From a virus: 64,000 bases of DNA. The notes under the pieces were generated by a model. That model searched no databases. It was not told where the DNA came from and was given only the letters and a program-made list of their open reading frames with translations. The position numbers were made by a program, and so were the translations under genes. The stretch lies in UHGV virus genome UHGV-0039337. One strand, written 5' to 3'. Every line of letters starts with the position of its first letter. Within the stretch, counting starts at the first letter, position 1. Positions 1-64,000 of the stretch are shown one piece after another.

Positions 1-32
1 ATCCATTAATAAATCTTCTTTATTTATTTCCA

Positions 33-299
33 TTATTCCATCAAATCCTCTTCTATATCTTCAAATGTATCTGCACAAGTAAATCCTATTATTCTTATAC
101 CATTAAATGATTTCAATATTAAATTATCGTCATAAGCATTTTTATAATAGTCTAACTTGTCATCAAAATTTTCTCTTCTATTTATTATTATTTCTGGTTT
201 TTCAAAACCTTGCATATCTATTTTGACTGCTACATATCTATATCCTATTCTTTTTGCAGATTTAAAACAATTCTCTAAGTTTTTTATTGTTAATTTCAA
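33..299 (-). CDS. hypothetical small protein (apparent TTG start)
   Basis: ORF track 88 aa. Start codon on plus reads caa (TTG on minus). No recognisable motif. Confidence 0.3.
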   Translation of the reverse strand: MKLTIKNLENCFKSAKRIGYRYVAVKIDMQGFEKPEIIINRRENFDDKLDYYKNAYDDNLILKSFNGIRIIGFTCADTFEDIEEDLME

Positions 300-326
300 T
301 ATATCACCTCATTTTATTTTAACTTC

Positions 327-1943
327 TTATAGTTTATCAAGATGGTCGGCATATCCTTTCTTCTTGTTAATAGATTTAAGCGCTATAATATCCCATGATT
401 CATCTGTTATAAGTTGATATATATAACTGATACGCGATACAGAATTAGCGCGCTTAACTCTACCTCTTCTCTGTGTTTGATCAGCATATGAATTAGCTGG
501 CTCATACTCTACTAGATAATGACAATGAGATAAAGATATACCTTCTTTTATTGCATTAGTAGCAACTAATACGTTTACGTTTCCGGTATCAAACTGGTTA
601 ATTGCTATCTCATATTTTTGTTCACTGGTCATAGAACCATTAACGTAAGAGCATTCGATATTAAATGTACTTTTAATGGCTTCAACTATTATATGCTGCA
701 TACGTTCATAACGTGTAAAGATACATACTTTATTATCTGATTCTATTATAGGTTCAATAATATCAAGTAAACTATTAAGTTTAGGACTAGTAGTGTCATA
801 TATATCAAACTCTTTAGTGAATGCATTATTTGTTTGTAGAAGTGCAATACTATCTGCTAATTCTTGTGCATAAGTTTGATATGCTTGTAGATTATTTTGC
901 GCCTTAATCCACCTTTCGTCTGTTTCTTCTACTCCTTGTCGATCTAGTTTATTCAATACAGTATTAAGTTCGTCTATATTGTTATTAATTATATCGTTTA
1001 TTTCTCTCATATTTTTAGTCATAATACATATAGTAGGCGGCATAACATAAAGTTCTGGTAGTTGTCCTGCTATGTCTGATTCATCTTTTTTAAAGATATA
1101 AGGCTTAACTTTATCTATCATTTCTTCTATGTTTTTTGCATAAGCTGGACGCTTATTTCTCCATACTATATAACGATTACTAAACTTAGAATATGATACG
1201 TATATATCTGGTTTAATCATATTGAATATGCTAAATAGATTCAAGGGATTATTAGTAATAGGTGTAGCTGTCAATCCTATCTTAAGCTCTAAGTCTTTAA
1301 ACTTTAATGCTGCTTTAGTGCGTGCTGATTTATAATTACCTATAGCTTGTACTTCATCGAATATTATTCCGTATACATTATGTTCACGTAGTTTTTCATA
1401 TACTTGATCATTTTTTAATGTCTCGTAGTTTAGGATATAAATTCTGCAGTTCTCGAACTGCTTGTTGAATCTCTTTCCTGCTTTGCTAGGGGTGTCAATG
1501 ATATTAGCAGGTAAGTCTGTAAATTTATTTACTTCTTGAAGCCAATTATGTTTTAGTGATGCTTTAGTGCATATAATGATAGGTTGTTCCTGATTACATT
1601 CTAGTACAATACCAGCTCCAATAGTAGATTTACCTGATCCAGTGGGGAGTATCAGTAGACTATTAGGATTATTAAGTGCATAATATATAGCCTCTTTCTG
1701 ATAAGGATAAGGTTGTAGCTTCATATCAGTACCTATAGAGTCCCAAGGATTAATCTTAATAGTGTATTCAAATTTAGATTTGATGTCCTCAAAGTGATCT
1801 TTGAATACTATCCATTCAGAACCTTTAAATTTTTTACGAGCTCCTATAGATACCATATATGATATAAATTTTTTACAATTTGCTAAATCATTCCCTATAT
1901 ATTTAACGCTTATATTTATACCTAAATCGTCTATTAAAACCAT
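327..1943 (-). CDS. SNF2/DEAD-like superfamily 2 helicase
   Basis: 538 aa. Walker A LLILPTGSGKS, DEVQ Walker B-like box, C-terminal helicase domain with QTQRRGRVKR arginine finger. Confidence 0.7.
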   Translation of the reverse strand: MVLIDDLGINISVKYIGNDLANCKKFISYMVSIGARKKFKGSEWIVFKDHFEDIKSKFEYTIKINPWDSIGTDMKLQPYPYQKEAIYYALNNPNSLLILPTGSGKSTIGAGIVLECNQEQPIIICTKASLKHNWLQEVNKFTDLPANIIDTPSKAGKRFNKQFENCRIYILNYETLKNDQVYEKLREHNVYGIIFDEVQAIGNYKSARTKAALKFKDLELKIGLTATPITNNPLNLFSIFNMIKPDIYVSYSKFSNRYIVWRNKRPAYAKNIEEMIDKVKPYIFKKDESDIAGQLPELYVMPPTICIMTKNMREINDIINNNIDELNTVLNKLDRQGVEETDERWIKAQNNLQAYQTYAQELADSIALLQTNNAFTKEFDIYDTTSPKLNSLLDIIEPIIESDNKVCIFTRYERMQHIIVEAIKSTFNIECSYVNGSMTSEQKYEIAINQFDTGNVNVLVATNAIKEGISLSHCHYLVEYEPANSYADQTQRRGRVKRANSVSRISYIYQLITDESWDIIALKSINKKKGYADHLDKL

Positions 1944-1971
1944 TAAAGCACTCCTTTTCGTTAAGTTGTTT

Positions 1972-3753
1972 CTAAAATCTAGTTATTAAATTAGGATCTA
2001 TTTCTTTTATAAATCTAGATATCTTAACATACTTAGATTGTCCATTTATTATTTGATTTTGTGGATATAACATAAATAAATAATCTTTAGCTCTTGTTGC
2101 AGCGACAAACATTAAACGTCTTTCTTCTTCTATTTCTTTAGGAGCAGTAGATCTAAAAGATGGTAAGCATCCTTCAGCTAAATCTATTATCATTACTGCA
2201 GTAAATTCTAATCCTTTAGATTTATGAATAGTAAGTAAGTTAACTGCGTCATCTTCATCTTCTAGTTCTTCTTTGTACAATGATGCTTGTATTACTAAAT
2301 CTTCTATTGTATCATACTCTTTAGCTACACTAACTAGTTCTTGTAGATTTTCTTCTCTATCTGTTAAGTCTTCTCCTTTGTATTGTTGTTTGAACCATGC
2401 ATAGTATCCTGTATTTAATAATATATATTGTATTAGTTCATATGGTTTCATTTCTGTAACAGCTTTTTCTAATTTATTTATTACATCAACATATTCATCT
2501 ATAGAATTCTTAGCTTTACCTTTTAACGGTAAATTCTTATGAATTATAGCATCACGTACATTTAAATTATTGTCTCTGCAAAAGTTTTCTATTTTTTGTA
2601 ATGATACATCGCCTATACTACGTTTAGGACATGATACACTACGTTTAAATGCTTGAAAATCATAAGGATTGACAAGTAGTCTAAGATAACTAAGTACGTC
2701 TTGTATTTCTGCTCTATTAAAGAAAGGAACACCACCAAATATTTTATATTTGATTTTGTTTTCCATTAATACTTTTTCTACATTACGTGATAAATAATTA
2801 TTTCTATATAATATTGCCATATCTTTATAATCTACGCCTTTACTGTGCATAGTTTTAATATATGCTACTGCCTTTTTAGCTTGTTCTTGTTGTGATTTAC
2901 ATGTAGTTACTACAGCATTCATGCCTTTTATATTACGACCACATGATACTTCTTTATCTATTTGATTACTATTATGAGATATTATAGATTTGCCTATATT
3001 AACTATTGTTTCTGTACTTCTATAATTGATTCCTAAGTTATACATTTTAAGATTAGGATAAATAGCTTTTAGATTTATCATATTGTCTACATCTGAGAAT
3101 CTAAAGCCATAGATAGCTTGATAATCATCACCAACAAAGAATATGTTATTATTTGGTCCACTTAATAAATAAGTTAGTCTAGTATCAGCTATAGACATAT
3201 CTTGGCTTTCGTCGCTACTTACATATTTCCATCTATTGTTTATAGTTTCTTTAATGTCTTCGTGTAGTTCTAATAATTTTATAGTATTAAATATTAAATC
3301 ATCAAAGTCCATAACCATTTGTCTTTTAAGTTCATCTTGATATTTTTCATACATATCAGCTACTTGTTTTTCTGTATCATTTGTAGCATTATTCATTGCT
3401 TGTTGAGGAGTTTGGTAATGTGCTTTAAATGCAGCTATAGATGTTTTTATAAGTCCAGCATCTATATTATAAGCTTTGCTTAATTGTTTTATTATCTTAT
3501 CACTATCATTTTCATCCACTATAGTAAATGTTTTAGTATATTCTAATCTATCTGCATATTGTCTTAGTATTCTATTACATATGCTATGATAAGTACCAAC
3601 AGTAATTCTTTTTCCTTTTTCTCCTACTTTATCTACTATACGTTCTTTCATTTCATTAGCTGCTTTATTTGTAAAAGTAGTTAATAATATATTTGCTGGA
3701 TCTATACCATTTAATATCATATATTGAGCTCTTGCTACTATGACTCTAGTTTT
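1972..3753 (-). CDS. UvrD/PcrA/Rep-like SF1 DNA helicase, exon 2
   Basis: The ORF extends in frame upstream of its first Met to ...SKTRVIVARAQYMILNGIDPANILLTTFTNKAANEM, matching UvrD motifs I/Ia (GKTRVLV, TFTNKAA). The Walker A glycine stretch is missing from this exon and is supplied by exon 1. Confidence 0.8.
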   Translation of the reverse strand, partial: KTRVIVARAQYMILNGIDPANILLTTFTNKAANEMKERIVDKVGEKGKRITVGTYHSICNRILRQYADRLEYTKTFTIVDENDSDKIIKQLSKAYNIDAGLIKTSIAAFKAHYQTPQQAMNNATNDTEKQVADMYEKYQDELKRQMVMDFDDLIFNTIKLLELHEDIKETINNRWKYVSSDESQDMSIADTRLTYLLSGPNNNIFFVGDDYQAIYGFRFSDVDNMINLKAIYPNLKMYNLGINYRSTETIVNIGKSIISHNSNQIDKEVSCGRNIKGMNAVVTTCKSQQEQAKKAVAYIKTMHSKGVDYKDMAILYRNNYLSRNVEKVLMENKIKYKIFGGVPFFNRAEIQDVLSYLRLLVNPYDFQAFKRSVSCPKRSIGDVSLQKIENFCRDNNLNVRDAIIHKNLPLKGKAKNSIDEYVDVINKLEKAVTEMKPYELIQYILLNTGYYAWFKQQYKGEDLTDREENLQELVSVAKEYDTIEDLVIQASLYKEELEDEDDAVNLLTIHKSKGLEFTAVMIIDLAEGCLPSFRSTAPKEIEEERRLMFVAATRAKDYLFMLYPQNQIINGQSKYVKISRFIKEIDPNLITRF

Positions 3754-4936
3754 CGAATTTGTTATCGTGAGGCTTTTTATCCTTCACTTCTACGGCTATT
3801 AACCGTAGTCCAGCATATTTTTTCGTGTGATTACTAACTGTGAACACGGTGCGGCCTCGTGGGTTCATTATACTCCTTACTTATAAGGTAAGGGATCAGA
3901 ACCTATGCGTTGCGCCTGGTCGATATTACTATCGTCGCTCACATTACTGCTCGCTAGCTTTTCAGCACCTTCGGTCTCGAGTAGGCTGTCTTTTGACTTT
4001 ACGCCATCCTCGCTTAATTCCGCACTAATACTCTCAGGATTTCTCACAGTCTTATCCTGAGACGGCAATATTCTAAATACTTATTATATTTTCTATCTAA
4101 ATAAACGGTAGCATCTTTATATATATAATCAAATATTTTTTTTAACGAATCAATTTTAAAAATATTTAACGAAGGAACTCTATTTTTATTATTATATATA
4201 TGAATATCATCTTCTTTTAATGTAGAAGTATTTATGATGGCGTTTTTTATATCTTCTAGTACTTGGAAATTATAAGAAACAATTGACCATTTGCAATTTC
4301 CTTTTGTTTTCTTTTTGCCAGATAAACTAAAAGATCCATCTCCATCAAAAACGCCTCTTATAAAATGATGCATAAATTCTTCTGGGATGTTTGGAATTTT
4401 CCATCCATAAGTTTTATTGTGCATTACACCGAGTTCTCTTAATCTATTTGCCATATATGGATCTTGAATAGTAAGTCTATAATATGCATATCCAGATACT
4501 ATCCTAGTGCTGATTTTATGTTCAGCTTCCATATCTGTTTTAAATTTTTCTATGTGTTCCTTATCTTTTATGCATACTTCTAAACTATTCTTTTTTGATA
4601 AATGACCATCAGCAAATATAAAGCCTAACCAATATGCACTTTTTTCATTCCATTCATCAAAGAATTTATTATTAAAATATTTTTTATTATGTTGTGCATG
4701 TTTGGTATTTATTCCTTTTTCGTTAAATTTTTTAGCTAAATAATTTCTATCTCTTTCTAATAATTCAGCTACTTTTGTTAAACTTAATCCATTATTATAT
4801 AATTTGATTGCTATGTTTAATTCTTCTTCAGATATTGATTTTCTAGGCATAGTTAAATTTCTCCTTTATAAAAATATATTTAACTATTTATTACCTAGAC
4901 ATGCCGTTTATTTATTTAAGCATTTAAAAATTATCT
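3754..4936 (-). mobile_element. group I intron (about 1.18 kb) interrupting the UvrD-like helicase within Walker A codons
   Basis: A split P-loop gene. A LAGLIDADG ORF starts about 86 nt into the insert, with its own RBS. A GC-richer structured block of about 290 nt (3754-4043) lies 3' of the ORF. The 5' exon ends in U (GGT) and the intron ends in G. The spliced product reads TATAGAG|KTRVIV, a valid [AG]x4GKT P-loop. Confidence 0.65.
4044..4850 (-). CDS. LAGLIDADG homing endonuclease (intron-encoded)
   Basis: 268 aa with two LAGLIDADG motifs (YWLGFIFADGHL and FIRGVFDGDGSF). Near-paralog of ORF 36563..37357. Confidence 0.85.
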   Translation of the reverse strand: MPRKSISEEELNIAIKLYNNGLSLTKVAELLERDRNYLAKKFNEKGINTKHAQHNKKYFNNKFFDEWNEKSAYWLGFIFADGHLSKKNSLEVCIKDKEHIEKFKTDMEAEHKISTRIVSGYAYYRLTIQDPYMANRLRELGVMHNKTYGWKIPNIPEEFMHHFIRGVFDGDGSFSLSGKKKTKGNCKWSIVSYNFQVLEDIKNAIINTSTLKEDDIHIYNNKNRVPSLNIFKIDSLKKIFDYIYKDATVYLDRKYNKYLEYCRLRIRL

Positions 4937-5038
4937 ACCTGCACCAGCAGTAGCAGTAGTTAAACTAGGTCCTTTTATATGCTTAACAGCTGCTTTTTGT
5001 CCGTCGTTTAATCCTTGCAGCAATTCTTCTGCATTCAT
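4937..5038 (-). CDS. UvrD-like helicase exon 1 (N-terminal about 34 aa)
   Basis: Translating the minus strand from ATG at about 5036-5038 (RBS GGAGG upstream) gives MNAEELLQGLNDGQKAAVKHIKGPSLTTATAGAG. This is the canonical UvrD N-terminus (L-N-x-x-Q-x-x-A-V ... AGAG). A stop follows 2 codons later inside the intron. Confidence 0.6.
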
Positions 5039-5081
5039 ACATTAATACCTCCTTTTAAATAATTTATTATACTATCACCTT

Positions 5082-5573
5082 CTAATAATGGTAATCTATT
5101 GTGTTTCCAAAATAATAAGTTATTTCTTTTGTGTCTGGCAAGTTTCTTACGAAGTTATCAATTGATCGTAAGACATTATTACAACAAATGTAAAATCCAA
5201 ATTTTTCATTTACTAATTGTTCTAAACTATATGCTGTAGTACTATTAATAAAATCATCTAGGTTCATTTCATCAACAGTTTGTTGTAATTTATTAAAGCG
5301 CTCGAAAAAATACATTCTTTTAAAATTTGGTGAAAATGTAATACTTTCTACTACTGTATCAGTACTATTTACCGTAAAGAATCTGTTGTATTCTTCCATG
5401 CATTCAAGAAACCATTCAATGTTTTCATTTCTATCTGTATTTTCATATACATAATCTGCTACTTGTCCAATAAACCATGCATGGTGGTTATCATAACCAA
5501 AATCATCCTCATCTAACCTATAATCATCTATGTTTCCTCTTGATTTTTCCAATTGAAATATTGTACTATGCAT
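5082..5573 (-). CDS. hypothetical protein
   Basis: 163-aa ORF, co-directional with neighbours. No motif recognised. Confidence 0.4.
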   Translation of the reverse strand: MHSTIFQLEKSRGNIDDYRLDEDDFGYDNHHAWFIGQVADYVYENTDRNENIEWFLECMEEYNRFFTVNSTDTVVESITFSPNFKRMYFFERFNKLQQTVDEMNLDDFINSTTAYSLEQLVNEKFGFYICCNNVLRSIDNFVRNLPDTKEITYYFGNTIDYHY

Positions 5574-5620
5574 AATTAATATAGCCAGTAGAATTAACTA
5601 CTGGCTCTCCTCCTCTTTTA

Positions 5621-5824
5621 TTAAAAATTGTTATTATTAGTAAGTTCATCCATAAGATCTCCACTATTATCATAATATTCAGGTTTTTCTGTTTGAGATT
5701 CTTCTACTCCTCCTACTGCTACTAATAATTCATTAAGAGTTTGTTCGCATACTCCTCCAGTAAAACCATTGGCTTCTAACTTAGCGTTACCATCTTTTCC
5801 TATTTTTACTTGTATAGTTCTCAT
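5621..5824 (-). CDS. DUF2997-like small protein
   Basis: 67 aa (MRTIQVKIGKDGNAKLEANGFTGGVCEQ...). Resembles the DUF2997 family (..IEI.VD..G...LE..GFTG..C..). Paired with the DUF1257-like ORF nearby. Confidence 0.4.
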   Translation of the reverse strand: MRTIQVKIGKDGNAKLEANGFTGGVCEQTLNELLVAVGGVEESQTEKPEYYDNSGDLMDELTNNNNF

Positions 5825-5847
5825 ATTAATTATTTCCTCCTTAAATT

Positions 5848-6075
5848 TTATAAAATATTTATATCATAAATTTTTGTTTTTCTAATTTCTATTGTATAAA
5901 GCATATCGTTTATTTCTGCATCAAAATAATTATTTTCATTTGCATTTGTTATATAACTAATTCCATTATCATCTAAGTATTTAATGTATTCTTCTTTTTT
6001 ATATCGTGCACTTTCTATATTAGCACATACGTCTACATTTATTTCGCCATCAAATGACTCTATTACTACATACAT
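5848..6075 (-). CDS. hypothetical protein
   Basis: 75-aa ORF. Confidence 0.3.
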   Translation of the reverse strand: MYVVIESFDGEINVDVCANIESARYKKEEYIKYLDDNGISYITNANENNYFDAEINDMLYTIEIRKTKIYDINIL

Positions 6076-6097
6076 TATATATTTCCTCCAGTTTTTA

Positions 6098-6119
6098 ATA
6101 AAAAATATAAGGGGCTAAT
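6098..6119 (-). terminator. rho-independent terminator (hairpin aaggggc/gcccctt plus T-run on minus strand)
   Basis: Perfect GC hairpin followed, on the minus strand, by ATATTTTTTATT. Lies downstream of ORF 6130..6531. Confidence 0.5.
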
Positions 6120-6129
6120 GCCCCTTATA

Positions 6130-6531
6130 CTAAAATTGTACTGCTGTTATTACTATTTCACCATTTTCATCAACTTCAACAGAATCTATATCAAATCCCA
6201 TATCTGTTAATCTATCTTGATATAATTCAGAATTATAATTTTGTGCTATTCTGTTCATTAATGCATCTTGTTTTCCGTCTCCTCCTAAGCCAGTTCCCCA
6301 AGTATCACCTACTAAAGTAACTCCGCCGTTGTCGTCAACTTTAACTCCTAAGCTTAAAACTTTACCGTCTTTAACAAATGCTGCTGAACATTCTTCATGT
6401 CCCCAAGAATTAGATATACTATTAACTGTATAATCTAAAGAAACACCCATTGATTCTAAACCTTTTTCTAACATTTCCATATCTACTGCTTTTTCCATAG
6501 TATTGTTTTTAACTGATTTCCAAATTGACAT
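6130..6531 (-). CDS. DUF1257-like protein
   Basis: 133-aa Gly-rich protein. Co-occurs with the DUF2997-like ORF, a pair known from cyanobacterial and phage genomes. Confidence 0.35.
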   Translation of the reverse strand: MSIWKSVKNNTMEKAVDMEMLEKGLESMGVSLDYTVNSISNSWGHEECSAAFVKDGKVLSLGVKVDDNGGVTLVGDTWGTGLGGDGKQDALMNRIAQNYNSELYQDRLTDMGFDIDSVEVDENGEIVITAVQF

Positions 6532-6613
6532 AATTTTACCTCTTTCTTTTTATGCATAACGCATATTCTGCTTTGACCTAGTGGTGCAGACAACCACTTT
6601 ATTTTTTAATATT

Positions 6614-7009
6614 TTAATTAATTTTTGATTTGTCTACATTTTCTAATAATGTAGTTCTTTTTTGTTCTATAAAATCTTGTGCTACTTGTTCAGTAGTGTC
6701 TAATACTTGTTGTGTTGTACGTATCATAGCATCTATATTTTCACCTAAAATTAAATCAGGTATAAAATCTCTGTATACTATTAATATATCTTTTAATGTT
6801 TTATTGTTTACGCCTGTAATAGATTCTCCTAGCGCATCATTTATTTCTATTAGTCTATCAATGCAAGTTAATGCTTCACTAGATAACTGTAAAGCTTTTT
6901 CCATTAAATTTACTACATATTGAGTATCATCATCTATACTTTCTGAATGCGCCGGAGACACCACGGCTTCTTTTTCAAACATATCTTCTTCAAAGATATC
7001 ATCACGCAT
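6614..7009 (-). CDS. hypothetical protein
   Basis: 131-aa ORF. Confidence 0.35.
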   Translation of the reverse strand: MRDDIFEEDMFEKEAVVSPAHSESIDDDTQYVVNLMEKALQLSSEALTCIDRLIEINDALGESITGVNNKTLKDILIVYRDFIPDLILGENIDAMIRTTQQVLDTTEQVAQDFIEQKRTTLLENVDKSKIN

Positions 7010-7045
7010 GCCTTCATCCTCCTTTTATAATTTATTTACATGCTA

Positions 7046-7618
7046 TTAATTATTTTTTGCTAATAATTTACTAGCAGATTGTACTGATTTAGTATTTATT
7101 TTTCTGTTAGATTTTTGTTTAGGTTCTTCTGATGCATATAATGCTCTACCTTTAGCCCATTCTTCTAAATCTTTTATCTTTTCTTGAGAAGATATAGTTA
7201 TAGGTATTACATCATTTTTAGCTGCTATTAAATCTGCTTTAGTTACTTCAAACTTCTTACCTTCTTTGGTACATCTTAAGAATGCTTTCTTCATGCTATT
7301 TTTAACTATTTGTTCTATTTCTGCTCCAGTATATCCTTGAGTTTCTACTGCTATATCTTTTATTATTTTTTCAGATACATCTAAACCTTTTTTGTTTATA
7401 TGGACTTTGAATATTTCTTTTCTTTCTTCTAAGTTCGGAGTATTGAAAAACCATATATTATCGACTCTACCGGCTCTAGTTAATTCTGGTGGTAAATCTT
7501 TTACATTATTACTAGTCATAATACAGAATATACCATTAGTATTATCATTTAACATTTCTAATATAGTTCCAAAGACTCTTGATAAAGTCCCTGAATCTGA
7601 AGCGTTTGAACTTGCATA
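7046..7618 (-). CDS. AAA+ ATPase, exon 2 (sensor-1, arginine finger, sensor-2 region)
   Basis: The in-frame upstream extension reads ...YASSNASDSGTLSRVFGTILEMLNDNTNGIFCIMTSNNVKDLPPELTRAGRVD. This is the AAA+ second-region-of-homology (EMDG-like, TSN sensor-1, RAGR arginine). Confidence 0.7.
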   Translation of the reverse strand, partial: YASSNASDSGTLSRVFGTILEMLNDNTNGIFCIMTSNNVKDLPPELTRAGRVDNIWFFNTPNLEERKEIFKVHINKKGLDVSEKIIKDIAVETQGYTGAEIEQIVKNSMKKAFLRCTKEGKKFEVTKADLIAAKNDVIPITISSQEKIKDLEEWAKGRALYASEEPKQKSNRKINTKSVQSASKLLAKNN

Positions 7619-8776
7619 CGTTTTGTTATCAATAGGCTTTTTATCCTATTTTCTGGGGCATTATACCCATTATGAACCTGTTAATTCAGGTTCCAGTCCA
7701 GCATATCTTTTCATGGATTAAATACCACACCATGGAACGGCCTCGTGGACACATTATATTCTACATAGTAGTTTCAGTGTCTATGCGTTGCGGCTGGTTA
7801 AGCTTTTAAACTTATCCTTCACCTCTGATTACGGACATTACCCGCTTTCCAGATTTTTTCCGTTCTAATAATTCTAAGACTTCTGTGGTTTCGTCTTAGA
7901 ACGGCTAATAAATCGTCCTTTTTCATCTCTTGAGATATATGGATGCTCAAGAGCATGACAGTCTTGACATAATGTGATTCCGTTATTAATATCATTAAAT
8001 TCTTTTGAATTTAATATCTTATCTATATTCATATCATATTTATTGCATATATCATATAATTGATTTACATGGTGAGCATGTAAGTTCTTTTTTGTTTTAC
8101 ATTTAGAACATTCATATTTGTCTCTTTTAAGGATCTTTGCTCTCCATTCATCATATTTTTCATGCGTGCGTAAATAATGCGAAATTTCTTTGTAAGTTTC
8201 TTTCTTATTGGTTCTATATTCATCATAGCATTCTTTACTACAAAAGTGCTTTTCGGCTCTATTATATGCATATTTATTTTTTTCAAATTCTTTATTACAA
8301 TTATCACATATTACAATTTGAGTTTCTTTTTTTGCATATTCAATTCTGCATTTTTTATTACAGAAATGCAGATTATGTTTATTTTTAACAGCTAGCACTT
8401 CTTTTCCACAATTATTACATTTAACAAATTCTTTATTTTTACGTTGTTCTGCTATTCTGCATTCAATAGAACAATATTTTGGAATTTGTCCACGCTTACT
8501 TTGTTTATTATAATATGATTCTTTAAGCTTAAAATTTTTACCACAATGTTGACAAATAAGCGAAATTTCTTTACTATATTTTACTTTTCCTTCTTGTTTT
8601 GCTAATTTAGCATGCTCTTTACAGCAATGAAATACTTTATTTTTGCTTTCATTGTATCTTGTAATGGTAATTTTAAACTCTTTATTACAATAATTGCATT
8701 TGACTATCATTATATATCACGTCCTTAATATATTTATTTATTAAGGTATTACCGTGAATGAACGATTTATTTATTT
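7619..8776 (-). mobile_element. group I intron (about 1.16 kb) in AAA+ ATPase gene between Walker B and sensor-1
   Basis: Exon 1 ends ...IDEVEKNLGG (GGT, ends in U). An HNH ORF starts about 66 nt into the insert. The 255-nt structured block 7619-7873 carries the same conserved core (ggcctcgtgg ... ctatgcgttgcg) as the UvrD and clpX introns. The intron ends in G (acG|TAT). Confidence 0.6.
7874..8710 (-). CDS. HNH homing endonuclease with multiple zinc-ribbon repeats (intron-encoded)
   Basis: 278 aa with repeated CxxC...CxxC modules. The C-terminus HAHHVNQ...N...LCQDCHALEH is an HNH motif. Confidence 0.75.
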   Translation of the reverse strand: MIVKCNYCNKEFKITITRYNESKNKVFHCCKEHAKLAKQEGKVKYSKEISLICQHCGKNFKLKESYYNKQSKRGQIPKYCSIECRIAEQRKNKEFVKCNNCGKEVLAVKNKHNLHFCNKKCRIEYAKKETQIVICDNCNKEFEKNKYAYNRAEKHFCSKECYDEYRTNKKETYKEISHYLRTHEKYDEWRAKILKRDKYECSKCKTKKNLHAHHVNQLYDICNKYDMNIDKILNSKEFNDINNGITLCQDCHALEHPYISRDEKGRFISRSKTKPQKS

Positions 8777-9811
8777 ACCTCCCAAGTTCTTCTCTACCTC
8801 ATCTATTAATAATACACAAGGAGCACAAGATTCAACTAAAGTTTTAACTTGAGCAATCTTTCTTTCTGATTCACCAACAAATTTAGTAAGGACAGAACTC
8901 ATATTTAATTTTAAAAATGGTACGTTTAATTCATTAGCTATAACTTCTGCCATATAACTTTTACTAGATCCTGGAACTCCTAATGCTAAATATCCTTTAG
9001 GCATATCAATACCTATTTCTCTAGCTTTAGGAGACATACATATTTTAGTTTCTTCGAACCATTCTTTAAATCTATGATTACCTCCTACATCATTCATTGT
9101 TGCTTTTGCCTCTTTGTAGTCTAACAAACCACTTGATTTTATCATAGATATTTTCTTTTCTTTTAACATTTCATAACTTAATTCATCATATTTAACATAT
9201 GATTCATCAAGAATTTCTATTATTTCTCTTCTACTATAACCTATAAAGTATTTATATACTTCTTCTGTATCTATTTCTTGATTTCTTACTTCAGCATAAT
9301 CATTTATTAATTCTTTTATATCTTCATCTGTTAATTCGTCATAATTTAATTCTTTAAACAAATGGTCTAATGTTGCATTTGATTGATGAGTAGGACTAAT
9401 AACTATAATAGGAGTATATATAGATTGTTTAAATTCTAATATTTCTCTGAATACTCTGGACCATGCATAATTTCCATATAATAAATCCATATCTTTTAAT
9501 ATGATAGCTGATAGTTCCATACTTTCTTTATCGCTTTGTATCTTATTATATAAAGATAATATAGCGGCACCACTAGTACCATTTTTAACTCCACTACTTT
9601 TATCTAGCATTTCTTTTACTATATTATTTTTACTATCAGTATTTAATTTATATATACCGGAAGATGGTTCAAAATCATATATAACATCTATACCTTCTTC
9701 TTTTAGAGTATTTATAACAGAAGCTACAACTTCTTTTTCTTGTTCAGATTTAATCCATATAGCTTCTTTTTTTATTTCTAATAATAAAGCTAATTCTTTA
9801 TTAAATTTCAC
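8777..9811 (-). CDS. AAA+ ATPase, exon 1 (N-domain plus Walker A/B)
   Basis: About 345 aa with Walker A GVPGSSKS, FVGESERKI, and Walker B VLLIDEVEK. Confidence 0.7.
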
Positions 9812-9829
9812 TTATTTATTTCATCTCCT

Positions 9830-10762
9830 TTAACTTAATAAATACTTATTAATATTTATTTTTACTATATTCATTCTTTTGTTTCGTTTACAACATTTTA
9901 TAAGAGTTTCTTGTTCATTGTTTTTAAGTAATTCTTCTATTAAATAACTAGTACTCATATCTTTATTTGGTAGTTTTAATCCTTTTAACTTAAGTTTTTC
10001 GGCATTATAGTTTTCTTCTTTAGATGGATTCTTTTTAGCTATTTTAGTATTATTTAAATCAAAACTACAGTATTTAATAGATTTTCCATTATTAGAATTT
10101 ATTTTTAAGCTTTTGAATATGATAGCTTCATTTTCATTTATTATTACTTTAGCATCTGTATTATCAAGAGAGTCTTCGGCGTTAAAAAGTATAACTTCAA
10201 ATAGTACCATAATATCATTTTGTATTAATAGTCTATTAGCTACTCCTATCATATTGTTAGTACCTGCTCTAAATATCTCTATTCTATAATTAAATAATTC
10301 ATTAGATAATAGTATATTTTCATTAAAAGCTTTGCTATACAAGTTTTCTTTTATTATATTTATTCCTTTAGTTATAATATTTAAGTTAGATACATTAACG
10401 TTTTTATTTTTATTATTTCTTAATGTAGTTAATATTTCTTCTACTAATTCATACAAATCTAACTCATAGTTATCAGAAAATAATACTTTATCTTTTTTAG
10501 TAACTGTACCAATTATAAATAATTTATTATCATTATCAGAGTCATATTTTAATTTAAACTTCATAACTATATCATTGTTATTATCTGTATTAAATGGAGT
10601 AAAAGTTTTCTCTAGTAATAAACCTTCCATAATATTATCTACTGCTATTGTTTCATTTGCTATTTTACTAAGATCTACGCTATCTATACTATAATCATTT
10701 TCTGTATCAATTATGGGTTCGTCTAAATACATTATTCCATTTTTAATTGTCGCTTTCATCAT
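9830..10762 (-). CDS. hypothetical protein
   Basis: 310-aa Asn/Lys-rich ORF. Confidence 0.4.
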   Translation of the reverse strand: MMKATIKNGIMYLDEPIIDTENDYSIDSVDLSKIANETIAVDNIMEGLLLEKTFTPFNTDNNNDIVMKFKLKYDSDNDNKLFIIGTVTKKDKVLFSDNYELDLYELVEEILTTLRNNKNKNVNVSNLNIITKGINIIKENLYSKAFNENILLSNELFNYRIEIFRAGTNNMIGVANRLLIQNDIMVLFEVILFNAEDSLDNTDAKVIINENEAIIFKSLKINSNNGKSIKYCSFDLNNTKIAKKNPSKEENYNAEKLKLKGLKLPNKDMSTSYLIEELLKNNEQETLIKCCKRNKRMNIVKININKYLLS

Positions 10763-11435
10763 TTTCTCCTTTCTTCAAATAGATTAAATTATTTTTATTA
10801 TCTAGTTTTAATCCTTCTATGTCTTTCATATATTTATAATTCATATTAGGTATATCCCATATCTTTTGATTTCCACTACCTATTGAACCATAAAATCCAT
10901 CTGATACGTCAGATTTATATAATTTTTGCGTAGCGTCAAATTCTCCATCTACTAATATATCTATATATTTTAATAGTTCGTCTACTTTACTTACTGATAC
11001 AGGATATTTATTATTGTTATCATTCAAATCTTTATTCATATATCCTTTACGTATTTTAAGTAAGTCATGCCAAGTATAGACAAATATATGATAATTATAT
11101 TTTGTTTTTAATTCTTTACACAATACTATTAAGTTATCAATTTGATCTAGAGGTTCACCTCCTCCTATAGTTATATATTTATTAGGAGTATTTTCATTTA
11201 GAAATGCTGCTAATTCTATAGGATCCCTAGTAAATTCTATTCTAGATGTATCCCATGTAATAGAGTTAAAGCATCCTGGACATTCGTCTCCATTCATTGC
11301 TTTTTTGCATCCTAATAAAAATATTTCTGTTCTTTTATTATTATCAGGAGATGGTCCTGCTGTAGTAGCTTCAAGTTTAATATCGAATATACTTAACCCT
11401 ACTTTTGGCGGTAATTTTCTCAACAATATTTTCAT
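10743..11435 (-). CDS. nrdG: anaerobic ribonucleotide reductase activating protein (NrdG-like radical SAM)
   Basis: Motifs GCKKAMNGDECPGCFNSITW, ITIGGGEPL, ILVDGEF and GSGNQKIW align with E. coli NrdG (GCVHECPGCYNKSTW, SLSGGDPL, LVDGKF, RGSSNQ). Confidence 0.7.
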   Translation of the reverse strand: MKILLRKLPPKVGLSIFDIKLEATTAGPSPDNNKRTEIFLLGCKKAMNGDECPGCFNSITWDTSRIEFTRDPIELAAFLNENTPNKYITIGGGEPLDQIDNLIVLCKELKTKYNYHIFVYTWHDLLKIRKGYMNKDLNDNNNKYPVSVSKVDELLKYIDILVDGEFDATQKLYKSDVSDGFYGSIGSGNQKIWDIPNMNYKYMKDIEGLKLDNKNNLIYLKKGENDESDN

Positions 11436-11451
11436 CTACCTTTCATTTTAT

Positions 11452-11489
11452 TTAAAAAAATATATGGCGATCTTTAAATCGCCATATAT
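11452..11489 (-). terminator. rho-independent terminator
   Basis: Hairpin atatggcgat/atcgccatat followed by an 8-9 nt T-run on the minus strand. Downstream of ORF 11493..11789. Confidence 0.55.
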
Positions 11490-11492
11490 CAA

Positions 11493-11789
11493 TCAATTAT
11501 TTTCTTTTATCCATTCTTCAATACAATCATATATATAATTATTATATTCGCTGAAATCATATTCCATTAAATCTTCTTTAACACTGATATATATATCTTC
11601 AATGTCTTTTTCAGATAATTTTTCATAGTTTTCTTCGTATCTAAAACAAGAATCTAATATATTATCTACATCATCTCTTAATCCTAAATCGTATACGATA
11701 TCAGTTATATTTTTATAATCAATATTATTATTTTTTAATATTCTTTTTACTTTTTCTATATCGTATTTGTCATTTATCTTTATGATCAT
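11493..11789 (-). CDS. hypothetical acidic protein
   Basis: 98-aa ORF. Confidence 0.35.
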   Translation of the reverse strand: MIIKINDKYDIEKVKRILKNNNIDYKNITDIVYDLGLRDDVDNILDSCFRYEENYEKLSEKDIEDIYISVKEDLMEYDFSEYNNYIYDCIEEWIKENN

Positions 11790-12037
11790 CCACGTGGCAC
11801 CACCTTTGGAGACATATTAGAATCAATTAACTTATTACATTTGGCACATCTAATGGCATATCTTCTTTCTGCTTCTACATAAGTAGTATCTAGAGATGTT
11901 ACGTTTTTATCTAACATGTATTCTACTCTTTCATAAAAATAAAGACTTCCACATTCAGGACATGATAATTCATTATCATCATCAAACATTAATCCCATAT
12001 TATTTATCACCTCCTGGATGTTGTAAATCTTTATCAT
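11786..12037 (-). CDS. small zinc-ribbon protein
   Basis: 83 aa with CPECGS ... CAKCNK. Confidence 0.35.
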   Translation of the reverse strand: MIKIYNIQEVINNMGLMFDDDNELSCPECGSLYFYERVEYMLDKNVTSLDTTYVEAERRYAIRCAKCNKLIDSNMSPKVVPRG

Positions 12038-12737
12038 TTTGCAATAATTCTATTAATTTATCCATATATTTAGGATCCATATATTCTATATCCTGTACTT
12101 CACCATCAGATGCTTCTGATATCCAATAAGCTAAATCATCTATGGAATATCCGTTTAATTCACATATTTGATTTATATAGTTAAATTGATCTGCATATTG
12201 TTCTTTTAACTCATCAGTCCATGCTTTAAATAACGAATCATTTATTTCATCAAAATAATCTTCTTCTGCACCACTTCTATATAATTCAAGTGCTATACCT
12301 AATAAAGTAGCTGCTTTTTTTAGTGCATCTGATTGTGCACCTTTGTATCCGTTAATAGACTGAACTGATTGATTACCATTTATTGCTTGAGAACCAAACG
12401 CTGATTTAGTAATAGTAAAATACTTGTTATTTTCGTCTTTAAGATTAACAGTTAGTTCTACTATACACCATGCAGTAGGTGGTTGTGGCACTGGTTCTTT
12501 ACCGTCTTTTTTAACGAATGGAGCAGGAATACCAGGTTCCATCCAATGGTCTACTATTCTCATAGACCAGTTATGTCCAAATATATTATTTAATATGTCT
12601 ATACAAGTATTAGCTGATATATATGATAAATCTGGCTTATTACCATACTGCGGTTTCTTTTTAATTAGTTTAGGGTCAAGATTTTTACTTAATTCTTTTC
12701 TAATATTTTTGTCTAACTTAATAGGTATAAGTGCCAT
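12000..12737 (-). CDS. Rad52/Sak-like single-strand annealing protein
   Basis: N-terminal DLSYISANTCIDILNNIFGHNWSMRIV fits the Rad52/22 family signature (Y+...+...LN..FG..W). C-terminus is acidic. Confidence 0.45.
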   Translation of the reverse strand: MALIPIKLDKNIRKELSKNLDPKLIKKKPQYGNKPDLSYISANTCIDILNNIFGHNWSMRIVDHWMEPGIPAPFVKKDGKEPVPQPPTAWCIVELTVNLKDENNKYFTITKSAFGSQAINGNQSVQSINGYKGAQSDALKKAATLLGIALELYRSGAEEDYFDEINDSLFKAWTDELKEQYADQFNYINQICELNGYSIDDLAYWISEASDGEVQDIEYMDPKYMDKLIELLQNDKDLQHPGGDK

Positions 12738-12750
12738 ATTTTACCTCCTT

Positions 12751-13626
12751 TTAATATGCTTTAGCTAATTCTAATTTAAATACAGAACCAAATGTAATTA
12801 ACATTTGTCTATTTATTTCTATTTCTTTAACAGCTGCTTCATAAAATTCTTGTCTTTCTCTATAGAATTTTAATAGTACAGTTAAATCTATTATAGATTC
12901 ATCATGTTCGTAATTTTTCATAGCATACATACCATTCATTTTTCTTTCTTCTGAATTAGTACCAGTACTACTAGCTATTCTAACTTCTTCCATAATATCT
13001 TTGAGATTAGCTAATGCTACTTTAGATTCTGTAGCTAATATTATTAATTCTCTCAATGTTGAAGACATGTCGGCTATTAATGATTTAACACTAGTAGGAT
13101 CAAGTTCTTCTGTGATAACTATTTTATTTAACATGCCATTTACTCTTTTTTTTTCTTCTGCCCATCCTTCAGCACATGGCATAATAGTATCAAGCATTAA
13201 TTCTTCAGCTTTTTCTAAATCAACAGCTTCTTTATTTTCTTTAGATTCTACTGATTCTTCTTTCTTTTTCCTTCTATTAGATTTCTTTTTAATAGGTTTT
13301 TCTTCTGACGTATCTTTTGATTTAGGTGCAGTATCTATTAATTTTTCTGTCTTATTTTCTTCTGATTCTTTATCTAATTTTTCAGTTACTTGTTTCTCTA
13401 TCTTTTCTTCTTCTATTTTTCCTTCTATTTTTTCTGTTACTTCATCAGTTATGATAGGCTCAGACTCTTCAGGAGTTTCTTCAATTTTTTCCTCTACTTC
13501 AGTTTTTTTTATTTCTTCAATTTTTTCTTCTTCGAATTTTGACTTTTCATCTAATTTGACTTCACTCATAGATTTTGCTGGTTTTAAAGGTCTTGGTGTT
13601 TTTACTTTTTTCATAAAATTAGCCAT
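12751..13626 (-). CDS. Lys/Glu-rich repeat protein with a C-terminal globular domain
   Basis: 291 aa with EEKIEE-type low-complexity repeats (periodic ttcttc repeats in DNA about 13250-13560). Confidence 0.4.
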   Translation of the reverse strand: MANFMKKVKTPRPLKPAKSMSEVKLDEKSKFEEEKIEEIKKTEVEEKIEETPEESEPIITDEVTEKIEGKIEEEKIEKQVTEKLDKESEENKTEKLIDTAPKSKDTSEEKPIKKKSNRRKKKEESVESKENKEAVDLEKAEELMLDTIMPCAEGWAEEKKRVNGMLNKIVITEELDPTSVKSLIADMSSTLRELIILATESKVALANLKDIMEEVRIASSTGTNSEERKMNGMYAMKNYEHDESIIDLTVLLKFYRERQEFYEAAVKEIEINRQMLITFGSVFKLELAKAY

Positions 13627-14180
13627 TATTTATCTCCTTTCGTTATTTTACATATAGTTTGCTTTATTGCAAATTCAATATCATAGTAATTATAGATATT
13701 TTCATGTTTTTCAGTTTCTTTGAAATATTTAAATTTTTGTTTGTCATCATTAATACGTCTTTCTATTTCCTTTGGATTATCTCCTCTATTTTTGAGTCTT
13801 AAATACAAATCGCCAATTTGAGAATTTACTAAAATCGGATGTAATCTATCAATTCCAAAATACTCTTTAAATGCTTTAAAACCATCAGTTTCTATAACTA
13901 TTAAATAGTCCTTATTTTTGTCTTTAAAATCGGATTTTTTATATCCGTATTTCCATACAGATCCGTCATATACGGTATATTCACGCATTTCGATAAAATC
14001 ATCAAAATTATCATCAAAGTGTTTATTGTCTACGTAATGATAATCTACATCTTTTATTTCTCCTGCTCTTATTGGTCTAGAAGTATAAGATACAATTAAA
14101 GGTATTTTAAGTCTTTTAGATACTTCACGGGCAATAGTTGTTTTTCCAGTACCTGACATGCCCATTATGCAATAAATCAT
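13626..14180 (-). CDS. guanylate kinase-like / dNMP kinase
   Basis: P-loop GMSGTGKTT and SYTSRPIRAGEIKDVDYHYV (guanylate kinase TTRP.R.GE.DG.DYHFV motif). Confidence 0.6.
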   Translation of the reverse strand: MIYCIMGMSGTGKTTIAREVSKRLKIPLIVSYTSRPIRAGEIKDVDYHYVDNKHFDDNFDDFIEMREYTVYDGSVWKYGYKKSDFKDKNKDYLIVIETDGFKAFKEYFGIDRLHPILVNSQIGDLYLRLKNRGDNPKEIERRINDDKQKFKYFKETEKHENIYNYYDIEFAIKQTICKITKGDK

Positions 14181-14192
14181 TATTTAACCTCC

Positions 14193-14420
14193 TTAAATAT
14201 CTTTTATTAGAAATTCTCTTTCATAATGTATAGTAAATTTATATCCTAATTTCTTAAGATAATGAATATACACTTTCTTTCTTCTAGGGTCTGACCATGC
14301 TACTACTATACGCTGTTTTTGATATGGATTTTCTTCTTTAATAAACTTTTCAAATGCTATAAGTCCATTTTTTGCCCAAATTAATCCTTCTAAGCCACAT
14401 GTTTCAGTTGTTATATCCAT
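14193..14420 (-). CDS. hypothetical protein
   Basis: 75-aa ORF. Confidence 0.3.
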   Translation of the reverse strand: MDITTETCGLEGLIWAKNGLIAFEKFIKEENPYQKQRIVVAWSDPRRKKVYIHYLKKLGYKFTIHYEREFLIKDI

Positions 14421-14434
14421 ACTTTTTTGTCCTT

Positions 14435-14623
14435 TTAGCCATTCCCAAATACGTTTTTTTTATTATTTATAACAAAAGATACATTCCATTCCCATGTTTT
14501 ACTAATCGTTTCTTTTCCAAGAAATAGGACTCCAGTTTGTCCATTTGAAAACTTTGTTTTTGTATAATATCCATAAAATATTTCGTTTTCTTCTAATCTT
14601 TCGAATTTATAGATAATTATCAC
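14435..14623 (-). CDS. hypothetical protein
   Basis: 62-aa ORF overlapping the next gene by 4 nt. Confidence 0.3.
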   Translation of the reverse strand: MIIIYKFERLEENEIFYGYYTKTKFSNGQTGVLFLGKETISKTWEWNVSFVINNKKNVFGNG

Positions 14624-15243
14624 TTCCTATTACTTATATATTCTTGAGCTTTATTAAAAGTATCTATTATGTCATCTATCTTGTCATCTATAGATTCATT
14701 AAGCTTGCTAAAATTAAAAATATCACGTACAGAATACGTGATCAATGTGTAAATACCTTTATAACATGTGTTTTTGTCTATATTTTCTAATATGTTTACA
14801 TTATCTGGTACATATTGATTAAGAGCAGTTGCGCCCATACTAATTATTATATCTGGCTTTACAAAATCTATTGTAAAGTCTGTATATTGTTTACAGTTCT
14901 TAAGTTCAGTATAGCTTGGTAATCTATATTCTCCATCACTACGTTTACATATACATTTAACAGCTGATGTTACAAATATATCAGACTGGTTTATTTTAGA
15001 ATAGTCAAGTAATTCTTGAAACATTTTTTTATATTCTTGAATATCTGTAGCATAATCGGTTATAATAAGAATACAAGCATTTGGATTACCATAACTTATG
15101 TCTCTCTTATTAGTGTTATTACATAATGTACATGTATTTACTTTTGTATTTAGTGTTTGCATATTATAGGGAGCCAATAATAATCTGGCAGTTTCTAAAG
15201 GGTTATTGCTCCCTATAATAGCTTTAAATGTTCTATTTTTCAT
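14620..15243 (-). CDS. uracil-DNA glycosylase superfamily protein (family 4/5-like, Fe-S type)
   Basis: CTLCNN...GNPNACILIITD...SAVKCICKR...C...IIISMGATAL follows the family-4 UDG layout (C..C, VKC, LG..A). The GEAPG catalytic box is replaced by ITDYAT. Confidence 0.45.
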   Translation of the reverse strand: MKNRTFKAIIGSNNPLETARLLLAPYNMQTLNTKVNTCTLCNNTNKRDISYGNPNACILIITDYATDIQEYKKMFQELLDYSKINQSDIFVTSAVKCICKRSDGEYRLPSYTELKNCKQYTDFTIDFVKPDIIISMGATALNQYVPDNVNILENIDKNTCYKGIYTLITYSVRDIFNFSKLNESIDDKIDDIIDTFNKAQEYISNRK

Positions 15244-15263
15244 ATCGCCAGTCCCTTTCTTAT

Positions 15264-15452
15264 TTAATTAAATATTTTTAATTTTTTACCACACATAGGA
15301 CAATATTTTATTTTACAATTTACACTTATATCGTTACCTTTTTTGTCTATACCATAAACTACTAAATATCTTGGTCCTAAATGTAATTCTAATCCTAATA
15401 CGTCTCTATTTTGTTTACAAATAGGTTCACCTTTTTCACAATATTTACACAT
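15264..15452 (-). CDS. small zinc-ribbon protein
   Basis: 62 aa with CKYCEKG ... CPMCGKK. Confidence 0.3.
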   Translation of the reverse strand: MCKYCEKGEPICKQNRDVLGLELHLGPRYLVVYGIDKKGNDISVNCKIKYCPMCGKKLKIFN

Positions 15453-15782
15453 TTATAGCACCAACTTTCCTTTGTAATGTATCATATTGTTTTCTTTTTT
15501 AGAGATATCTGTTACAGGCTCTATAATATGTCTTATTGAGCCTTTTGCTGTTGAATAAGTTATATATATAGTTTGAATATTAAAAGCATCAAATACTTCT
15601 TCTTTTGTTATTATCATGCCTTCTTCTTTTATTGCATCATAAGTTATGAATATTGCTGATATCGCTAATTCATTAGTAATTAATACTATTTTGCCTCCAT
15701 AGATTCCTCCTGCAAGTAAAAATTGAGGAGAACTATCTTCAGATGCTGCTATTTCTTCATCTAATAAGTTTACTTTTTCCAT
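15453..15782 (-). CDS. hypothetical protein
   Basis: 109-aa ORF. Confidence 0.35.
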   Translation of the reverse strand: MEKVNLLDEEIAASEDSSPQFLLAGGIYGGKIVLITNELAISAIFITYDAIKEEGMIITKEEVFDAFNIQTIYITYSTAKGSIRHIIEPVTDISKKENNMIHYKGKLVL

Positions 15783-16615
15783 TATTCGAAATCACTCGCC
15801 TTCTTAGGCTTTCCACAGCTCATATTACCTTCACCGCATTTACCATGAACACAATCTGGACCTGCATTTTTAAATAAAGCAGGAGCTATTTTCTTACATT
15901 CTTTTAGCATTTCGGTAGCCATTTCACGTATTTCCCATTGTGCTCTATTACAGCATCTTACATTAAAGAAATGCAAAAGCGATCTAGCATTCATGGTAAC
16001 TGCTATTTTAGTTTCACATGCATTAGGAAATACATATCTGGCATCTTCTATAGCTTGTTTTTCTGCTTTACTATAATCTTTAGGGAATTTTTCAGCATAT
16101 AAATTAAATACTTTTGACATGTTTGGTGCTTCATTAGGATTTTCCTTTAATATTTCTTTTATGCAACTACCAAAATCTGAAGCATGTTTATCGGTTAATA
16201 TGTCTTGCATTAATAAATCTACTAATTCGTTATATGCTTCTTGATCTCTTTTCATAGTTTCTATAAATATTTTTTTAGCTTCTGGATTATTTTTAATAGC
16301 AGGTGGTATTATATATTCAAATTGTTCTAATTTAACATATCTTTGTGATTGTTGAGAATAAGAAGCTATTCTATGTCTAACTAATTGATGCGTTAAACTT
16401 CTAGATACACCTTCTATTGCAAAAGTAAAGCTAGCATGTTCCAATGGTGATTCGTGACCTATATCTGCTAAATGGTTTACAAATTTATTTATAGACTCCG
16501 GAGTTAATTTTTCTGTTAATTCATCTACTCCTACAGCTGAATAGCATAATTTAGCAGCTTGTGCCGCCACTTTGTCTGGTTCTGGTGTGTAAGTTAGTAT
16601 TTTTACTTTTAACAC
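15782..16615 (-). CDS. thyX: flavin-dependent thymidylate synthase ThyX
   Basis: 277 aa with the ThyX signature [14 protein letters not shown] plus [12 protein letters not shown]. Confidence 0.85.
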
Positions 16616-16801
16616 TTAATCGCTCTCCTTGTTATTATTGTTAGATCTTATTATATATGGCTCATTTTTATTCACTGCATAATTTTCAGCATTTAAAGTC
16701 CATTCTATTTTTTCCCCTGTTTCAGGATTTGTAATAGAACATATAACTTTATTGTTTCTTTCTTTTTTAGACATTTTTTGTGAATCTTTTGATAATGTCA
16801 T
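16616..16801 (-). CDS. hypothetical small protein
   Basis: 61-aa ORF. Confidence 0.3.
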   Translation of the reverse strand: MTLSKDSQKMSKKERNNKVICSITNPETGEKIEWTLNAENYAVNKNEPYIIRSNNNNKESD

Positions 16802-16959
16802 TAGCTATTTTCAACTCCTATAACAATTGTGAATGTTTTGTTACAATTTCTACATAGATAAATATACTTTATATGTTTATTATCTGTATATTTTTCTATT
16901 AGCGTTAATTCTAAACCTTTACAATTTGGACATTTAATATCATCATACATATTATTCAT
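16801..16959 (-). CDS. small zinc-ribbon protein (below ORF-track cutoff)
   Basis: Manual translation gives MNNMYDDIKCPNCKGLELTLIEKYTDNKHIKYIYLCRNCNKTFTIVIGVENS with a GGAGG RBS. Its stop overlaps the next ATG (TAATG). Confidence 0.3.
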   Translation of the reverse strand: MNNMYDDIKCPNCKGLELTLIEKYTDNKHIKYIYLCRNCNKTFTIVIGVENS

Positions 16960-17040
16960 CCTCCTCTTTTTTTGTTGCGCTCACAATGTTTACATTTACA
17001 TTTATGATTAAAATTAAAGTCAAATATAAAAACTTTTTAG

Positions 17041-17463
17041 TTAATTCTTGTTTTTCTTTTCTTCAATATCATTATTCATTTTATTTGTATCTTCTTCAAG
17101 AGCTTCTTTTAAAGCATCTTCAAATTTGTCTATCATTTCTGCTATATATTTTTCATCAAATTCCATAAGAGAAATTCCTTCTCTGTTTAATTCTGTTTTT
17201 AATCCTTCATATAATTCAAGTACATATTCTTTATTATATTCACCTTTTATTTCCATGCTTTGAGTGGCAAATATTTCAGCTGTACTTGTTATTAAAGCAG
17301 CTTTGTTATTTAAATAATCATCTAAATCTTCTTGTAATACTTTTGTTCCTAAAGCAATATTAGCTTCATAAGATATACAGAACTTATAAGCTTCTATCCA
17401 ACTTTCAATTACTTCTTCATAACTCATTTTCTTTTTGCTCATTATCCATTTCTCCCTTTTCAT
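17041..17463 (-). CDS. hypothetical acidic protein
   Basis: 140-aa ORF. Confidence 0.35.
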   Translation of the reverse strand: MKREKWIMSKKKMSYEEVIESWIEAYKFCISYEANIALGTKVLQEDLDDYLNNKAALITSTAEIFATQSMEIKGEYNKEYVLELYEGLKTELNREGISLMEFDEKYIAEMIDKFEDALKEALEEDTNKMNNDIEEKKNKN

Positions 17464-17669
17464 ATTTCTTCTTTTTTATCATACATTAAACATGCATAGT
17501 TTGGATTATAATATAATTCGTCTTTATCCACATAATGCATTTCACCTGTTCTAATATGTGATATTTTAAATAGTAATTTATTTTTTTCTGACACTATACC
17601 TTTTATTTGACCTGCACTATATGGTTCTTTTGAATAATAAGCCAATACTTCTTTCATATTTTTCACCAC
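17460..17669 (-). CDS. hypothetical protein
   Basis: 69-aa ORF. Confidence 0.3.
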   Translation of the reverse strand: MVKNMKEVLAYYSKEPYSAGQIKGIVSEKNKLLFKISHIRTGEMHYVDKDELYYNPNYACLMYDKKEEI

Positions 17670-17670
17670 C

Positions 17671-17696
17671 TAAAAAAGGGTGTGTTAAACACCCTC
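17671..17696 (-). terminator. rho-independent terminator
   Basis: Hairpin agggtgtgtt/aacaccct followed by TTTTTT on the minus strand, immediately downstream of RNR exon 2. Confidence 0.6.
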
Positions 17697-17702
17697 TATT
17701 AT

Positions 17703-19595
17703 TTAATTACATTTACTGTATCCACAATTTACACAACTAATACATCCTTCAGTTTTTAATAGTGTTTTTTCTTCACATTCAGGGCATGTCATGTAATAAT
17801 CATTTGTTTCTTTAGCTGTTTCTGTTTTTTTAGTTTCTAATGGTTTAGACTTTTCTTTTTGTTGTATTGTTTTAATTTCTATTTCAGTATCATCATCAAA
17901 ATCTATAAATTCTTCCATGAATTGATTATGAGCATTTACTAATGCATAAGCTACTGCTGATGCACATGATGAACCTTTAGAAGTTGTTTTGTCTTTATAT
18001 TTAGAAATACTATATGATGGACATACTAAAGCTGATTCTAATTGATCTGCTATTTCTTCTACTGGTGCTCCTTTTCTTGCACATAGACTAGTAAGTCTAG
18101 ATACTGCATTTAATAAAGATAAACAACCACCTTTGCTTCCTTTATCTAAGAACACTTCACGTAATTCTCCAGTTTCAGGACAGAAATAGAAAGTACAATG
18201 CAAACTTCCACATCCAGTTTTAAGTTTTCTCTTAATACCGATTACGGAATCATCAACTAATATAGTATCTCCAAATTTAAGCATAGATTTAGCTTTTTCT
18301 ATTGGAGTTAGATTCGACTCTTTTTCTTCTTTTTCATTACTTACTGTAAGAATACCTGCTCTTTCACAGTTATTTCTATATATAGTTAATCCTTTAACTC
18401 CTTTTTCGGCACCATATAAATAAATTTCTTTTATTTGTTGTGGCGTAACATCTTCTGATAAATTGACTGTAGATGAAATCGATGCGTCTATATATTTTTG
18501 AATAGTAGCTTGTACATCTACTCTATTAAATGGATCTAATTGGTGTGTTGATATAAAGTATTCAGGTAAATCATTAGTATTACCTGTAACTTTTCTATAG
18601 TCTTCAACTATTTTAGCTTCTACTGTATAGTAAACATCTTCATCATGTAAGCTTTCAGTTTTTCTAGTATAACTATAAGCAAAATTAGGTTCTACTCCAT
18701 ATGAAGTATTAAGTAATCCAGCTACAGTTCCAGTAGGTGCTATTGTAGTTAATTGGCTATTAAATAGTCCATTTTGTAGCGCAGCTTTTAGTGTATTTGT
18801 TTCGTAATAATTTAGATTTCCAACTAAATTTTGTATTATATCTGATTTAAATGTTTTGTCTGCATCATAATTTTTAAATGGTGTGTTGCCTTCTATTTTT
18901 GCATAATCAGCACTAGCTATTATACTATTATATAATAAGGCAGTACCTATTGTTTCTATCACTAATAATGATTCTGACGAACCATAAGTTATTCCTAATT
19001 TTATTAAAGTATCTGCCAATCCCATTATTCCAAGTCCTATTTGTCTTAAATCGCCTACGGTTTTACGTTGTTCTTCTAATGGATGTAAAGGCATACCTTC
19101 TATTAATACATCATTTAATGCAAATATAGCTTTATGAATTACTTTTTTAAATTCATCGTAATCAAATCTAGCGTTTGGTGTAAATGGATCAATTATAAAC
19201 TCACTTAAATTAATAGCACCAAGCAAACATGAACCTCCTGCAGGAAGAGGTTCTTCAGCACATGGATTCACACCTACATAATTAAAATCATCATAATATT
19301 GCATTAAGTTATAATTTTGTATTTTATCCCAATAAAGAATTCCTGGTTCTGCCATTCTCCAATTGTTTAATGCTAGTTTATCCATGATTTTATTAGCGTC
19401 GATTAATTTTACTATAGTATTTCCATCTTCTAATTTAAATGTACAAGGATAACTCTCTTTATTTTTAACAGCTTCAATAAAATTACTATTTATCATAACT
19501 GAAATATTTGCTTTAGTTATGGCATTTAAATCTGTTTTTATATCTATAAATTCTTCAATGTCTGGGTGGCTTACATCCATGGATATCATGAGTGC
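17703..19595 (-). CDS. ribonucleotide reductase, class II-like (NrdJ-type) catalytic subunit, exon 2
   Basis: In-frame upstream extension ALMISMDVSHPDIEEFI (RNR RRGA-L-x-VxHPDI). Active-site finger NPCAEEPLPAGGSCLLGAINL. C-terminal CxxC...CxxC zinc ribbon and no RVCGY glycyl-radical motif, so not class III. Confidence 0.75.
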   Translation of the reverse strand, partial: ALMISMDVSHPDIEEFIDIKTDLNAITKANISVMINSNFIEAVKNKESYPCTFKLEDGNTIVKLIDANKIMDKLALNNWRMAEPGILYWDKIQNYNLMQYYDDFNYVGVNPCAEEPLPAGGSCLLGAINLSEFIIDPFTPNARFDYDEFKKVIHKAIFALNDVLIEGMPLHPLEEQRKTVGDLRQIGLGIMGLADTLIKLGITYGSSESLLVIETIGTALLYNSIIASADYAKIEGNTPFKNYDADKTFKSDIIQNLVGNLNYYETNTLKAALQNGLFNSQLTTIAPTGTVAGLLNTSYGVEPNFAYSYTRKTESLHDEDVYYTVEAKIVEDYRKVTGNTNDLPEYFISTHQLDPFNRVDVQATIQKYIDASISSTVNLSEDVTPQQIKEIYLYGAEKGVKGLTIYRNNCERAGILTVSNEKEEKESNLTPIEKAKSMLKFGDTILVDDSVIGIKRKLKTGCGSLHCTFYFCPETGELREVFLDKGSKGGCLSLLNAVSRLTSLCARKGAPVEEIADQLESALVCPSYSISKYKDKTTSKGSSCASAVAYALVNAHNQFMEEFIDFDDDTEIEIKTIQQKEKSKPLETKKTETAKETNDYYMTCPECEEKTLLKTEGCISCVNCGYSKCN

Positions 19596-20537
19596 CGATT
19601 GTACCGTTTCTTTCGAAATACTTTAACATCGTTTTATACGATCGGTCTAGACTATATCTTCAACTCATATTCTTTTACCGAATATGAGTTGCTTGGTACT
19701 TCCGGTCAGGATTTTCACCTAATTACCCGTACTCTACTCGGTTATTCTCTTAGATATTTCTTCTAAGATATCCTTTCGATAGTCGTTTGACTTTATTTTA
19801 TATTATATAGCTTCATAAGTTATTATATAGTTTTTTAATTTTCCTCTACTTGGCATAGGTTTTTTACCCTCTGCATATAATCCTAAAACCGTTATATTTC
19901 CCGCTGAATATCCAAAGTATCTTGCTAATTCTGATAGTGATACGAATTCTTTAATAAAGTTTCCTTCTCTATCATAAAGGTATACATGCTTATTGCAAGT
20001 ACAACAATCATCACCGTATGCTTGCTGTGTGTTTTCGGATATTGTGCCCCATTTTAGGTTTGTATAATGATTATTTAATTTATTGTTATCTAAATGTAAT
20101 ACTATAGGGTAATCATTTGGATTTTCTAAATAAGTCATAGCGACTAATCTATGCACCCTAAAATGTCTTCTTATTCCATCTTTACATACTAACAATAAAT
20201 CTTCATAACCATCTTTCATTATTCTTGTCGATAAAAACCTTTTTAATATTTTTGAATATATTTGCCCATCTTCGGTTATACTATAATAATCTTGTTTTAT
20301 ATTGAAGCAATCCAAATCTTTTATAAAAATCATCTCCTAATAATTTTTATAAGAAATGGCATAATATAAAATCTTAGCACAGGATTAGCATACCTATATG
20401 GCTTTAGCCTCCCCTGTTAGCACACTCATTAATAACCATTTCCTGTTATTACTAATATACGCTGAGTGTACACCCTAGTTTTTAGGTTCACCAAGTTTTT
20501 CATTATATATCACTATATAAAGGCGGCCGATATTTTA
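19596..20537 (-). mobile_element. group I intron (about 0.94 kb) in RNR gene at the RRG|A codons
   Basis: Exon 1 ends QKGRRG (GGT, U). Exon 2 begins ALMISMD after tcG. An HNH ORF lies in the middle, flanked by structured segments of about 205 nt (19596-19802 and 20334-20537). Confidence 0.65.
19803..20333 (-). CDS. HNH homing endonuclease (intron-encoded, HNH_3 type)
   Basis: 176 aa with RVHRLVAMTY...HLDNNKLNNHYTNLKWGTISEN, typical of phage HNH homing endonucleases. Confidence 0.75.
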   Translation of the reverse strand: MIFIKDLDCFNIKQDYYSITEDGQIYSKILKRFLSTRIMKDGYEDLLLVCKDGIRRHFRVHRLVAMTYLENPNDYPIVLHLDNNKLNNHYTNLKWGTISENTQQAYGDDCCTCNKHVYLYDREGNFIKEFVSLSELARYFGYSAGNITVLGLYAEGKKPMPSRGKLKNYIITYEAI

Positions 20538-20984
20538 ACCGCGTCTACCTTTTTGACCTATAAGTCCTGTTGTCATAGAATATAAATCCATAAAAGATAC
20601 TGCTCCTGATGTGGTTTTGGCTGCATTATGTACTGTAGCTTTATTTGGTCTAAGTTTTGATATATCAATTCCCACACCTCCACCATAGGAGAAAGTTCTA
20701 GCTAATTTTTTTGCCGTATCAAATATACTTTCTAAATTATCTTCAGGTGGTTCTAAAACATAACAATTAGAATAAGTTACTTTTGTTCCATTTTTTTGTA
20801 ATCCTCTATTAGCAAGTATTCTGCCTCCATATATAAATTTTTTATCAAGTATTAATTGCTGTACTTCTTTATCCCCGTTAGTTACTCTTTCTAAAAATTC
20901 ATCAAATGTTTCATTATTATATCTGTATTTTCTTTCATATTCACTTACAGATAGTTTTGATGTTAGCCATTCTTTTATATCCAA
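20538..20984 (-). CDS. ribonucleotide reductase exon 1 (N-terminal 149 aa)
   Basis: FSYGGGVGIDISKLRP ... SGAVSFMDLY ... QKGRRG are the conserved RNR N-terminal motifs. The ORF terminates right after RRG. Confidence 0.75.
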
Positions 20985-21039
20985 TATATCTACCTCTCTT
21001 TTATCCTTATATACTGTAATTAAATATTACTACACTTAG

Positions 21040-22419
21040 CTAGTCATATGACACATCATTTTTGTCATGTCTAAATCTTTTAAATCGTGGTAGTCTTATA
21101 CTAGTTAATCCAGTTTTTTCATCTTTTGTTTCTCCGAAATAAACTACTTCTATTAATTTACCTATATACTTATCTGAATTAGCCCATACTTCTTCTCTTA
21201 TAGCATCTGTTAGTCCAGATCCTACATGTACTAAATTATCTTTATATTCAATTATAAATGCACCTAATCTTCCAGCGTCTTTTCCTTTGCCTTCAATCAC
21301 ATCTACTACTTTAAAATCTCCTGATACTTCAGGCTTCATTTTAAACATACTAGTACCTTTAGCTCTTACATATGAAGCATCAGCTATATCTATTACTAGG
21401 CCTTCTTCACCTTCAGCTATAATTTCTTCATATGTTTCATATATATCTTGCATTAATTTTTCATCTACTTTTACATCATTATAATAAACCGGTACTGTTG
21501 TAATATGTGATATATCTAATTCTCTTATCATATTGACTATGTCTGCTAGTCTATTGCAACGTGGCACCTTATACTCTTCGTAGTTAAAGAAACCTTCAAT
21601 ATCTTCTAGATAATCGAATACTATGAAGTCAATACCTATTTTAGTATCATCCTTACCTAATATTTTAGTAGTAGCATTAAATCTAGTAGTAGAATCTTCG
21701 AATTCTCCATGAGCTATCATTTCACCATCGTATACACCATCTGGTAATAGTTTAGCTTCCTCTATTATTTCTACTAAATTATTATCTAGTTTACCGCTAG
21801 AAGTATATATATTTACATCGTCGTCTTGTTTAATTACTTTATATCTATAACCGTCTAGTTTTAATGTGACGGTTATATTCTTACCTAGTATTTTCTTAGT
21901 TTTAAGTTCACCAGTTTTATTATCAACTAAAGAATGGCCTTTACGTTCTCTCCAGTTTCTTTCTAATCCTGGTATATGACCATAAGCTGTAAGATCAGTA
22001 ACGCCACATTTAAAGTCTTTAGTTAATATATCTGATACAAACTGTCTCTCTTTTTTATCTTCTATGTTGTTTAAAAATCTTTGTGTATTGTATACATCTT
22101 GGTCTTTACCTGTATTGTTCTCTAATAAGAATTCTATTAATAGCTTTATACTAGTAAAGTTTACTTCAAAGAACTCTTTTGTGTCTTTGAATTGCTTTTT
22201 TAGTTTAGATTTTTTAATACCTGTAATTTTATTATCATTTAATAGATATTCTATTAGATAACAGAAATCAGGATCTGATGCGTATTCATCAAGAGTATCA
22301 AGTTTATCTTGTACTTTAGATTTAGATTTGAGATTTGTGAACTTATTATATAAATCAGTTATATTTTCCACTATACTAAACTCTCCTCCATAATTACAGC
22401 TTGTACTTCGCAACAGCAA
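21040..22419 (-). CDS. ATP-dependent DNA ligase
   Basis: 459 aa. Motif I TLKLDGYRY (KxDGxR), motif IV-like EGLVID, motif V FKMK. Confidence 0.75.
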   Translation of the reverse strand: MLLRSTSCNYGGEFSIVENITDLYNKFTNLKSKSKVQDKLDTLDEYASDPDFCYLIEYLLNDNKITGIKKSKLKKQFKDTKEFFEVNFTSIKLLIEFLLENNTGKDQDVYNTQRFLNNIEDKKERQFVSDILTKDFKCGVTDLTAYGHIPGLERNWRERKGHSLVDNKTGELKTKKILGKNITVTLKLDGYRYKVIKQDDDVNIYTSSGKLDNNLVEIIEEAKLLPDGVYDGEMIAHGEFEDSTTRFNATTKILGKDDTKIGIDFIVFDYLEDIEGFFNYEEYKVPRCNRLADIVNMIRELDISHITTVPVYYNDVKVDEKLMQDIYETYEEIIAEGEEGLVIDIADASYVRAKGTSMFKMKPEVSGDFKVVDVIEGKGKDAGRLGAFIIEYKDNLVHVGSGLTDAIREEVWANSDKYIGKLIEVVYFGETKDEKTGLTSIRLPRFKRFRHDKNDVSYD

Positions 22420-22772
22420 GTTTTATTAACTGGTAAAGAATCTATCCATTGGTCAAGTAACTCTAATTTGAGGTCTATATATTCATCTGTTATAACTACG
22501 GATTTATAATTATCTTCTTCTAAGTCTTCCATATATATAGCACATCTTTTATCATCGTGCTCATCACAATAGAACCATCCATGAGGTGATCCTATATTAT
22601 TATCTTCAATATCTATAGATGTACATACGTCAAATACTATATAGCCAAATATTGATCTCTCAGGATGTCCTGAACAACTAAATTCAGTTACATATCCTTT
22701 ATTATTAAGTTTTTTAATATGTGGTGCTATTTTTTCATCAACTTCAAATGTTTTTATTTGTTGCATTATCAT
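22371..22772 (-). CDS. hypothetical protein
   Basis: 133-aa ORF overlapping the ligase start by 49 nt. Confidence 0.3.
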   Translation of the reverse strand: MIMQQIKTFEVDEKIAPHIKKLNNKGYVTEFSCSGHPERSIFGYIVFDVCTSIDIEDNNIGSPHGWFYCDEHDDKRCAIYMEDLEEDNYKSVVITDEYIDLKLELLDQWIDSLPVNKTCCCEVQAVIMEESLV

Positions 22773-23379
22773 TATTTTTAACCACCTCTAATTCAGCTTT
22801 AAGCATATCAACTTCTGCTTGTAATTTAAGATTTTCTGCTTCTGTAAATATACGCTTTTTATCTGCTAAATTTATTCTATGCTGTGCTTCTTTTGCTGTT
22901 TTTCTATCTTCTGTCATAGTAGCTACTATGTCATTCATTTGCTGTTTATCTATTACCACATATTGTTGTTCGTCTGTATTTTTAAAACTAAATACTAAAT
23001 ACCAGAAGTCCATATTCTCAGCTGGCGCTTCTTTTGCAAGTTTATCTAACCATTCTTTCTTAATAGTAAATTGAGAATGACCACGTGCTCTTATTACTTC
23101 TTGTGTCTTTACTTCTTGCATAATATTAACAAGGCCAAGAATTTGTTCATCGCCTTTTATTTTGCCAGCACCAGAATTTGGTGTTAATCCTGTACTAATA
23201 GTAGCAACATTTGATTCATGGTTTATCATTTCTGCTTTAGAACCCATACGATTAGATTCTTTATTGTAATTCTTTTTTAACCCATATGTTTTCTTTTTTA
23301 TCTGTTCATATTTAGATCCATTTACGCACATTAGACACCTATTGGTGTCTAAGTGCTTACACATATTACAATCATGCAT
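22744..23379 (-). CDS. hypothetical protein with N-terminal Cys cluster and C-terminal coiled coil (possible nuclease)
   Basis: 211 aa with CNMCKH...CLMCVNG. The central GDEQILGLVNIMQEVK is faintly PD-(D/E)xK/VRR-NUC-like. Uncertain. Confidence 0.3.
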   Translation of the reverse strand: MHDCNMCKHLDTNRCLMCVNGSKYEQIKKKTYGLKKNYNKESNRMGSKAEMINHESNVATISTGLTPNSGAGKIKGDEQILGLVNIMQEVKTQEVIRARGHSQFTIKKEWLDKLAKEAPAENMDFWYLVFSFKNTDEQQYVVIDKQQMNDIVATMTEDRKTAKEAQHRINLADKKRIFTEAENLKLQAEVDMLKAELEVVKNNDNATNKNI

Positions 23380-23702
23380 TATTCTTTTTCTTCCTGTGTT
23401 TCAAGATTCATTATTTCTTTATGTTTTCCTTCTGTAGTTTCACATATTATATTGGTTATATCATGAAATAACTTATTCATTTTGTTTACGCTTCTTTCTA
23501 CTGCTTTAGTTTTTTTGATAAAAGCTACATATTTGTCTACAGTTTCTTCATCATTGACATCTCCATCATTATATTTTATTGCTGAATCTAGTGCTGCATT
23601 TAAAACTGAGGTTAAATATATATCATCTGTTCTATCATAAATACTATATGAAATTTTGTTTTGATCCAATATTTCTTTTGCAGAATCATCTACTACTAAC
23701 AT
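23379..23702 (-). CDS. hypothetical protein
   Basis: 107-aa ORF. Confidence 0.3.
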   Translation of the reverse strand: MLVVDDSAKEILDQNKISYSIYDRTDDIYLTSVLNAALDSAIKYNDGDVNDEETVDKYVAFIKKTKAVERSVNKMNKLFHDITNIICETTEGKHKEIMNLETQEEKE

Positions 23703-23715
23703 TCAATCACTCCTT

Positions 23716-24291
23716 TTATTCTATTAAAGATATAATTTGATTATTCATATTTCTATATTGATATATATTGCTTCTTGTCATGTTGTCTAAAGTATATAAA
23801 GTTACTTTTAAATCATCAAATGTAGTATATTCTAAATCGTCAATTTTCGGTATTTCTATTATTTCGTCTTCGTCATTCATTTCATAGAAATCTGCTTCGT
23901 TTCCTTCCCAAAAACATGAATTATCTATATCTTTGTCGTTCATATATACATGTATTTCTCCTTCAGCGTAATCTATATTAGTTAATCTTTGTTCCTCGGA
24001 AAGCGCTATTAATCCTCTATCTCTATCTAGATTATCTTCTAATGGTTTAAAACCTAATTGTTCATAAACATATTGTCTATCTTCTATATTTACTCTAGCA
24101 CCTATGTTTTCTAATGCTTTTATAATATTAGTTTCTAGCACTCTTGTTTTTGCAATAGAGTTATATGACCTTATAAAATCTTGAGCTTTGTAATATGCAG
24201 ATCTAGAATAAGCACTCCAATGATAATATACGTTTATGATAGGTGCTTCTCCTCTATTTTTATATATATTCATAATTAATCTTTGTCCCAT
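23716..24291 (-). CDS. hypothetical protein
   Basis: 191-aa ORF immediately downstream of the recombinase gene. Confidence 0.35.
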   Translation of the reverse strand: MGQRLIMNIYKNRGEAPIINVYYHWSAYSRSAYYKAQDFIRSYNSIAKTRVLETNIIKALENIGARVNIEDRQYVYEQLGFKPLEDNLDRDRGLIALSEEQRLTNIDYAEGEIHVYMNDKDIDNSCFWEGNEADFYEMNDEDEIIEIPKIDDLEYTTFDDLKVTLYTLDNMTRSNIYQYRNMNNQIISLIE

Positions 24292-24336
24292 AAGTTCACC
24301 TCTAAAAGAAATAAGCCTATAAACATAGGCTCATTA

Positions 24337-25545
24337 TTATTCTGTTATTGTTTCATCTAACATAGCTTCAAGTTTTTCCATTTCTTGTGCTTCACTTTCT
24401 GCTTGTTCTTTTAATTGCTTTACTTCATCTTCAGGTAAATCTTCTACAGCATAATTTCCTTCTACTTTAGATTTAAGATATTCAAAATATTCTGGATGTG
24501 CTTCTATATAGTTCATGAAAGCTGCTAGACCATTCCATTTAGCTACTGTACCATCTGGTAAAGTTCTTTCATTACCTTTTTCTTTTTCTCCAATTGCATT
24601 GTATTCTCTTATCCAAGCGCCTTTCTTTTCAACTATACCTGAATTAAATACTGCATCTATTATTTCTGGATTTCTATCTATACCACTTCCATATTTTACA
24701 TAGTATCCTATCTTAACATATGTATTTCTATCAGTGATACAATGGTTTTTAGTTACTTTTAAGTCTATTGTCATATATTGATCTTTTACGCTATATAGCA
24801 TATCTTTATTATCCATAAAACCTTTAGATAATTCTAAAGTAAGAACATTATTGTATCTTATTTGTTTACCGCCACCTATAAGTGCACCGGCTCTAGGACC
24901 TCCACCTATGTTGGTACTATAATGTTGAATAGTAATTAATGCAGTTCCTGAAGAGGCTATTATAGGTATAACCTTTCTCATAAATTTACTATTAACTCTA
25001 GCTTGTAATGCAACAGTATCATCTTTCATATCATTTTGAAACTCTTTAGTAGGAGTTAAACATTTTAGTGAGTTTATTACTATCATATCTACTCCAGTAT
25101 AAGCCATTCTTATAACATAATCCAGAACTTCTTCTGCTGTCATATCGTCAGTATTCATAAATATGAATCTGTCTTTTAAATCTTCATCGGTTATACCAAA
25201 CATTTTAATAGAAGTAGATTCTAATGAATTTTCACTTTCTATCCAACATCCAGTAAAATCAGGATCATTTTTAAGGTTATGCGCAATAGTTTCCAGCATC
25301 AGCATAGTTTTACCACTGTCAGGATTTCCTGCTACTAGAGTATATTTACTTCTAGGTATACCTCCACCTGTAGCTTCATTAACTCTCAATGATGGTGTAG
25401 GTATATATTCTATTACTAATTTTTCTGCTATGTCTTCATCATTAAGAGTACCTATGACTGTAGTACCTGCAGCTTTATTTATATCTTTAATAGCTTCTCC
25501 TATCAGTTTTTTTCTTTCTGCTAGGCTTTTACGTTTTATCGCCAT
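24337..25545 (-). CDS. RecA/UvsX-family recombinase
   Basis: 402 aa. IPTPSLRVNEATGGGIPRSKYTLVAGNPDSGKTMLMLE aligns with RecA ISTGSLSLD.ALG.GG.P.GRI.EI.GPESSGKT. Confidence 0.75.
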   Translation of the reverse strand: MAIKRKSLAERKKLIGEAIKDINKAAGTTVIGTLNDEDIAEKLVIEYIPTPSLRVNEATGGGIPRSKYTLVAGNPDSGKTMLMLETIAHNLKNDPDFTGCWIESENSLESTSIKMFGITDEDLKDRFIFMNTDDMTAEEVLDYVIRMAYTGVDMIVINSLKCLTPTKEFQNDMKDDTVALQARVNSKFMRKVIPIIASSGTALITIQHYSTNIGGGPRAGALIGGGKQIRYNNVLTLELSKGFMDNKDMLYSVKDQYMTIDLKVTKNHCITDRNTYVKIGYYVKYGSGIDRNPEIIDAVFNSGIVEKKGAWIREYNAIGEKEKGNERTLPDGTVAKWNGLAAFMNYIEAHPEYFEYLKSKVEGNYAVEDLPEDEVKQLKEQAESEAQEMEKLEAMLDETITE

Positions 25546-25562
25546 ATAATCTCTCCTTTCAA

Positions 25563-25910
25563 TTAATTAATTTTATTTATATAATCATTTAATGATTTTA
25601 TAAGCTCGTCTATTTCTTTTGTAAGAGATTCAGGTGGCGCTGAATTAAAACTTTTATAATAACTATCTACAATATTTTTTTTACGTTGTTCTAATATATA
25701 TACATTAGCTCTAAAAATTGGTTTTGCTGCATTCATATTTACGCTTTTATCTTCTGTCTCTATATATTGTATTAATTCTTCAAGGAAAAGAGCTACAACA
25801 TTACGTACAGCATCTTTTCCTTCATACATCGAAGAAGAAGCAGCTACGCCTATAAAATTAGTTATAGCTGCTCTTAATGATTCTTGTTCATTTGTATATG
25901 GTTTTGCCAC
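25563..25910 (-). CDS. hypothetical protein
   Basis: 115-aa ORF. Confidence 0.35.
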   Translation of the reverse strand: MAKPYTNEQESLRAAITNFIGVAASSSMYEGKDAVRNVVALFLEELIQYIETEDKSVNMNAAKPIFRANVYILEQRKKNIVDSYYKSFNSAPPESLTKEIDELIKSLNDYINKIN

Positions 25911-28342
25911 TATTCCTCTACCTCTTCTATTTGCTCTTCAGGTAAACAAGTAACAGCTACTACATAGTCGTCTTTATCTAAGTTAATTAATTTAGTGCCT
26001 GTAGTATGTCTACTAGAATGAGCAATATTATTCGCATCTATTCTTATAGTTTTGCCATTAGCTGTAGCTATAAGTATATTAGCATTATCTAATATAAACG
26101 CAGATACAACAGGACCTGTTTTATCACTTACTTTATGACAGAAAATACCTTTGCATCCTCTAGACTTAGAAGCAAATTCTTCTTCATTAGTTGCTTTAGC
26201 TATACCATATTTAGTTACAGTAACTACTTCTGTATTAGAATGCATAGATAATATACCTATTACTTCGTCACCTTCACTTAGTTTTATACCTTTAACACCT
26301 CTAGCTGATCTACCACTAGGTCTTACTGTATTAGAGTTGAATCTAGTAGATAAACTATTAGCAGTAAGTATCATAACTTCTTCGTCGTCTTTAGCTAATA
26401 AAGCTCCTACTACTTCATCATCATCTACTAATCCCATTACTTTAGTAACGTTAAATCTATTAGATAATTGTGCTAATGCTAAACGTTTTATTTGTCCTTT
26501 TTTACTTACAAGAACAAGATAGCGTTCTTTGTCATTAAGATTAGTAGCTAATGTTTTAATAGGATACTCTCCTTCTTCCATAGATACAAAGTTAGCTAAA
26601 TTTTTACCACGAGAGGACTTATTTACTTTAGGTATTTTATATGCTTTAACTGTATGACATCTACCTGTATTAGTTATAAATAATAAGTCATCTTTACTGT
26701 TAATAGTAAATAAATCTACTACTAATTCATCGTCTTTAGTATCGGCTCCTTTAGAACCTTTACCAGCTCTTCTTTGTTTATTATATTCATTAGTAGCTAC
26801 AGATTTTATATTTTGATCACTTGTAACAGTAACTATTAATTCTTCATCTTTAATTAGATCTACTAATTCTATTTCATCTTCTAGCTCTATTGCTGTACGT
26901 CTTTCATCTCCATATTTATTTTTCATTTCGGTAAATTCTTCTATTAATTGTTTTAATATTACTTCGTCGTCTTTTGTTAGGTTTATTAAATGAGGTAGTT
27001 GTTCATACATATTAGATAAATCTGTTTCTACTTTTTCTTCAGATACTTTAGACAATCTTGATATTTTCATATCATATACATATTTAGCTTGTTCTTCTTC
27101 TAAGTCAAGTTCATCTTGTAATGATTGTATAGGATTATCTTCTTCTCTTATAATATGAATAACTTTATCTATATTTTCTATAGCTTTTTGTACGCCTTCT
27201 AATATTAATATATTATGATTTAATTTAGTTAAATCATATTGAGAGCGTCTGCGTACTATTTCCATACTGTGTATAATAAATTGTTCAAGACAATCAAGTA
27301 TGCCGAATTCTTTAGGCATTCCGTCTAATAATGCTTTAACATTATAATTTATAGATATTTGTAAATCTGTTTTAGATAATAAATGTTTTATTACTAAATC
27401 TGGATTAGCACTTTTTTTAAGTTTAATTTGTATATTACAGTTTTCTGTACGTTTAGTTACATCTAAAACTTCACGTATGCCTTCTACTTTATTATCTATA
27501 CGTAAATCATCTATTTTGTTTACTAGTTTTAATTTATTTACTTGGTATGGTAGTTCTGTAATTCTAATTATTTTATTATGTCTTTTATCTTCTTCTATAT
27601 CGTATTTACATCTTAAAATTACTTTTCCTTTACCTTCGCTTATTATTTTAAGCCATTCTTTATTAGAAGTTATTATTCCCCCATCTGGAAAATCTGGGCC
27701 TTTTATTATTTTAGCTATATCACTACATTCATACTCTTCATCTTTTAATGCTTTATCTATCATAAATAATATCGCATCATATATTTCTGTTAAATTATGA
27801 GGTGGTACATAAGTAGACATAGACACGGCTATACCGTTTGTTCCATTAGCTAAAAAGTTAGGCAATAAAGATGGTAACGTCATAGGTTCTTTTAAAGTAT
27901 TGTCAAAGTTATCCATATAATTAACAGTATCTTTTTCTATATCTTTACATACAGCATCTCCATATTTAGATAAATGACATGTAGTATATCTATAAGCGGC
28001 AGCTTTAAATCCATCTCTATTACCAAATGAAGTAGTTGTATCTATTAAAGGATATCTCATTACCCAATTTTGTCCTAATCTGGTAAGCGCATCATATAAT
28101 GAGATATCGCCGTGTGGATATGTCGTTGCTAATACTGAACCTACTACTTTTGCACATTTTTTTTCTGGATCTGTACTTTTCATTCCATGAGTATACATAT
28201 CCCATATTATTTTTCTACCTGATGGTTTTAATCCCGTATTTACATCAGGTATTGCTCTATCTCCTATAACAGCTAATGCATAAGCTTTATATCTAGGAGC
28301 TAGAGCGTCGCCTACTGATTTTTCTATAATATGTTCAGCCAC
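25910..28342 (-). CDS. gyrA: type II topoisomerase subunit A (GyrA-like, with C-terminal beta-pinwheel region)
   Basis: 810 aa. AIPDVNTGLKPSGRKIIWDMY and VVGSVLATTYPHGDISLYDALTRLGQNWVMRYPLID match the GyrA signatures (R.LPDVRDGLKP..R, HPHGD). Confidence 0.8.
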   Translation of the reverse strand: MAEHIIEKSVGDALAPRYKAYALAVIGDRAIPDVNTGLKPSGRKIIWDMYTHGMKSTDPEKKCAKVVGSVLATTYPHGDISLYDALTRLGQNWVMRYPLIDTTTSFGNRDGFKAAAYRYTTCHLSKYGDAVCKDIEKDTVNYMDNFDNTLKEPMTLPSLLPNFLANGTNGIAVSMSTYVPPHNLTEIYDAILFMIDKALKDEEYECSDIAKIIKGPDFPDGGIITSNKEWLKIISEGKGKVILRCKYDIEEDKRHNKIIRITELPYQVNKLKLVNKIDDLRIDNKVEGIREVLDVTKRTENCNIQIKLKKSANPDLVIKHLLSKTDLQISINYNVKALLDGMPKEFGILDCLEQFIIHSMEIVRRRSQYDLTKLNHNILILEGVQKAIENIDKVIHIIREEDNPIQSLQDELDLEEEQAKYVYDMKISRLSKVSEEKVETDLSNMYEQLPHLINLTKDDEVILKQLIEEFTEMKNKYGDERRTAIELEDEIELVDLIKDEELIVTVTSDQNIKSVATNEYNKQRRAGKGSKGADTKDDELVVDLFTINSKDDLLFITNTGRCHTVKAYKIPKVNKSSRGKNLANFVSMEEGEYPIKTLATNLNDKERYLVLVSKKGQIKRLALAQLSNRFNVTKVMGLVDDDEVVGALLAKDDEEVMILTANSLSTRFNSNTVRPSGRSARGVKGIKLSEGDEVIGILSMHSNTEVVTVTKYGIAKATNEEEFASKSRGCKGIFCHKVSDKTGPVVSAFILDNANILIATANGKTIRIDANNIAHSSRHTTGTKLINLDKDDYVVAVTCLPEEQIEEVEE

Positions 28343-28356
28343 GCTATCTTCCTCCC

Positions 28357-28752
28357 CTATAATATCGTATAATCTTCTTCAGACATTATATATTGTCTTT
28401 TTTCTGTATTCATTACTTTGCTATTCATACACATAGAAACTATTTTATTAGCTTCTTCTGCGTCTTCAATTGTTATTTTAATTAGTGTTCTATGTTCTGG
28501 ATTCATAGTTGAATCCCATAAACCTTCTGCTGATAATTCACCTAATCCTTTTAAATAAGTTATATTTAATTTTTTATTAGGATATTGTTGTTTAATAGAA
28601 TTTAATTCAGCATCATCTATAGCATATAACGTAGTATTTTTATCTACTATAATCTTATATAATGGTGGGCATGATAAATATAAATAACCTTCTTCTATTA
28701 TAGGTCTAAAATATCTATAAAATAATGTTATATACAAAGTAGCTATATGATA
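28357..28752 (-). CDS. gyrB: type II topoisomerase subunit B (GyrB-like), exon 3 (C-terminal about 131 aa)
   Basis: In-frame extension GYHIAMYITLFYRYF...LSCPPLYKI...YLKGLGELSAEGLW matches the GyrB C-terminus (GSHIRTLLLTFFYR ... PPLYK ... YKGLGEM). Confidence 0.75.
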   Translation of the reverse strand, partial: YHIATLYITLFYRYFRPIIEEGYLYLSCPPLYKIIVDKNTTLYAIDDAELNSIKQQYPNKKLNITYLKGLGELSAEGLWDSTMNPEHRTLIKITIEDAEEANKIVSMCMNSKVMNTEKRQYIMSEEDYTIL

Positions 28753-30013
28753 ACCCGATTACACCCTCGGTTTCCCGATATTTATCAGGGGTCTAGACTA
28801 TACCTTCGCCATTTCAGGCGCACTGAACGTAGTCGTTGGACTCCTCCTGTTCGGAGTCGGCTGCTGATTTTCCATTAATTCACCCTTAGCACGTATTTAA
28901 TAATACGCTTTTGTCTCAGCTTAGGTAATCCTCAATACTTTTTTCTGCTTTCGCAACATTCATATAAGTTTGTTTCATCTTATATTGTAGTGATTAAGGC
29001 TTTAGGAATTCCCAGCAAGCGGTCAGTGTAATAATCCTATAGGTTATTATTCCCTATAAGACGACTATATTTATAAATTAATTATATTTTAAATAGAGAT
29101 TTAAATAACGTTCAAATTTGCGTTCCATATATATAGTACAATCTAAATATAACCAACTCATTATTTGATATACTTGATTATCACCACATAATCTTAAACT
29201 TTGAACGTTTCCGTCTCCGTTTTTATGTCTTTTTTGTAATTTTACATTCTCTTTATTTAAAATTGTTTTAAGCGTTTCTAAAAATTCTGTAGTACCTAAT
29301 ATACTAATATCATAAGTATGATATTTTTTATCTCCTGATATTGACAGAGATCCATCTCCATCAAAATATCCTCTAATAAAATGTCTTTGTAATTCTTTTG
29401 GTACTATATCCTCTGAAGGAAATAAACAATGATTGGTTTTATCAAGGCTAAAACCTTTATTAACTAAATCTTGATACATCTTTTTGCTAGTTATAACCAT
29501 TTTTGACTCTCTTGTAATACAATCAAAACTTTTATTGTAATGTTCATAATCTCTTATTGGATACGTAGAGTCTATATCTTTTTTAAATTTTTCTATCATA
29601 TTACGATCTTTTGTGGCTAACGTTAATCCTATTTCATTCCCTCTATTTGTTATATATCCATCAGCCATTAAAAAACCCAACCAATAAGCTTTATGTTCTG
29701 TATCAATAACTTCAAAGTAATTATCATTTACTTTATTTCTTCTTAAATCATCAGGACTTTTCTTTTGATATAGTCCTGCTTTAATTAAAACTGGATAAAT
29801 AGTTTGAGGTTTTCTATCTTTTAACGATTCTTTATTCTCACAAATCCATTTTACGCTATGTCCCTCTTTATATTTATTGCATATCCATTTTTTATCTTCT
29901 TCAGAAAATGATTTTCTTATTCTTTTTGTCAATATATTCACCCCAATATTTAGTTTCTTTATCTAAATATTACGGTGAACGTAGACGCTTATAATAATTA
30001 TTTATAAATCTTA
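28753..30013 (-). mobile_element. group I intron (about 1.26 kb) in gyrB at the Toprim DxDxD|G codons
   Basis: Exon 2 ends DADVD (GAT, U) followed directly by a stop. Exon 3 begins GYHI after tcG. A LAGLIDADG ORF starts about 72 nt into the insert. A 325-nt structured block 28753-29077 lies 3' of it. Confidence 0.65.
29078..29941 (-). CDS. LAGLIDADG homing endonuclease (intron-encoded)
   Basis: 287 aa with YWLGFLMADGYI and FIRGYFDGDGSL. Same family as the UvrD- and clpX-intron HEGs. Confidence 0.85.
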   Translation of the reverse strand: MNILTKRIRKSFSEEDKKWICNKYKEGHSVKWICENKESLKDRKPQTIYPVLIKAGLYQKKSPDDLRRNKVNDNYFEVIDTEHKAYWLGFLMADGYITNRGNEIGLTLATKDRNMIEKFKKDIDSTYPIRDYEHYNKSFDCITRESKMVITSKKMYQDLVNKGFSLDKTNHCLFPSEDIVPKELQRHFIRGYFDGDGSLSISGDKKYHTYDISILGTTEFLETLKTILNKENVKLQKRHKNGDGNVQSLRLCGDNQVYQIMSWLYLDCTIYMERKFERYLNLYLKYN

Positions 30014-31194
30014 ATCAACATCGGCATCGCTCATTATTATTATCTTATGATATCGTAAGTTATCTATATTAAAATCTTCACCTATACCACACTCTAAACT
30101 ATATAATATATCTTTTAATTTATCAGATGATAATACTTTATCTAAAGTCATTTCTTCTACATTTGGTATTTTCCCGAATACAGGTAATATTGCTTGAGTA
30201 TTCTTGTCACATGCGGTAGTTGCTGTAGAAGCTGCACTATCACCTTCAACTAAAAATATTTCGCAAGCTTCAGGATCTTTACTAGCACATTTTACTAATT
30301 TTTCAACTTTTTTATTAGCGAAATTTTTATTCTTTCTTGCAGCTTCTTTTGCTTTATAGGCGGCTTCTCTGATCTTGTTTGATTCAATAACTTTATTAAG
30401 TATATTATCTTTATCATTCGGTAGTTTATCAAATTGATCTTCACAAAACTCCTTTACTTCACTATACAATATGCTTGCTATTACAGGCATATTTAAATAA
30501 TCTTTTCCTTGTCCTATATAGTTAGGATCTGGTACCTTGACACTAACTACTGCTATTATACCTTCACGTGTGTCTTCTGCTGTTAATTGTGTTTTAGATT
30601 TAGGATATTCATTTTCAAAGCAATCTTTAACAGCTGTAGCTATACCACGTTTAAATCCTGTTATATTAGAAGATTTACCATCGGTATTTATAACATTATT
30701 AGTAAACGCTATTATATTATCACTATAAGCCTGAGTCCAAGCAAAAGCTACAGATATTTCACACGATTTATCATTATCCATTTCAACTGATTTAGTTAAG
30801 AACCAAGGATCATGAATACTTTCTTTGTTAGCTGTAAGTTCTTCAACATATGCTTTAACACCCTCTGGATAATTATAGATTTCATGTATGTTATAGTCCC
30901 CATATTCTATATCTACTTTAATAGTAAGTTCAGGATTAAGATAGCATATTTGTTTCATTCTGCTATTAATAGCTGGTATATTAAAATCATCTTTATCAGC
31001 CCATATTTCAGGATCTGGTTCACATTGTATAAGAGTCATAGTAAAGTCTTCACGTGATATTTCTTCTACTTCGTGTAATTTATGAGTCACTAATCCTTGT
31101 TCAAATTCCATATCATATACTTTACCACCAGTATATATTTCAACATGGAACCATTTAGATAAGAAGTTTATACATGATGCTCCTACGCCATTTA
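30014..31194 (-). CDS. gyrB: GyrB-like subunit, exon 2 (ATPase C-part, transducer, Toprim start)
   Basis: The frame extends upstream of the first Met to NGVGASCINFLS (GyrB HGVGVSVVNALS). Contains EGVKAYVE, DTREGIIAVVSVKVPDPNYIGQGKD, and Toprim EIFLVEGDSA ... KIIIMSDADVD. Confidence 0.75.
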
Positions 31195-31869
31195 CAATAG
31201 TTCACATAGGTTCGCTATTCCTATGCCGCACTATTACGTGCAGCCTCTAGTTTTCACTAGGGATCGGACTATATCATCACCCTTTAATAAGGGGTTCTCC
31301 ATTTCCATTTAATAGGTAATTAAGAGCCTTATTACGGCTCACCTAACCGCTTGGCTGTACTCTACTCACTTCTGTTACTATCAGAATCGCTTTCGATAGT
31401 CTCTGAACTTTCATTTATTCCATTTAAATAACCAAATTCTTGTTCTTTTTCTCTTCTAAAATCAATACACATCTGTTTAGCTTGTTCATAACCATATTTT
31501 TTACACGATCTTGATATTCTACATTTTTTATGTTCATTATCTTTTATTTCTGCAATCCAAGAATCTCTACTTTTATCATATCTTACACCTTTTATTCCGC
31601 TTGTGTTACATTCTCTTAATGATGTATTTTTTAAATTTTCGTGTCTTGTTGTTATTCTTAAATTGTTTTTACGATTATCCAGACCGTTATGATTTAAATG
31701 ATCTACAACAATGTCGTAACCTTCTACGTCTAATATTAATCTGTGCAAATATATTGGTTATATAAAATAAATGTTTAGCTGCTGATTGCCATATGCTTAT
31801 GCACTTAGGTTTCCAGCAATTAAAAGAATTTTTCGATACACATTACTGCGTAAAGGGACTAAATAGTTA
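31195..31869 (-). mobile_element. group I intron (about 0.68 kb) in gyrB ATPase-domain codons (..SAGL|NGVG..)
   Basis: Exon 1 reads K-S-A-G-L then a stop 2 codons later. Splicing GGAT|TAAATGGC restores AGLNGVGAS, which is colinear with GyrB GGLHGVGVS. The 5' exon ends in U and the intron ends in G. An HNH-AP2 ORF sits in the middle, with structured flanks 31195-31361 and 31749-31869. Confidence 0.6.
31362..31748 (-). CDS. HNH homing endonuclease with AP2-like DNA-binding domain (intron-encoded)
   Basis: 128 aa. DHLNHNGLDNRKNNLRITTRHENLKN (HNH_3) followed by GVRYDKSRDSWIAEI (AP2-like). Confidence 0.7.
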   Translation of the reverse strand: MHRLILDVEGYDIVVDHLNHNGLDNRKNNLRITTRHENLKNTSLRECNTSGIKGVRYDKSRDSWIAEIKDNEHKKCRISRSCKKYGYEQAKQMCIDFRREKEQEFGYLNGINESSETIESDSDSNRSE

Positions 31870-32236
31870 ATCCAGCTGATTTAACACCTTCTTCAAATTT
31901 AGTACCAGCTTTTAATCTAGACATACATAATTCAGCTATGGTACATCCTGGTATTTCATCTGATTCTTCTGTAGGTAACGCACCTGCGCTATCTGTTACT
32001 GTTATCCATCCTTGTTTATCTATATTTACTGTTATCTCTTTCTTGGTATATAAATGACTACTTTCGTCATTAACTAGAATATCTACACCATTATCTACTA
32101 ATTCATATATACAATAGTCTTTATTTGGTATATACATTCCCGGTCTAAGTCTTACGTGTTCTCTGTCGTCGAGAAGTTTAAAATCATCTGCTTGTCTTAC
32201 TTTTTTAACCATTTTAGGTTTTTTAATTTTACTCAA
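31870..32236 (-). CDS. gyrB: GyrB-like subunit, exon 1 (N-terminal ATP-binding about 122 aa)
   Basis: DDFKLLDDREHVRLRPGMYI, ELVDNGVD, ITVTDSAGALP, AELCMSRLKAGTKFEEGVKSAGL match the GyrB N-terminal motifs (RKRPGMYIG, E.VDN..DE, V.DNGRGIP, HAGGKFD..YKVSGGL). Confidence 0.75.
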
Positions 32237-32251
32237 TCTATCACCTCATAA

Positions 32252-32527
32252 CTATATATCTTGTTCTAACCATTTTGAATAATCAAACATTTTACTACTA
32301 TCGTGATTTATTTCTAATAATATTTTTTTAAAATATTTATATAATGCATATTCATCATATTCATTTAATATAACAACAGGTATATTTACTATTTTGTATT
32401 CCACTTTATTTATTGTTAATTCTATATGAAAAAATTCTACACCTTTTTCTTTTAACAATTCTTTCATAAAGTTAGTATCTAATTCAGTATATTCTCCTGA
32501 TATTGTTTTTGTATATGTTCTAATCAT
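32252..32527 (-). CDS. hypothetical protein
   Basis: 91-aa ORF. Confidence 0.3.
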   Translation of the reverse strand: MIRTYTKTISGEYTELDTNFMKELLKEKGVEFFHIELTINKVEYKIVNIPVVILNEYDEYALYKYFKKILLEINHDSSKMFDYSKWLEQDI

Positions 32528-33312
32528 TTATTAAACACTTCTTTAAATGCTTTATGATTTTCTGAACTTTTATTTGGTATAGCAAATACTATAGTCTTAA
32601 ATAACTTAGGATATTTATCTAATATTTCTTTAAAGATTTTGGCTACTTCATATGGATCTTGTCCAAATACACCGCATCCATAAGCTCCTAGTATTAAAGT
32701 ATTTACATCATTCTTTACAGCCATGTCTATTATAAATTTTATTCTGCTTTTTAATACTTTATAATTTTCTTTGTTAGATACATTGCAATATTTCTGTGCT
32801 GCAGTTTTATTAGGCGCTGCACATGTTATAACATCACAATATACATATCTATCTTCTCTTTTAAATAATACATCTGGAGTGTATAATCCTCTGTTAAGAT
32901 ATAATGCTTTGTTCTTATGTTGATTATTCAATGAATAAAAGTCAGGTATTTCTTTTAATACATTATACAAATATGATTCATGACATAAGCATTCTTCTTG
33001 TGCTTTTGATCCTTTTAAAAACATACCGCCTGGATTCTTATATGAAGAAAAATTTAACACTGCAGTTATTTCATCTTTGTATTCAAATATTGCAGTTACA
33101 CTATCAAGATCACATATTATAATGTCAGCGTTTTTATCACGATTATTGTATTTTTCTAGTTCCATATTAAAACCTGTATTATATAAGTATGTCTCATCTA
33201 TACAGTCTTTAATTTCTTCTTTAAATTTTTCTTCCATTTGTTCAGTATGTTTTTTTGCTACTTGTGCTCTTTGTTCTTTATTGATCCAATATTGAGAAGT
33301 ATTATAAGCCAT
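32524..33312 (-). CDS. macrodomain protein of the microbial PARG-like family (DUF2263 / TIGR02452-like)
   Basis: 262 aa. LNFSSYKNPGGMFLKGSKAQEECLCHESYLY ... CAAPN ... LILGAYGCGVFGQDP fits the DUF2263 signature (NFAS..NPGGGFL.G..AQEE.LCR.S.LY ... AAPN ... LVLGAWGCGVFGNDP). Confidence 0.6.
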   Translation of the reverse strand: MAYNTSQYWINKEQRAQVAKKHTEQMEEKFKEEIKDCIDETYLYNTGFNMELEKYNNRDKNADIIICDLDSVTAIFEYKDEITAVLNFSSYKNPGGMFLKGSKAQEECLCHESYLYNVLKEIPDFYSLNNQHKNKALYLNRGLYTPDVLFKREDRYVYCDVITCAAPNKTAAQKYCNVSNKENYKVLKSRIKFIIDMAVKNDVNTLILGAYGCGVFGQDPYEVAKIFKEILDKYPKLFKTIVFAIPNKSSENHKAFKEVFNK

Positions 33313-33478
33313 TACTTATCGCACCTTTCTATTTTATATTCTATTATTTTTCTGGCATATTTATCATTTAGAAGTAATGAATCACGGATTAATTCATGAA
33401 TATATTTTATAGGTCCCATACCATAAAATTTATATTCATTACTATTGTCATATCTCAAATATATTCTGTACATCATTA

Positions 33479-33904
33479 TTAATTACCTTCATCATCTATT
33501 TCGTCTATTAAGATTGTACCTTTAATAGTTGATATTGCTGCTGTTATTAAAGTTTGTACAGTTTCTTCTCTTGTAAATTGCCCTTCTAAAGGTGCAGAAT
33601 ATTTAGCTGGTCTATATTGTTTGCCTTGTATTTTATTAGCGTCTTCCATATGATATACGTTGATTACGAATATATTTACTATCGGAGTACCATTTTTATG
33701 ATCTATGCTTTGCCCGTCATATATAAATACATATGGTTCTTCATCTCCGTGTTCATTAACTATATATTCTTCTATTTTGCCTTCCCACATAAGTCTGTTA
33801 GCTAATTCTTTAGCTACTGCTCTTATTTCTTCATGCATTTTTATATCGCTGTCTATTTCAGCCCATCCAGCTTTTAAAATTTTATTAATAGTTTCATTAT
33901 CCAT
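33479..33904 (-). CDS. hypothetical protein
   Basis: 141-aa ORF. Confidence 0.35.
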   Translation of the reverse strand: MDNETINKILKAGWAEIDSDIKMHEEIRAVAKELANRLMWEGKIEEYIVNEHGDEEPYVFIYDGQSIDHKNGTPIVNIFVINVYHMEDANKIQGKQYRPAKYSAPLEGQFTREETVQTLITAAISTIKGTILIDEIDDEGN

Positions 33905-33971
33905 TATATCACTCCTTTAAAAAGATAATTAAGGCATAGACAACGCAGTGTCATCTATGCCTGTTTAGCCA

Positions 33972-34406
33972 TTATTTAGCTACAGCTGGTTTCTTTATTC
34001 CTGGTTTACCTGGTTTAGAAGGTTTAGTAGCTGCTGGTTTAGTAGCTCTATGACGTTCTGTTGTAGGTGCTTCTCCATTATCAGTAGTTTTAGCACTATC
34101 TAAAACATTTAAAGTATTTACATGACATTTAGTAAATGTTCTATTTTCTCCTTCTTCGTTTTGATATTGGTCTACTCTCATTTCACCATCTATTTCTACT
34201 AATCTTCCTTTAGTTACATAGTTACTTATGAATTCAGCAGTTTTTCCAAATGCTTCACATGGTATAAAGTCAGCTGGTCTATTACCATCTTTATCTTTAT
34301 AGTTTCTATTTACTGCAACAGTAAATTTAGCTACCATATTATTTTCTCCTATTGCTTTCACTTCTGGGTCTTTACAAAATCTTCCAGTTAATACTAATTT
34401 ATTCAT
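33972..34406 (-). CDS. ssb: single-stranded DNA-binding protein (SSB, OB-fold)
   Basis: MNKLVLTGRFCKDPEVKAIGENNMVAKFTVAVNR...DFIPCEAFGKTAEFISNYVTKGRLVEIDGEMRVDQYQNEEGENR is the canonical SSB OB-fold pattern. Confidence 0.75.
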   Translation of the reverse strand: MNKLVLTGRFCKDPEVKAIGENNMVAKFTVAVNRNYKDKDGNRPADFIPCEAFGKTAEFISNYVTKGRLVEIDGEMRVDQYQNEEGENRTFTKCHVNTLNVLDSAKTTDNGEAPTTERHRATKPAATKPSKPGKPGIKKPAVAK

Positions 34407-34559
34407 TTTAAATCTCCTTATATTTGCAGGGCGTCACCTGCTACCTTTAATTATTTTTTTATTTTTTACATTAAAAAAGCCACCATGGGCTTGTCCATTT
34501 AAGCAAAATTTACTAAGGCTGGACCTTGCCTATTTTATTACATGTATAATATATGCTTC

Positions 34560-35222
34560 TTATTCTTCATCGTCATTAGGGAATATAAAATCAAATAAAG
34601 CTTCTGCATTAGCATCATCTATAAAATCTGTGCTATGCTCTATAGCATTTATTTCAAGATTACTAAAGTCTACTATATATGCTATTAATTGTTGTTCTGT
34701 TAATACAGTTGCCATACATGCAGCATATGCTCTAGGTAATCCTGGATTCATGTAATTAAATTTTTCTTTATATGCTTCAAAACATTCATTTTCTGTTAAA
34801 TATAATCCTATAGAATCAGCTGTATTTTCATCTAATCCTTCATCTTTTAATTCATTATAAGCATCTGTTATATCTACTTCTTCATCGTTGTCATTTAACA
34901 CTACTCTTACAACTTCTGCATCTTCAAATATTTTATCAGCATTTTTAACATTAGTAGAATCTTCTTCTACTGTTTCAGTCTCAGCAGTTACATCTTCAGG
35001 TTCTTCTACGTCTTCAACTATAGATTCTTCTATTTCATCTTCTGCTAATTCTTCTTCGTGTACTATACCAGTTGGTATATTTGATACAGTGCACATATCA
35101 ATGAATATTTCAATGTACTTACCTCTAAGTTCTGCTCTCTTAGCAACATCTTCTACGCTTTCTAATTCTTCTGCCATTTTGTCTAGTTGGCTAACTATAT
35201 AATCTTTTTGTTTTTTATTCAT
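34560..35222 (-). CDS. hypothetical highly acidic protein
   Basis: 220 aa with a Glu/Asp-rich central repeat. Confidence 0.35.
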   Translation of the reverse strand: MNKKQKDYIVSQLDKMAEELESVEDVAKRAELRGKYIEIFIDMCTVSNIPTGIVHEEELAEDEIEESIVEDVEEPEDVTAETETVEEDSTNVKNADKIFEDAEVVRVVLNDNDEEVDITDAYNELKDEGLDENTADSIGLYLTENECFEAYKEKFNYMNPGLPRAYAACMATVLTEQQLIAYIVDFSNLEINAIEHSTDFIDDANAEALFDFIFPNDDEE

Positions 35223-35341
35223 TAATCATTTCTCCTTTTATTATATAATATTATTTTTTTACTAGATTTTTTTATCATTATAGTGTATCATAATAGTATA
35301 ATCCCTTTTAAGTGATTACATTACTCCATACTATAATAATA

Positions 35342-35378
35342 AGGGGCGATCCGTTTTGCGGTCGCCCCTCTCTCTTTC
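35342..35378 (-). terminator. GC-rich hairpin terminator downstream of clpX exon 2
   Basis: aggggcgatccg/cggtcgcccct perfect hairpin. T-rich sequence follows on the minus strand. Confidence 0.45.
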
Positions 35379-35380
35379 TA

Positions 35381-36250
35381 TTATTCAATTGCTTCTTTTG
35401 CTGTTTCTCTTAATATATCTACTGTTAAATCTTCACGTACTATTACTTTTTTTACTGTAGGATCTCCTGGAACCTCAAATTTGGTTTCAAATAATATATC
35501 TTCCATTACTGTTCTTAATGCTCTAGCACCCATTTTTCTTTCTTTTGCTTTTTGTGCTATTTTAGGCAATGCACCTTCTTCTATGTCAAAATCTATACCA
35601 TCCATTTTAAATTCTTCTTTATATTGTTTTAATAAAGCATGTTTAGGTTGAGTTAGAATCTTAACCATGGCTTCTTCACTTAATTCATGATATACAGCTA
35701 ATAATGGACATCTGCCTATAACTTCTGGTATTATACCAAATTCTACTAAATCATCTGGTATGACTTGAGATATAACATTATTATAATCCATTTCTCCTTT
35801 TGATTCTGGCTTACCATTAAACCCTATGCCTACAGATCCTTTTTTAAGTCTTTTATTTATTATTTCTTCTAGACCTACAAATGCTCCACCTAATATAAAT
35901 AATATATTAGTAGTGTCTATTTTAACGCTTTTAGAATCTAATTTATTTAATTTAACGTCCATTTCGCAGCCTTCAATCATTTTTAGTATAGATTGTTGTA
36001 CTGCTTTACCGTTAACATCTTTGTTATCTCCTCTTGCATCAGATGCTTTAATTTTGTCAAATTCATCTATAAATACTATTCCTTTTTGTGTTTTTTCTAC
36101 GTCTCTACCTGCTGCGATATATAAATCTTTTATCATATCCTCTGTATCACGTCCAACATATCCTGTGCTTGAGAAAGAACTGGCGTCTTGTATAGTAAAT
36201 GGTATATCCATACAAGAACATATAGCTCTTATGGTTTCACTTTTCCCACT
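35381..36250 (-). CDS. clpX: ClpX ATPase, exon 2
   Basis: In-frame extension SGKSETIRAICSCMDIPFTIQDASSFSSTGYVGRDTE...GIVFIDEFDKI aligns with ClpX [37 protein letters not shown]...GIVYIDEIDKI. Confidence 0.8.
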   Translation of the reverse strand, partial: SGKSETIRAICSCMDIPFTIQDASSFSSTGYVGRDTEDMIKDLYIAAGRDVEKTQKGIVFIDEFDKIKASDARGDNKDVNGKAVQQSILKMIEGCEMDVKLNKLDSKSVKIDTTNILFILGGAFVGLEEIINKRLKKGSVGIGFNGKPESKGEMDYNNVISQVIPDDLVEFGIIPEVIGRCPLLAVYHELSEEAMVKILTQPKHALLKQYKEEFKMDGIDFDIEEGALPKIAQKAKERKMGARALRTVMEDILFETKFEVPGDPTVKKVIVREDLTVDILRETAKEAIE

Positions 36251-37441
36251 CGTTCGTTATTAGCGCATAGTTTTTTATCTATGCCTCTGGGCCATTACAG
36301 CCATTTTCATCGGTGTGTTAATTCACACTCAGTCTAGCGTACTTGTTTACGTAATTTACTTGGACAAAACGTAGGACGGCCTCTTGGTGCATTATTTCAG
36401 CACTACGCGTTGCGCCTGACGTGTTGACATATCAACACTCACTATATCACTATAGCTTATCCACTTTTATAGTGGCGCCTTCGGGCTCGAATACACTGTA
36501 TGCAATTTACAATCATACTTTACGTGATCTTCGCTTAATTCCATCCTCATAATCTAGAGTCTTCATTGTCCTTTTGGCTCTAGACGGCAGTAATCTAAGT
36601 ATTTTTTATATTTTCTATCTAAATATATTGTAGCATCTTTATATAACCATTTTAAAAATGCTTCTAACGCTTTAGTACTTGATATATTTAATTCAGGTAT
36701 TTTATAGTCATATTCATAAATTCTAATATGATCTATGGTTTCTTCAACATTATATTTAATAGTTTCTATTAATGATTCTAAAACTGTTCTATCATAGCAT
36801 ATAATTCTAAAAGTAGTACTACCTTTAGTTCTTATGTTTAGGTTTCCATCTCCATCGTATAATCCTCTTATAAAATGATTCATATATTCATTAGGTATAT
36901 CTGGAACAACCCATCCATATGTTTTGTTATGCACTACTCCTAGTTCTTTTAATTTTGTTGCTATAATTTTATCTCTTATATTTATTCTATAATAATCAGT
37001 TCCATTTATTGTTTTTATTCCTACTTTGTGGCTGCTTTCTATATCTGCTTTAAATTTTTCTATGTGTTCTTTATCTTTTATACATATGTCGAGTCCTCCA
37101 TCTTCTGATAAATATCCATCAGCAAATATAAAACCTAACCAATAAGCACTTTTTTCATTCCATTCATTAAAGAAATTACTATTAACTGATTTTTTATTAT
37201 AATGTTGAACTATATTAACACCTGCGGCTTTCATTCTAATAGAAAGCGTACCTCTGTCTCTTTTTAACTGTTTTGCTATTTTAGTAATACTTAAGCCTTC
37301 ATTAAACATATTAGTGGCTTGTTGTATCTCTTCATCTGATATCCTCAAGATAATCACTCCATATTGTGTATTTATCTCTATATTACCGCTACCAGATGAT
37401 CTAATAGAAAATATTGTAAATTTTACTTAGATTATTTGTTT
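36251..37441 (-). mobile_element. group I intron (about 1.19 kb) in clpX inside the Walker A codons (GPTG|SGKS)
   Basis: Exon 1 ends GPTG (GGT, U) then KQII-stop. A LAGLIDADG ORF starts about 84 nt into the insert. The 312-nt structured block 36251-36562 shares the core (ggacggcctcttggtg ... ctacgcgttgcgcctg) with the UvrD and AAA+ introns. Exon 2 begins after acG. Confidence 0.65.
36563..37357 (-). CDS. LAGLIDADG homing endonuclease (intron-encoded)
   Basis: 264 aa with YWLGFIFADGYL and FIRGLYDGDGNL. Over half its residues look identical to ORF 4044..4850 by eye. Confidence 0.85.
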   Translation of the reverse strand: MIILRISDEEIQQATNMFNEGLSITKIAKQLKRDRGTLSIRMKAAGVNIVQHYNKKSVNSNFFNEWNEKSAYWLGFIFADGYLSEDGGLDICIKDKEHIEKFKADIESSHKVGIKTINGTDYYRINIRDKIIATKLKELGVVHNKTYGWVVPDIPNEYMNHFIRGLYDGDGNLNIRTKGSTTFRIICYDRTVLESLIETIKYNVEETIDHIRIYEYDYKIPELNISSTKALEAFLKWLYKDATIYLDRKYKKYLDYCRLEPKGQ

Positions 37442-37843
37442 ACCGGTTGGGCCTAAGAATATAATATTTGATTTATCTATTCTTAATTTATTAGATGCAC
37501 TAGGATCTTCTTCTAATCTTTTTATTCTTTTAGTATGAGAATATAGTTCTGTTGCTATAGTTACTTTAGGTCTTTCTTGTTCTATAACCCAATCATCAAG
37601 ATATTTCTTTATATCTCTTGGAGTATTTATTTCAGTTTTTGCTTGTTCACTATCTTTTTCTAATAAAACTTTTTGTCTTTCTTCAAATTTTTCATATCCT
37701 AATTTTAAACAATTAGAACATATTCTTATCTTTTTGCCATCTACATTTGCTTTAGATTTGTATAAAACAATACCTTTTTCACTTAATTCTTCTTCAGTAT
37801 ATTCTTTACCACAGAAATTACATTTTTTAGTATTCTCAGCCAT
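37442..37843 (-). CDS. clpX: ClpX ATPase, exon 1 (zinc-binding N-domain to Walker A start)
   Basis: CNFCGK...CSNC zinc finger. RDIKKYLDDWVIEQERPKVTIATELYSHTKRIKRL...KSNIIFLGPTG aligns with ClpX PKEI...LD.YVIGQE.AKK.L.VAVYNHYKRL...KSNILLIGPTG. Confidence 0.8.
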
Positions 37844-37871
37844 TATTAATCACTCCCTTTATTTTTATTTA

Positions 37872-38489
37872 TTATATATCATTTCTTGAACTTATTATTT
37901 TATCTACTAAACCCATTTCTAAAGTTTCTTCGGCATTTAACCATGTGTCTAATTTCATCATTTGTCTAAAGTTTTCTAATGATACTTTTCTTGTGTAATC
38001 TGGGTTTAATCTGCTATATAATTTTTCTGCTAATATTTTATTTAAATATTTACTGTGCTCAAAACTAGCTTCCATGTCGTGAACTTTTCCTTGACTGCCT
38101 GAAGATACTTCATGGACCATTACAGAAGATGTAGGTAATATAAATCTTTTACCTGGTGCTCCTTGTGATAATAGGAACGCACCCATAGATGCACTCATAC
38201 CCATACATAAAGTACCTACGTCACAAGATATAAAGTTCATAGTATCGGCTATTGCTAAACCATCGTGTACGCTTCCTCCTGGTGAGTTTATATATAAGAA
38301 TATGTCTTTTTTAGGATCTTCTGCTTCTAAAAATAATAATTGTGCACATATTAAGTTTGAGCTTACATTTGTTACTTCGTCGCCTAAAAATACTATTCTG
38401 TCTTTTAATAGTCTAGAATATATGTCATATGCTCTTTCGCCTTTATTTGTTTGTTCTATTACAGTTGGTATTAATGCCATAAAAAACAC
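37872..38489 (-). CDS. clpP: ATP-dependent Clp protease proteolytic subunit ClpP
   Basis: [33 protein letters not shown]...YINSPGGSV...[12 protein letters not shown]...HEVSSGSQG is canonical ClpP. Confidence 0.85.
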
Positions 38490-38494
38490 TCTCC

Positions 38495-39310
38495 TTATTT
38501 ATTTAATTCTTTTATTATTTTTAAATAATCGTCATTTGTAATTCTCGATCTCATAAATTGTTTGGCTCTTTTCAATTGTCGTGATACCCACGTTTTATTT
38601 CTTTTATATTTTTTGGCTATTTCTACTTGTGTTAAATCTTTGAAATAATGCATCATTACTATGTCGTATGCTAATTCATCATATTCTTTTAATAATTGTA
38701 ATTTTTGCTTAACAAATTCTTTAGCTTCAAATAAAACTATATCTTTTTCTTCATAGTCTTGACACACTGCATCTGTCACTTTACTTTTAGATGCAGAGCT
38801 TGTCATTTGATTAATAGAATTAGAGTGCGCTGACTCTATATACATTGCGTTTACACTTAAGCCATTATGCTTTTGATTTATTTGTCTAGTAAGTTTTACA
38901 TAATGTTGATACATTAAAGTAGATGCGTATGCTATAAATCCTGCATTTCCTTTTACAATACTATATGTGTTAACGGCTTTTAACCAGCCTAATCTTATTC
39001 TAGCAAATAATTCTGTATTTTCTTTATCAACACTATTACTGTACTCAGCTTTATAAAAATCATTAGCATATTTATTGATACAAAAATGTATACTATTTTT
39101 AGTTTTATTATACAATGCAGTCCAATATTCATCTTCATTATATTTTTGACACAATAGAACTAATTGTTCATTTGATAGAAGGCTAGGTTCAATTTGTGAA
39201 TCATGTATATCTGTTATTCTTTTATCTATTGCATCAAGATAACGTTGGTCATTGGTTTTATTGTATAATTTAACGATTTGCAACTCTGTTAAGCTATTTA
39301 ACTCTTCCAA
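38495..39310 (-). CDS. sigma-70 family RNA polymerase sigma factor
   Basis: 271 aa. C-terminal region-4 [35 protein letters not shown]. Region-2-like segment mid-protein. Confidence 0.6.
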
Positions 39311-39347
39311 TATTATCCCTCAATTATAAAGCAAAAAAGAAGCTGGT

Positions 39348-40169
39348 TTATTTCAGCTTCTTTAATGTCTCTATTATAAAATCCTTAAACTCTATAGGCA
39401 CTACTATTTCATTCTTTTCATCCATAATAATTAATGTACCGTTATCTTTTTCTATAGTAATCATATTATTGCTATTTGCATATGAATATACCTCATAATC
39501 ACCTTTGTCTTTAGACATTGGTAAAATACAAGATAATGGAGCTTCTTTTAGATCTATTGATAACAATCCTTCATCGTCTTCATCTTCGTCATCATTTATT
39601 TCATCTGTTCCTAAAACGGCTTTTAATAAATCTGATATAGCTTTATTAGCTTCTTCTTCAATACTAGAAGAGAATCCATTATCCTCTGTATCTTTTGACA
39701 GAGATTTTTCAAATTCCTTTTTAAAATTTTCTTTATATTCTTTCCATTCTTCATCTGTTAATAATACATTTTCTTCACTATCCATATAAATAGTAAAGTT
39801 TGTATATTTTCTTGCATCTGATATTACATTTATAGAATATATTTTATCAGATTTATTTGCTAGTTTTACTATATGATTACGTACATAATCTAAATCTACA
39901 TCAAAACCATTTACTATTATAGTATTCGTTATTTCAGTATCATTTATTTCTGTTAATACATTAAGTAAATTACTTTCTTTAGTGAATTTAAAATTATCTT
40001 CATCTATATCATCACCGTATATTTCTGTTTCTATTCCTAATTCCATGTTAGCATTAAAAACTACAATAGGATCTATTATTATATCTGATTTTGATAATTT
40101 AACTCCACTTTCAAATATGCTTCTTTCTATATTTTCTTTTGGTACTATAGTATACTTAATCCTGCTCAT
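39348..40169 (-). CDS. hypothetical acidic protein
   Basis: 273-aa ORF. Confidence 0.35.
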   Translation of the reverse strand: MSRIKYTIVPKENIERSIFESGVKLSKSDIIIDPIVVFNANMELGIETEIYGDDIDEDNFKFTKESNLLNVLTEINDTEITNTIIVNGFDVDLDYVRNHIVKLANKSDKIYSINVISDARKYTNFTIYMDSEENVLLTDEEWKEYKENFKKEFEKSLSKDTEDNGFSSSIEEEANKAISDLLKAVLGTDEINDDEDEDDEGLLSIDLKEAPLSCILPMSKDKGDYEVYSYANSNNMITIEKDNGTLIIMDEKNEIVVPIEFKDFIIETLKKLK

Positions 40170-40237
40170 TTATTTATATCCTCCCGATTTATATATATTT
40201 GAATATAATATATACTTATTTATCGGTTTAGTTATCG

Positions 40238-41494
40238 TTATTGTAAATCTGCAAATATTTTAGACATTTCACTTCTTACATCTACAGGTAGATACATAAC
40301 TCCGACTAATGGCTCGTTTTTTGATTGATCTATAAAAGCACTAAGTCCATTGTCTATTTTATATCTTTTTTCTGTTTGATTTTTTATATCGCCCATCATA
40401 ACAAACATAGAACCTTTACCTATTCTAGTACCTGCTACTTTTATAAGTTTTAACGATAAGTCTTCGGCTTCATCAAGTATAACTATAGTTCTATCTACTG
40501 ATACACCTTTTAAGTTTTGTACTATATCCATATCTAATTGATATCCTCTTCTTTTAGCTGCATCTTCATTTGTTGGATCAAATGCTTCTTTTACATCATA
40601 CATTGAATCATTAGTTAAGTATTGAGTCATAGGAGTGAAAAAGTGACCTAATTTTGCATAAAAGTCTCCAGGTAAATATCCTATCTCTGTTTCATCAACA
40701 GCTATTGGATTTCTTAGTAATAGCATTTTATCATATAATCCTGAATAAATTCTTTCTTCCATCATGTTTACGGCAAGTCGGCTTTTACCAGCACCATACG
40801 TACCTGCTATTACTTTTATAGGTACTTTATCATTATATAATAAATCCATAGCACAAGCTTGATATATGTTTAGTGGTTTTACTCTGGCGCTTTTATAATG
40901 TATGTCTACAAATTCTTCTGTATTTGCGTCCCAACGAACTGCTGATTCAGTATTAGTATCTGTATCATGTATTATTATATATTCATTAGCATATGGTCTT
41001 TTAGTTTCTAGCATGGCATACAATGCTTCATCATTTTCTTCTTCTGTACCATATAGTTCTATATAGCCTTTGTAGTCTTCTTCTTCATCTTCATCTTTAA
41101 TAGATATGGTAGGTATTTCTAATAGTTTAGCTTTTGCTTTCATACCATTATCATATGTTAATAGTTTTATGTCTACATTTTTTAAAGTGTTTTTCATGGA
41201 TACTAAACATGCTAATATTTTATTATCAGGTATTTTCATATTAAAATTATCTGGTAATGTTGCATTTTCTTGTATCGCTATTAAAATTCTATCTTCTTCT
41301 TCTAACTTATTTAATAATTTAAAAGCTTGACGTGCTTTATAATTTTTTTCTCCGTCTCCGAAATCTTTATGATTGTCAAGTTCATCAAGTACTACAGAAC
41401 ATACTAAAGCTGTTGCATTTTCTCTTTCTAATAATTTATCTACTCCCTCTGGGCTTTGCATAAGCGCTGAAGTATCACAGAATACATATTTCAT
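40238..41494 (-). CDS. phoH: PhoH-like ATPase with N-terminal PIN domain (YlaK-like)
   Basis: N-terminal FCDTSALM ... SVVLDELD (PIN acidic residues). Walker A VIAGTYGAGKSRLA. PhoH C-terminal DEAEDLS / MMGDIKNQ. Confidence 0.7.
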   Translation of the reverse strand: MKYVFCDTSALMQSPEGVDKLLERENATALVCSVVLDELDNHKDFGDGEKNYKARQAFKLLNKLEEEDRILIAIQENATLPDNFNMKIPDNKILACLVSMKNTLKNVDIKLLTYDNGMKAKAKLLEIPTISIKDEDEEEDYKGYIELYGTEEENDEALYAMLETKRPYANEYIIIHDTDTNTESAVRWDANTEEFVDIHYKSARVKPLNIYQACAMDLLYNDKVPIKVIAGTYGAGKSRLAVNMMEERIYSGLYDKMLLLRNPIAVDETEIGYLPGDFYAKLGHFFTPMTQYLTNDSMYDVKEAFDPTNEDAAKRRGYQLDMDIVQNLKGVSVDRTIVILDEAEDLSLKLIKVAGTRIGKGSMFVMMGDIKNQTEKRYKIDNGLSAFIDQSKNEPLVGVMYLPVDVRSEMSKIFADLQ

Positions 41495-41544
41495 ATATAT
41501 CTCCCACTTTCTCTATATTTGTAGTTCTGTACAGATATTACTTA

Positions 41545-42021
41545 TTATAAGACTTCATATTTAGTTTTAACTTGTAATTGTTTTAGCATGTATACTTTTG
41601 GAGTTACAACTAAATGTAATTTTGCTATATGTTCATTTAATTCTGCTTTAGTACCAACGAATACATCAAAATCTTTTTCAGAATAATCTCCTATTACTAT
41701 TAAATATTCTCCAAAGTCTTTTGCTTCTAAATGATGCTTAATATCATCTGCTACTTCTATAGGTTCTGATTCATTTAAATCGTGATCATAATCAGGTGCT
41801 GCTTTAAATGTATATTCTTCTTTAGTTGTTTTAACTTTTTCTTCTGGTACATATATATCATTTTTTATATATGCTTTAGAAGCATCTTCTAGTATTTCTT
41901 GTGGTCCAAATTTTATTTGCATACATTCTCCTGTTGCTTTATTAACTACTGCTATATCTCCTTCTTTTGAAAAAACATATCCTGCAGTTTCATCTAATGT
42001 ACTGTTAAATATTTTAGGCAT
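41545..42021 (-). CDS. hypothetical protein
   Basis: 158-aa ORF. Confidence 0.35.
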   Translation of the reverse strand: MPKIFNSTLDETAGYVFSKEGDIAVVNKATGECMQIKFGPQEILEDASKAYIKNDIYVPEEKVKTTKEEYTFKAAPDYDHDLNESEPIEVADDIKHHLEAKDFGEYLIVIGDYSEKDFDVFVGTKAELNEHIAKLHLVVTPKVYMLKQLQVKTKYEVL

Positions 42022-42024
42022 TGA

Positions 42025-42489
42025 TTAATCCTCCTTCAAATTTTTAATATATTTATAAATCCACGTACATGTGAATTCATTAGCTTGATCAAAATATAAT
42101 TCATACTCATTCTGATATTTCTTTATTACAGAGAACTTAGCCATCTTTCTTATACATATTAAAGGATCTATTGTACAATAATCTTGAGTTTCTCCACTTC
42201 CTCCTAATCTAATAGAAGTACAGCCAAAATGTTTTATAATTTCATCAACTATTAGGGAAGCTTCAAAGATATTATTATAATATATTTTTTCTTCTTTTAG
42301 ATCCAATCTCATATCTGATAATTCTAGGTCTATATCTAATATTTCTATTAAGTATTTTTCAATTGCGTTTTTCATTTCTTCATTAGACATTGTGATTTTA
42401 TACATAATATTATTTGATATATTATCCAATGCTACTATAAGACTAGAATCTGTATAATCTATGTTATCTAATTCAACTTTAAAATTCAT
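42025..42489 (-). CDS. hypothetical protein
   Basis: 154-aa ORF. Confidence 0.35.
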   Translation of the reverse strand: MNFKVELDNIDYTDSSLIVALDNISNNIMYKITMSNEEMKNAIEKYLIEILDIDLELSDMRLDLKEEKIYYNNIFEASLIVDEIIKHFGCTSIRLGGSGETQDYCTIDPLICIRKMAKFSVIKKYQNEYELYFDQANEFTCTWIYKYIKNLKED

Positions 42490-42509
42490 ATTAATTCCTT
42501 TCTATAAAC

Positions 42510-42545
42510 AAAAAATACCCAGAGTATAGGGGATTCTACTCTGGG
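42510..42545 (-). terminator. rho-independent terminator
   Basis: 9-bp hairpin cccagagta/tactctggg followed by TATTTTTTGTTT on the minus strand. Downstream of ORF 42634..43182. Confidence 0.55.
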
Positions 42546-42633
42546 CTTGTAAATAATTTTTACTATCGGGAGCGATAATAACAAATTGTAAATTATTTAT
42601 TTGAATATAATATATTACAATCAGCTTAATCAA

Positions 42634-43182
42634 TTACATATTATTGAATATTTTTTTATTTAAATCTTCTTCGGCTTTCTTAATTAATCTATTGTGTAAT
42701 CTGTTGTATATAGCACGACCATAATCCATTTCTTCTTTGTTGTATTTAAATACTTTAACTTCGAATAATTTAGTTTGATACCAGTTTATTTTAGTAAATA
42801 CTTCTTTGTATAATTGTACAAATATTCTCCATTGCTCAATTTCTTTAGTTGCCAAGATATTACCACTTTGAGTTTTGCCATTTTCTACCCAGAATTTATA
42901 CTTTCCAGTATTTATTTTACTATACAAAGAAGGATTAATATATATCTTTATTTGATTATAATCCTTCTTGTTTTCAATTATTTTAGATAAGTATCTATTA
43001 AGAATGTACAAAGCATTAGTGTCTTTGGCATATAATTCTGAATTAGTACATGGAAGTTTTTTACTAGTAAATCTTTCTAATGTACAATTAGCATAATTTT
43101 TAGCATCTTCTTTGCTATAACATGCAGTAAATATATTTCTTACATCACCATCAATTATAATGTTTTCAAATTTTTTATTCAT
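42634..43182 (-). CDS. hypothetical protein
   Basis: 182-aa ORF. Confidence 0.35.
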   Translation of the reverse strand: MNKKFENIIIDGDVRNIFTACYSKEDAKNYANCTLERFTSKKLPCTNSELYAKDTNALYILNRYLSKIIENKKDYNQIKIYINPSLYSKINTGKYKFWVENGKTQSGNILATKEIEQWRIFVQLYKEVFTKINWYQTKLFEVKVFKYNKEEMDYGRAIYNRLHNRLIKKAEEDLNKKIFNNM

Positions 43183-43204
43183 AAAATCCTCTCCTTTTAT
43201 TTAA

Positions 43205-43441
43205 TTAATATAATAAGTTTTCAGGCCATAGCCATTCTTTATTGTCTACATTTAATAAATATCTTTTAGTATCATTTCCTGCAAATCTTGCTATTACTAT
43301 ACTATACATACCTGCGTATTCTAACATTTCAGGAGTAATGTCTTCTCCATTATCTTTAAATTCTTGTAGATTTTCTACTATTTTTACTCTATCACCTATA
43401 TAATACATAAATATTTTAACACCTCCATATTTATTTTTCAT
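43205..43441 (-). CDS. hypothetical protein downstream of hicA-like gene
   Basis: 78 aa, overlaps the HicA-like ORF by 11 nt. No HicB (RNase H-like/RHH) features recognised. Confidence 0.3.
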   Translation of the reverse strand: MKNKYGGVKIFMYYIGDRVKIVENLQEFKDNGEDITPEMLEYAGMYSIVIARFAGNDTKRYLLNVDNKEWLWPENLLY

Positions 43442-43682
43442 ATAGAAACTGGGCCAGTTTTTCTCTACTAGACCCAGTTTGCTTTAATATTTTACTTACA
43501 GTACCTTGACATAGAGTACCTTTTTTATTCGGAACCGGCACGGATATACCTTTGTTATTTTTAAATATGATATGTGTACTATTAGAATGTCTAGTTTCTA
43601 CATATCCTATATGATTAAGGAATTTTCGTATATCTTTATATTTAATCCTTATCCTATTGTTTGTTTTAATGTTGTCACTCAC
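43431..43682 (-). CDS. HicA-like (YcfA family) small RNA-binding/toxin-domain protein
   Basis: 83 aa. IRKFLNHIGYVETRHSNSTHIIFKNNKGISVPVPNKKGTLCQGTVSKILKQTG fits the HicA pattern (L...G....R..GSH.....+.....+P.H.+..+..G.+..IL+Q.G). Confidence 0.55.
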   Translation of the reverse strand: MSDNIKTNNRIRIKYKDIRKFLNHIGYVETRHSNSTHIIFKNNKGISVPVPNKKGTLCQGTVSKILKQTGSSREKLAQFLYEK

Positions 43683-43694
43683 GATTATACAAAT

Positions 43695-43940
43695 CTATTT
43701 AACTGATTTTGCTATGCTCCCTTCATTTGCTTTATCTTCTAATTCTTTATGATATTTTCTCTTTTTAATTCTTGTTCCGTTTACTACTCTACATACTATT
43801 TCTTCTTCATGTTTATTTATATTTTCTTTGTGTCTTTCTGCTCTTTTTATAATGTCATTGCCTTTTCTTATTTGTTGTTTAGTTGGTTTTTGATTTTGTG
43901 TTCCTAAAGTTATTTTAGTTAATAGTTCTGAAAAATACAT
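43695..43940 (-). CDS. hypothetical basic protein
   Basis: 81 aa, Lys/Arg-rich. Confidence 0.3.
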   Translation of the reverse strand: MYFSELLTKITLGTQNQKPTKQQIRKGNDIIKRAERHKENINKHEEEIVCRVVNGTRIKKRKYHKELEDKANEGSIAKSVK

Positions 43941-43979
43941 ACATACATCATCCCTTCATTATTATAAAATATTTTTATT

Positions 43980-44063
43980 TGGAGCCAATAGTAGGAATTG
44001 AACCTGCATCTGTAAAGATAAAATAAATTATTTTTACCGTTCTTACAATTGAACTATATCGGC
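43980..44063 (-). tRNA. tRNA-like gene with encoded CCA and atypically expanded anticodon arm (identity undetermined)
   Basis: The minus strand reads GCCGATA-TA-GTTC-AATTGTAA-GAAC-G-[GTAAA-16nt-TTTAC]-AGAT-GCAGG-TTCAATT-CCTAC-TATTGGC-T-CCA. The acceptor, D-arm and T-arm (GTTCAATTC T-loop) are good. The anticodon region is 26 nt instead of 17. Confidence 0.5.
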
Positions 44064-44070
44064 AAAAAAA

Positions 44071-44128
44071 GACCACTTACTTTTGCTGTCCATAAAAGGT
44101 CAGGTTTTGTAAGTGGTTAAAATTTAGG
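44071..44128 (-). terminator. rho-independent terminator immediately upstream of the tRNA
   Basis: Long imperfect hairpin (accacttac ... gtaagtggt) followed by TCTTTTTTTG on the minus strand. Confidence 0.45.
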
Positions 44129-44185
44129 GGGTCTATTATGAAAAATACATTTATATAAACTCAGTTTACCAGACTGAGGATATAC

Positions 44186-44234
44186 CAAAAAAGTTAGCTG
44201 ATGGAAAACTAGAGGTGATCTAAAACCATCAGCT
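44186..44234 (-). terminator. hairpin plus T-run (putative terminator)
   Basis: agctgatgg/ccatcagct 9-bp stem with a 21-nt loop, followed on the minus strand by AACTTTTTT. Confidence 0.35.
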
Positions 44235-44257
44235 TTAAAAAAAGGGGGTTGTATTAT

Positions 44258-44301
44258 GCCGTCCTTGTGGAATCGAACCACGGCATGTACCTGTAGGACG
44301 G
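44258..44301 (-). ncRNA. tRNA-like minihelix / truncated tRNA remnant (acceptor stem plus T-arm only)
   Basis: The minus strand reads CCGTCCT-ACAGGTACATG-CGTGG-TTCGATT-CCACA-AGGACGG-C. It has a canonical T-loop and a 7-bp acceptor pairing but no D or anticodon arm and no CCA. A 7-bp hairpin (gtcccag/ctgggac, 44310-44336) lies adjacent. Confidence 0.35.
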
Positions 44302-44396
44302 ATATTAAGGTCCCAGGTTTCTAAAGTTTCTGGGACATTAATTAATAAACTATTTTTAACTAAAAGAATTACTGCTCTAGATTAATAAATTAGTAA

Positions 44397-44816
44397 TTAT
44401 TTTTGTTCTTCAACAGGTTCTTTTTCAGGGTCTTCACCTGGATCGAAATTAACACCCATTAAAGGATATTCATCAGCTTGAGTTTCTCCAGTGTCTACTT
44501 TGATATTAGTTCTATTTAATTTTTCTGGAACTTTAGCTTCAGGATGTTCAGGAAGTTCTTTTTTAGGTTTATCGTAACGTTTAGCTTCTCCACCTTCCAT
44601 GCAAACATGAACATCGTATGGTCTTTCCATTTCTTGTGCTTTATCAGCTTCAGCTTTAGCTGGAAAATCTACATTTTTGTCTCCTTGCAACGTACCTCTT
44701 CTTAAATATAATTGTTCTTCATGTTGTGGTATTACTTTAGCTATAACTTCTTTATCATCTACCATATGAGTTATAACTAATCTACCTTTTTCGTCTCTTT
44801 TCATTGCCATTAGCAT
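44397..44816 (-). CDS. hypothetical protein (locally elevated GC, charged C-terminal tail)
   Basis: 139 aa. Codon composition is visibly GC-richer than neighbours. No confident family assignment. Confidence 0.4.
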   Translation of the reverse strand: MLMAMKRDEKGRLVITHMVDDKEVIAKVIPQHEEQLYLRRGTLQGDKNVDFPAKAEADKAQEMERPYDVHVCMEGGEAKRYDKPKKELPEHPEAKVPEKLNRTNIKVDTGETQADEYPLMGVNFDPGEDPEKEPVEEQK

Positions 44817-44830
44817 ATCCTCCTTAAAAA

Positions 44831-45373
44831 TTAACTTTCTCTTTTATCAGTTCCTTTTTTGATTCCATATTGTCTACGCATAGACATTTCATAATCAAAT
44901 TTTAATAAAGCCGCTGGATCTTTGCTTGCTATTTTAGCACGCGATAAATTATAATTCCATAAATCTTCTTCTTCTTGTTGTTCATATTCAAATTCATCTA
45001 GGAATTTTCTTGCTCTAAAATCATTTATTTTATTAGCATAATTATTTATTTCTCTTATCTTTCTTGAAGTAAGATCTTCTGCAGCTACAGCTTTTTCAAA
45101 CACGTCTTCTATTGATTTAAATTTATTTAGTTTGGAAAGATCCTCTATTCCTGTAATGTTACAAGTCCCTCCGTTTTCATCTATATAATTATAAAATCTC
45201 TCAAAGTGTGTTTTTTCTTCTGCAGCATGCAATTTGAAATAAGAACTCATTCCTTCTAGATCCATAGAATCAAAATATGCGGCACCTGCTAAATAAAAAG
45301 TTTCATTAAATCTTTCATGATTCATATGATTATTTAGCATTTGTTCTAGTTTTTTATCTATCAATATCTCCAC
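44831..45373 (-). CDS. ferritin-like protein (non-heme ferritin family)
   Basis: LNNHMNHERFNETFYLAGAAYFDSMDLEGMSSYFKLHAAEEKTHFERFYNYIDENGG matches the ferritin ferroxidase-centre pattern (LN.Q.N.E..S...Y ... A.EE..H ... GG). Confidence 0.65.
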   Translation of the reverse strand: MEILIDKKLEQMLNNHMNHERFNETFYLAGAAYFDSMDLEGMSSYFKLHAAEEKTHFERFYNYIDENGGTCNITGIEDLSKLNKFKSIEDVFEKAVAAEDLTSRKIREINNYANKINDFRARKFLDEFEYEQQEEEDLWNYNLSRAKIASKDPAALLKFDYEMSMRRQYGIKKGTDKRES

Positions 45374-45426
45374 CTCATATAAAATTGATCTAATATTATA
45401 TTACGTATTAACAGTATATTATTACT

Positions 45427-45726
45427 TTAAATACCGCCATTATCTATAAAAGTATTAATTTTCTTTTCTAATGCTTTATGGTCATCGTAAGATATATACT
45501 TTGTGGTTTCTTCATTTTGAGTATTAGGAAATATGACAGGATAATATCCTTTTGATTTTGAATTATATGAAGTTATAGAATCTATAAACTGATTTATTAT
45601 CACTCTCAAAGATTCATGACACTCTTTACATATTTGTTTAGTAGTATATTGATTACTACTATTAGGATAGCTAAAATTGTATCTTTTATTGCAATCGACA
45701 CCACATATTTCACAAGTCACAGCCAT
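45427..45726 (-). CDS. small zinc-finger protein
   Basis: 99 aa with CEICGVDC ... CKEC. Confidence 0.3.
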   Translation of the reverse strand: MAVTCEICGVDCNKRYNFSYPNSSNQYTTKQICKECHESLRVIINQFIDSITSYNSKSKGYYPVIFPNTQNEETTKYISYDDHKALEKKINTFIDNGGI

Positions 45727-45730
45727 TTAA

Positions 45731-46360
45731 TCACCTCACGTTAATATAATCTTTATTAGCTAAATTACTAGCATCATATAATATTTTATATAGTTTACTT
45801 TTCTTTGATTTTATGCAATTAAGAATATTTGTCCAATACATATTATATATATATTTGGTTTCTATATCTAAATTGTCATAATTATCTTTAAATAATTCAT
45901 CTAAAAGATTTGTGTCTATATTACGTATTATTGATGCTACTATTAATATATCATGTTCATTTTCTGTTAGTTCACGTGATTGAGATAATGCATGTGCTAT
46001 TTTTGTTGTAGCTATAAGATGTGTATTTTTTTCATTTAATATTTCTGATGTTTCTGATATTATATAACGAACAAATGTCTTAAATGATTTTTCTTTTAAT
46101 AGTTTTATTTCATTTTCAAAGTCATAATTATTATTTTCAGTATAATTTTTGTTTACTCCTGGTTCATATATAACTTCTGATTCGTCAAACATATCAATAA
46201 GTCTGTTAAGATACTTATACGGTATGGTCCATATTTTACCTTCATTTTTGTGATATTTTCTACCAGGAATTTTCTTTATTTTTCCAATAGTAAGTTCATC
46301 ATATTCTGCTTTTACTTTTAAGGTTTTTGGTTCCTTTTCGTATAAGGCTATTCTTATCAT
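45731..46360 (-). CDS. hypothetical protein
   Basis: 209-aa ORF. Confidence 0.35.
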   Translation of the reverse strand: MIRIALYEKEPKTLKVKAEYDELTIGKIKKIPGRKYHKNEGKIWTIPYKYLNRLIDMFDESEVIYEPGVNKNYTENNNYDFENEIKLLKEKSFKTFVRYIISETSEILNEKNTHLIATTKIAHALSQSRELTENEHDILIVASIIRNIDTNLLDELFKDNYDNLDIETKYIYNMYWTNILNCIKSKKSKLYKILYDASNLANKDYINVR

Positions 46361-46371
46361 TAATTCACCTC

Positions 46372-46845
46372 CTATTTTATATTAATTTCTAATTCTTTAA
46401 AATTCATTACGTATTTATAATTGACTTTTAAATATTGTATTTGATTATTCCAATTATCTGCTGGTACTCTTTCTATTTCAAATGTTTTTAGATCTACTAA
46501 AAAACATTCTTTATCTTCATCAATAGCCTTTTTTTCATAATTTGCTACTGTTATTACTCCATAATAGTTATGAGTAAGATTATTTTTGACTATCATTCCG
46601 ACTATAAATTTATTTATGTCTGTTGTTGTTTTTTCTTTGGTATTTTGTTTTACTGCTTCTAATATTGGTAAGTCTAATATGTTTAATTTTAAATCTTTAT
46701 ATTCATCATTTATTGTAGTTTCAAATTCATTTTTTCTGTTAAGAGAATTAATGTTTAAAAATAAGAATTTCTCCCTATATTTTATAGTTATATAGGGAGT
46801 TTCATATAGGCTTCCATAAAATTTTACTATTTGTCCATGTTCCAT
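46372..46845 (-). CDS. hypothetical protein
   Basis: 157-aa ORF. Confidence 0.35.
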   Translation of the reverse strand: MEHGQIVKFYGSLYETPYITIKYREKFLFLNINSLNRKNEFETTINDEYKDLKLNILDLPILEAVKQNTKEKTTTDINKFIVGMIVKNNLTHNYYGVITVANYEKKAIDEDKECFLVDLKTFEIERVPADNWNNQIQYLKVNYKYVMNFKELEINIK

Positions 46846-46980
46846 AATAATTGTCCGTCATTTAACACATTAGATACTACACCAAAAGAAAAGCCCGCAA
46901 TAGCTGAATCTATTACAGGCCCAAAAATCATATTCATACATAAATTTAATAATAAACTTAGCATATATATATTCACTCCT

Positions 46981-47355
46981 TTATTCTTCTATAGCTGTTA
47001 CTTTAAATGTACCTCTTAATGTTTGTATAACAGCTTTACCTTTACCTTTTTTTATTCTACTATATAATGTATCTCTATTAACTCCTATAGCTTTAGCTGC
47101 ATCTGCTCTACTACTATATACATAAGGAGTTCTATTATAATTAGCACCAGTAATATTTTGTACTTGAGTTTTCTTACGTGGATAAGGTATATATTCATGT
47201 TCATATACTTTTTCTTCTACTTCTGTTTTTGTGGTATTTTTTAATATATTATCTGGTATTTCATATATTACTTTTATTTTATTATTATCGATTATTTCTA
47301 TACTGTAAATATATTTACTTATATCAATATTATCTATTATTTTTTCTACTTTCAT
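46981..47355 (-). CDS. DNA-binding protein with C-terminal HTH (NUMOD1/IENR1-like)
   Basis: C-terminus YSSRADAAKAIGVNRDTLYSRIKKGKG resembles the HTH modules appended to homing endonucleases and regulators. Confidence 0.35.
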   Translation of the reverse strand: MKVEKIIDNIDISKYIYSIEIIDNNKIKVIYEIPDNILKNTTKTEVEEKVYEHEYIPYPRKKTQVQNITGANYNRTPYVYSSRADAAKAIGVNRDTLYSRIKKGKGKAVIQTLRGTFKVTAIEE

Positions 47356-47984
47356 TATTTGATTCCCCCTAGTTTAGCTTTTGCTTCTTTTAATCTATGA
47401 CAATCATCTAAATCTTGATGTTTAAATTCAAATCCTTTATAATATTTAGCAACTCTAAATACTCTTATTGTATTATTGTTTATATAAGCTCTTTTGCTTA
47501 TATATTTGTAAGCTTTTTCTTCTGAATCGTATAATCTAGTACATACAAATTTATTATCTTTATTGCTTAATGCAAATGCTATATAGCCTACAACTTCTTT
47601 ATGAGATCTTTGTTTATATAAATGCATATCTTCTTTATGCACTTTATTTAGAGTTTTTAATGCATTATCTAAACCAAATGCATTTGCTACATTTCCTTCA
47701 ATATCTTCTATTAAAAATACTCCATCATATTGATTAGTAGTTTTTTCTTTATTAACTATTACAGTTCTTATACCTTCTTTATTAAGTTTTCTTTGTTCTG
47801 TTAATGCTTTCTTTTCTGTACTATAAGTTCCATGTCTTTCTAACTTTTTAGTTTTATTATTCTTAACGAAAATCATATATTCTCTATTAGTTACAATCTT
47901 TTTAAGAGCGTCAGCTTTAACTGGTACACAGTATTCTATTTCTATAACATTTTCTTTTCTTTCTGGTTTAAATATTTTATTCAT
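47355..47984 (-). CDS. hypothetical protein
   Basis: 209-aa ORF. Confidence 0.35.
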   Translation of the reverse strand: MNKIFKPERKENVIEIEYCVPVKADALKKIVTNREYMIFVKNNKTKKLERHGTYSTEKKALTEQRKLNKEGIRTVIVNKEKTTNQYDGVFLIEDIEGNVANAFGLDNALKTLNKVHKEDMHLYKQRSHKEVVGYIAFALSNKDNKFVCTRLYDSEEKAYKYISKRAYINNNTIRVFRVAKYYKGFEFKHQDLDDCHRLKEAKAKLGGIK

Positions 47985-48072
47985 ATCTTTTCTCTCCCTT
48001 ATTTTTAATATTTTTTTAACTCCATACTCATTTTATTAATTAGATATGCCGTATTTTCATATTTTAACCTCC

Positions 48073-48101
48073 ATAAAAAAAGGTGGGGTTTTAACCCACC
48101 T
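48073..48101 (-). terminator. rho-independent terminator overlapping the stop codon
   Basis: Hairpin ggtggg/cccacc with the TAA stop in the loop, followed by a 9-nt T-run on the minus strand. Confidence 0.5.
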
Positions 48102-48513
48102 TAATTCTTTTATTATAATACAATCTTAATCTGTTTAAATAATAAGTATATTCTTCACATTTACTATTCATTCTATATTGATTGATTATATATAAGTCTA
48201 TTTTGTTTCTGTTACAGATTGATACTATTTTTTGTACTTCTGATATTACTTTATCAGTATTGTGTTCTTTGTTAGTAAGCATAGGTAAAGAATCTATTAT
48301 AATAATATCTATAGATCCTGCTAACCTATTTGCTGCATCTTTAATAATTGATACATCATTACTATTAAGTATATACAAACTAGAATCTATTATATTGTCT
48401 TGTAGTTGAAAGTCTGCATTAACGTATAGGCACAATTTATTTTCTTTTTGTATTTTGTTTAAGATATAGCTACTTTTACCAACATCAGGATTACCGTATA
48501 TTTCATATATCAT
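48091..48513 (-). CDS. small P-loop NTPase (RecA-like fold)
   Basis: 140 aa with Walker A GNPDVGKSS and Walker B-like IIIIDSL. Confidence 0.4.
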   Translation of the reverse strand: MIYEIYGNPDVGKSSYILNKIQKENKLCLYVNADFQLQDNIIDSSLYILNSNDVSIIKDAANRLAGSIDIIIIDSLPMLTNKEHNTDKVISEVQKIVSICNRNKIDLYIINQYRMNSKCEEYTYYLNRLRLYYNKRIKVG

Positions 48514-48686
48514 TTATCTATTATTATATCCTGGAAAATTTGATGGTCCTATTATGCCACCTCTGGCTCCTGGTTGCAATGTTTCTTTACTTTGTGTTTT
48601 TGCTAATTTAGTATTAGTTTTTTTGGTAGTAGCTTTCTTCTTTGTTTTAGTTTTACTTTTTTTAGATTTTGCCATAATAACATCTC

Positions 48687-48953
48687 CTATACGTATGATT
48701 CATCATCTTTATGTTTATCATAATATTCATCATATTCAGATATATACTTTAATGTTCCTGTATTATAATTGCTTAAAGCATATAGTTTATTGTCTGCGCT
48801 ATATTTTAATATATATACATTTCCATTTTCTGCTTCACCTACAACTTCTGATTCTCTTAATAGTCTTTGACATTCCACTACTTCTTCTGTTAATTCAATA
48901 GAACCATTGTTATATTGTTCTACTAACTCAAGCACTTCTTTTAAAGATTTCAT
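48687..48953 (-). CDS. hypothetical protein
   Basis: 88-aa ORF. Confidence 0.3.
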   Translation of the reverse strand: MKSLKEVLELVEQYNNGSIELTEEVVECQRLLRESEVVGEAENGNVYILKYSADNKLYALSNYNTGTLKYISEYDEYYDKHKDDESYV

Positions 48954-49196
48954 ACTTATCTCTCCTTTAATAAAATATTTTTTATTTACTGTACATTATG
49001 TACATTACTAATATATATTATATTCAAAAGATAAGCTTAATCTTTTTAATTTTCCTTTCATTATTTTTTAATATTTATTTTTTACTCAATCTCCTTATTT
49101 TATGAGTCCCTACGGTGATCGACTAAACCGTAGGGATTTTTATTTGTCCATAATAATCACCACCATAAAAAAAATAAGCTGATAAATTATATCAGC

Positions 49197-50351
49197 TTAT
49201 AGAAAACCAATTGGTTTTGTTTCTTTATCTTTTTTATTTAGCATTTTATTTAATGTATGTGTTATATGCTCATAGTTAGTTTTTTTAGCTCCATGATCTA
49301 CTGCATATATACCAGCATGATTACAACAAGCAGCTATAAATGCTCCTGTTTTTTCTTCTGTTTGTTCTGCTAATGCTAAATAATCTATATCATCTTCATG
49401 TTTTAATTTTCCTACGTATAATTCAAATAATTTAATTCTTGATTCATAATTAGGAAGTGGTATATTTATTATTTTATCTATACGTCCTTCTCTTATTAAT
49501 GCAGGATCTAATTGTTCTTTTATATTAGTAGCACATATTACTATTATATTTTTTTCTGATGCAGTTGCCATACAATCAAGTAATTTATTTAATGCTGCTC
49601 TATATTCTTTATTTTCATCACTACTACTTCTTTGTACTCCTATGGCATCTATTTCATCTATAAATAAAACACCTCCACCTTCTTTGGCTAGGTCATCAAA
49701 TTCTTTACCTATACGTTTAGCACTATCGCCTACATATTTTTGTATTAAATCTGATGCTACTATGCCTTTATAATTCATATTAGTTTCATTTGCTATTGTT
49801 TTAGCTATTAGCGTTTTACCAGTACCTGGGCTTCCTTCTAATAATATACCAGCTGGTACGTCTACTCCCATTTCTAAATATTCGTCCATTCTTTTTACAA
49901 AGTTTATAGTGCTTAGTATATCTTCTTTTGTATCTTCTTCTAATATTACATTTTCAAGTTTACATTCTTGTATTTCTTTAGGTCCTTCTTTAGCTTTTTT
50001 TCTAGCTATTATTTCTTGCCATTTTTCATAAGCTCTAGGATATGTTTCAAAATGTGATACTATTACTCTCTTATTTGAGTCGTATTTGAAACTTAGTATT
50101 TGTCGTGTTAATCCCATACAACAATTTACTATTCTTATTTTTTCTAGATTACTCATTTCATCTTTATTGGTGAAACTGTTTGCTGTTAGATTATTAGACA
50201 TTACTACATAATCTGTTATAATAACGTCTTCTGTACTTTCTTCACTTAATACATATAAATTCATTGTCATTTGTTCAAAATTGACTGCTAACTCATATAA
50301 TAAGCCATCTACCAAATAATACTTAGTCCTTCTATTTTCTTTATCTTCCAA
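49197..50351 (-). CDS. AAA+ ATPase (classic AAA clade, no protease domain)
   Basis: LLEGSPGTGKTLIAKTIANE, VLFIDEIDAIG, ATNIKEQLDPALIREGRIDKII. Confidence 0.7.
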   Translation of the reverse strand: MEDKENRRTKYYLVDGLLYELAVNFEQMTMNLYVLSEESTEDVIITDYVVMSNNLTANSFTNKDEMSNLEKIRIVNCCMGLTRQILSFKYDSNKRVIVSHFETYPRAYEKWQEIIARKKAKEGPKEIQECKLENVILEEDTKEDILSTINFVKRMDEYLEMGVDVPAGILLEGSPGTGKTLIAKTIANETNMNYKGIVASDLIQKYVGDSAKRIGKEFDDLAKEGGGVLFIDEIDAIGVQRSSSDENKEYRAALNKLLDCMATASEKNIIVICATNIKEQLDPALIREGRIDKIINIPLPNYESRIKLFELYVGKLKHEDDIDYLALAEQTEEKTGAFIAACCNHAGIYAVDHGAKKTNYEHITHTLNKMLNKKDKETKPIGFL

Positions 50352-50368
50352 TTTTACACCAACTCCTA

Positions 50369-50575
50369 TTATCTTTTTTCTATAGTAACAATAATATTAC
50401 TATTATCTAATAATGTTAAAGTAACATTATTGTTTTCTGAATATTTGAAATATTTTACATTCTTATTATAAGTAAGTTGATTGAAGCTATTAACACTTAT
50501 TTTATTATCATATGCTAATAGCTCTCTAATCATTGTAGTACTTAATTCAGTATAATTAACATTTTCTGTATTCAT
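50369..50575 (-). CDS. hypothetical protein
   Basis: 68-aa ORF. Confidence 0.3.
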   Translation of the reverse strand: MNTENVNYTELSTTMIRELLAYDNKISVNSFNQLTYNKNVKYFKYSENNNVTLTLLDNSNIIVTIEKR

Positions 50576-50588
50576 ACATACACCACCT

Positions 50589-51242
50589 TTAATCTAATTC
50601 TAATCCTGTATTATCGAGCATTTCATGGAGAAATTTTGCTATATCTTTTAAAGATTCTCCATCATTTAATAGTTCTATAGCTTCATCAGCTAATTGTCTC
50701 ATTTGTTCGTCATAATCATGTAGTTCATTAATGTTAGTTTTAACGACTATAAATTTAGTAGCTAGATGTTTTTGATAGTAATATACTTGCAATATACGCA
50801 TATTATCTTTTAATATAGGGATAAGCTTGTTTTTAACATTCGTACAAGCTGCATAAGCTATTTCTTCATCTCCAGCTAAAAATATATCATGACTATCAGA
50901 AGATAAATGATAGGAATACTCTTTTTTTAATTGGTCATATGATATATTCATATCTATAGTTTTGCAATAAAGAATATCCTTTTCTTTTGGTGGATTATAT
51001 TGTTTATAGATATTTTCATTATTAAAGCTTTCTATAGTTATTATACTGTAAGTATTGTCGTCGTCATCATCTTCGTCATCGCTTCTATTTCTTTCTAAAT
51101 CTGCTTTATGAATCCATGCTGCAGTTTTTAAAGCATCTTCATAATCTTTAGTTATATAAACTATCTCTTCATTATCGTCAAAGTCGAAGTCGTCTATATA
51201 TGGATAGTATCTTCTTAATATATAATATTCGCTATTATTCAT
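50589..51242 (-). CDS. hypothetical acidic protein
   Basis: 217-aa ORF. Confidence 0.35.
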   Translation of the reverse strand: MNNSEYYILRRYYPYIDDFDFDDNEEIVYITKDYEDALKTAAWIHKADLERNRSDDEDDDDDNTYSIITIESFNNENIYKQYNPPKEKDILYCKTIDMNISYDQLKKEYSYHLSSDSHDIFLAGDEEIAYAACTNVKNKLIPILKDNMRILQVYYYQKHLATKFIVVKTNINELHDYDEQMRQLADEAIELLNDGESLKDIAKFLHEMLDNTGLELD

Positions 51243-51561
51243 TATTCTCTTCTTCCTTTTTTTGTTTTTTAACTATTTCTTCGGCTACTTTATTTATTGT
51301 ATTGGCTACTATTTCATTATCTATTACACACATTAATATTATTGCTAAGGAAAACATTAAATTAAATACTGGCATAAATAAGCATGCAGCTATTGATATT
51401 ATAATATCTTTTTTTGAGCTTTGTTTAATTTGTAATATAGTAAAAATATCTAATTTATCTAATAGTGATTTTACTTTAAAAACATATAAAGCCATACACA
51501 CTATAGATAACATTATTGAAAGTGTATAAAAATTTAATAAAAAAGTTATAATTGTCTGCAT
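51235..51561 (-). CDS. small membrane protein (2-3 predicted TM helices)
   Basis: 108 aa. Hydrophobic N-terminal two thirds, charged C-terminus. Confidence 0.35.
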   Translation of the reverse strand: MQTIITFLLNFYTLSIMLSIVCMALYVFKVKSLLDKLDIFTILQIKQSSKKDIIISIAACLFMPVFNLMFSLAIILMCVIDNEIVANTINKVAEEIVKKQKKEEENNE

Positions 51562-51595
51562 AAAAATTACTCCTTTATAATTTTGTATTAAAATA

Positions 51596-51613
51596 GGGAG
51601 TCCGTAGACTCCC
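51596..51613. terminator. GC hairpin (gggagtc/gactccc) flanked by T-rich tracts on both strands
   Basis: Perfect 7-bp stem with a 4-nt loop inside the 484-nt non-coding region. Confidence 0.3.
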
Positions 51614-52045
51614 TTTATATTAACAGATAGCTTTTCATTAAGTTATATCTTCAAACAATTTATAATAAATAGAATAAATCTATCAATTGTTCTGTTTTTA
51701 ATTAGTTTTCAACTAATAATCCAATATTATATGGCGCTGATCGTTTCGTATTTCGTGTTTTTGTATTATAGAATTATCGTACTATAGAATTAATGTAAGT
51801 AAGAGTGTCGGTTAGCGCTTCGCTTACTGCTTATCGTATGTGGTAGCCATACAGGCTCTTTGATTTATTATATATATGTAAACTTACATATTCATAATCA
51901 TCCATACCTAGGACAAAGGCAGTATTGTTTTATATATTATAGCGTATAATTTAATACATCTATATAATATAAATTTGTAGTTATACTTCACTACGAGAAG
52001 CGTTTGACAGATATAATTAATGAAAAGCTAATACTGGCTAATATG

Positions 52046-52654
52046 CTATTCTAATTCTAACATGTCTTCTAATGTATCAGATATGTTCCATTTAGGTGTA
52101 AATATTACTTCTTTATTTATTTGGGTTTTATCTATTAATGTACTCATTTCTTCGCATTCGTTCTTTATTGCTTTATATATACGTTTTATTTTATTTCTAT
52201 CATAGTTTATTGTAGTTACTTCTTTAACTGTATAGTAAAAAGGTACTTGATTTCCTTCATTGTTTATCATGTATGCTGTTTCTCGTTTTTCTTTTTCTTT
52301 TGCTTTAAGATCTATTAATCTTTTTAATATTACAGCTTGTTTCTGTTTTGCTTTATTCATACTAATAGCATGATCTATGTTTATTTCTGCTTTATTTTTT
52401 GCCTCATATATTGCTTTGCTCAATTCAGCTTTTTCTTGCATTACTTTATCCATAAAATCTATAAGTTCTATTGCTGTATATTCTAAGTCAGGTTTTATTT
52501 CTTTTTCTTCATCAGTGAAAACAGGATTAACTGCTGCTTTTAAATGTGTTTCTTTAATAGTTACTACGTTTTTTGTATCACGTAATATCCATTCTATTTG
52601 TTCCAATTTTTCATCTAGAAAATTCATGTATTGAAAACTTTCTCTTAGATTCAT
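52046..52654 (-). CDS. hypothetical protein
   Basis: 202-aa ORF with coiled-coil-like composition. Confidence 0.35.
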   Translation of the reverse strand: MNLRESFQYMNFLDEKLEQIEWILRDTKNVVTIKETHLKAAVNPVFTDEEKEIKPDLEYTAIELIDFMDKVMQEKAELSKAIYEAKNKAEINIDHAISMNKAKQKQAVILKRLIDLKAKEKEKRETAYMINNEGNQVPFYYTVKEVTTINYDRNKIKRIYKAIKNECEEMSTLIDKTQINKEVIFTPKWNISDTLEDMLELE

Positions 52655-52726
52655 TACACATCACTCCTTAGCATTTATATTATATATCTATTATCTTACA
52701 TAATTGCATATCATTAATAGCAATTC

Positions 52727-52927
52727 TTATTTTCTTATTATTTTTACTTTTCTTGATAATATCTCATATTCTTTTCCGTTAATAGTAACTATGTCATGTT
52801 TATTGTAAACTAACATATGTTTACGTATTAAACGTTTTTTATTAAATTCTTCTATTTCACATGCTATTACCGATATAATTATAATTAATAATGTTAGTGC
52901 ACCTATTATAGCACAAAAATTATACAA
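52727..52927 (-). CDS. small membrane protein
   Basis: 66 aa with a hydrophobic N-terminus. Confidence 0.3.
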   Translation of the reverse strand: MYNFCAIIGALTLLIIIISVIACEIEEFNKKRLIRKHMLVYNKHDIVTINGKEYEILSRKVKIIRK

Positions 52928-52947
52928 TATTTAAAGCACCTCCATAT

Positions 52948-53238
52948 CTAAATTTCTTTAAATTCTATTTTGTCTCCATCAATGAATTCTACACTATAAT
53001 GTTTAGTATTAGACGATTGAGTTCTTTCTTGTACTACTTTATATATTATATCATATTCTTTTCTTTCTATATCATCTAATAGTTTTTTAAACTCTTTATA
53101 CATTATGTTATTTAAATTTATATTGTCTAAATTTAATGGACATCTTGCTTCCAATTCATCCAAATTATTACAATCATATCTTTCATATAAATATTCTAAT
53201 ATACTCATAAAAACACTCTCCTTATAAAAATACATCAT
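52948..53238 (-). CDS. hypothetical protein
   Basis: 96-aa ORF. Confidence 0.3.
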   Translation of the reverse strand: MMYFYKESVFMSILEYLYERYDCNNLDELEARCPLNLDNINLNNIMYKEFKKLLDDIERKEYDIIYKVVQERTQSSNTKHYSVEFIDGDKIEFKEI

Positions 53239-53755
53239 AATTATAATATAATTCTTCTATTCCATTTATATAGAACTTTATAGTATTGAAATCTATAGGT
53301 GTAAAATTATGACAATCAGCACCTACATTTAGTCCATATTTCTTTACCATACATAACTTATGTATGTGTCCAAATAAGTTTATAATGTTACTTTCTGTTA
53401 GATGTCTTTTATCTTTTATTTTGTGAGGTTCATGCTGCATAGTTACAATATTATTATTATATTTAATAGAATATGAGCCTCTATGCACTTCGTTGAATCC
53501 ATAAGCTAATAATTCTTCATCTGTTAATCTATCTTCATAATTGCCACATATTAATATTATTTTGCCATTTAAATGTTTACGTAAATTGTAATCTCCAAAA
53601 TCACCTAAATGGAATACAATATCATCTGGCTTTACTGTTTCGTTCCATTTATTAATCATGTCTTTTGTCATTTCTTCTACTGAATTGTAAGGTCTTTTAG
53701 ATAATACTCTCGTACGTTCTTGCCCGAAAGTGAGTATCTGATATAAAAAAGACAC
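53222..53755 (-). CDS. metallophosphoesterase (calcineurin-like)
   Basis: FHLGDFGDY, ICGNYED, QHEPH, GHIHK match the MPP motifs (GD.xD, GNHE, H, GH.H). Confidence 0.6.
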   Translation of the reverse strand: MSFLYQILTFGQERTRVLSKRPYNSVEEMTKDMINKWNETVKPDDIVFHLGDFGDYNLRKHLNGKIILICGNYEDRLTDEELLAYGFNEVHRGSYSIKYNNNIVTMQHEPHKIKDKRHLTESNIINLFGHIHKLCMVKKYGLNVGADCHNFTPIDFNTIKFYINGIEELYYNYDVFL

Positions 53756-53763
53756 TCATAGCA

Positions 53764-54429
53764 TCACTCTCCTATAAATTTTATAGAATTATTGTTTACT
53801 AACATACCTTCACTATCTGATAGGGCTACTAACATTATATCTTTATTACTTATAGACATTTCTTCAACTATTTCATCTGTAATACGCTGAAATACTTCAT
53901 GATGTTTGTCATAATCATCATGATAATGTACTATAAGTCTTAAGTTTTTTATTAGTCCTAATCCATTATATATTTCGTAATAGTCATAATCTTTATCTAT
54001 ATATGGTGTTACGTTATATTGATCTAATTGAATTAAAGCTCCGGCAGATACTCCTATTATATGCTTATCATATATCTTTAGTAAGTTCCATACTTCAAAT
54101 TGTTTAAGTATATATTCTAATACTGACATATGTCCACCTGCTAAAAATATTATATCACAATTATGTAGCCTGCTTTTAATAGTATCTTTATCATCTTGAG
54201 GTTTTACTATATAGAAATGATCTTCTGTTATGCTTAAATCTTTAAATGGTTCATATTGTTCTTTATAATATCTACCACCTTGAGATAATTCTTTAGTATT
54301 TTCTATTTGCCACTCATAATCAGAACCACTAAAGCATAATACTTTAGAATTTGAAGTCATTATCTTTTGCATTTCTTTCTTTGCTATTAAATTAAAGTTA
54401 TTGTTTGAAAAGAGGTATAACAATTTCAT
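53764..54429 (-). CDS. peptidase S51-like / class I glutamine amidotransferase-like protein
   Basis: IIFLAGGHMSVLEYIL ... IIGVSAGALIQ resembles the dipeptidase E (S51) nucleophile-elbow region. Tentative. Confidence 0.35.
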   Translation of the reverse strand: MKLLYLFSNNNFNLIAKKEMQKIMTSNSKVLCFSGSDYEWQIENTKELSQGGRYYKEQYEPFKDLSITEDHFYIVKPQDDKDTIKSRLHNCDIIFLAGGHMSVLEYILKQFEVWNLLKIYDKHIIGVSAGALIQLDQYNVTPYIDKDYDYYEIYNGLGLIKNLRLIVHYHDDYDKHHEVFQRITDEIVEEMSISNKDIMLVALSDSEGMLVNNNSIKFIGE

Positions 54430-54618
54430 TTTTCTCCTTTAAATATATCAGTAATTCTATCCAATGTAATACCAATAGTCATACATATGGCTATTATATT
54501 TAATTGTGTACTATCATTGAATTGCATAACAAACTTAGTATTAAATAATAGATAGAAACTAATTAATAGTATAATAGTTTGCTTAATAAGCTTTTTTATT
54601 TTGTCAATATTTCACTTC

Positions 54619-54960
54619 CTATTCTTTATCTTTCTTTTTTATTATATCTTTTTGCTTACGATATTTACATAAATTTAAATATTCTTGTATTTCTTCTCTT
54701 GTTTGTATTTCATCTGGAAATCTAAAGTCTGGATCATGTCTACGTTTGTTTCTTGTACTTAAGCATCTATAACATTCATTGCTTAAACCATCATAACGAT
54801 CTTTCTTTTTATTGAATTCTGTTAATTCTTTATATTCTCTACATCTACTACATTTCTTTTTTTCTATTCCGTCTTCAAATATATGATTTATTCTTTTTTT
54901 TGCCATGTTAACATCACTCCTTGTAATATTATTACCAAGTGATGTCTTATAAAATATCAT
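54619..54960 (-). CDS. hypothetical Cys-containing basic protein
   Basis: 113-aa ORF. Confidence 0.3.
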   Translation of the reverse strand: MIFYKTSLGNNITRSDVNMAKKRINHIFEDGIEKKKCSRCREYKELTEFNKKKDRYDGLSNECYRCLSTRNKRRHDPDFRFPDEIQTREEIQEYLNLCKYRKQKDIIKKKDKE

Positions 54961-55079
54961 TTAAAATTTTAAGAATTAAACATGCTAATACAAATAAGCC
55001 TATAAAAAAATACATATCTTCATCTCCTTTCTTTTATAAGGTATATATTATATTCAAATATTTAATGGGAGTGATATTA

Positions 55080-55754
55080 ATGAATGTTACAACGAAAACA
55101 CATGCACTATATGGTAATGTAAGATTTATAAAAGATTATGATGGTATATATAAACCAATAGCTGGTGATATATTAAATATTACAGGCAATAATACAATTG
55201 AAAAATATAATAATGAATCATTACTTGAAAAACGTGAATTACATAGACTAATGGAATCTAGTACTGATAATATAGATTTATTTAAAGAATGGGTAAATAA
55301 TAACTATAATAGATTAAATAATATTAGTAATAACAGAGCTTTAATATTTAAAAATGAATCTGAAATATTAAATACAATAACTCTTGATGATTTTGTTGCA
55401 ATAGATATACATCCTTTTAGTTGTAATCAAATGTATTGTGCTAATAGAAATAAGATAGAAAGAACTAATCAGTACGATAATTGGTGGCGTAATTTTCCTG
55501 TTGAGAATCTTATAAAGTTTAAGGATATAAATTTTAATAAGCCAGTATTTGTTTGGTACTATTTCTTGCATCTTAAAAGTTATGATACAGAGAATCTATT
55601 AAAACCTACCAGTGATAGATTATGTGATTTCTTAGCTACTGATGATAAATACTTTAAACATTTTAGAATTGATGGCGAATATGTTAATAAATATAACGAA
55701 GGAAAGATATACATATTTATATGCAATATAGAAGAAGCAGGACCATTTAATTAA
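55080..55754 (+). CDS. RusA-like Holliday junction resolvase (only convincing plus-strand gene)
   Basis: Internal ATG at 55080 with a GGGAG RBS. DTENLLKPTSDRLCDFLATDDKYFKHFRIDGEYV fits the RusA motif DxDNLxKxxxDaL...DDxxV. The ORF-track start at 54939 is probably an artefactual upstream extension. Confidence 0.5.
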   Translation: MNVTTKTHALYGNVRFIKDYDGIYKPIAGDILNITGNNTIEKYNNESLLEKRELHRLMESSTDNIDLFKEWVNNNYNRLNNISNNRALIFKNESEILNTITLDDFVAIDIHPFSCNQMYCANRNKIERTNQYDNWWRNFPVENLIKFKDINFNKPVFVWYYFLHLKSYDTENLLKPTSDRLCDFLATDDKYFKHFRIDGEYVNKYNEGKIYIFICNIEEAGPFN

Positions 55755-55766
55755 TGGCCTGCTTTT
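55737..55766 (+). terminator. plus-strand rho-independent terminator for the RusA-like gene
   Basis: Hairpin gcaggacc/ggcctgc enclosing the stop codon, followed by TTTTATTA. Confidence 0.5.
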
Positions 55767-55767
55767 A

Positions 55768-56460
55768 TTATGCATTAAATATTATTTCTATACGTTGTTT
55801 ATATCCTAATTCTCTTAATAATTCAGTTATAGCTGTTTTAGTTCTTGATTTCAATATATTACTTTTATTCTTTAGGTTGTAATATTCTTTTATATATTCT
55901 AGTCCTTTCTTATCAAAAGTATCTTCCCATTGTCTTGTTGTTGTTTCTGCATCATTTTTATTTGACATTATATTAGCTGTACATTCATCGTCTAGTCTAT
56001 AGAATGTATTGCTTACTCTATGACAACTTTCTTTATCAAGTCTTGGCTTGTCTATTGATATTTTAAGTTTATCTTTATTTGCTTCTATTATTTCATAAGA
56101 TGATAAATTTACAACATAAGAATAATAAAAGTCTGCAGTACCTGTTAATTGATAACGTGATTTAAGTCCTAGTATACTATCACGTTCATAATGATATGAA
56201 TGTTTAATATTTATTGTACTATTAAGTATTTCGTATTTCTTTTCATTGTTAAATTTTTCTTTTATTGTTGATGTATCTATTGTCGTTTCGGTATAATTCT
56301 GTCGTTGTTCTGTTGCTTGTGTTTGTATATATAAGTCTCTTTTAAGATTGTTGATTTTATTATGTTGTCCTATAAAAATAGAAGTAAGTAAAATACTTAC
56401 TCCTAATAGTATACCTATTACTATTTTACGTGCTTTACTACTTATTCGTTGATTAAGCAT
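55768..56460 (-). CDS. membrane-anchored protein (N-terminal TM helix)
   Basis: 230 aa with KIVIGILLGVSILLTSIFIG. Adjacent to the amidase. Confidence 0.35.
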   Translation of the reverse strand: MLNQRISSKARKIVIGILLGVSILLTSIFIGQHNKINNLKRDLYIQTQATEQRQNYTETTIDTSTIKEKFNNEKKYEILNSTINIKHSYHYERDSILGLKSRYQLTGTADFYYSYVVNLSSYEIIEANKDKLKISIDKPRLDKESCHRVSNTFYRLDDECTANIMSNKNDAETTTRQWEDTFDKKGLEYIKEYYNLKNKSNILKSRTKTAITELLRELGYKQRIEIIFNA

Positions 56461-57192
56461 CTAATCACCTTCCTTAAGAATTTTATATATTTCGTCAGCT
56501 AATGCTTTACTTACTGACTTTATAACATTTCTACTTGTTATAGCTTGTAAATCTCCGTCTATATCAGAGAAAAAGCCGAGTTCAGCAAGCACGGCTATAG
56601 TATCTGTACCTTTGAATTCATTTAATTCTCCGATATATGCTTTATTATTTCTTAAGTTAGGTGCGTTACTTCTTTGTCTTACTGGTGTTACATCTTTAAT
56701 AGAATTTGATAATCTTTTAGCTATATTCATACTGACTGCATCACTATTATTGTACATAAATAAATATCCGTTAGCTCCTGGACAATAGTTATGATGTATT
56801 GATAAATATATCTTAGGATTTTTAGCTTTTGCTATACGACCAGCAGCATTTAAATCCTGTGCTTTAGATGTAGCAATTTGTAAATCAGCATCTATTCCTT
56901 TTTCTTTAAGATTTTTATAAACTTCCTTAGCTATTGCCATATTAATGTCCCATTCATGAATGTAATAGCCAGTTTTATCTTTTCTGATTCTTAAATTAGT
57001 ATTTATACAATCTCTCTCATTTAAGTATATTCTTTTACCAGGTTTAACAACTTCATTATATGGAGTTCCCCATTCTCCAGCTCTTATTACTACATCTGTG
57101 TCTGCAAATGAAGTTATAGGATTCAATAACATAGTTGCTATTAATAAACCATACAAAACTTTTCTAAACTTTTTGATTAATATTCCTAACAT
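56461..57192 (-). CDS. N-acetylmuramoyl-L-alanine amidase (Amidase_3/CwlD-like), probable endolysin
   Basis: N-terminal signal/TM segment. YLSIHHNY and the surrounding pattern match the Amidase_3 zinc-site region. Confidence 0.55.
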   Translation of the reverse strand: MLGILIKKFRKVLYGLLIATMLLNPITSFADTDVVIRAGEWGTPYNEVVKPGKRIYLNERDCINTNLRIRKDKTGYYIHEWDINMAIAKEVYKNLKEKGIDADLQIATSKAQDLNAAGRIAKAKNPKIYLSIHHNYCPGANGYLFMYNNSDAVSMNIAKRLSNSIKDVTPVRQRSNAPNLRNNKAYIGELNEFKGTDTIAVLAELGFFSDIDGDLQAITSRNVIKSVSKALADEIYKILKEGD

Positions 57193-57285
57193 AAAATAAT
57201 TCCCCCGAATTATTAACTCTCTTTATATTATTATCTTTAGTTTATTAAACATATTTAAGAGTAATTTACCATATTACTCTTATGC

Positions 57286-57561
57286 TTAGTCTTTAGTTTT
57301 ATAATTTTTAATAAATGATTCTTTATCAATACGCTTAATATCGTATGATGAATATTTTTTATTTTTTTGTGTGCGTTCTGCTATTATTAATACTATCATT
57401 CCAATAAATCCAGTTATACTTGCTATTAGTATACATAGAAGCATAACTAGTATTTCTGAATATTGTGTTAATCCATATAAACAATGATACCAAAAGGAAC
57501 TATTAATACTAATTATAATAGTTCCTATGGTGGTTCCTATTAGAAAGCCGTAGTACTTCAT
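57286..57561 (-). CDS. small two-TM membrane protein (holin candidate)
   Basis: 91 aa with two hydrophobic helices and a charged C-terminus, upstream of the amidase. Confidence 0.35.
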   Translation of the reverse strand: MKYYGFLIGTTIGTIIISINSSFWYHCLYGLTQYSEILVMLLCILIASITGFIGMIVLIIAERTQKNKKYSSYDIKRIDKESFIKNYKTKD

Positions 57562-57848
57562 ATTTCTTTATTCTCTATTTTCTTTGATCCTATGAAGTTG
57601 CAAAGATTAACATCGAGTTTTTCTTGGAACTTATTTAGTATTTCTTTTGGATCTATGCTGTCACTAAATACATAACCATTAATTAAAAACACATTAAAGG
57701 TTTTATCTACAGCTACTTCTCCTATAAAATACAGATCTTCTTTTTGTATGAAATCAAAAAATAGATTGCCTACATTATCTTCATTTGATATATGACCATT
57801 TAATACTAGTACATCTCTTCTCATTTTATTCCTCCTTAAATTTTGCAT
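57558..57848 (-). CDS. hypothetical protein
   Basis: 96-aa ORF. Confidence 0.3.
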   Translation of the reverse strand: MQNLRRNKMRRDVLVLNGHISNEDNVGNLFFDFIQKEDLYFIGEVAVDKTFNVFLINGYVFSDSIDPKEILNKFQEKLDVNLCNFIGSKKIENKEI

Positions 57849-58719
57849 AATAATTCATTATATAATCTATAGCAAATACTATTTTACAATCTTTACATGG
57901 TGTTTTACCGTCGATAAGACCTCTGTTATAATCTTTATATTTACACTCTTCACGATCATGTTGTTTTAATTTACTAGGGCAATAATGATTTAGGCAATAT
58001 CCTTCATATTCTTTTAATGCTTTTTCATATGTGTTTTTCATTAATTCCTCCTTATGCTCATTTCTTTTTAACCAATTATTAAATTCACATTCTTTACAGA
58101 AATAATCAAAATCTTTATCTATTTCTTCTTCATGGTCTTCTACATATTCCATTGCATCTAATAATGCATCTTCGTCATCTAATAACCAATCTATAAATAA
58201 TTCTTTTTCTATTACTATTATATCTGTATTTGTATCTGATTTACTTTTAAAATATTCTATTGTATCACTATACTCTGCTGAATAACGACACATTATATCA
58301 CCAGGTTGATCATTATCTACTATTGATATAGCACATTCTAGGACATTGTTATAGTGTTCTTCATCTGTTATAAATATATCTTTATATGTCTCATAAAAAT
58401 GTCTAGTTATAAGTATAATATTTGGAACTAATAGAGTATCTAATTCAAAATTTATAACTGCTTCTATTAATACAGCATAAGGATATGTTTCTTTGCTACG
58501 TTCTAAATATAAATTTGTATCACCTAAGTCTGCTTCTTTTATTTCTACGCCATCTATTTCATCTGCAAATTCATCTGATTTACTGAATTCTTCATAATGA
58601 TATTCGTTTAATAGAATATTTTTAGGTTCTTCGTTCGTTAGTTTTTTCATTAAATCTATAGCACGTCTTATTATTTCAGTATAATATTCATCCATATAAA
58701 TCATCTCCTTAATAGACAA
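57826..58719 (-). CDS. hypothetical acidic protein with C-terminal Cys cluster
   Basis: 297-aa ORF. Confidence 0.35.
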   Translation of the reverse strand: MSIKEMIYMDEYYTEIIRRAIDLMKKLTNEEPKNILLNEYHYEEFSKSDEFADEIDGVEIKEADLGDTNLYLERSKETYPYAVLIEAVINFELDTLLVPNIILITRHFYETYKDIFITDEEHYNNVLECAISIVDNDQPGDIMCRYSAEYSDTIEYFKSKSDTNTDIIVIEKELFIDWLLDDEDALLDAMEYVEDHEEEIDKDFDYFCKECEFNNWLKRNEHKEELMKNTYEKALKEYEGYCLNHYCPSKLKQHDREECKYKDYNRGLIDGKTPCKDCKIVFAIDYIMNYYAKFKEE

Positions 58720-58738
58720 AATAATAGAGTAAGTATTT

Positions 58739-58933
58739 CTACTTACTCTCTATTAAAGCATATAGTTTTTTATAATCAGCTTGCAAATCTTCTGCTTTTA
58801 AATAATCAAAACCATATCTTACAGAACCTATATTAAGTATAAGTTTATTATTATTTAGGTCTATTGCTGATGGATTAATTAATGGAATTTTATCTGTATT
58901 AATTGCTGTACCATTAACATCGTTTAGTTTCAT
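58739..58933 (-). CDS. hypothetical protein
   Basis: 64-aa ORF. Confidence 0.3.
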   Translation of the reverse strand: MKLNDVNGTAINTDKIPLINPSAIDLNNNKLILNIGSVRYGFDYLKAEDLQADYKKLYALIESK

Positions 58934-59005
58934 TATGGTATCCTCCTTATATATTATTTTATTCAGTTATAATAACTTCATCTTCTTTCAAGCATTGATC
59001 TGTTT

Positions 59006-59500
<495 letters not shown>

Positions 59501-59503
59501 CTT

Positions 59504-60061
59504 TTAGAATAAGTCTACATCAAAGTCATTGTCTTTATCGTTATTATCAATAACATCATCTTCTAACATATTACTTATATCTATTTCGTATAATTCTTTC
59601 ATAGATTCTTTAAATATTTCTATAGTAGATTCTACAAAATTTATTCCACTAGCTTTACTTAATTCTTTAACTAAATTAACGTCATTGTCGTCACTAGTTT
59701 CTATTTCTTCTAATACTTTTTTAAATTCACATACAATGGAATATACTGCTTCTTCTTTTGTTTCATTATTTAAAAATATGTTATCTTCATTTTTTTCCAT
59801 CATAAGATCTAATGTTTCATTTATCTTTTCGTCTTTTGATACATTTTCTATAATATCTACCATTTCAATATAAGCTTCTTCTGTTGATCCTGGCATTGCT
59901 GCAGCAAATAAACCAACTTCTCCAGATACAGCTTCTAATAATTCATCTAAACGATTTATATTTTCTATTGTACTTTCTCCTTCATTTTCTTTATTATTAG
60001 GCGTTGCTATAAAAGAAAATAAGTCTATATCAGCTTCATATATAATATTAATCATAATCAT
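59504..60061 (-). CDS. hypothetical highly acidic protein
   Basis: 185-aa ORF. Confidence 0.35.
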   Translation of the reverse strand: MIMINIIYEADIDLFSFIATPNNKENEGESTIENINRLDELLEAVSGEVGLFAAAMPGSTEEAYIEMVDIIENVSKDEKINETLDLMMEKNEDNIFLNNETKEEAVYSIVCEFKKVLEEIETSDDNDVNLVKELSKASGINFVESTIEIFKESMKELYEIDISNMLEDDVIDNNDKDNDFDVDLF

Positions 60062-60071
60062 TTCTCCTTTC

Positions 60072-60341
60072 TTATAACAAAGTATCTTCCTCTTCTTCTC
60101 TTAATCTTGCAATAGAGCTGTCCATGATTTCTTCATTCTTTAATGCATTTATAAACGTTTTAGTTAATTCCTCGTATGACACTTCAAATTTTTTTGACAT
60201 AGCCTTTAAAGATAACAGTGTAGTTATAATGAAATCTTGTGGATTATAAGCTTGTATTTCTATTTTTGAATATTCTGTTCCTTTTTCTGATGGTTCAACA
60301 TTAATTTTCACATATCTTCTATCTGCTTTTTCCTTTTCCAT
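60072..60341 (-). CDS. hypothetical protein
   Basis: 89-aa ORF. Confidence 0.3.
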   Translation of the reverse strand: MEKEKADRRYVKINVEPSEKGTEYSKIEIQAYNPQDFIITTLLSLKAMSKKFEVSYEELTKTFINALKNEEIMDSSIARLREEEEDTLL

Positions 60342-60354
60342 AATATTATCTCCT

Positions 60355-60603
60355 TTACATTCTATCTAATACTCTTATTAAAGTATCTCTTTGTTCACAT
60401 ACTTTGTCATATTCTTTTAATAATAAGTCATATCTATCTCTTATTGATTCTAACGCTTCACATTGTTGTCTCAATTCATCTACTTCTCTCATAAGATCTG
60501 TTTTTTCTTGTGCATGCTCTTTTAGTAATAAATCATATTCATTAGCTGTTAAATCCTCTCTTTTTGATAATTTGTCATAAGCTTTTTGTAATTTATCTTC
60601 CAT
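60355..60603 (-). CDS. coiled-coil protein
   Basis: 82 aa with heptad-like Leu/Glu/Arg content. Confidence 0.3.
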   Translation of the reverse strand: MEDKLQKAYDKLSKREDLTANEYDLLLKEHAQEKTDLMREVDELRQQCEALESIRDRYDLLLKEYDKVCEQRDTLIRVLDRM

Positions 60604-60957
60604 TTATTCCAACTCCTTTAATAATTCAATATTTGCGTATAATATAATTGGCGAAAAAGGCTTATTGCTTACAGCCATTATTTTTACTTCTTGACCATTA
60701 TATTTATTTATAATAATTGAGTTTTTATCTGTGCTAATTACAGTTCCAGAGAGTATTTTGTGTATACTTAACTCTAACGATGATACTAAATACGTAGTAT
60801 ATTTACTGTTTATAGTATTGATTTTCTTTTTTAATAAACTTTCTTTATTTCCTATAACATCTATTGAATCTAACGTATTAAATAGACTGTTAATTGATAT
60901 AGGTATGTTATTTTCGCAATAATCTTTTATAAGATTCATAAAATCATCATATGTCAT
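60604..60957 (-). CDS. member of paralog family with N-terminal ..NxPIxxNSLxNTx motif
   Basis: 117 aa. N-terminus NIPISINSLFNTL resembles TPVNLKSLLNTI and IPINLKSLINTI of ORFs 63170..63670 and 62592..63182. Confidence 0.4.
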   Translation of the reverse strand: MTYDDFMNLIKDYCENNIPISINSLFNTLDSIDVIGNKESLLKKKINTINSKYTTYLVSSLELSIHKILSGTVISTDKNSIIINKYNGQEVKIMAVSNKPFSPIILYANIELLKELE

Positions 60958-60973
60958 ATATTAACTCTCCTTT

Positions 60974-61213
60974 CTAAATTAAGTGATACAATAGTACTAA
61001 TGCTATTAATAATATTATCAGTACTATTGTTACTGATATATACTCGACTGTATATTCATCATCAATGAAATGTCTTAATATTTCCATTAATCCATAACAA
61101 ATAACTAATCCTAATATCACGCCTATGAAAATCCCTACTATAGAAAGTAATACTTCTATAAACATGTAAAACATTCCTCCTTTAAAAATATTATAAAGTA
61201 TGCTTACTGGCAT
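60974..61213 (-). CDS. small membrane protein (2 TM)
   Basis: 79-aa strongly hydrophobic ORF. Confidence 0.35.
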   Translation of the reverse strand: MPVSILYNIFKGGMFYMFIEVLLSIVGIFIGVILGLVICYGLMEILRHFIDDEYTVEYISVTIVLIILLIALVLLYHLI

Positions 61214-61784
61214 AATAGTGTTATCTTTTTTTATAACTTATATATAATATACATGAATAAATAAATAAGATTAGAAGTTAAGTAGTGGTTAGGTAAGTAC
61301 ACATTGCGTGTGTGTGGTCACTATAAAATATAACCAAGGGTCATGACCTTCAAATCCATGTAATTTAAATCTTAATTTCAAACTAGAGAAGCCGATACTC
61401 TAGTATAAATAAGATACGATAGGTGAACTGTAGCCAATGCTAAAAAATACAGTGGAAGTAATAATATATATGCCATAGCTACAGACATATATTACTTACC
61501 TCAACTGGGAGAGCTTGAGCAAGCTTAACCCTGATACGTTGTATCAAAAAACAAAAAATGCAAGGATGGATTGCCTGGTAGTTTGTTAACTACGCCTAGT
61601 GAAAAGTATTATGTTTGAATGTGTGGGCAGGATGCACATGAGTAATACTAGTAGCCACAATTGATGGAACCTATACTGGATTCAAATTGTTTCTCTATAT
61701 TTAATAGGGATATTATAGGCCTGTTTTAAGGCCTAACTATGTCTAAAACATAGCACTTTTACCCTACCTGGGCTTTAACTTTGT

Positions 61785-62177
61785 TTAATTCGTATAGCTT
61801 ACAACAACTGCTAATAGTGGCTTTGTTGGATAATATGGTGTAAAGTCATCAGGAAGCTCTTCTTCTAGCTTACTGTTAAACTCTGTTAGAAATGTTTCTC
61901 CTCCAAGTATTTTACTTAATCCTCGGATTAATACGTATTTCTCATCATAGAAGCAGAAGTATAGATAATAACTGTAGTATACTGAATCTTTTCTCAATAG
62001 AACTAACTTAAAGCATGGATAACTCATAAATCTTAACTCTGATATAGTATTTTTAACTTCTATATCATGAGCCGATAAAATATTAAGCAATTTATCTAGC
62101 TCTATCAATATTTCCTTATTATATATAGTTGATAGTATATTATTTAGTTCTTTATTTATTTCGTTATTCTTTTTCAT
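61785..62177 (-). CDS. hypothetical protein, tandem paralog A
   Basis: 130 aa. The whole protein is near-identical in layout to ORF 62206..62589 (YPCF+L+L.RK.SVYYSY.LYFCFY.EK..LI.GL..I.GGE.FLTEFN..LEE..P.DFTPY). Confidence 0.45.
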   Translation of the reverse strand: MKKNNEINKELNNILSTIYNKEILIELDKLLNILSAHDIEVKNTISELRFMSYPCFKLVLLRKDSVYYSYYLYFCFYDEKYVLIRGLSKILGGETFLTEFNSKLEEELPDDFTPYYPTKPLLAVVVSYTN

Positions 62178-62205
62178 ATTTCCTCCTTATATTATTCTAG
62201 ACTTA

Positions 62206-62589
62206 TTAATGATAATCTCTTGGACAGTATGGTGTAAAATCATTAGGAGGATCTTCTTCTAATCTATTATTAAATTCTGTTAAAAATACTTCTCCTCCAC
62301 TTATTCCTTCTAGTCCTTGGATTAATATACATTTTTCATTATAAAAGCAGAAGTATAAAAAATAGCTATAGTATACTGAATTTTTTCTTGATAAAATTAA
62401 TCTAAAACATGGATACTTTACACATTGATGATACTTTGTAATTTTTGCTTCTAATATGTCTTCTTCAATAGTTACATTGTGACTCGATAAAATCTTTACT
62501 AGCTCATTTAGTTCTATTAATATTTTTTTATGATATATGGTTAATAATATATTATCTAATTCTTTATTCATTTCAATACTCTTTTTCAT
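62206..62589 (-). CDS. hypothetical protein, tandem paralog B
   Basis: 127 aa. See paralog A. Confidence 0.45.
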   Translation of the reverse strand: MKKSIEMNKELDNILLTIYHKKILIELNELVKILSSHNVTIEEDILEAKITKYHQCVKYPCFRLILSRKNSVYYSYFLYFCFYNEKCILIQGLEGISGGEVFLTEFNNRLEEDPPNDFTPYCPRDYH

Positions 62590-62591
62590 TT

Positions 62592-63182
62592 TTACTCCTC
62601 GTATTGTTCTAATAGTTTATCGTTCTTTTTTATTGCGTTTTCGTAATGTTCTTTAAAGTCATGTAACTGTGTTTTTAGTAAACTGTTAGGATGTATGAAT
62701 TTATTATTATCATCATTAAATAGATTCATTTCAGCCACAAGTGAATTGTTATAAGTAAAAGTAAGTATGATTATATCGTCGTTAATATTTATATTGTATG
62801 GATCCATATAACATAGCTCATATTCATTGTATGAACTTACTTTTAAGTATTCTTCTTTTGAATATTGCATTTCTAATTTAAACCAATCATTGTAGGTATT
62901 GTCGTATACATCGAAAGTTATACAGTTATAATTAAAAAATGTTGGACTTATAGATGCATCATAAGTGGTTGTATAAAGACAAGATCCAAAAAATAAACTG
63001 TAGTATTCAGTTTCTATTTTTGCATACATATCATTTAAAGAGTCACGATCTCTATAATTTCTTATTCTTAAATTATGATCATAATAGATTGTATTTATTA
63101 GAGATTTTAGATTAATAGGAATGCTATATTTACACATTTCATATAATGTTTTAACTATTTCATGCATTATTAAACCCTCCAA
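62592..63182 (-). CDS. member of NLKSLxNT paralog family
   Basis: 196 aa with N-terminal IPINLKSLINTIY. Confidence 0.4.
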   Translation of the reverse strand: MEGLIMHEIVKTLYEMCKYSIPINLKSLINTIYYDHNLRIRNYRDRDSLNDMYAKIETEYYSLFFGSCLYTTTYDASISPTFFNYNCITFDVYDNTYNDWFKLEMQYSKEEYLKVSSYNEYELCYMDPYNININDDIIILTFTYNNSLVAEMNLFNDDNNKFIHPNSLLKTQLHDFKEHYENAIKKNDKLLEQYEE

Positions 63183-63670
63183 GCAGAACTTTCAATATCT
63201 GTAAGTTTCTTTCTTTTAATGTATTTCCATTTTTCATCACCTGGATATTGTGATATATCTATATTAGCTATATCGCCATAATCATGTACTTTATTCGTCT
63301 TAGTGATGCATAGTATATAAACTTCATCATTAATATTTACAGTACAATTATTCTTTACAGTATAGTCTATATCATCAAGAATATTTATACATACTAAGTC
63401 AGTACGCGTAAAGAATAAATAATATTTTATATTTTCCCAACGTTCTTTTATTGTTATTATTGAAGTATTATTAGCATATATTTCTGTATCTGATTGCTCA
63501 TCTATATAAAGATCTAGACTGCATGGCTCTTTATATTCTCTAGTATTTTTTGATGCTAATACATATTCTTTATCTTCATTTATAGTATTTAATAAACTCT
63601 TTAAATTAACGGGAGTATTATTATTACATAAATTGATTAGCTGTATTATTAAATCTTCTTTATAACTCAT
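63170..63670 (-). CDS. member of NLKSLxNT paralog family
   Basis: 166 aa with N-terminal TPVNLKSLLNTIN. Confidence 0.4.
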   Translation of the reverse strand: MSYKEDLIIQLINLCNNNTPVNLKSLLNTINEDKEYVLASKNTREYKEPCSLDLYIDEQSDTEIYANNTSIITIKERWENIKYYLFFTRTDLVCINILDDIDYTVKNNCTVNINDEVYILCITKTNKVHDYGDIANIDISQYPGDEKWKYIKRKKLTDIESSAWRV

Positions 63671-64000
63671 AGCTTATACTTCTTTCTGTTTCATTAATAG
63701 AGTTAATAGCTTGAATTATAGCATTAGCGATTGTTTCAGCCATTTCAATTATGAAATCTAATTGTACATTACTTAGAGATTCTATCGTTTCCATATAATC
63801 ATTTTTTCCTATACTTACTATTCCTTTTATTGAATAGTCACCTATACTTTCTAATTTTTTATTGACTCCAGATCCTGGTCTAATAGGTCCACTATTTATT
63901 CTGATGGTTCCTACTTCAAATAAACAACTTGTAGCGGCATCTATTGCTAATATAGTAGAATCTTTATGCTTTCTTTTTATTTCAGGTATTTTTTCAGATA
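63660..64000 (-). CDS. partial ORF running off the window edge (C-terminal about 110 aa)
   Basis: Manual minus-strand translation has no stop from the window end to about 63660 (...TILAIDAATSCLFEVGTIRINSGPIRPGSGVNKKLESIGDYSIKGIVSIGKNDYMETIESLSNVQLDFIIEMAETIANAIIQAINSINETERSISYEL). Function unknown. Confidence 0.3.
   Translation of the reverse strand, partial: SEKIPEIKRKHKDSTILAIDAATSCLFEVGTIRINSGPIRPGSGVNKKLESIGDYSIKGIVSIGKNDYMETIESLSNVQLDFIIEMAETIANAIIQAINSINETERSISYEL

What the first reader, a model, noticed from the sequence alone, without database searches (positions are those of the whole stretch)
43980..44063. tRNA gene with canonical acceptor, D and T arms but a 26-nt anticodon arm
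A GTAAA/TTTAC stem encloses a 16-nt loop that can be folded further (ATAA/TTAT plus a 6-nt loop), leaving no standard 7-nt anticodon loop with U33 and R37. It could be a pseudo-tRNA, a tRNA carrying a tiny insertion, or a non-canonical decoder or regulatory tRNA-like RNA. CCA is encoded and a terminator T-tract abuts the 5' end, suggesting it is processed from a read-through transcript.
Basis: seen in the sequence. Interest (0 to 1): 0.55.

Follow-up and report, generated by a model that had tools for sequence, protein, structure and literature searches.

The report
Phage threonine tRNA with broken anticodon
This is a real tRNA-shaped gene in an uncultured giant phage, descended from the threonine tRNA that related phages carry at the same spot, but its anticodon loop has swollen into 16 A/U-rich bases, so it almost certainly no longer reads codons.

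Summary
On the minus strand, 44063->43980 is a cloverleaf: Rfam tRNA 47.7 bits (cut-off 29). It has 7/4/5/5-bp stems, an encoded CCA and a 16-nt loop where 7 nt are expected. Default ARAGORN rejects it.

The window is part of a ~270-kb uncultured jumbo phage. At the same syntenic site, four related phage lineages carry a normal tRNA-Thr(GGU). The closest homologue (68% core identity) has the loop AUGGUAA. The window copy has AAUAAUUUAUUUUAUC: no G, no GGU, and no U33/R37 frame. It reads as tandem repeats (AAT AAT, TTTAT TTTAT), which suggests slippage.

It is therefore an anticodon-disabled derivative of a phage tRNA-Thr, not a decoder. TAA is the main stop codon, which argues against the 'tRNA-Stop(UUA) with intron' call that ARAGORN makes in intron mode.

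Twenty of 21 stem pairs are intact. Three G-C to A-U switches are fully compensated (crude P about 0.01), so the fold was under selection for much of its history. I cannot tell whether the RNA is now a neutral relic (my best guess, about 55%) or a retained tRNA mimic (about 30%).

Also found: a second aberrant long-arm copy in another lineage, a conserved anticodon-less mini tRNA-like RNA 200 nt upstream with strong covariation, and a nested tRNA-within-tRNA in the closest relative.

The parts
43980..44063 (-). tRNA-like gene, 84 nt including the encoded CCA. It derives from phage tRNA-Thr(GGU). Acceptor 44057-44063 / 43984-43990; D arm 44039-44054; T arm 43991-44007; discriminator U 43983; CCA 43980-43982.
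   Evidence: Rfam RF00005 47.7 bits. Cloverleaf MFE. 20 of 21 stem pairs are standard. Syntenic tRNA-Thr(GGU) in relatives.
44012..44037 (-). 26-nt anticodon arm. The stem is GUAAA/UUUAC (44033-44037 / 44012-44016). The 16-nt loop AAUAAUUUAUUUUAUC (44017-44032) can fold further into an A.C mismatch, a 4-bp AUAA/UUAU helix and a hexaloop.
   Evidence: The loop has no G and reads as AAT-AAT and TTTAT-TTTAT repeats. Homologues have AUGGUAA or CUGGUAY.
44064..44117 (-). Leader: a long hairpin (ACCACUUAC...GUAAGUGGU, 44072-44117) followed by U7 (44064-44070) that runs straight into tRNA base 1.
   Evidence: Sequence. The same hairpin and U-run sit upstream of the tRNA in L073, L074 and L080, and further upstream in L076 and L121.
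43961..43988 (-). Sigma-70-like promoter match (TTGGCT-16-TATAAT) that overlaps the tRNA 3' end and faces the downstream 81-aa gene.
   Evidence: 10 of 12 matches. This is a consensus match only. The -35 part is not conserved in relatives.
44259..44301 (-). Conserved mini tRNA-like RNA of the same intergenic cluster. It has a 6-bp acceptor-like stem, a 10-12-nt linker containing GG, and a 6-bp T-like arm with loop UUCGAUU. It has no anticodon arm. The conserved tail CAUAAUAnnACCCCC extends to 44245.
   Evidence: Five sequences: 93% of cells paired, 9 of 12 pairs with changes on both sides, 0 of 500 shuffles reach this. Model R1 finds exactly one copy per locus in the window and cluster-1 relatives, at 65-74 bits.
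43695..43940 (-). Downstream 81-aa gene, followed by a HicA-like gene at 43431-43682. These served as the synteny anchors.

Best explanation
The element is an anticodon-disabled descendant of the tRNA-Thr(GGU) gene that this family of ~270-kb phages keeps between a 137-aa gene and an 81/77-aa gene.

Shown: it has the tRNA fold and an encoded CCA. It sits at the orthologous site. Its closest homologues have a normal 7-nt loop with anticodon GGU. Its own loop is 16 nt of A/U plus one C.

Inferred: the loop grew by replication slippage of short A/T repeats. The RNA is probably still transcribed with the neighbouring small RNAs and trimmed at base 1 by RNase P. Without G35-U36 it is not a substrate for threonyl-tRNA synthetase, and without a 7-nt loop with U33 it cannot pair with a codon on the ribosome. 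It therefore no longer works in translation.

My split for its present status is about 55% neutral relic on its way to loss, about 30% kept for its tRNA shape (see the first rival), and the rest other readings. The confidence given here is for the core claim: a tRNA-Thr derivative that does not decode.
For: - Rfam tRNA hit well above threshold, and a cloverleaf MFE.
- Normal tRNA-Thr(GGU) at the same site in L073/L074/L075, L076/L077, L080 and L121, at 53-67 bits. These share the flanks: leader hairpin plus U-run upstream, and ...GCUCCAAAUA...AAUGAAGGGAUGAUG downstream.
- Core identity over 57 structural positions: 68% to the L121 inner tRNA, 63% to L080.
- G1-C72, C2-G71 and U73 match the relatives.
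- The loop lacks any G and has a tandem-repeat look.
- Signs of decay: G+C is 32% against 47-54% in the working homologues; there is a C50.A64 mismatch; the D loop has only one G instead of G18G19.
- The gene is dispensable in the family. Three lineages (L006-L008) have no tRNA at the site. L009 carries a more eroded long-arm copy with two acceptor mismatches, a 5-nt D loop and no CCA, at 40 bits.
- No tRNA ligase, kinase or splicing enzyme was found among 40 window proteins scanned.
Against: - The stems are better kept than a long-dead gene would be. 20 of 21 pairs are standard. Three G-C to A-U switches derived in this lineage are compensated on both strands; random placement gives P of about 0.01 in a crude test. 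The 15-48 tertiary pair covaries (A15-U48 here, G15-C48 in L080).
- Phage genomes usually delete dead DNA.
- Two lineages hold arms of nearly the same abnormal length (26 and 27 nt), and both fold into extended hairpins.
- The same phages keep a clearly selected anticodon-less tRNA mimic nearby, so non-decoding tRNA shapes are in use in this family.
- ACU, a codon read by GGU, is the commonest Thr codon in the window, so loss of the decoder is not obviously free of cost.
- All six available copies of this phage are at least 99.3% identical. There is no population evidence either way.
Confidence: 0.8

Rival explanations
1. Retained tRNA mimic. The decoding function is gone, but the tRNA shape is kept by selection. 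It could act as a handle for RNase P or RNase Z that defines RNA ends in this small-RNA/mRNA cluster. Or it could be a decoy that soaks up a host tRNA-targeting defence nuclease or another tRNA-binding factor.
For: Compensated stem changes and an intact tertiary-core pattern. A second long-arm copy in L009, with 26- and 27-nt arms that both fold as extended hairpins. A co-located mini tRNA-like RNA lacking an anticodon arm shows strong covariation. Phage tRNAs are known players against anticodon nucleases (PMC10264068, PMC11464382, PMC11555353).
Against: The compensated changes cannot be dated relative to the loop expansion, so they may all predate it. The two long arms share no sequence, and the nearest relative of the window copy has a normal loop, so the two expansions look independent. 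The L009 copy has acceptor mismatches and no CCA, which reads as decay. The published anti-defence cases involve tRNAs that still decode. No partner protein was identified.
Confidence: 0.3
2. A tRNA with a short intervening sequence that is removed after transcription to restore a 7-nt loop. ARAGORN's intron mode gives this reading: tRNA(UUA), an ochre suppressor, after removal of AAUAAUUUA. It would be comparable with the unexplained 'introns' reported in tRNAs of Lak megaphages.
For: The ARAGORN -i call. Large-phage tRNAs with unexplained insertions are on record (bioRxiv 10.1101/356790). The closest relative, L121, has a tRNA interrupted by about 270 nt. Other viral contigs show tRNAs with long anticodon-region inserts.
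Against: The predicted cut site, 31/32, is not a known splice position. The arm has a 1x1 internal loop, not the bulge-helix-bulge motif. Nine nt is far too short for a group I intron, and Rfam finds none. The restored loop UUUUAUC would have U37, not a purine. TAA ends 51 of 72 genes and the standard code gives 78% coding density, so an ochre suppressor would be harmful. No RNA ligase or splicing enzyme was found in the window. No register restores GGU.
Confidence: 0.05
3. A chance cloverleaf in A/T-rich intergenic DNA, or a protein-coding or antisense feature rather than an RNA gene.
For: The fold z-score is only -2.2. A 33-codon ORF overlaps it.
Against: Rfam E = 4e-7 over the whole window. 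Orthologous tRNA genes sit at the identical site in several lineages. T-loop UUCAAUU, U8, A14 and the encoded CCA are present. The overlapping ORF has no support.
Confidence: 0.02

Closest known systems
Phage-encoded tRNA-Thr(GGU), as found in the relatives L073/L074/L076/L080/L121
   Same: Same genomic site and flanks. Same cloverleaf, G1-C72, C2-G71, U73 and encoded CCA. 63-68% core identity to the type found in L080 and L121.
   Different: No GGU anticodon. A 16-nt loop instead of a 7-nt loop. 32% G+C instead of about 50%. One T-stem mismatch.
tRNA pseudogenes and 'undetermined' tRNAs routinely flagged in phage and bacterial genomes
   Same: A high-scoring tRNA body with a non-functional anticodon loop. 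Rejected by a standard tRNA finder.
   Different: The stems are unusually well preserved, with compensated changes. A second lineage has a similar long arm.
Lak megaphage tRNAs with 'enigmatic introns', one of which contains a tRNA (Devoto et al., bioRxiv 10.1101/356790)
   Same: A large uncultured gut phage with tRNA genes carrying unexplained extra sequence in the anticodon region. The L121 relative has a Thr-type tRNA interrupted by an insert that holds another tRNA-Thr.
   Different: The insert here is only 9 nt, A/U-only, and no excision restores a sensible anticodon. The phage family is unrelated to Lak as far as was tested. No splicing has been shown in either case.
Phage tRNAs with anticodon-loop substitutions that evade host anticodon nucleases (PMC10264068; T5 tRNA-Lys against PARIS, PMC11464382)
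   Same: A phage tRNA whose anticodon loop departs from the host-like consensus.
   Different: Those tRNAs keep a 7-nt loop and still decode. This one cannot.
Archaeal and eukaryal tRNA introns (bulge-helix-bulge) and bacterial group I introns in tRNA
   Same: Extra nucleotides inside the anticodon arm.
   Different: No BHB geometry, the wrong position, and no group I core.

Membership tests
tRNA (Rfam RF00005) | Covariance-model score at or above the gathering threshold | tested here: met
   47.7 bits against 29, model positions 1-71.
tRNA (Rfam RF00005) | Four-arm cloverleaf with 7/4/5/5-bp stems | tested here: met
   20 of 21 pairs are standard; only C50.A64 fails.
tRNA (functional decoder) | 7-nt anticodon loop with U33 and purine 37 | tested here: not met
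   The loop is 16 nt, AAUAAUUUAUUUUAUC. Default ARAGORN finds no tRNA. The only 7-mer with U33 and A37 (AUUUUAU) is not closed by the stem.
tRNA (functional decoder) | Elbow contacts G18/G19 with the T-loop U55/C56 | tested here: inconclusive
   The T loop UUCAAUU is canonical. The D loop AAUUGUAA has one G only. The working homologue in L121 also lacks GG.
tRNA-Thr(GGU) of this phage family | Orthologous position and shared flanks | tested here: met
   It lies between the 137-aa and 81/77-aa genes, with the same leader hairpin and the same downstream sequence.
tRNA-Thr(GGU) of this phage family | Anticodon GGU. G35 and U36 are the main ThrRS identity elements in bacteria (established knowledge). 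| tested here: not met
   There is no G anywhere in the loop.
tRNA-Thr(GGU) of this phage family | Acceptor identity pairs G1-C72 and C2-G71, and the family's U73 | tested here: met
Suppressor tRNA (UUA) | A usable anticodon loop, and a genome that tolerates or needs read-through of TAA | tested here: not met
   It needs an unnatural 31/32 excision and would have U37. TAA is the stop for 51 of 72 ORFs, and the standard code gives dense ORFs.
Intron-containing tRNA (BHB type) | Two 3-nt bulges separated by a 4-bp helix at the splice sites | tested here: not met
   The arm folds as 5 bp, a 1x1 A.C internal loop, 4 bp and a hexaloop.
Intron-containing tRNA (group I) | Group I catalytic core inside the anticodon loop | tested here: not met
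   The insert is 9 nt. No Rfam intron hit.
Any functional RNA | A stable, processed transcript | not testable with these tools
   No expression data are available.

The most novel reading that the evidence does not exclude
The long-armed copies in the window and in L009 are not dead genes. They would be members of a set of phage tRNA mimics, together with the conserved anticodon-less mini tRNA-like RNA 200 nt upstream. These mimics would be kept for their acceptor/T/D 'top half' and used either as decoys for host tRNA-targeting immune nucleases or as RNase P/Z handles that shape the phage's small-RNA and mRNA ends. A still bolder variant, about 5%, is that short inserts in large-phage tRNAs are removed by an unknown splicing route.
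Probability: 0.2. Interest if true: 0.65.

Novelty: new member of a known kind. Interest (0 to 1): 0.33.

Why it matters
As a disabled tRNA gene it matters mainly for annotation. It should not be counted as a decoder or a suppressor, and the intron-mode call 'tRNA-Stop(UUA)' is misleading.

The locus is more interesting than the single gene. In one family of uncultured ~270-kb phages the same site holds, in different lineages:
- a working tRNA-Thr(GGU);
- two different long-armed non-decoders;
- a tRNA nested inside another tRNA;
- nothing at all.

Next to this site lies a well-conserved tRNA mimic without an anticodon arm. That makes the locus a compact natural series for asking why large phages carry tRNAs, how they lose them, and whether tRNA-shaped RNAs have non-translational uses in infection.

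Tried and rejected
- **Cultured-phage DNA.** Similarity to INPHARED phages for 41000-47000: none. The best protein match for PhoH is 36% identical, to Brevibacillus and Clostridium phages. There is no cultured relative and the host is unknown.
- **IMG/VR.** The family is absent. The exact tRNA 3' half, two flanking proteins, a PhoH alignment and a conserved leader motif all found nothing.
- **Degenerate T-arm pattern in IMG/VR**. It returned 63 loci, mostly ordinary tRNAs of unrelated phages. None is a homologue of the long arm.
- **JGI metagenomes and GTDB genomes.** The anchor pattern GAAGGGATGATGNNNNNATGTAT gave 40 loci, all chance matches.
- **Exact-protein look-ups.** The ferritin-like and 139-aa proteins failed, probably because the start codons were called differently.
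- **Antisense target of the 16-nt loop within the window.** Three matches against 1.8 expected, which is not significant.
- **Population test of constraint.** The available copies are 99.3-100% identical, so the test has no power.
- **tmRNA reading of the region.** ARAGORN -m finds nothing.
- **ORF reading of the mini tRNA-like on the opposite strand.** The start codon is not conserved in L073, while the RNA pairs covary.
- **Alternative ARAGORN fold.** At a lowered threshold it gives a UAAAA/UUUUA stem, an 8-nt loop and an 11-nt variable arm. I rejected it because it breaks homology with the relatives' anticodon stems.

Full report
**What is at the coordinates**

Read on the minus strand, 44063->43980 is GCCGAUA UA GUUC AAUUGUAA GAAC G GUAAA AAUAAUUUAUUUUAUC UUUAC AGAU GCAGG UUCAAUU CCUAC UAUUGGC U CCA.

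- Rfam's tRNA model matches 43983-44063(-) end to end at 47.7 bits (gathering score 29; E = 4e-7 for the whole window). It places 16 nt where the 7-nt loop belongs.
- It is the only Rfam hit at gathering level in the 64 kb.
- ARAGORN with default settings finds no tRNA in the window.
- The minimum-energy fold is the cloverleaf with the anticodon stem extended by an A.C mismatch, a 4-bp AUAA/UUAU helix and a hexaloop (-15.7 kcal/mol, z = -2.2).
- CCA is encoded.
- A long hairpin (44072-44117) followed by seven U (44064-44070) runs straight into base 1.

The strand is minus, the same as nearly all genes of the window.

**Genomic setting**

The window is 24-31% G+C, with genes almost all on the minus strand. 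It encodes topoisomerase II subunits, ribonucleotide reductase, a UvsX-like recombinase, DNA ligase, helicases, PhoH, ClpP/ClpX, ThyX and an amidase.

The PhoH protein occurs with an identical sequence on at least 23 metagenomic contigs of up to 278 kb. The window is 100% identical to ENA ERZ27287489 k141_249877, and other copies are 99.3-99.9% identical. It is an uncultured jumbo phage. There is no DNA match to any deposited phage, and the best PhoH match to a cultured phage is 36%. The family is absent from IMG/VR.

**Comparative evidence**

I anchored on PhoH and on the 81-aa gene just downstream of the element, and fetched syntenic loci from relatives. Four kinds of occupant appear at the same site.

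- *No tRNA.* One clade (L006-L008) has small ORFs and no tRNA there.
- *Normal tRNA-Thr(GGU).* L073/L074/L075, L076/L077 and L080 have a normal tRNA-Thr(GGU) at 55-67 bits, with a 7-nt loop, U73 and CCA. It lies between the 137/138-aa gene and the 77-aa gene, with the same leader hairpin and the same downstream sequence as the window.
- *Nested tRNA.* L121 is the closest relative I could reach (81-aa protein 80% identical). It has a normal tRNA-Thr(GGU) (53 bits, loop AUGGUAA) that is 68% identical to the window element over 57 structural positions.
- *Another aberrant long arm.* L009 has at the same site a different aberrant tRNA-like at 40 bits. Its anticodon stem is UCAAU/AUUGA, enclosing 17 nt that extend to an 8-bp stem with an 11-nt loop. 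It has two acceptor mismatches, a 5-nt D loop and no CCA.

The window element is thus the orthologue of a phage tRNA-Thr(GGU) in which the loop AUGGUAA has become AAUAAUUUAUUUUAUC. That loop has no G at all, so neither GGU nor the G35-U36 identity bases of ThrRS are present. The role of G35-U36 is established knowledge, not tested here. The loop reads as short tandem repeats (AAT AAT; TTTAT TTTAT), which suggests slippage. That is an inference.

**Can it decode?**

- No register of the loop closed by the stem gives U33-NNN-R37.
- In intron mode ARAGORN calls 'tRNA-Stop(UUA)' by deleting AAUAAUUUA between positions 31 and 32. That is not a known splice position, and the resulting loop would have U37.
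- The arm has no bulge-helix-bulge geometry.
- Nine nucleotides cannot be a group I intron, and Rfam reports none.
- TAA ends 51 of 72 long minus-strand ORFs, and the standard code gives 78% coding density. An ochre suppressor is therefore implausible.
- Among 40 proteins scanned from the window I found no RNA ligase, kinase-phosphatase or splicing endonuclease. The rest of the ~270-kb genome was not available.

I conclude with about 0.8 confidence that the RNA does not act in decoding.

**Relic or retained mimic?**

Evidence for decay:
- G+C is 32% against 47-54% in the working homologues.
- There is a C50.A64 mismatch.
- The D loop has a single G.
- Whole lineages lack the gene, so it is dispensable.
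- L009 looks like a later stage of erosion.

Evidence for constraint:
- 20 of 21 stem pairs are standard.
- With L121 and L080 as outgroups, three G-C pairs (6-67, 28-42, 30-40) have become A-U or U-A by changes on both strands in the window lineage, against one uncompensated change.
- If seven G/C to A/T hits fell at random on the 13 G-C pairs, at least three fully double-hit pairs would occur with P of about 0.01. This is a crude model.
- The 15-48 pair covaries (A15-U48 here, G15-C48 in L080).

These changes cannot be dated relative to the loop expansion, so they may reflect selection while the gene still decoded. The available copies of this phage are too similar for a population test. My estimate is about 55% neutral relic, about 30% retained tRNA-shaped RNA, about 5% spliced or decoding, and the rest unresolved.

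**Context that keeps the mimic reading alive**

The 450-nt intergenic region is a conserved cluster of structured RNAs on the gene strand. About 200 nt upstream of the element, at 44259-44301(-), lies a mini tRNA-like RNA. It has a 6-bp acceptor-like stem, a 10-12-nt linker with GG, and a 6-bp T-like arm with loop UUCGAUU. It has no anticodon arm and ends in a conserved tail, CAUAAUAnnACCCCC.

Across five lineages 93% of cells pair, 9 of 12 pairs show changes on both sides, and no shuffle or slid register approaches this. A covariance model finds exactly one copy per locus in the window and its cluster-1 relatives, and none elsewhere in 228 kb searched. Rfam has no family for it. So this phage family does maintain at least one non-decoding tRNA mimic next to the tRNA site.

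**Comparison with what is known**

- The element is a member of the tRNA fold family, but it fails the decoder criteria.
- It is a homologue, but not a functional member, of the family's tRNA-Thr(GGU).
- It resembles the pseudo-tRNAs that tRNA finders flag.
- Published phage anti-defence tRNAs keep a 7-nt loop and still decode (PMC10264068, PMC11464382, PMC11555353), so it does not fit that model directly.
- The closest published oddity is the 'enigmatic introns' of Lak megaphage tRNAs, one of which contains a tRNA (bioRxiv 10.1101/356790). The L121 arrangement parallels this. There, an outer Thr-type tRNA has its anticodon arm replaced by about 270 nt that carry a 32-codon ORF and the inner tRNA-Thr.

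**Verdict**

- The element is real, tRNA-derived and almost certainly non-decoding.
- It is a new member of a known kind: a disabled phage tRNA.
- Interest in the single gene is modest. The locus as a whole deserves a note: variable tRNA occupancy, long-armed copies, a nested tRNA and a conserved mini tRNA mimic.

Noticed in passing
window 44245-44301 (-); L073 2144-2200, L074 2040-2095, L076 1999-2057, L080 2000-2058: A conserved mini tRNA-like RNA: a 6-bp acceptor-like stem, a GG-containing linker, and a T-like arm with loop UUCGAUU. It has no anticodon arm and ends in the tail CAUAAUAnnACCCCC. Nine of 12 pairs show compensatory changes across five lineages. There is one copy per locus and no Rfam family. 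Its function is unknown.
   Followed up: partly
L121 205-533: In the closest relative, an outer Thr-type tRNA has its anticodon arm replaced by about 270 nt. Its 5' half is GCTGGTATAGCTC... and its 3' half is ...AGGTTATGGGTTCAAGTCCCATTACCAGCTCCA. The insert holds a 32-codon Cys-rich ORF (316-414) and a complete inner tRNA-Thr(GGU) (416-491). This recalls the tRNA-in-intron case reported for Lak megaphages. Rfam finds no group I intron there.
   Followed up: partly
L009 5257-5335 and 5380-5665: A second aberrant tRNA-like at the syntenic site: 8-bp anticodon stem, 11-nt loop UUCCCCCUUUU, two acceptor mismatches, no CCA. It is followed by a terminator-like hairpin and about 250 nt of unusually G+C-rich, apparently structured sequence with no Rfam match.
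   Followed up: partly
window 44119-44159 and 44244-44258 (-); also in L073, L074, L076, L080, L121, L009: The motif CAUAAUA(n)ACCCCCUAA occurs twice in the intergenic region. It is associated with UUUAUAUAAAU, which resembles a T4-type late promoter, and with hairpin plus U-run modules (44160-44178, 44196-44234). The pattern suggests several short transcription units, that is, a small-RNA cluster. On the opposite strand the motif reads as AGGGGG-N7-ATG, but that ATG is not conserved.
   Followed up: partly
window 35381-37843 (-); also 4044-4850 and 29078-29941: The ClpX-like gene is split into a 138-aa part and a 276-aa part by a LAGLIDADG endonuclease ORF (36563-37357). It is intact (422-433 aa) in L003, L006, L007, L073, L078 and L079/L080. 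Two more LAGLIDADG ORFs lie next to the helicase and between the topoisomerase II genes. These are probably mobile introns or inteins. Rfam gave no group I hit at gathering level.
   Followed up: no
window 43431-43682 (-): A HicA toxin-like gene (Pfam E = 5e-11) is conserved across the whole phage family, two genes downstream of the tRNA site. No partner with a recognisable antitoxin domain was identified. The overlapping 78-aa ORF (43205-43441) is a candidate.
   Followed up: no
window 40238-41494 (-): The PhoH/PIN protein of this phage is 67% identical to one clade of relatives and 62% to another, yet those two clades are only 47% identical to each other. This suggests a mosaic or recombinant gene.
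   Followed up: no
L019 about 2840-2950; L012/L016/L035/L043/L047/L059/L072; L039; L064; L057: Unrelated IMG/VR phage contigs picked up by a T-arm pattern carry tRNA-like genes with abnormal anticodon regions. L019 has a 38-nt loop. The L012 group has a 12-nt loop. L039 and L064 have long inserts. L057, on a 272-kb contig, has a truncated arm. Abnormal anticodon arms may be common in phage tRNA genes.
   Followed up: no
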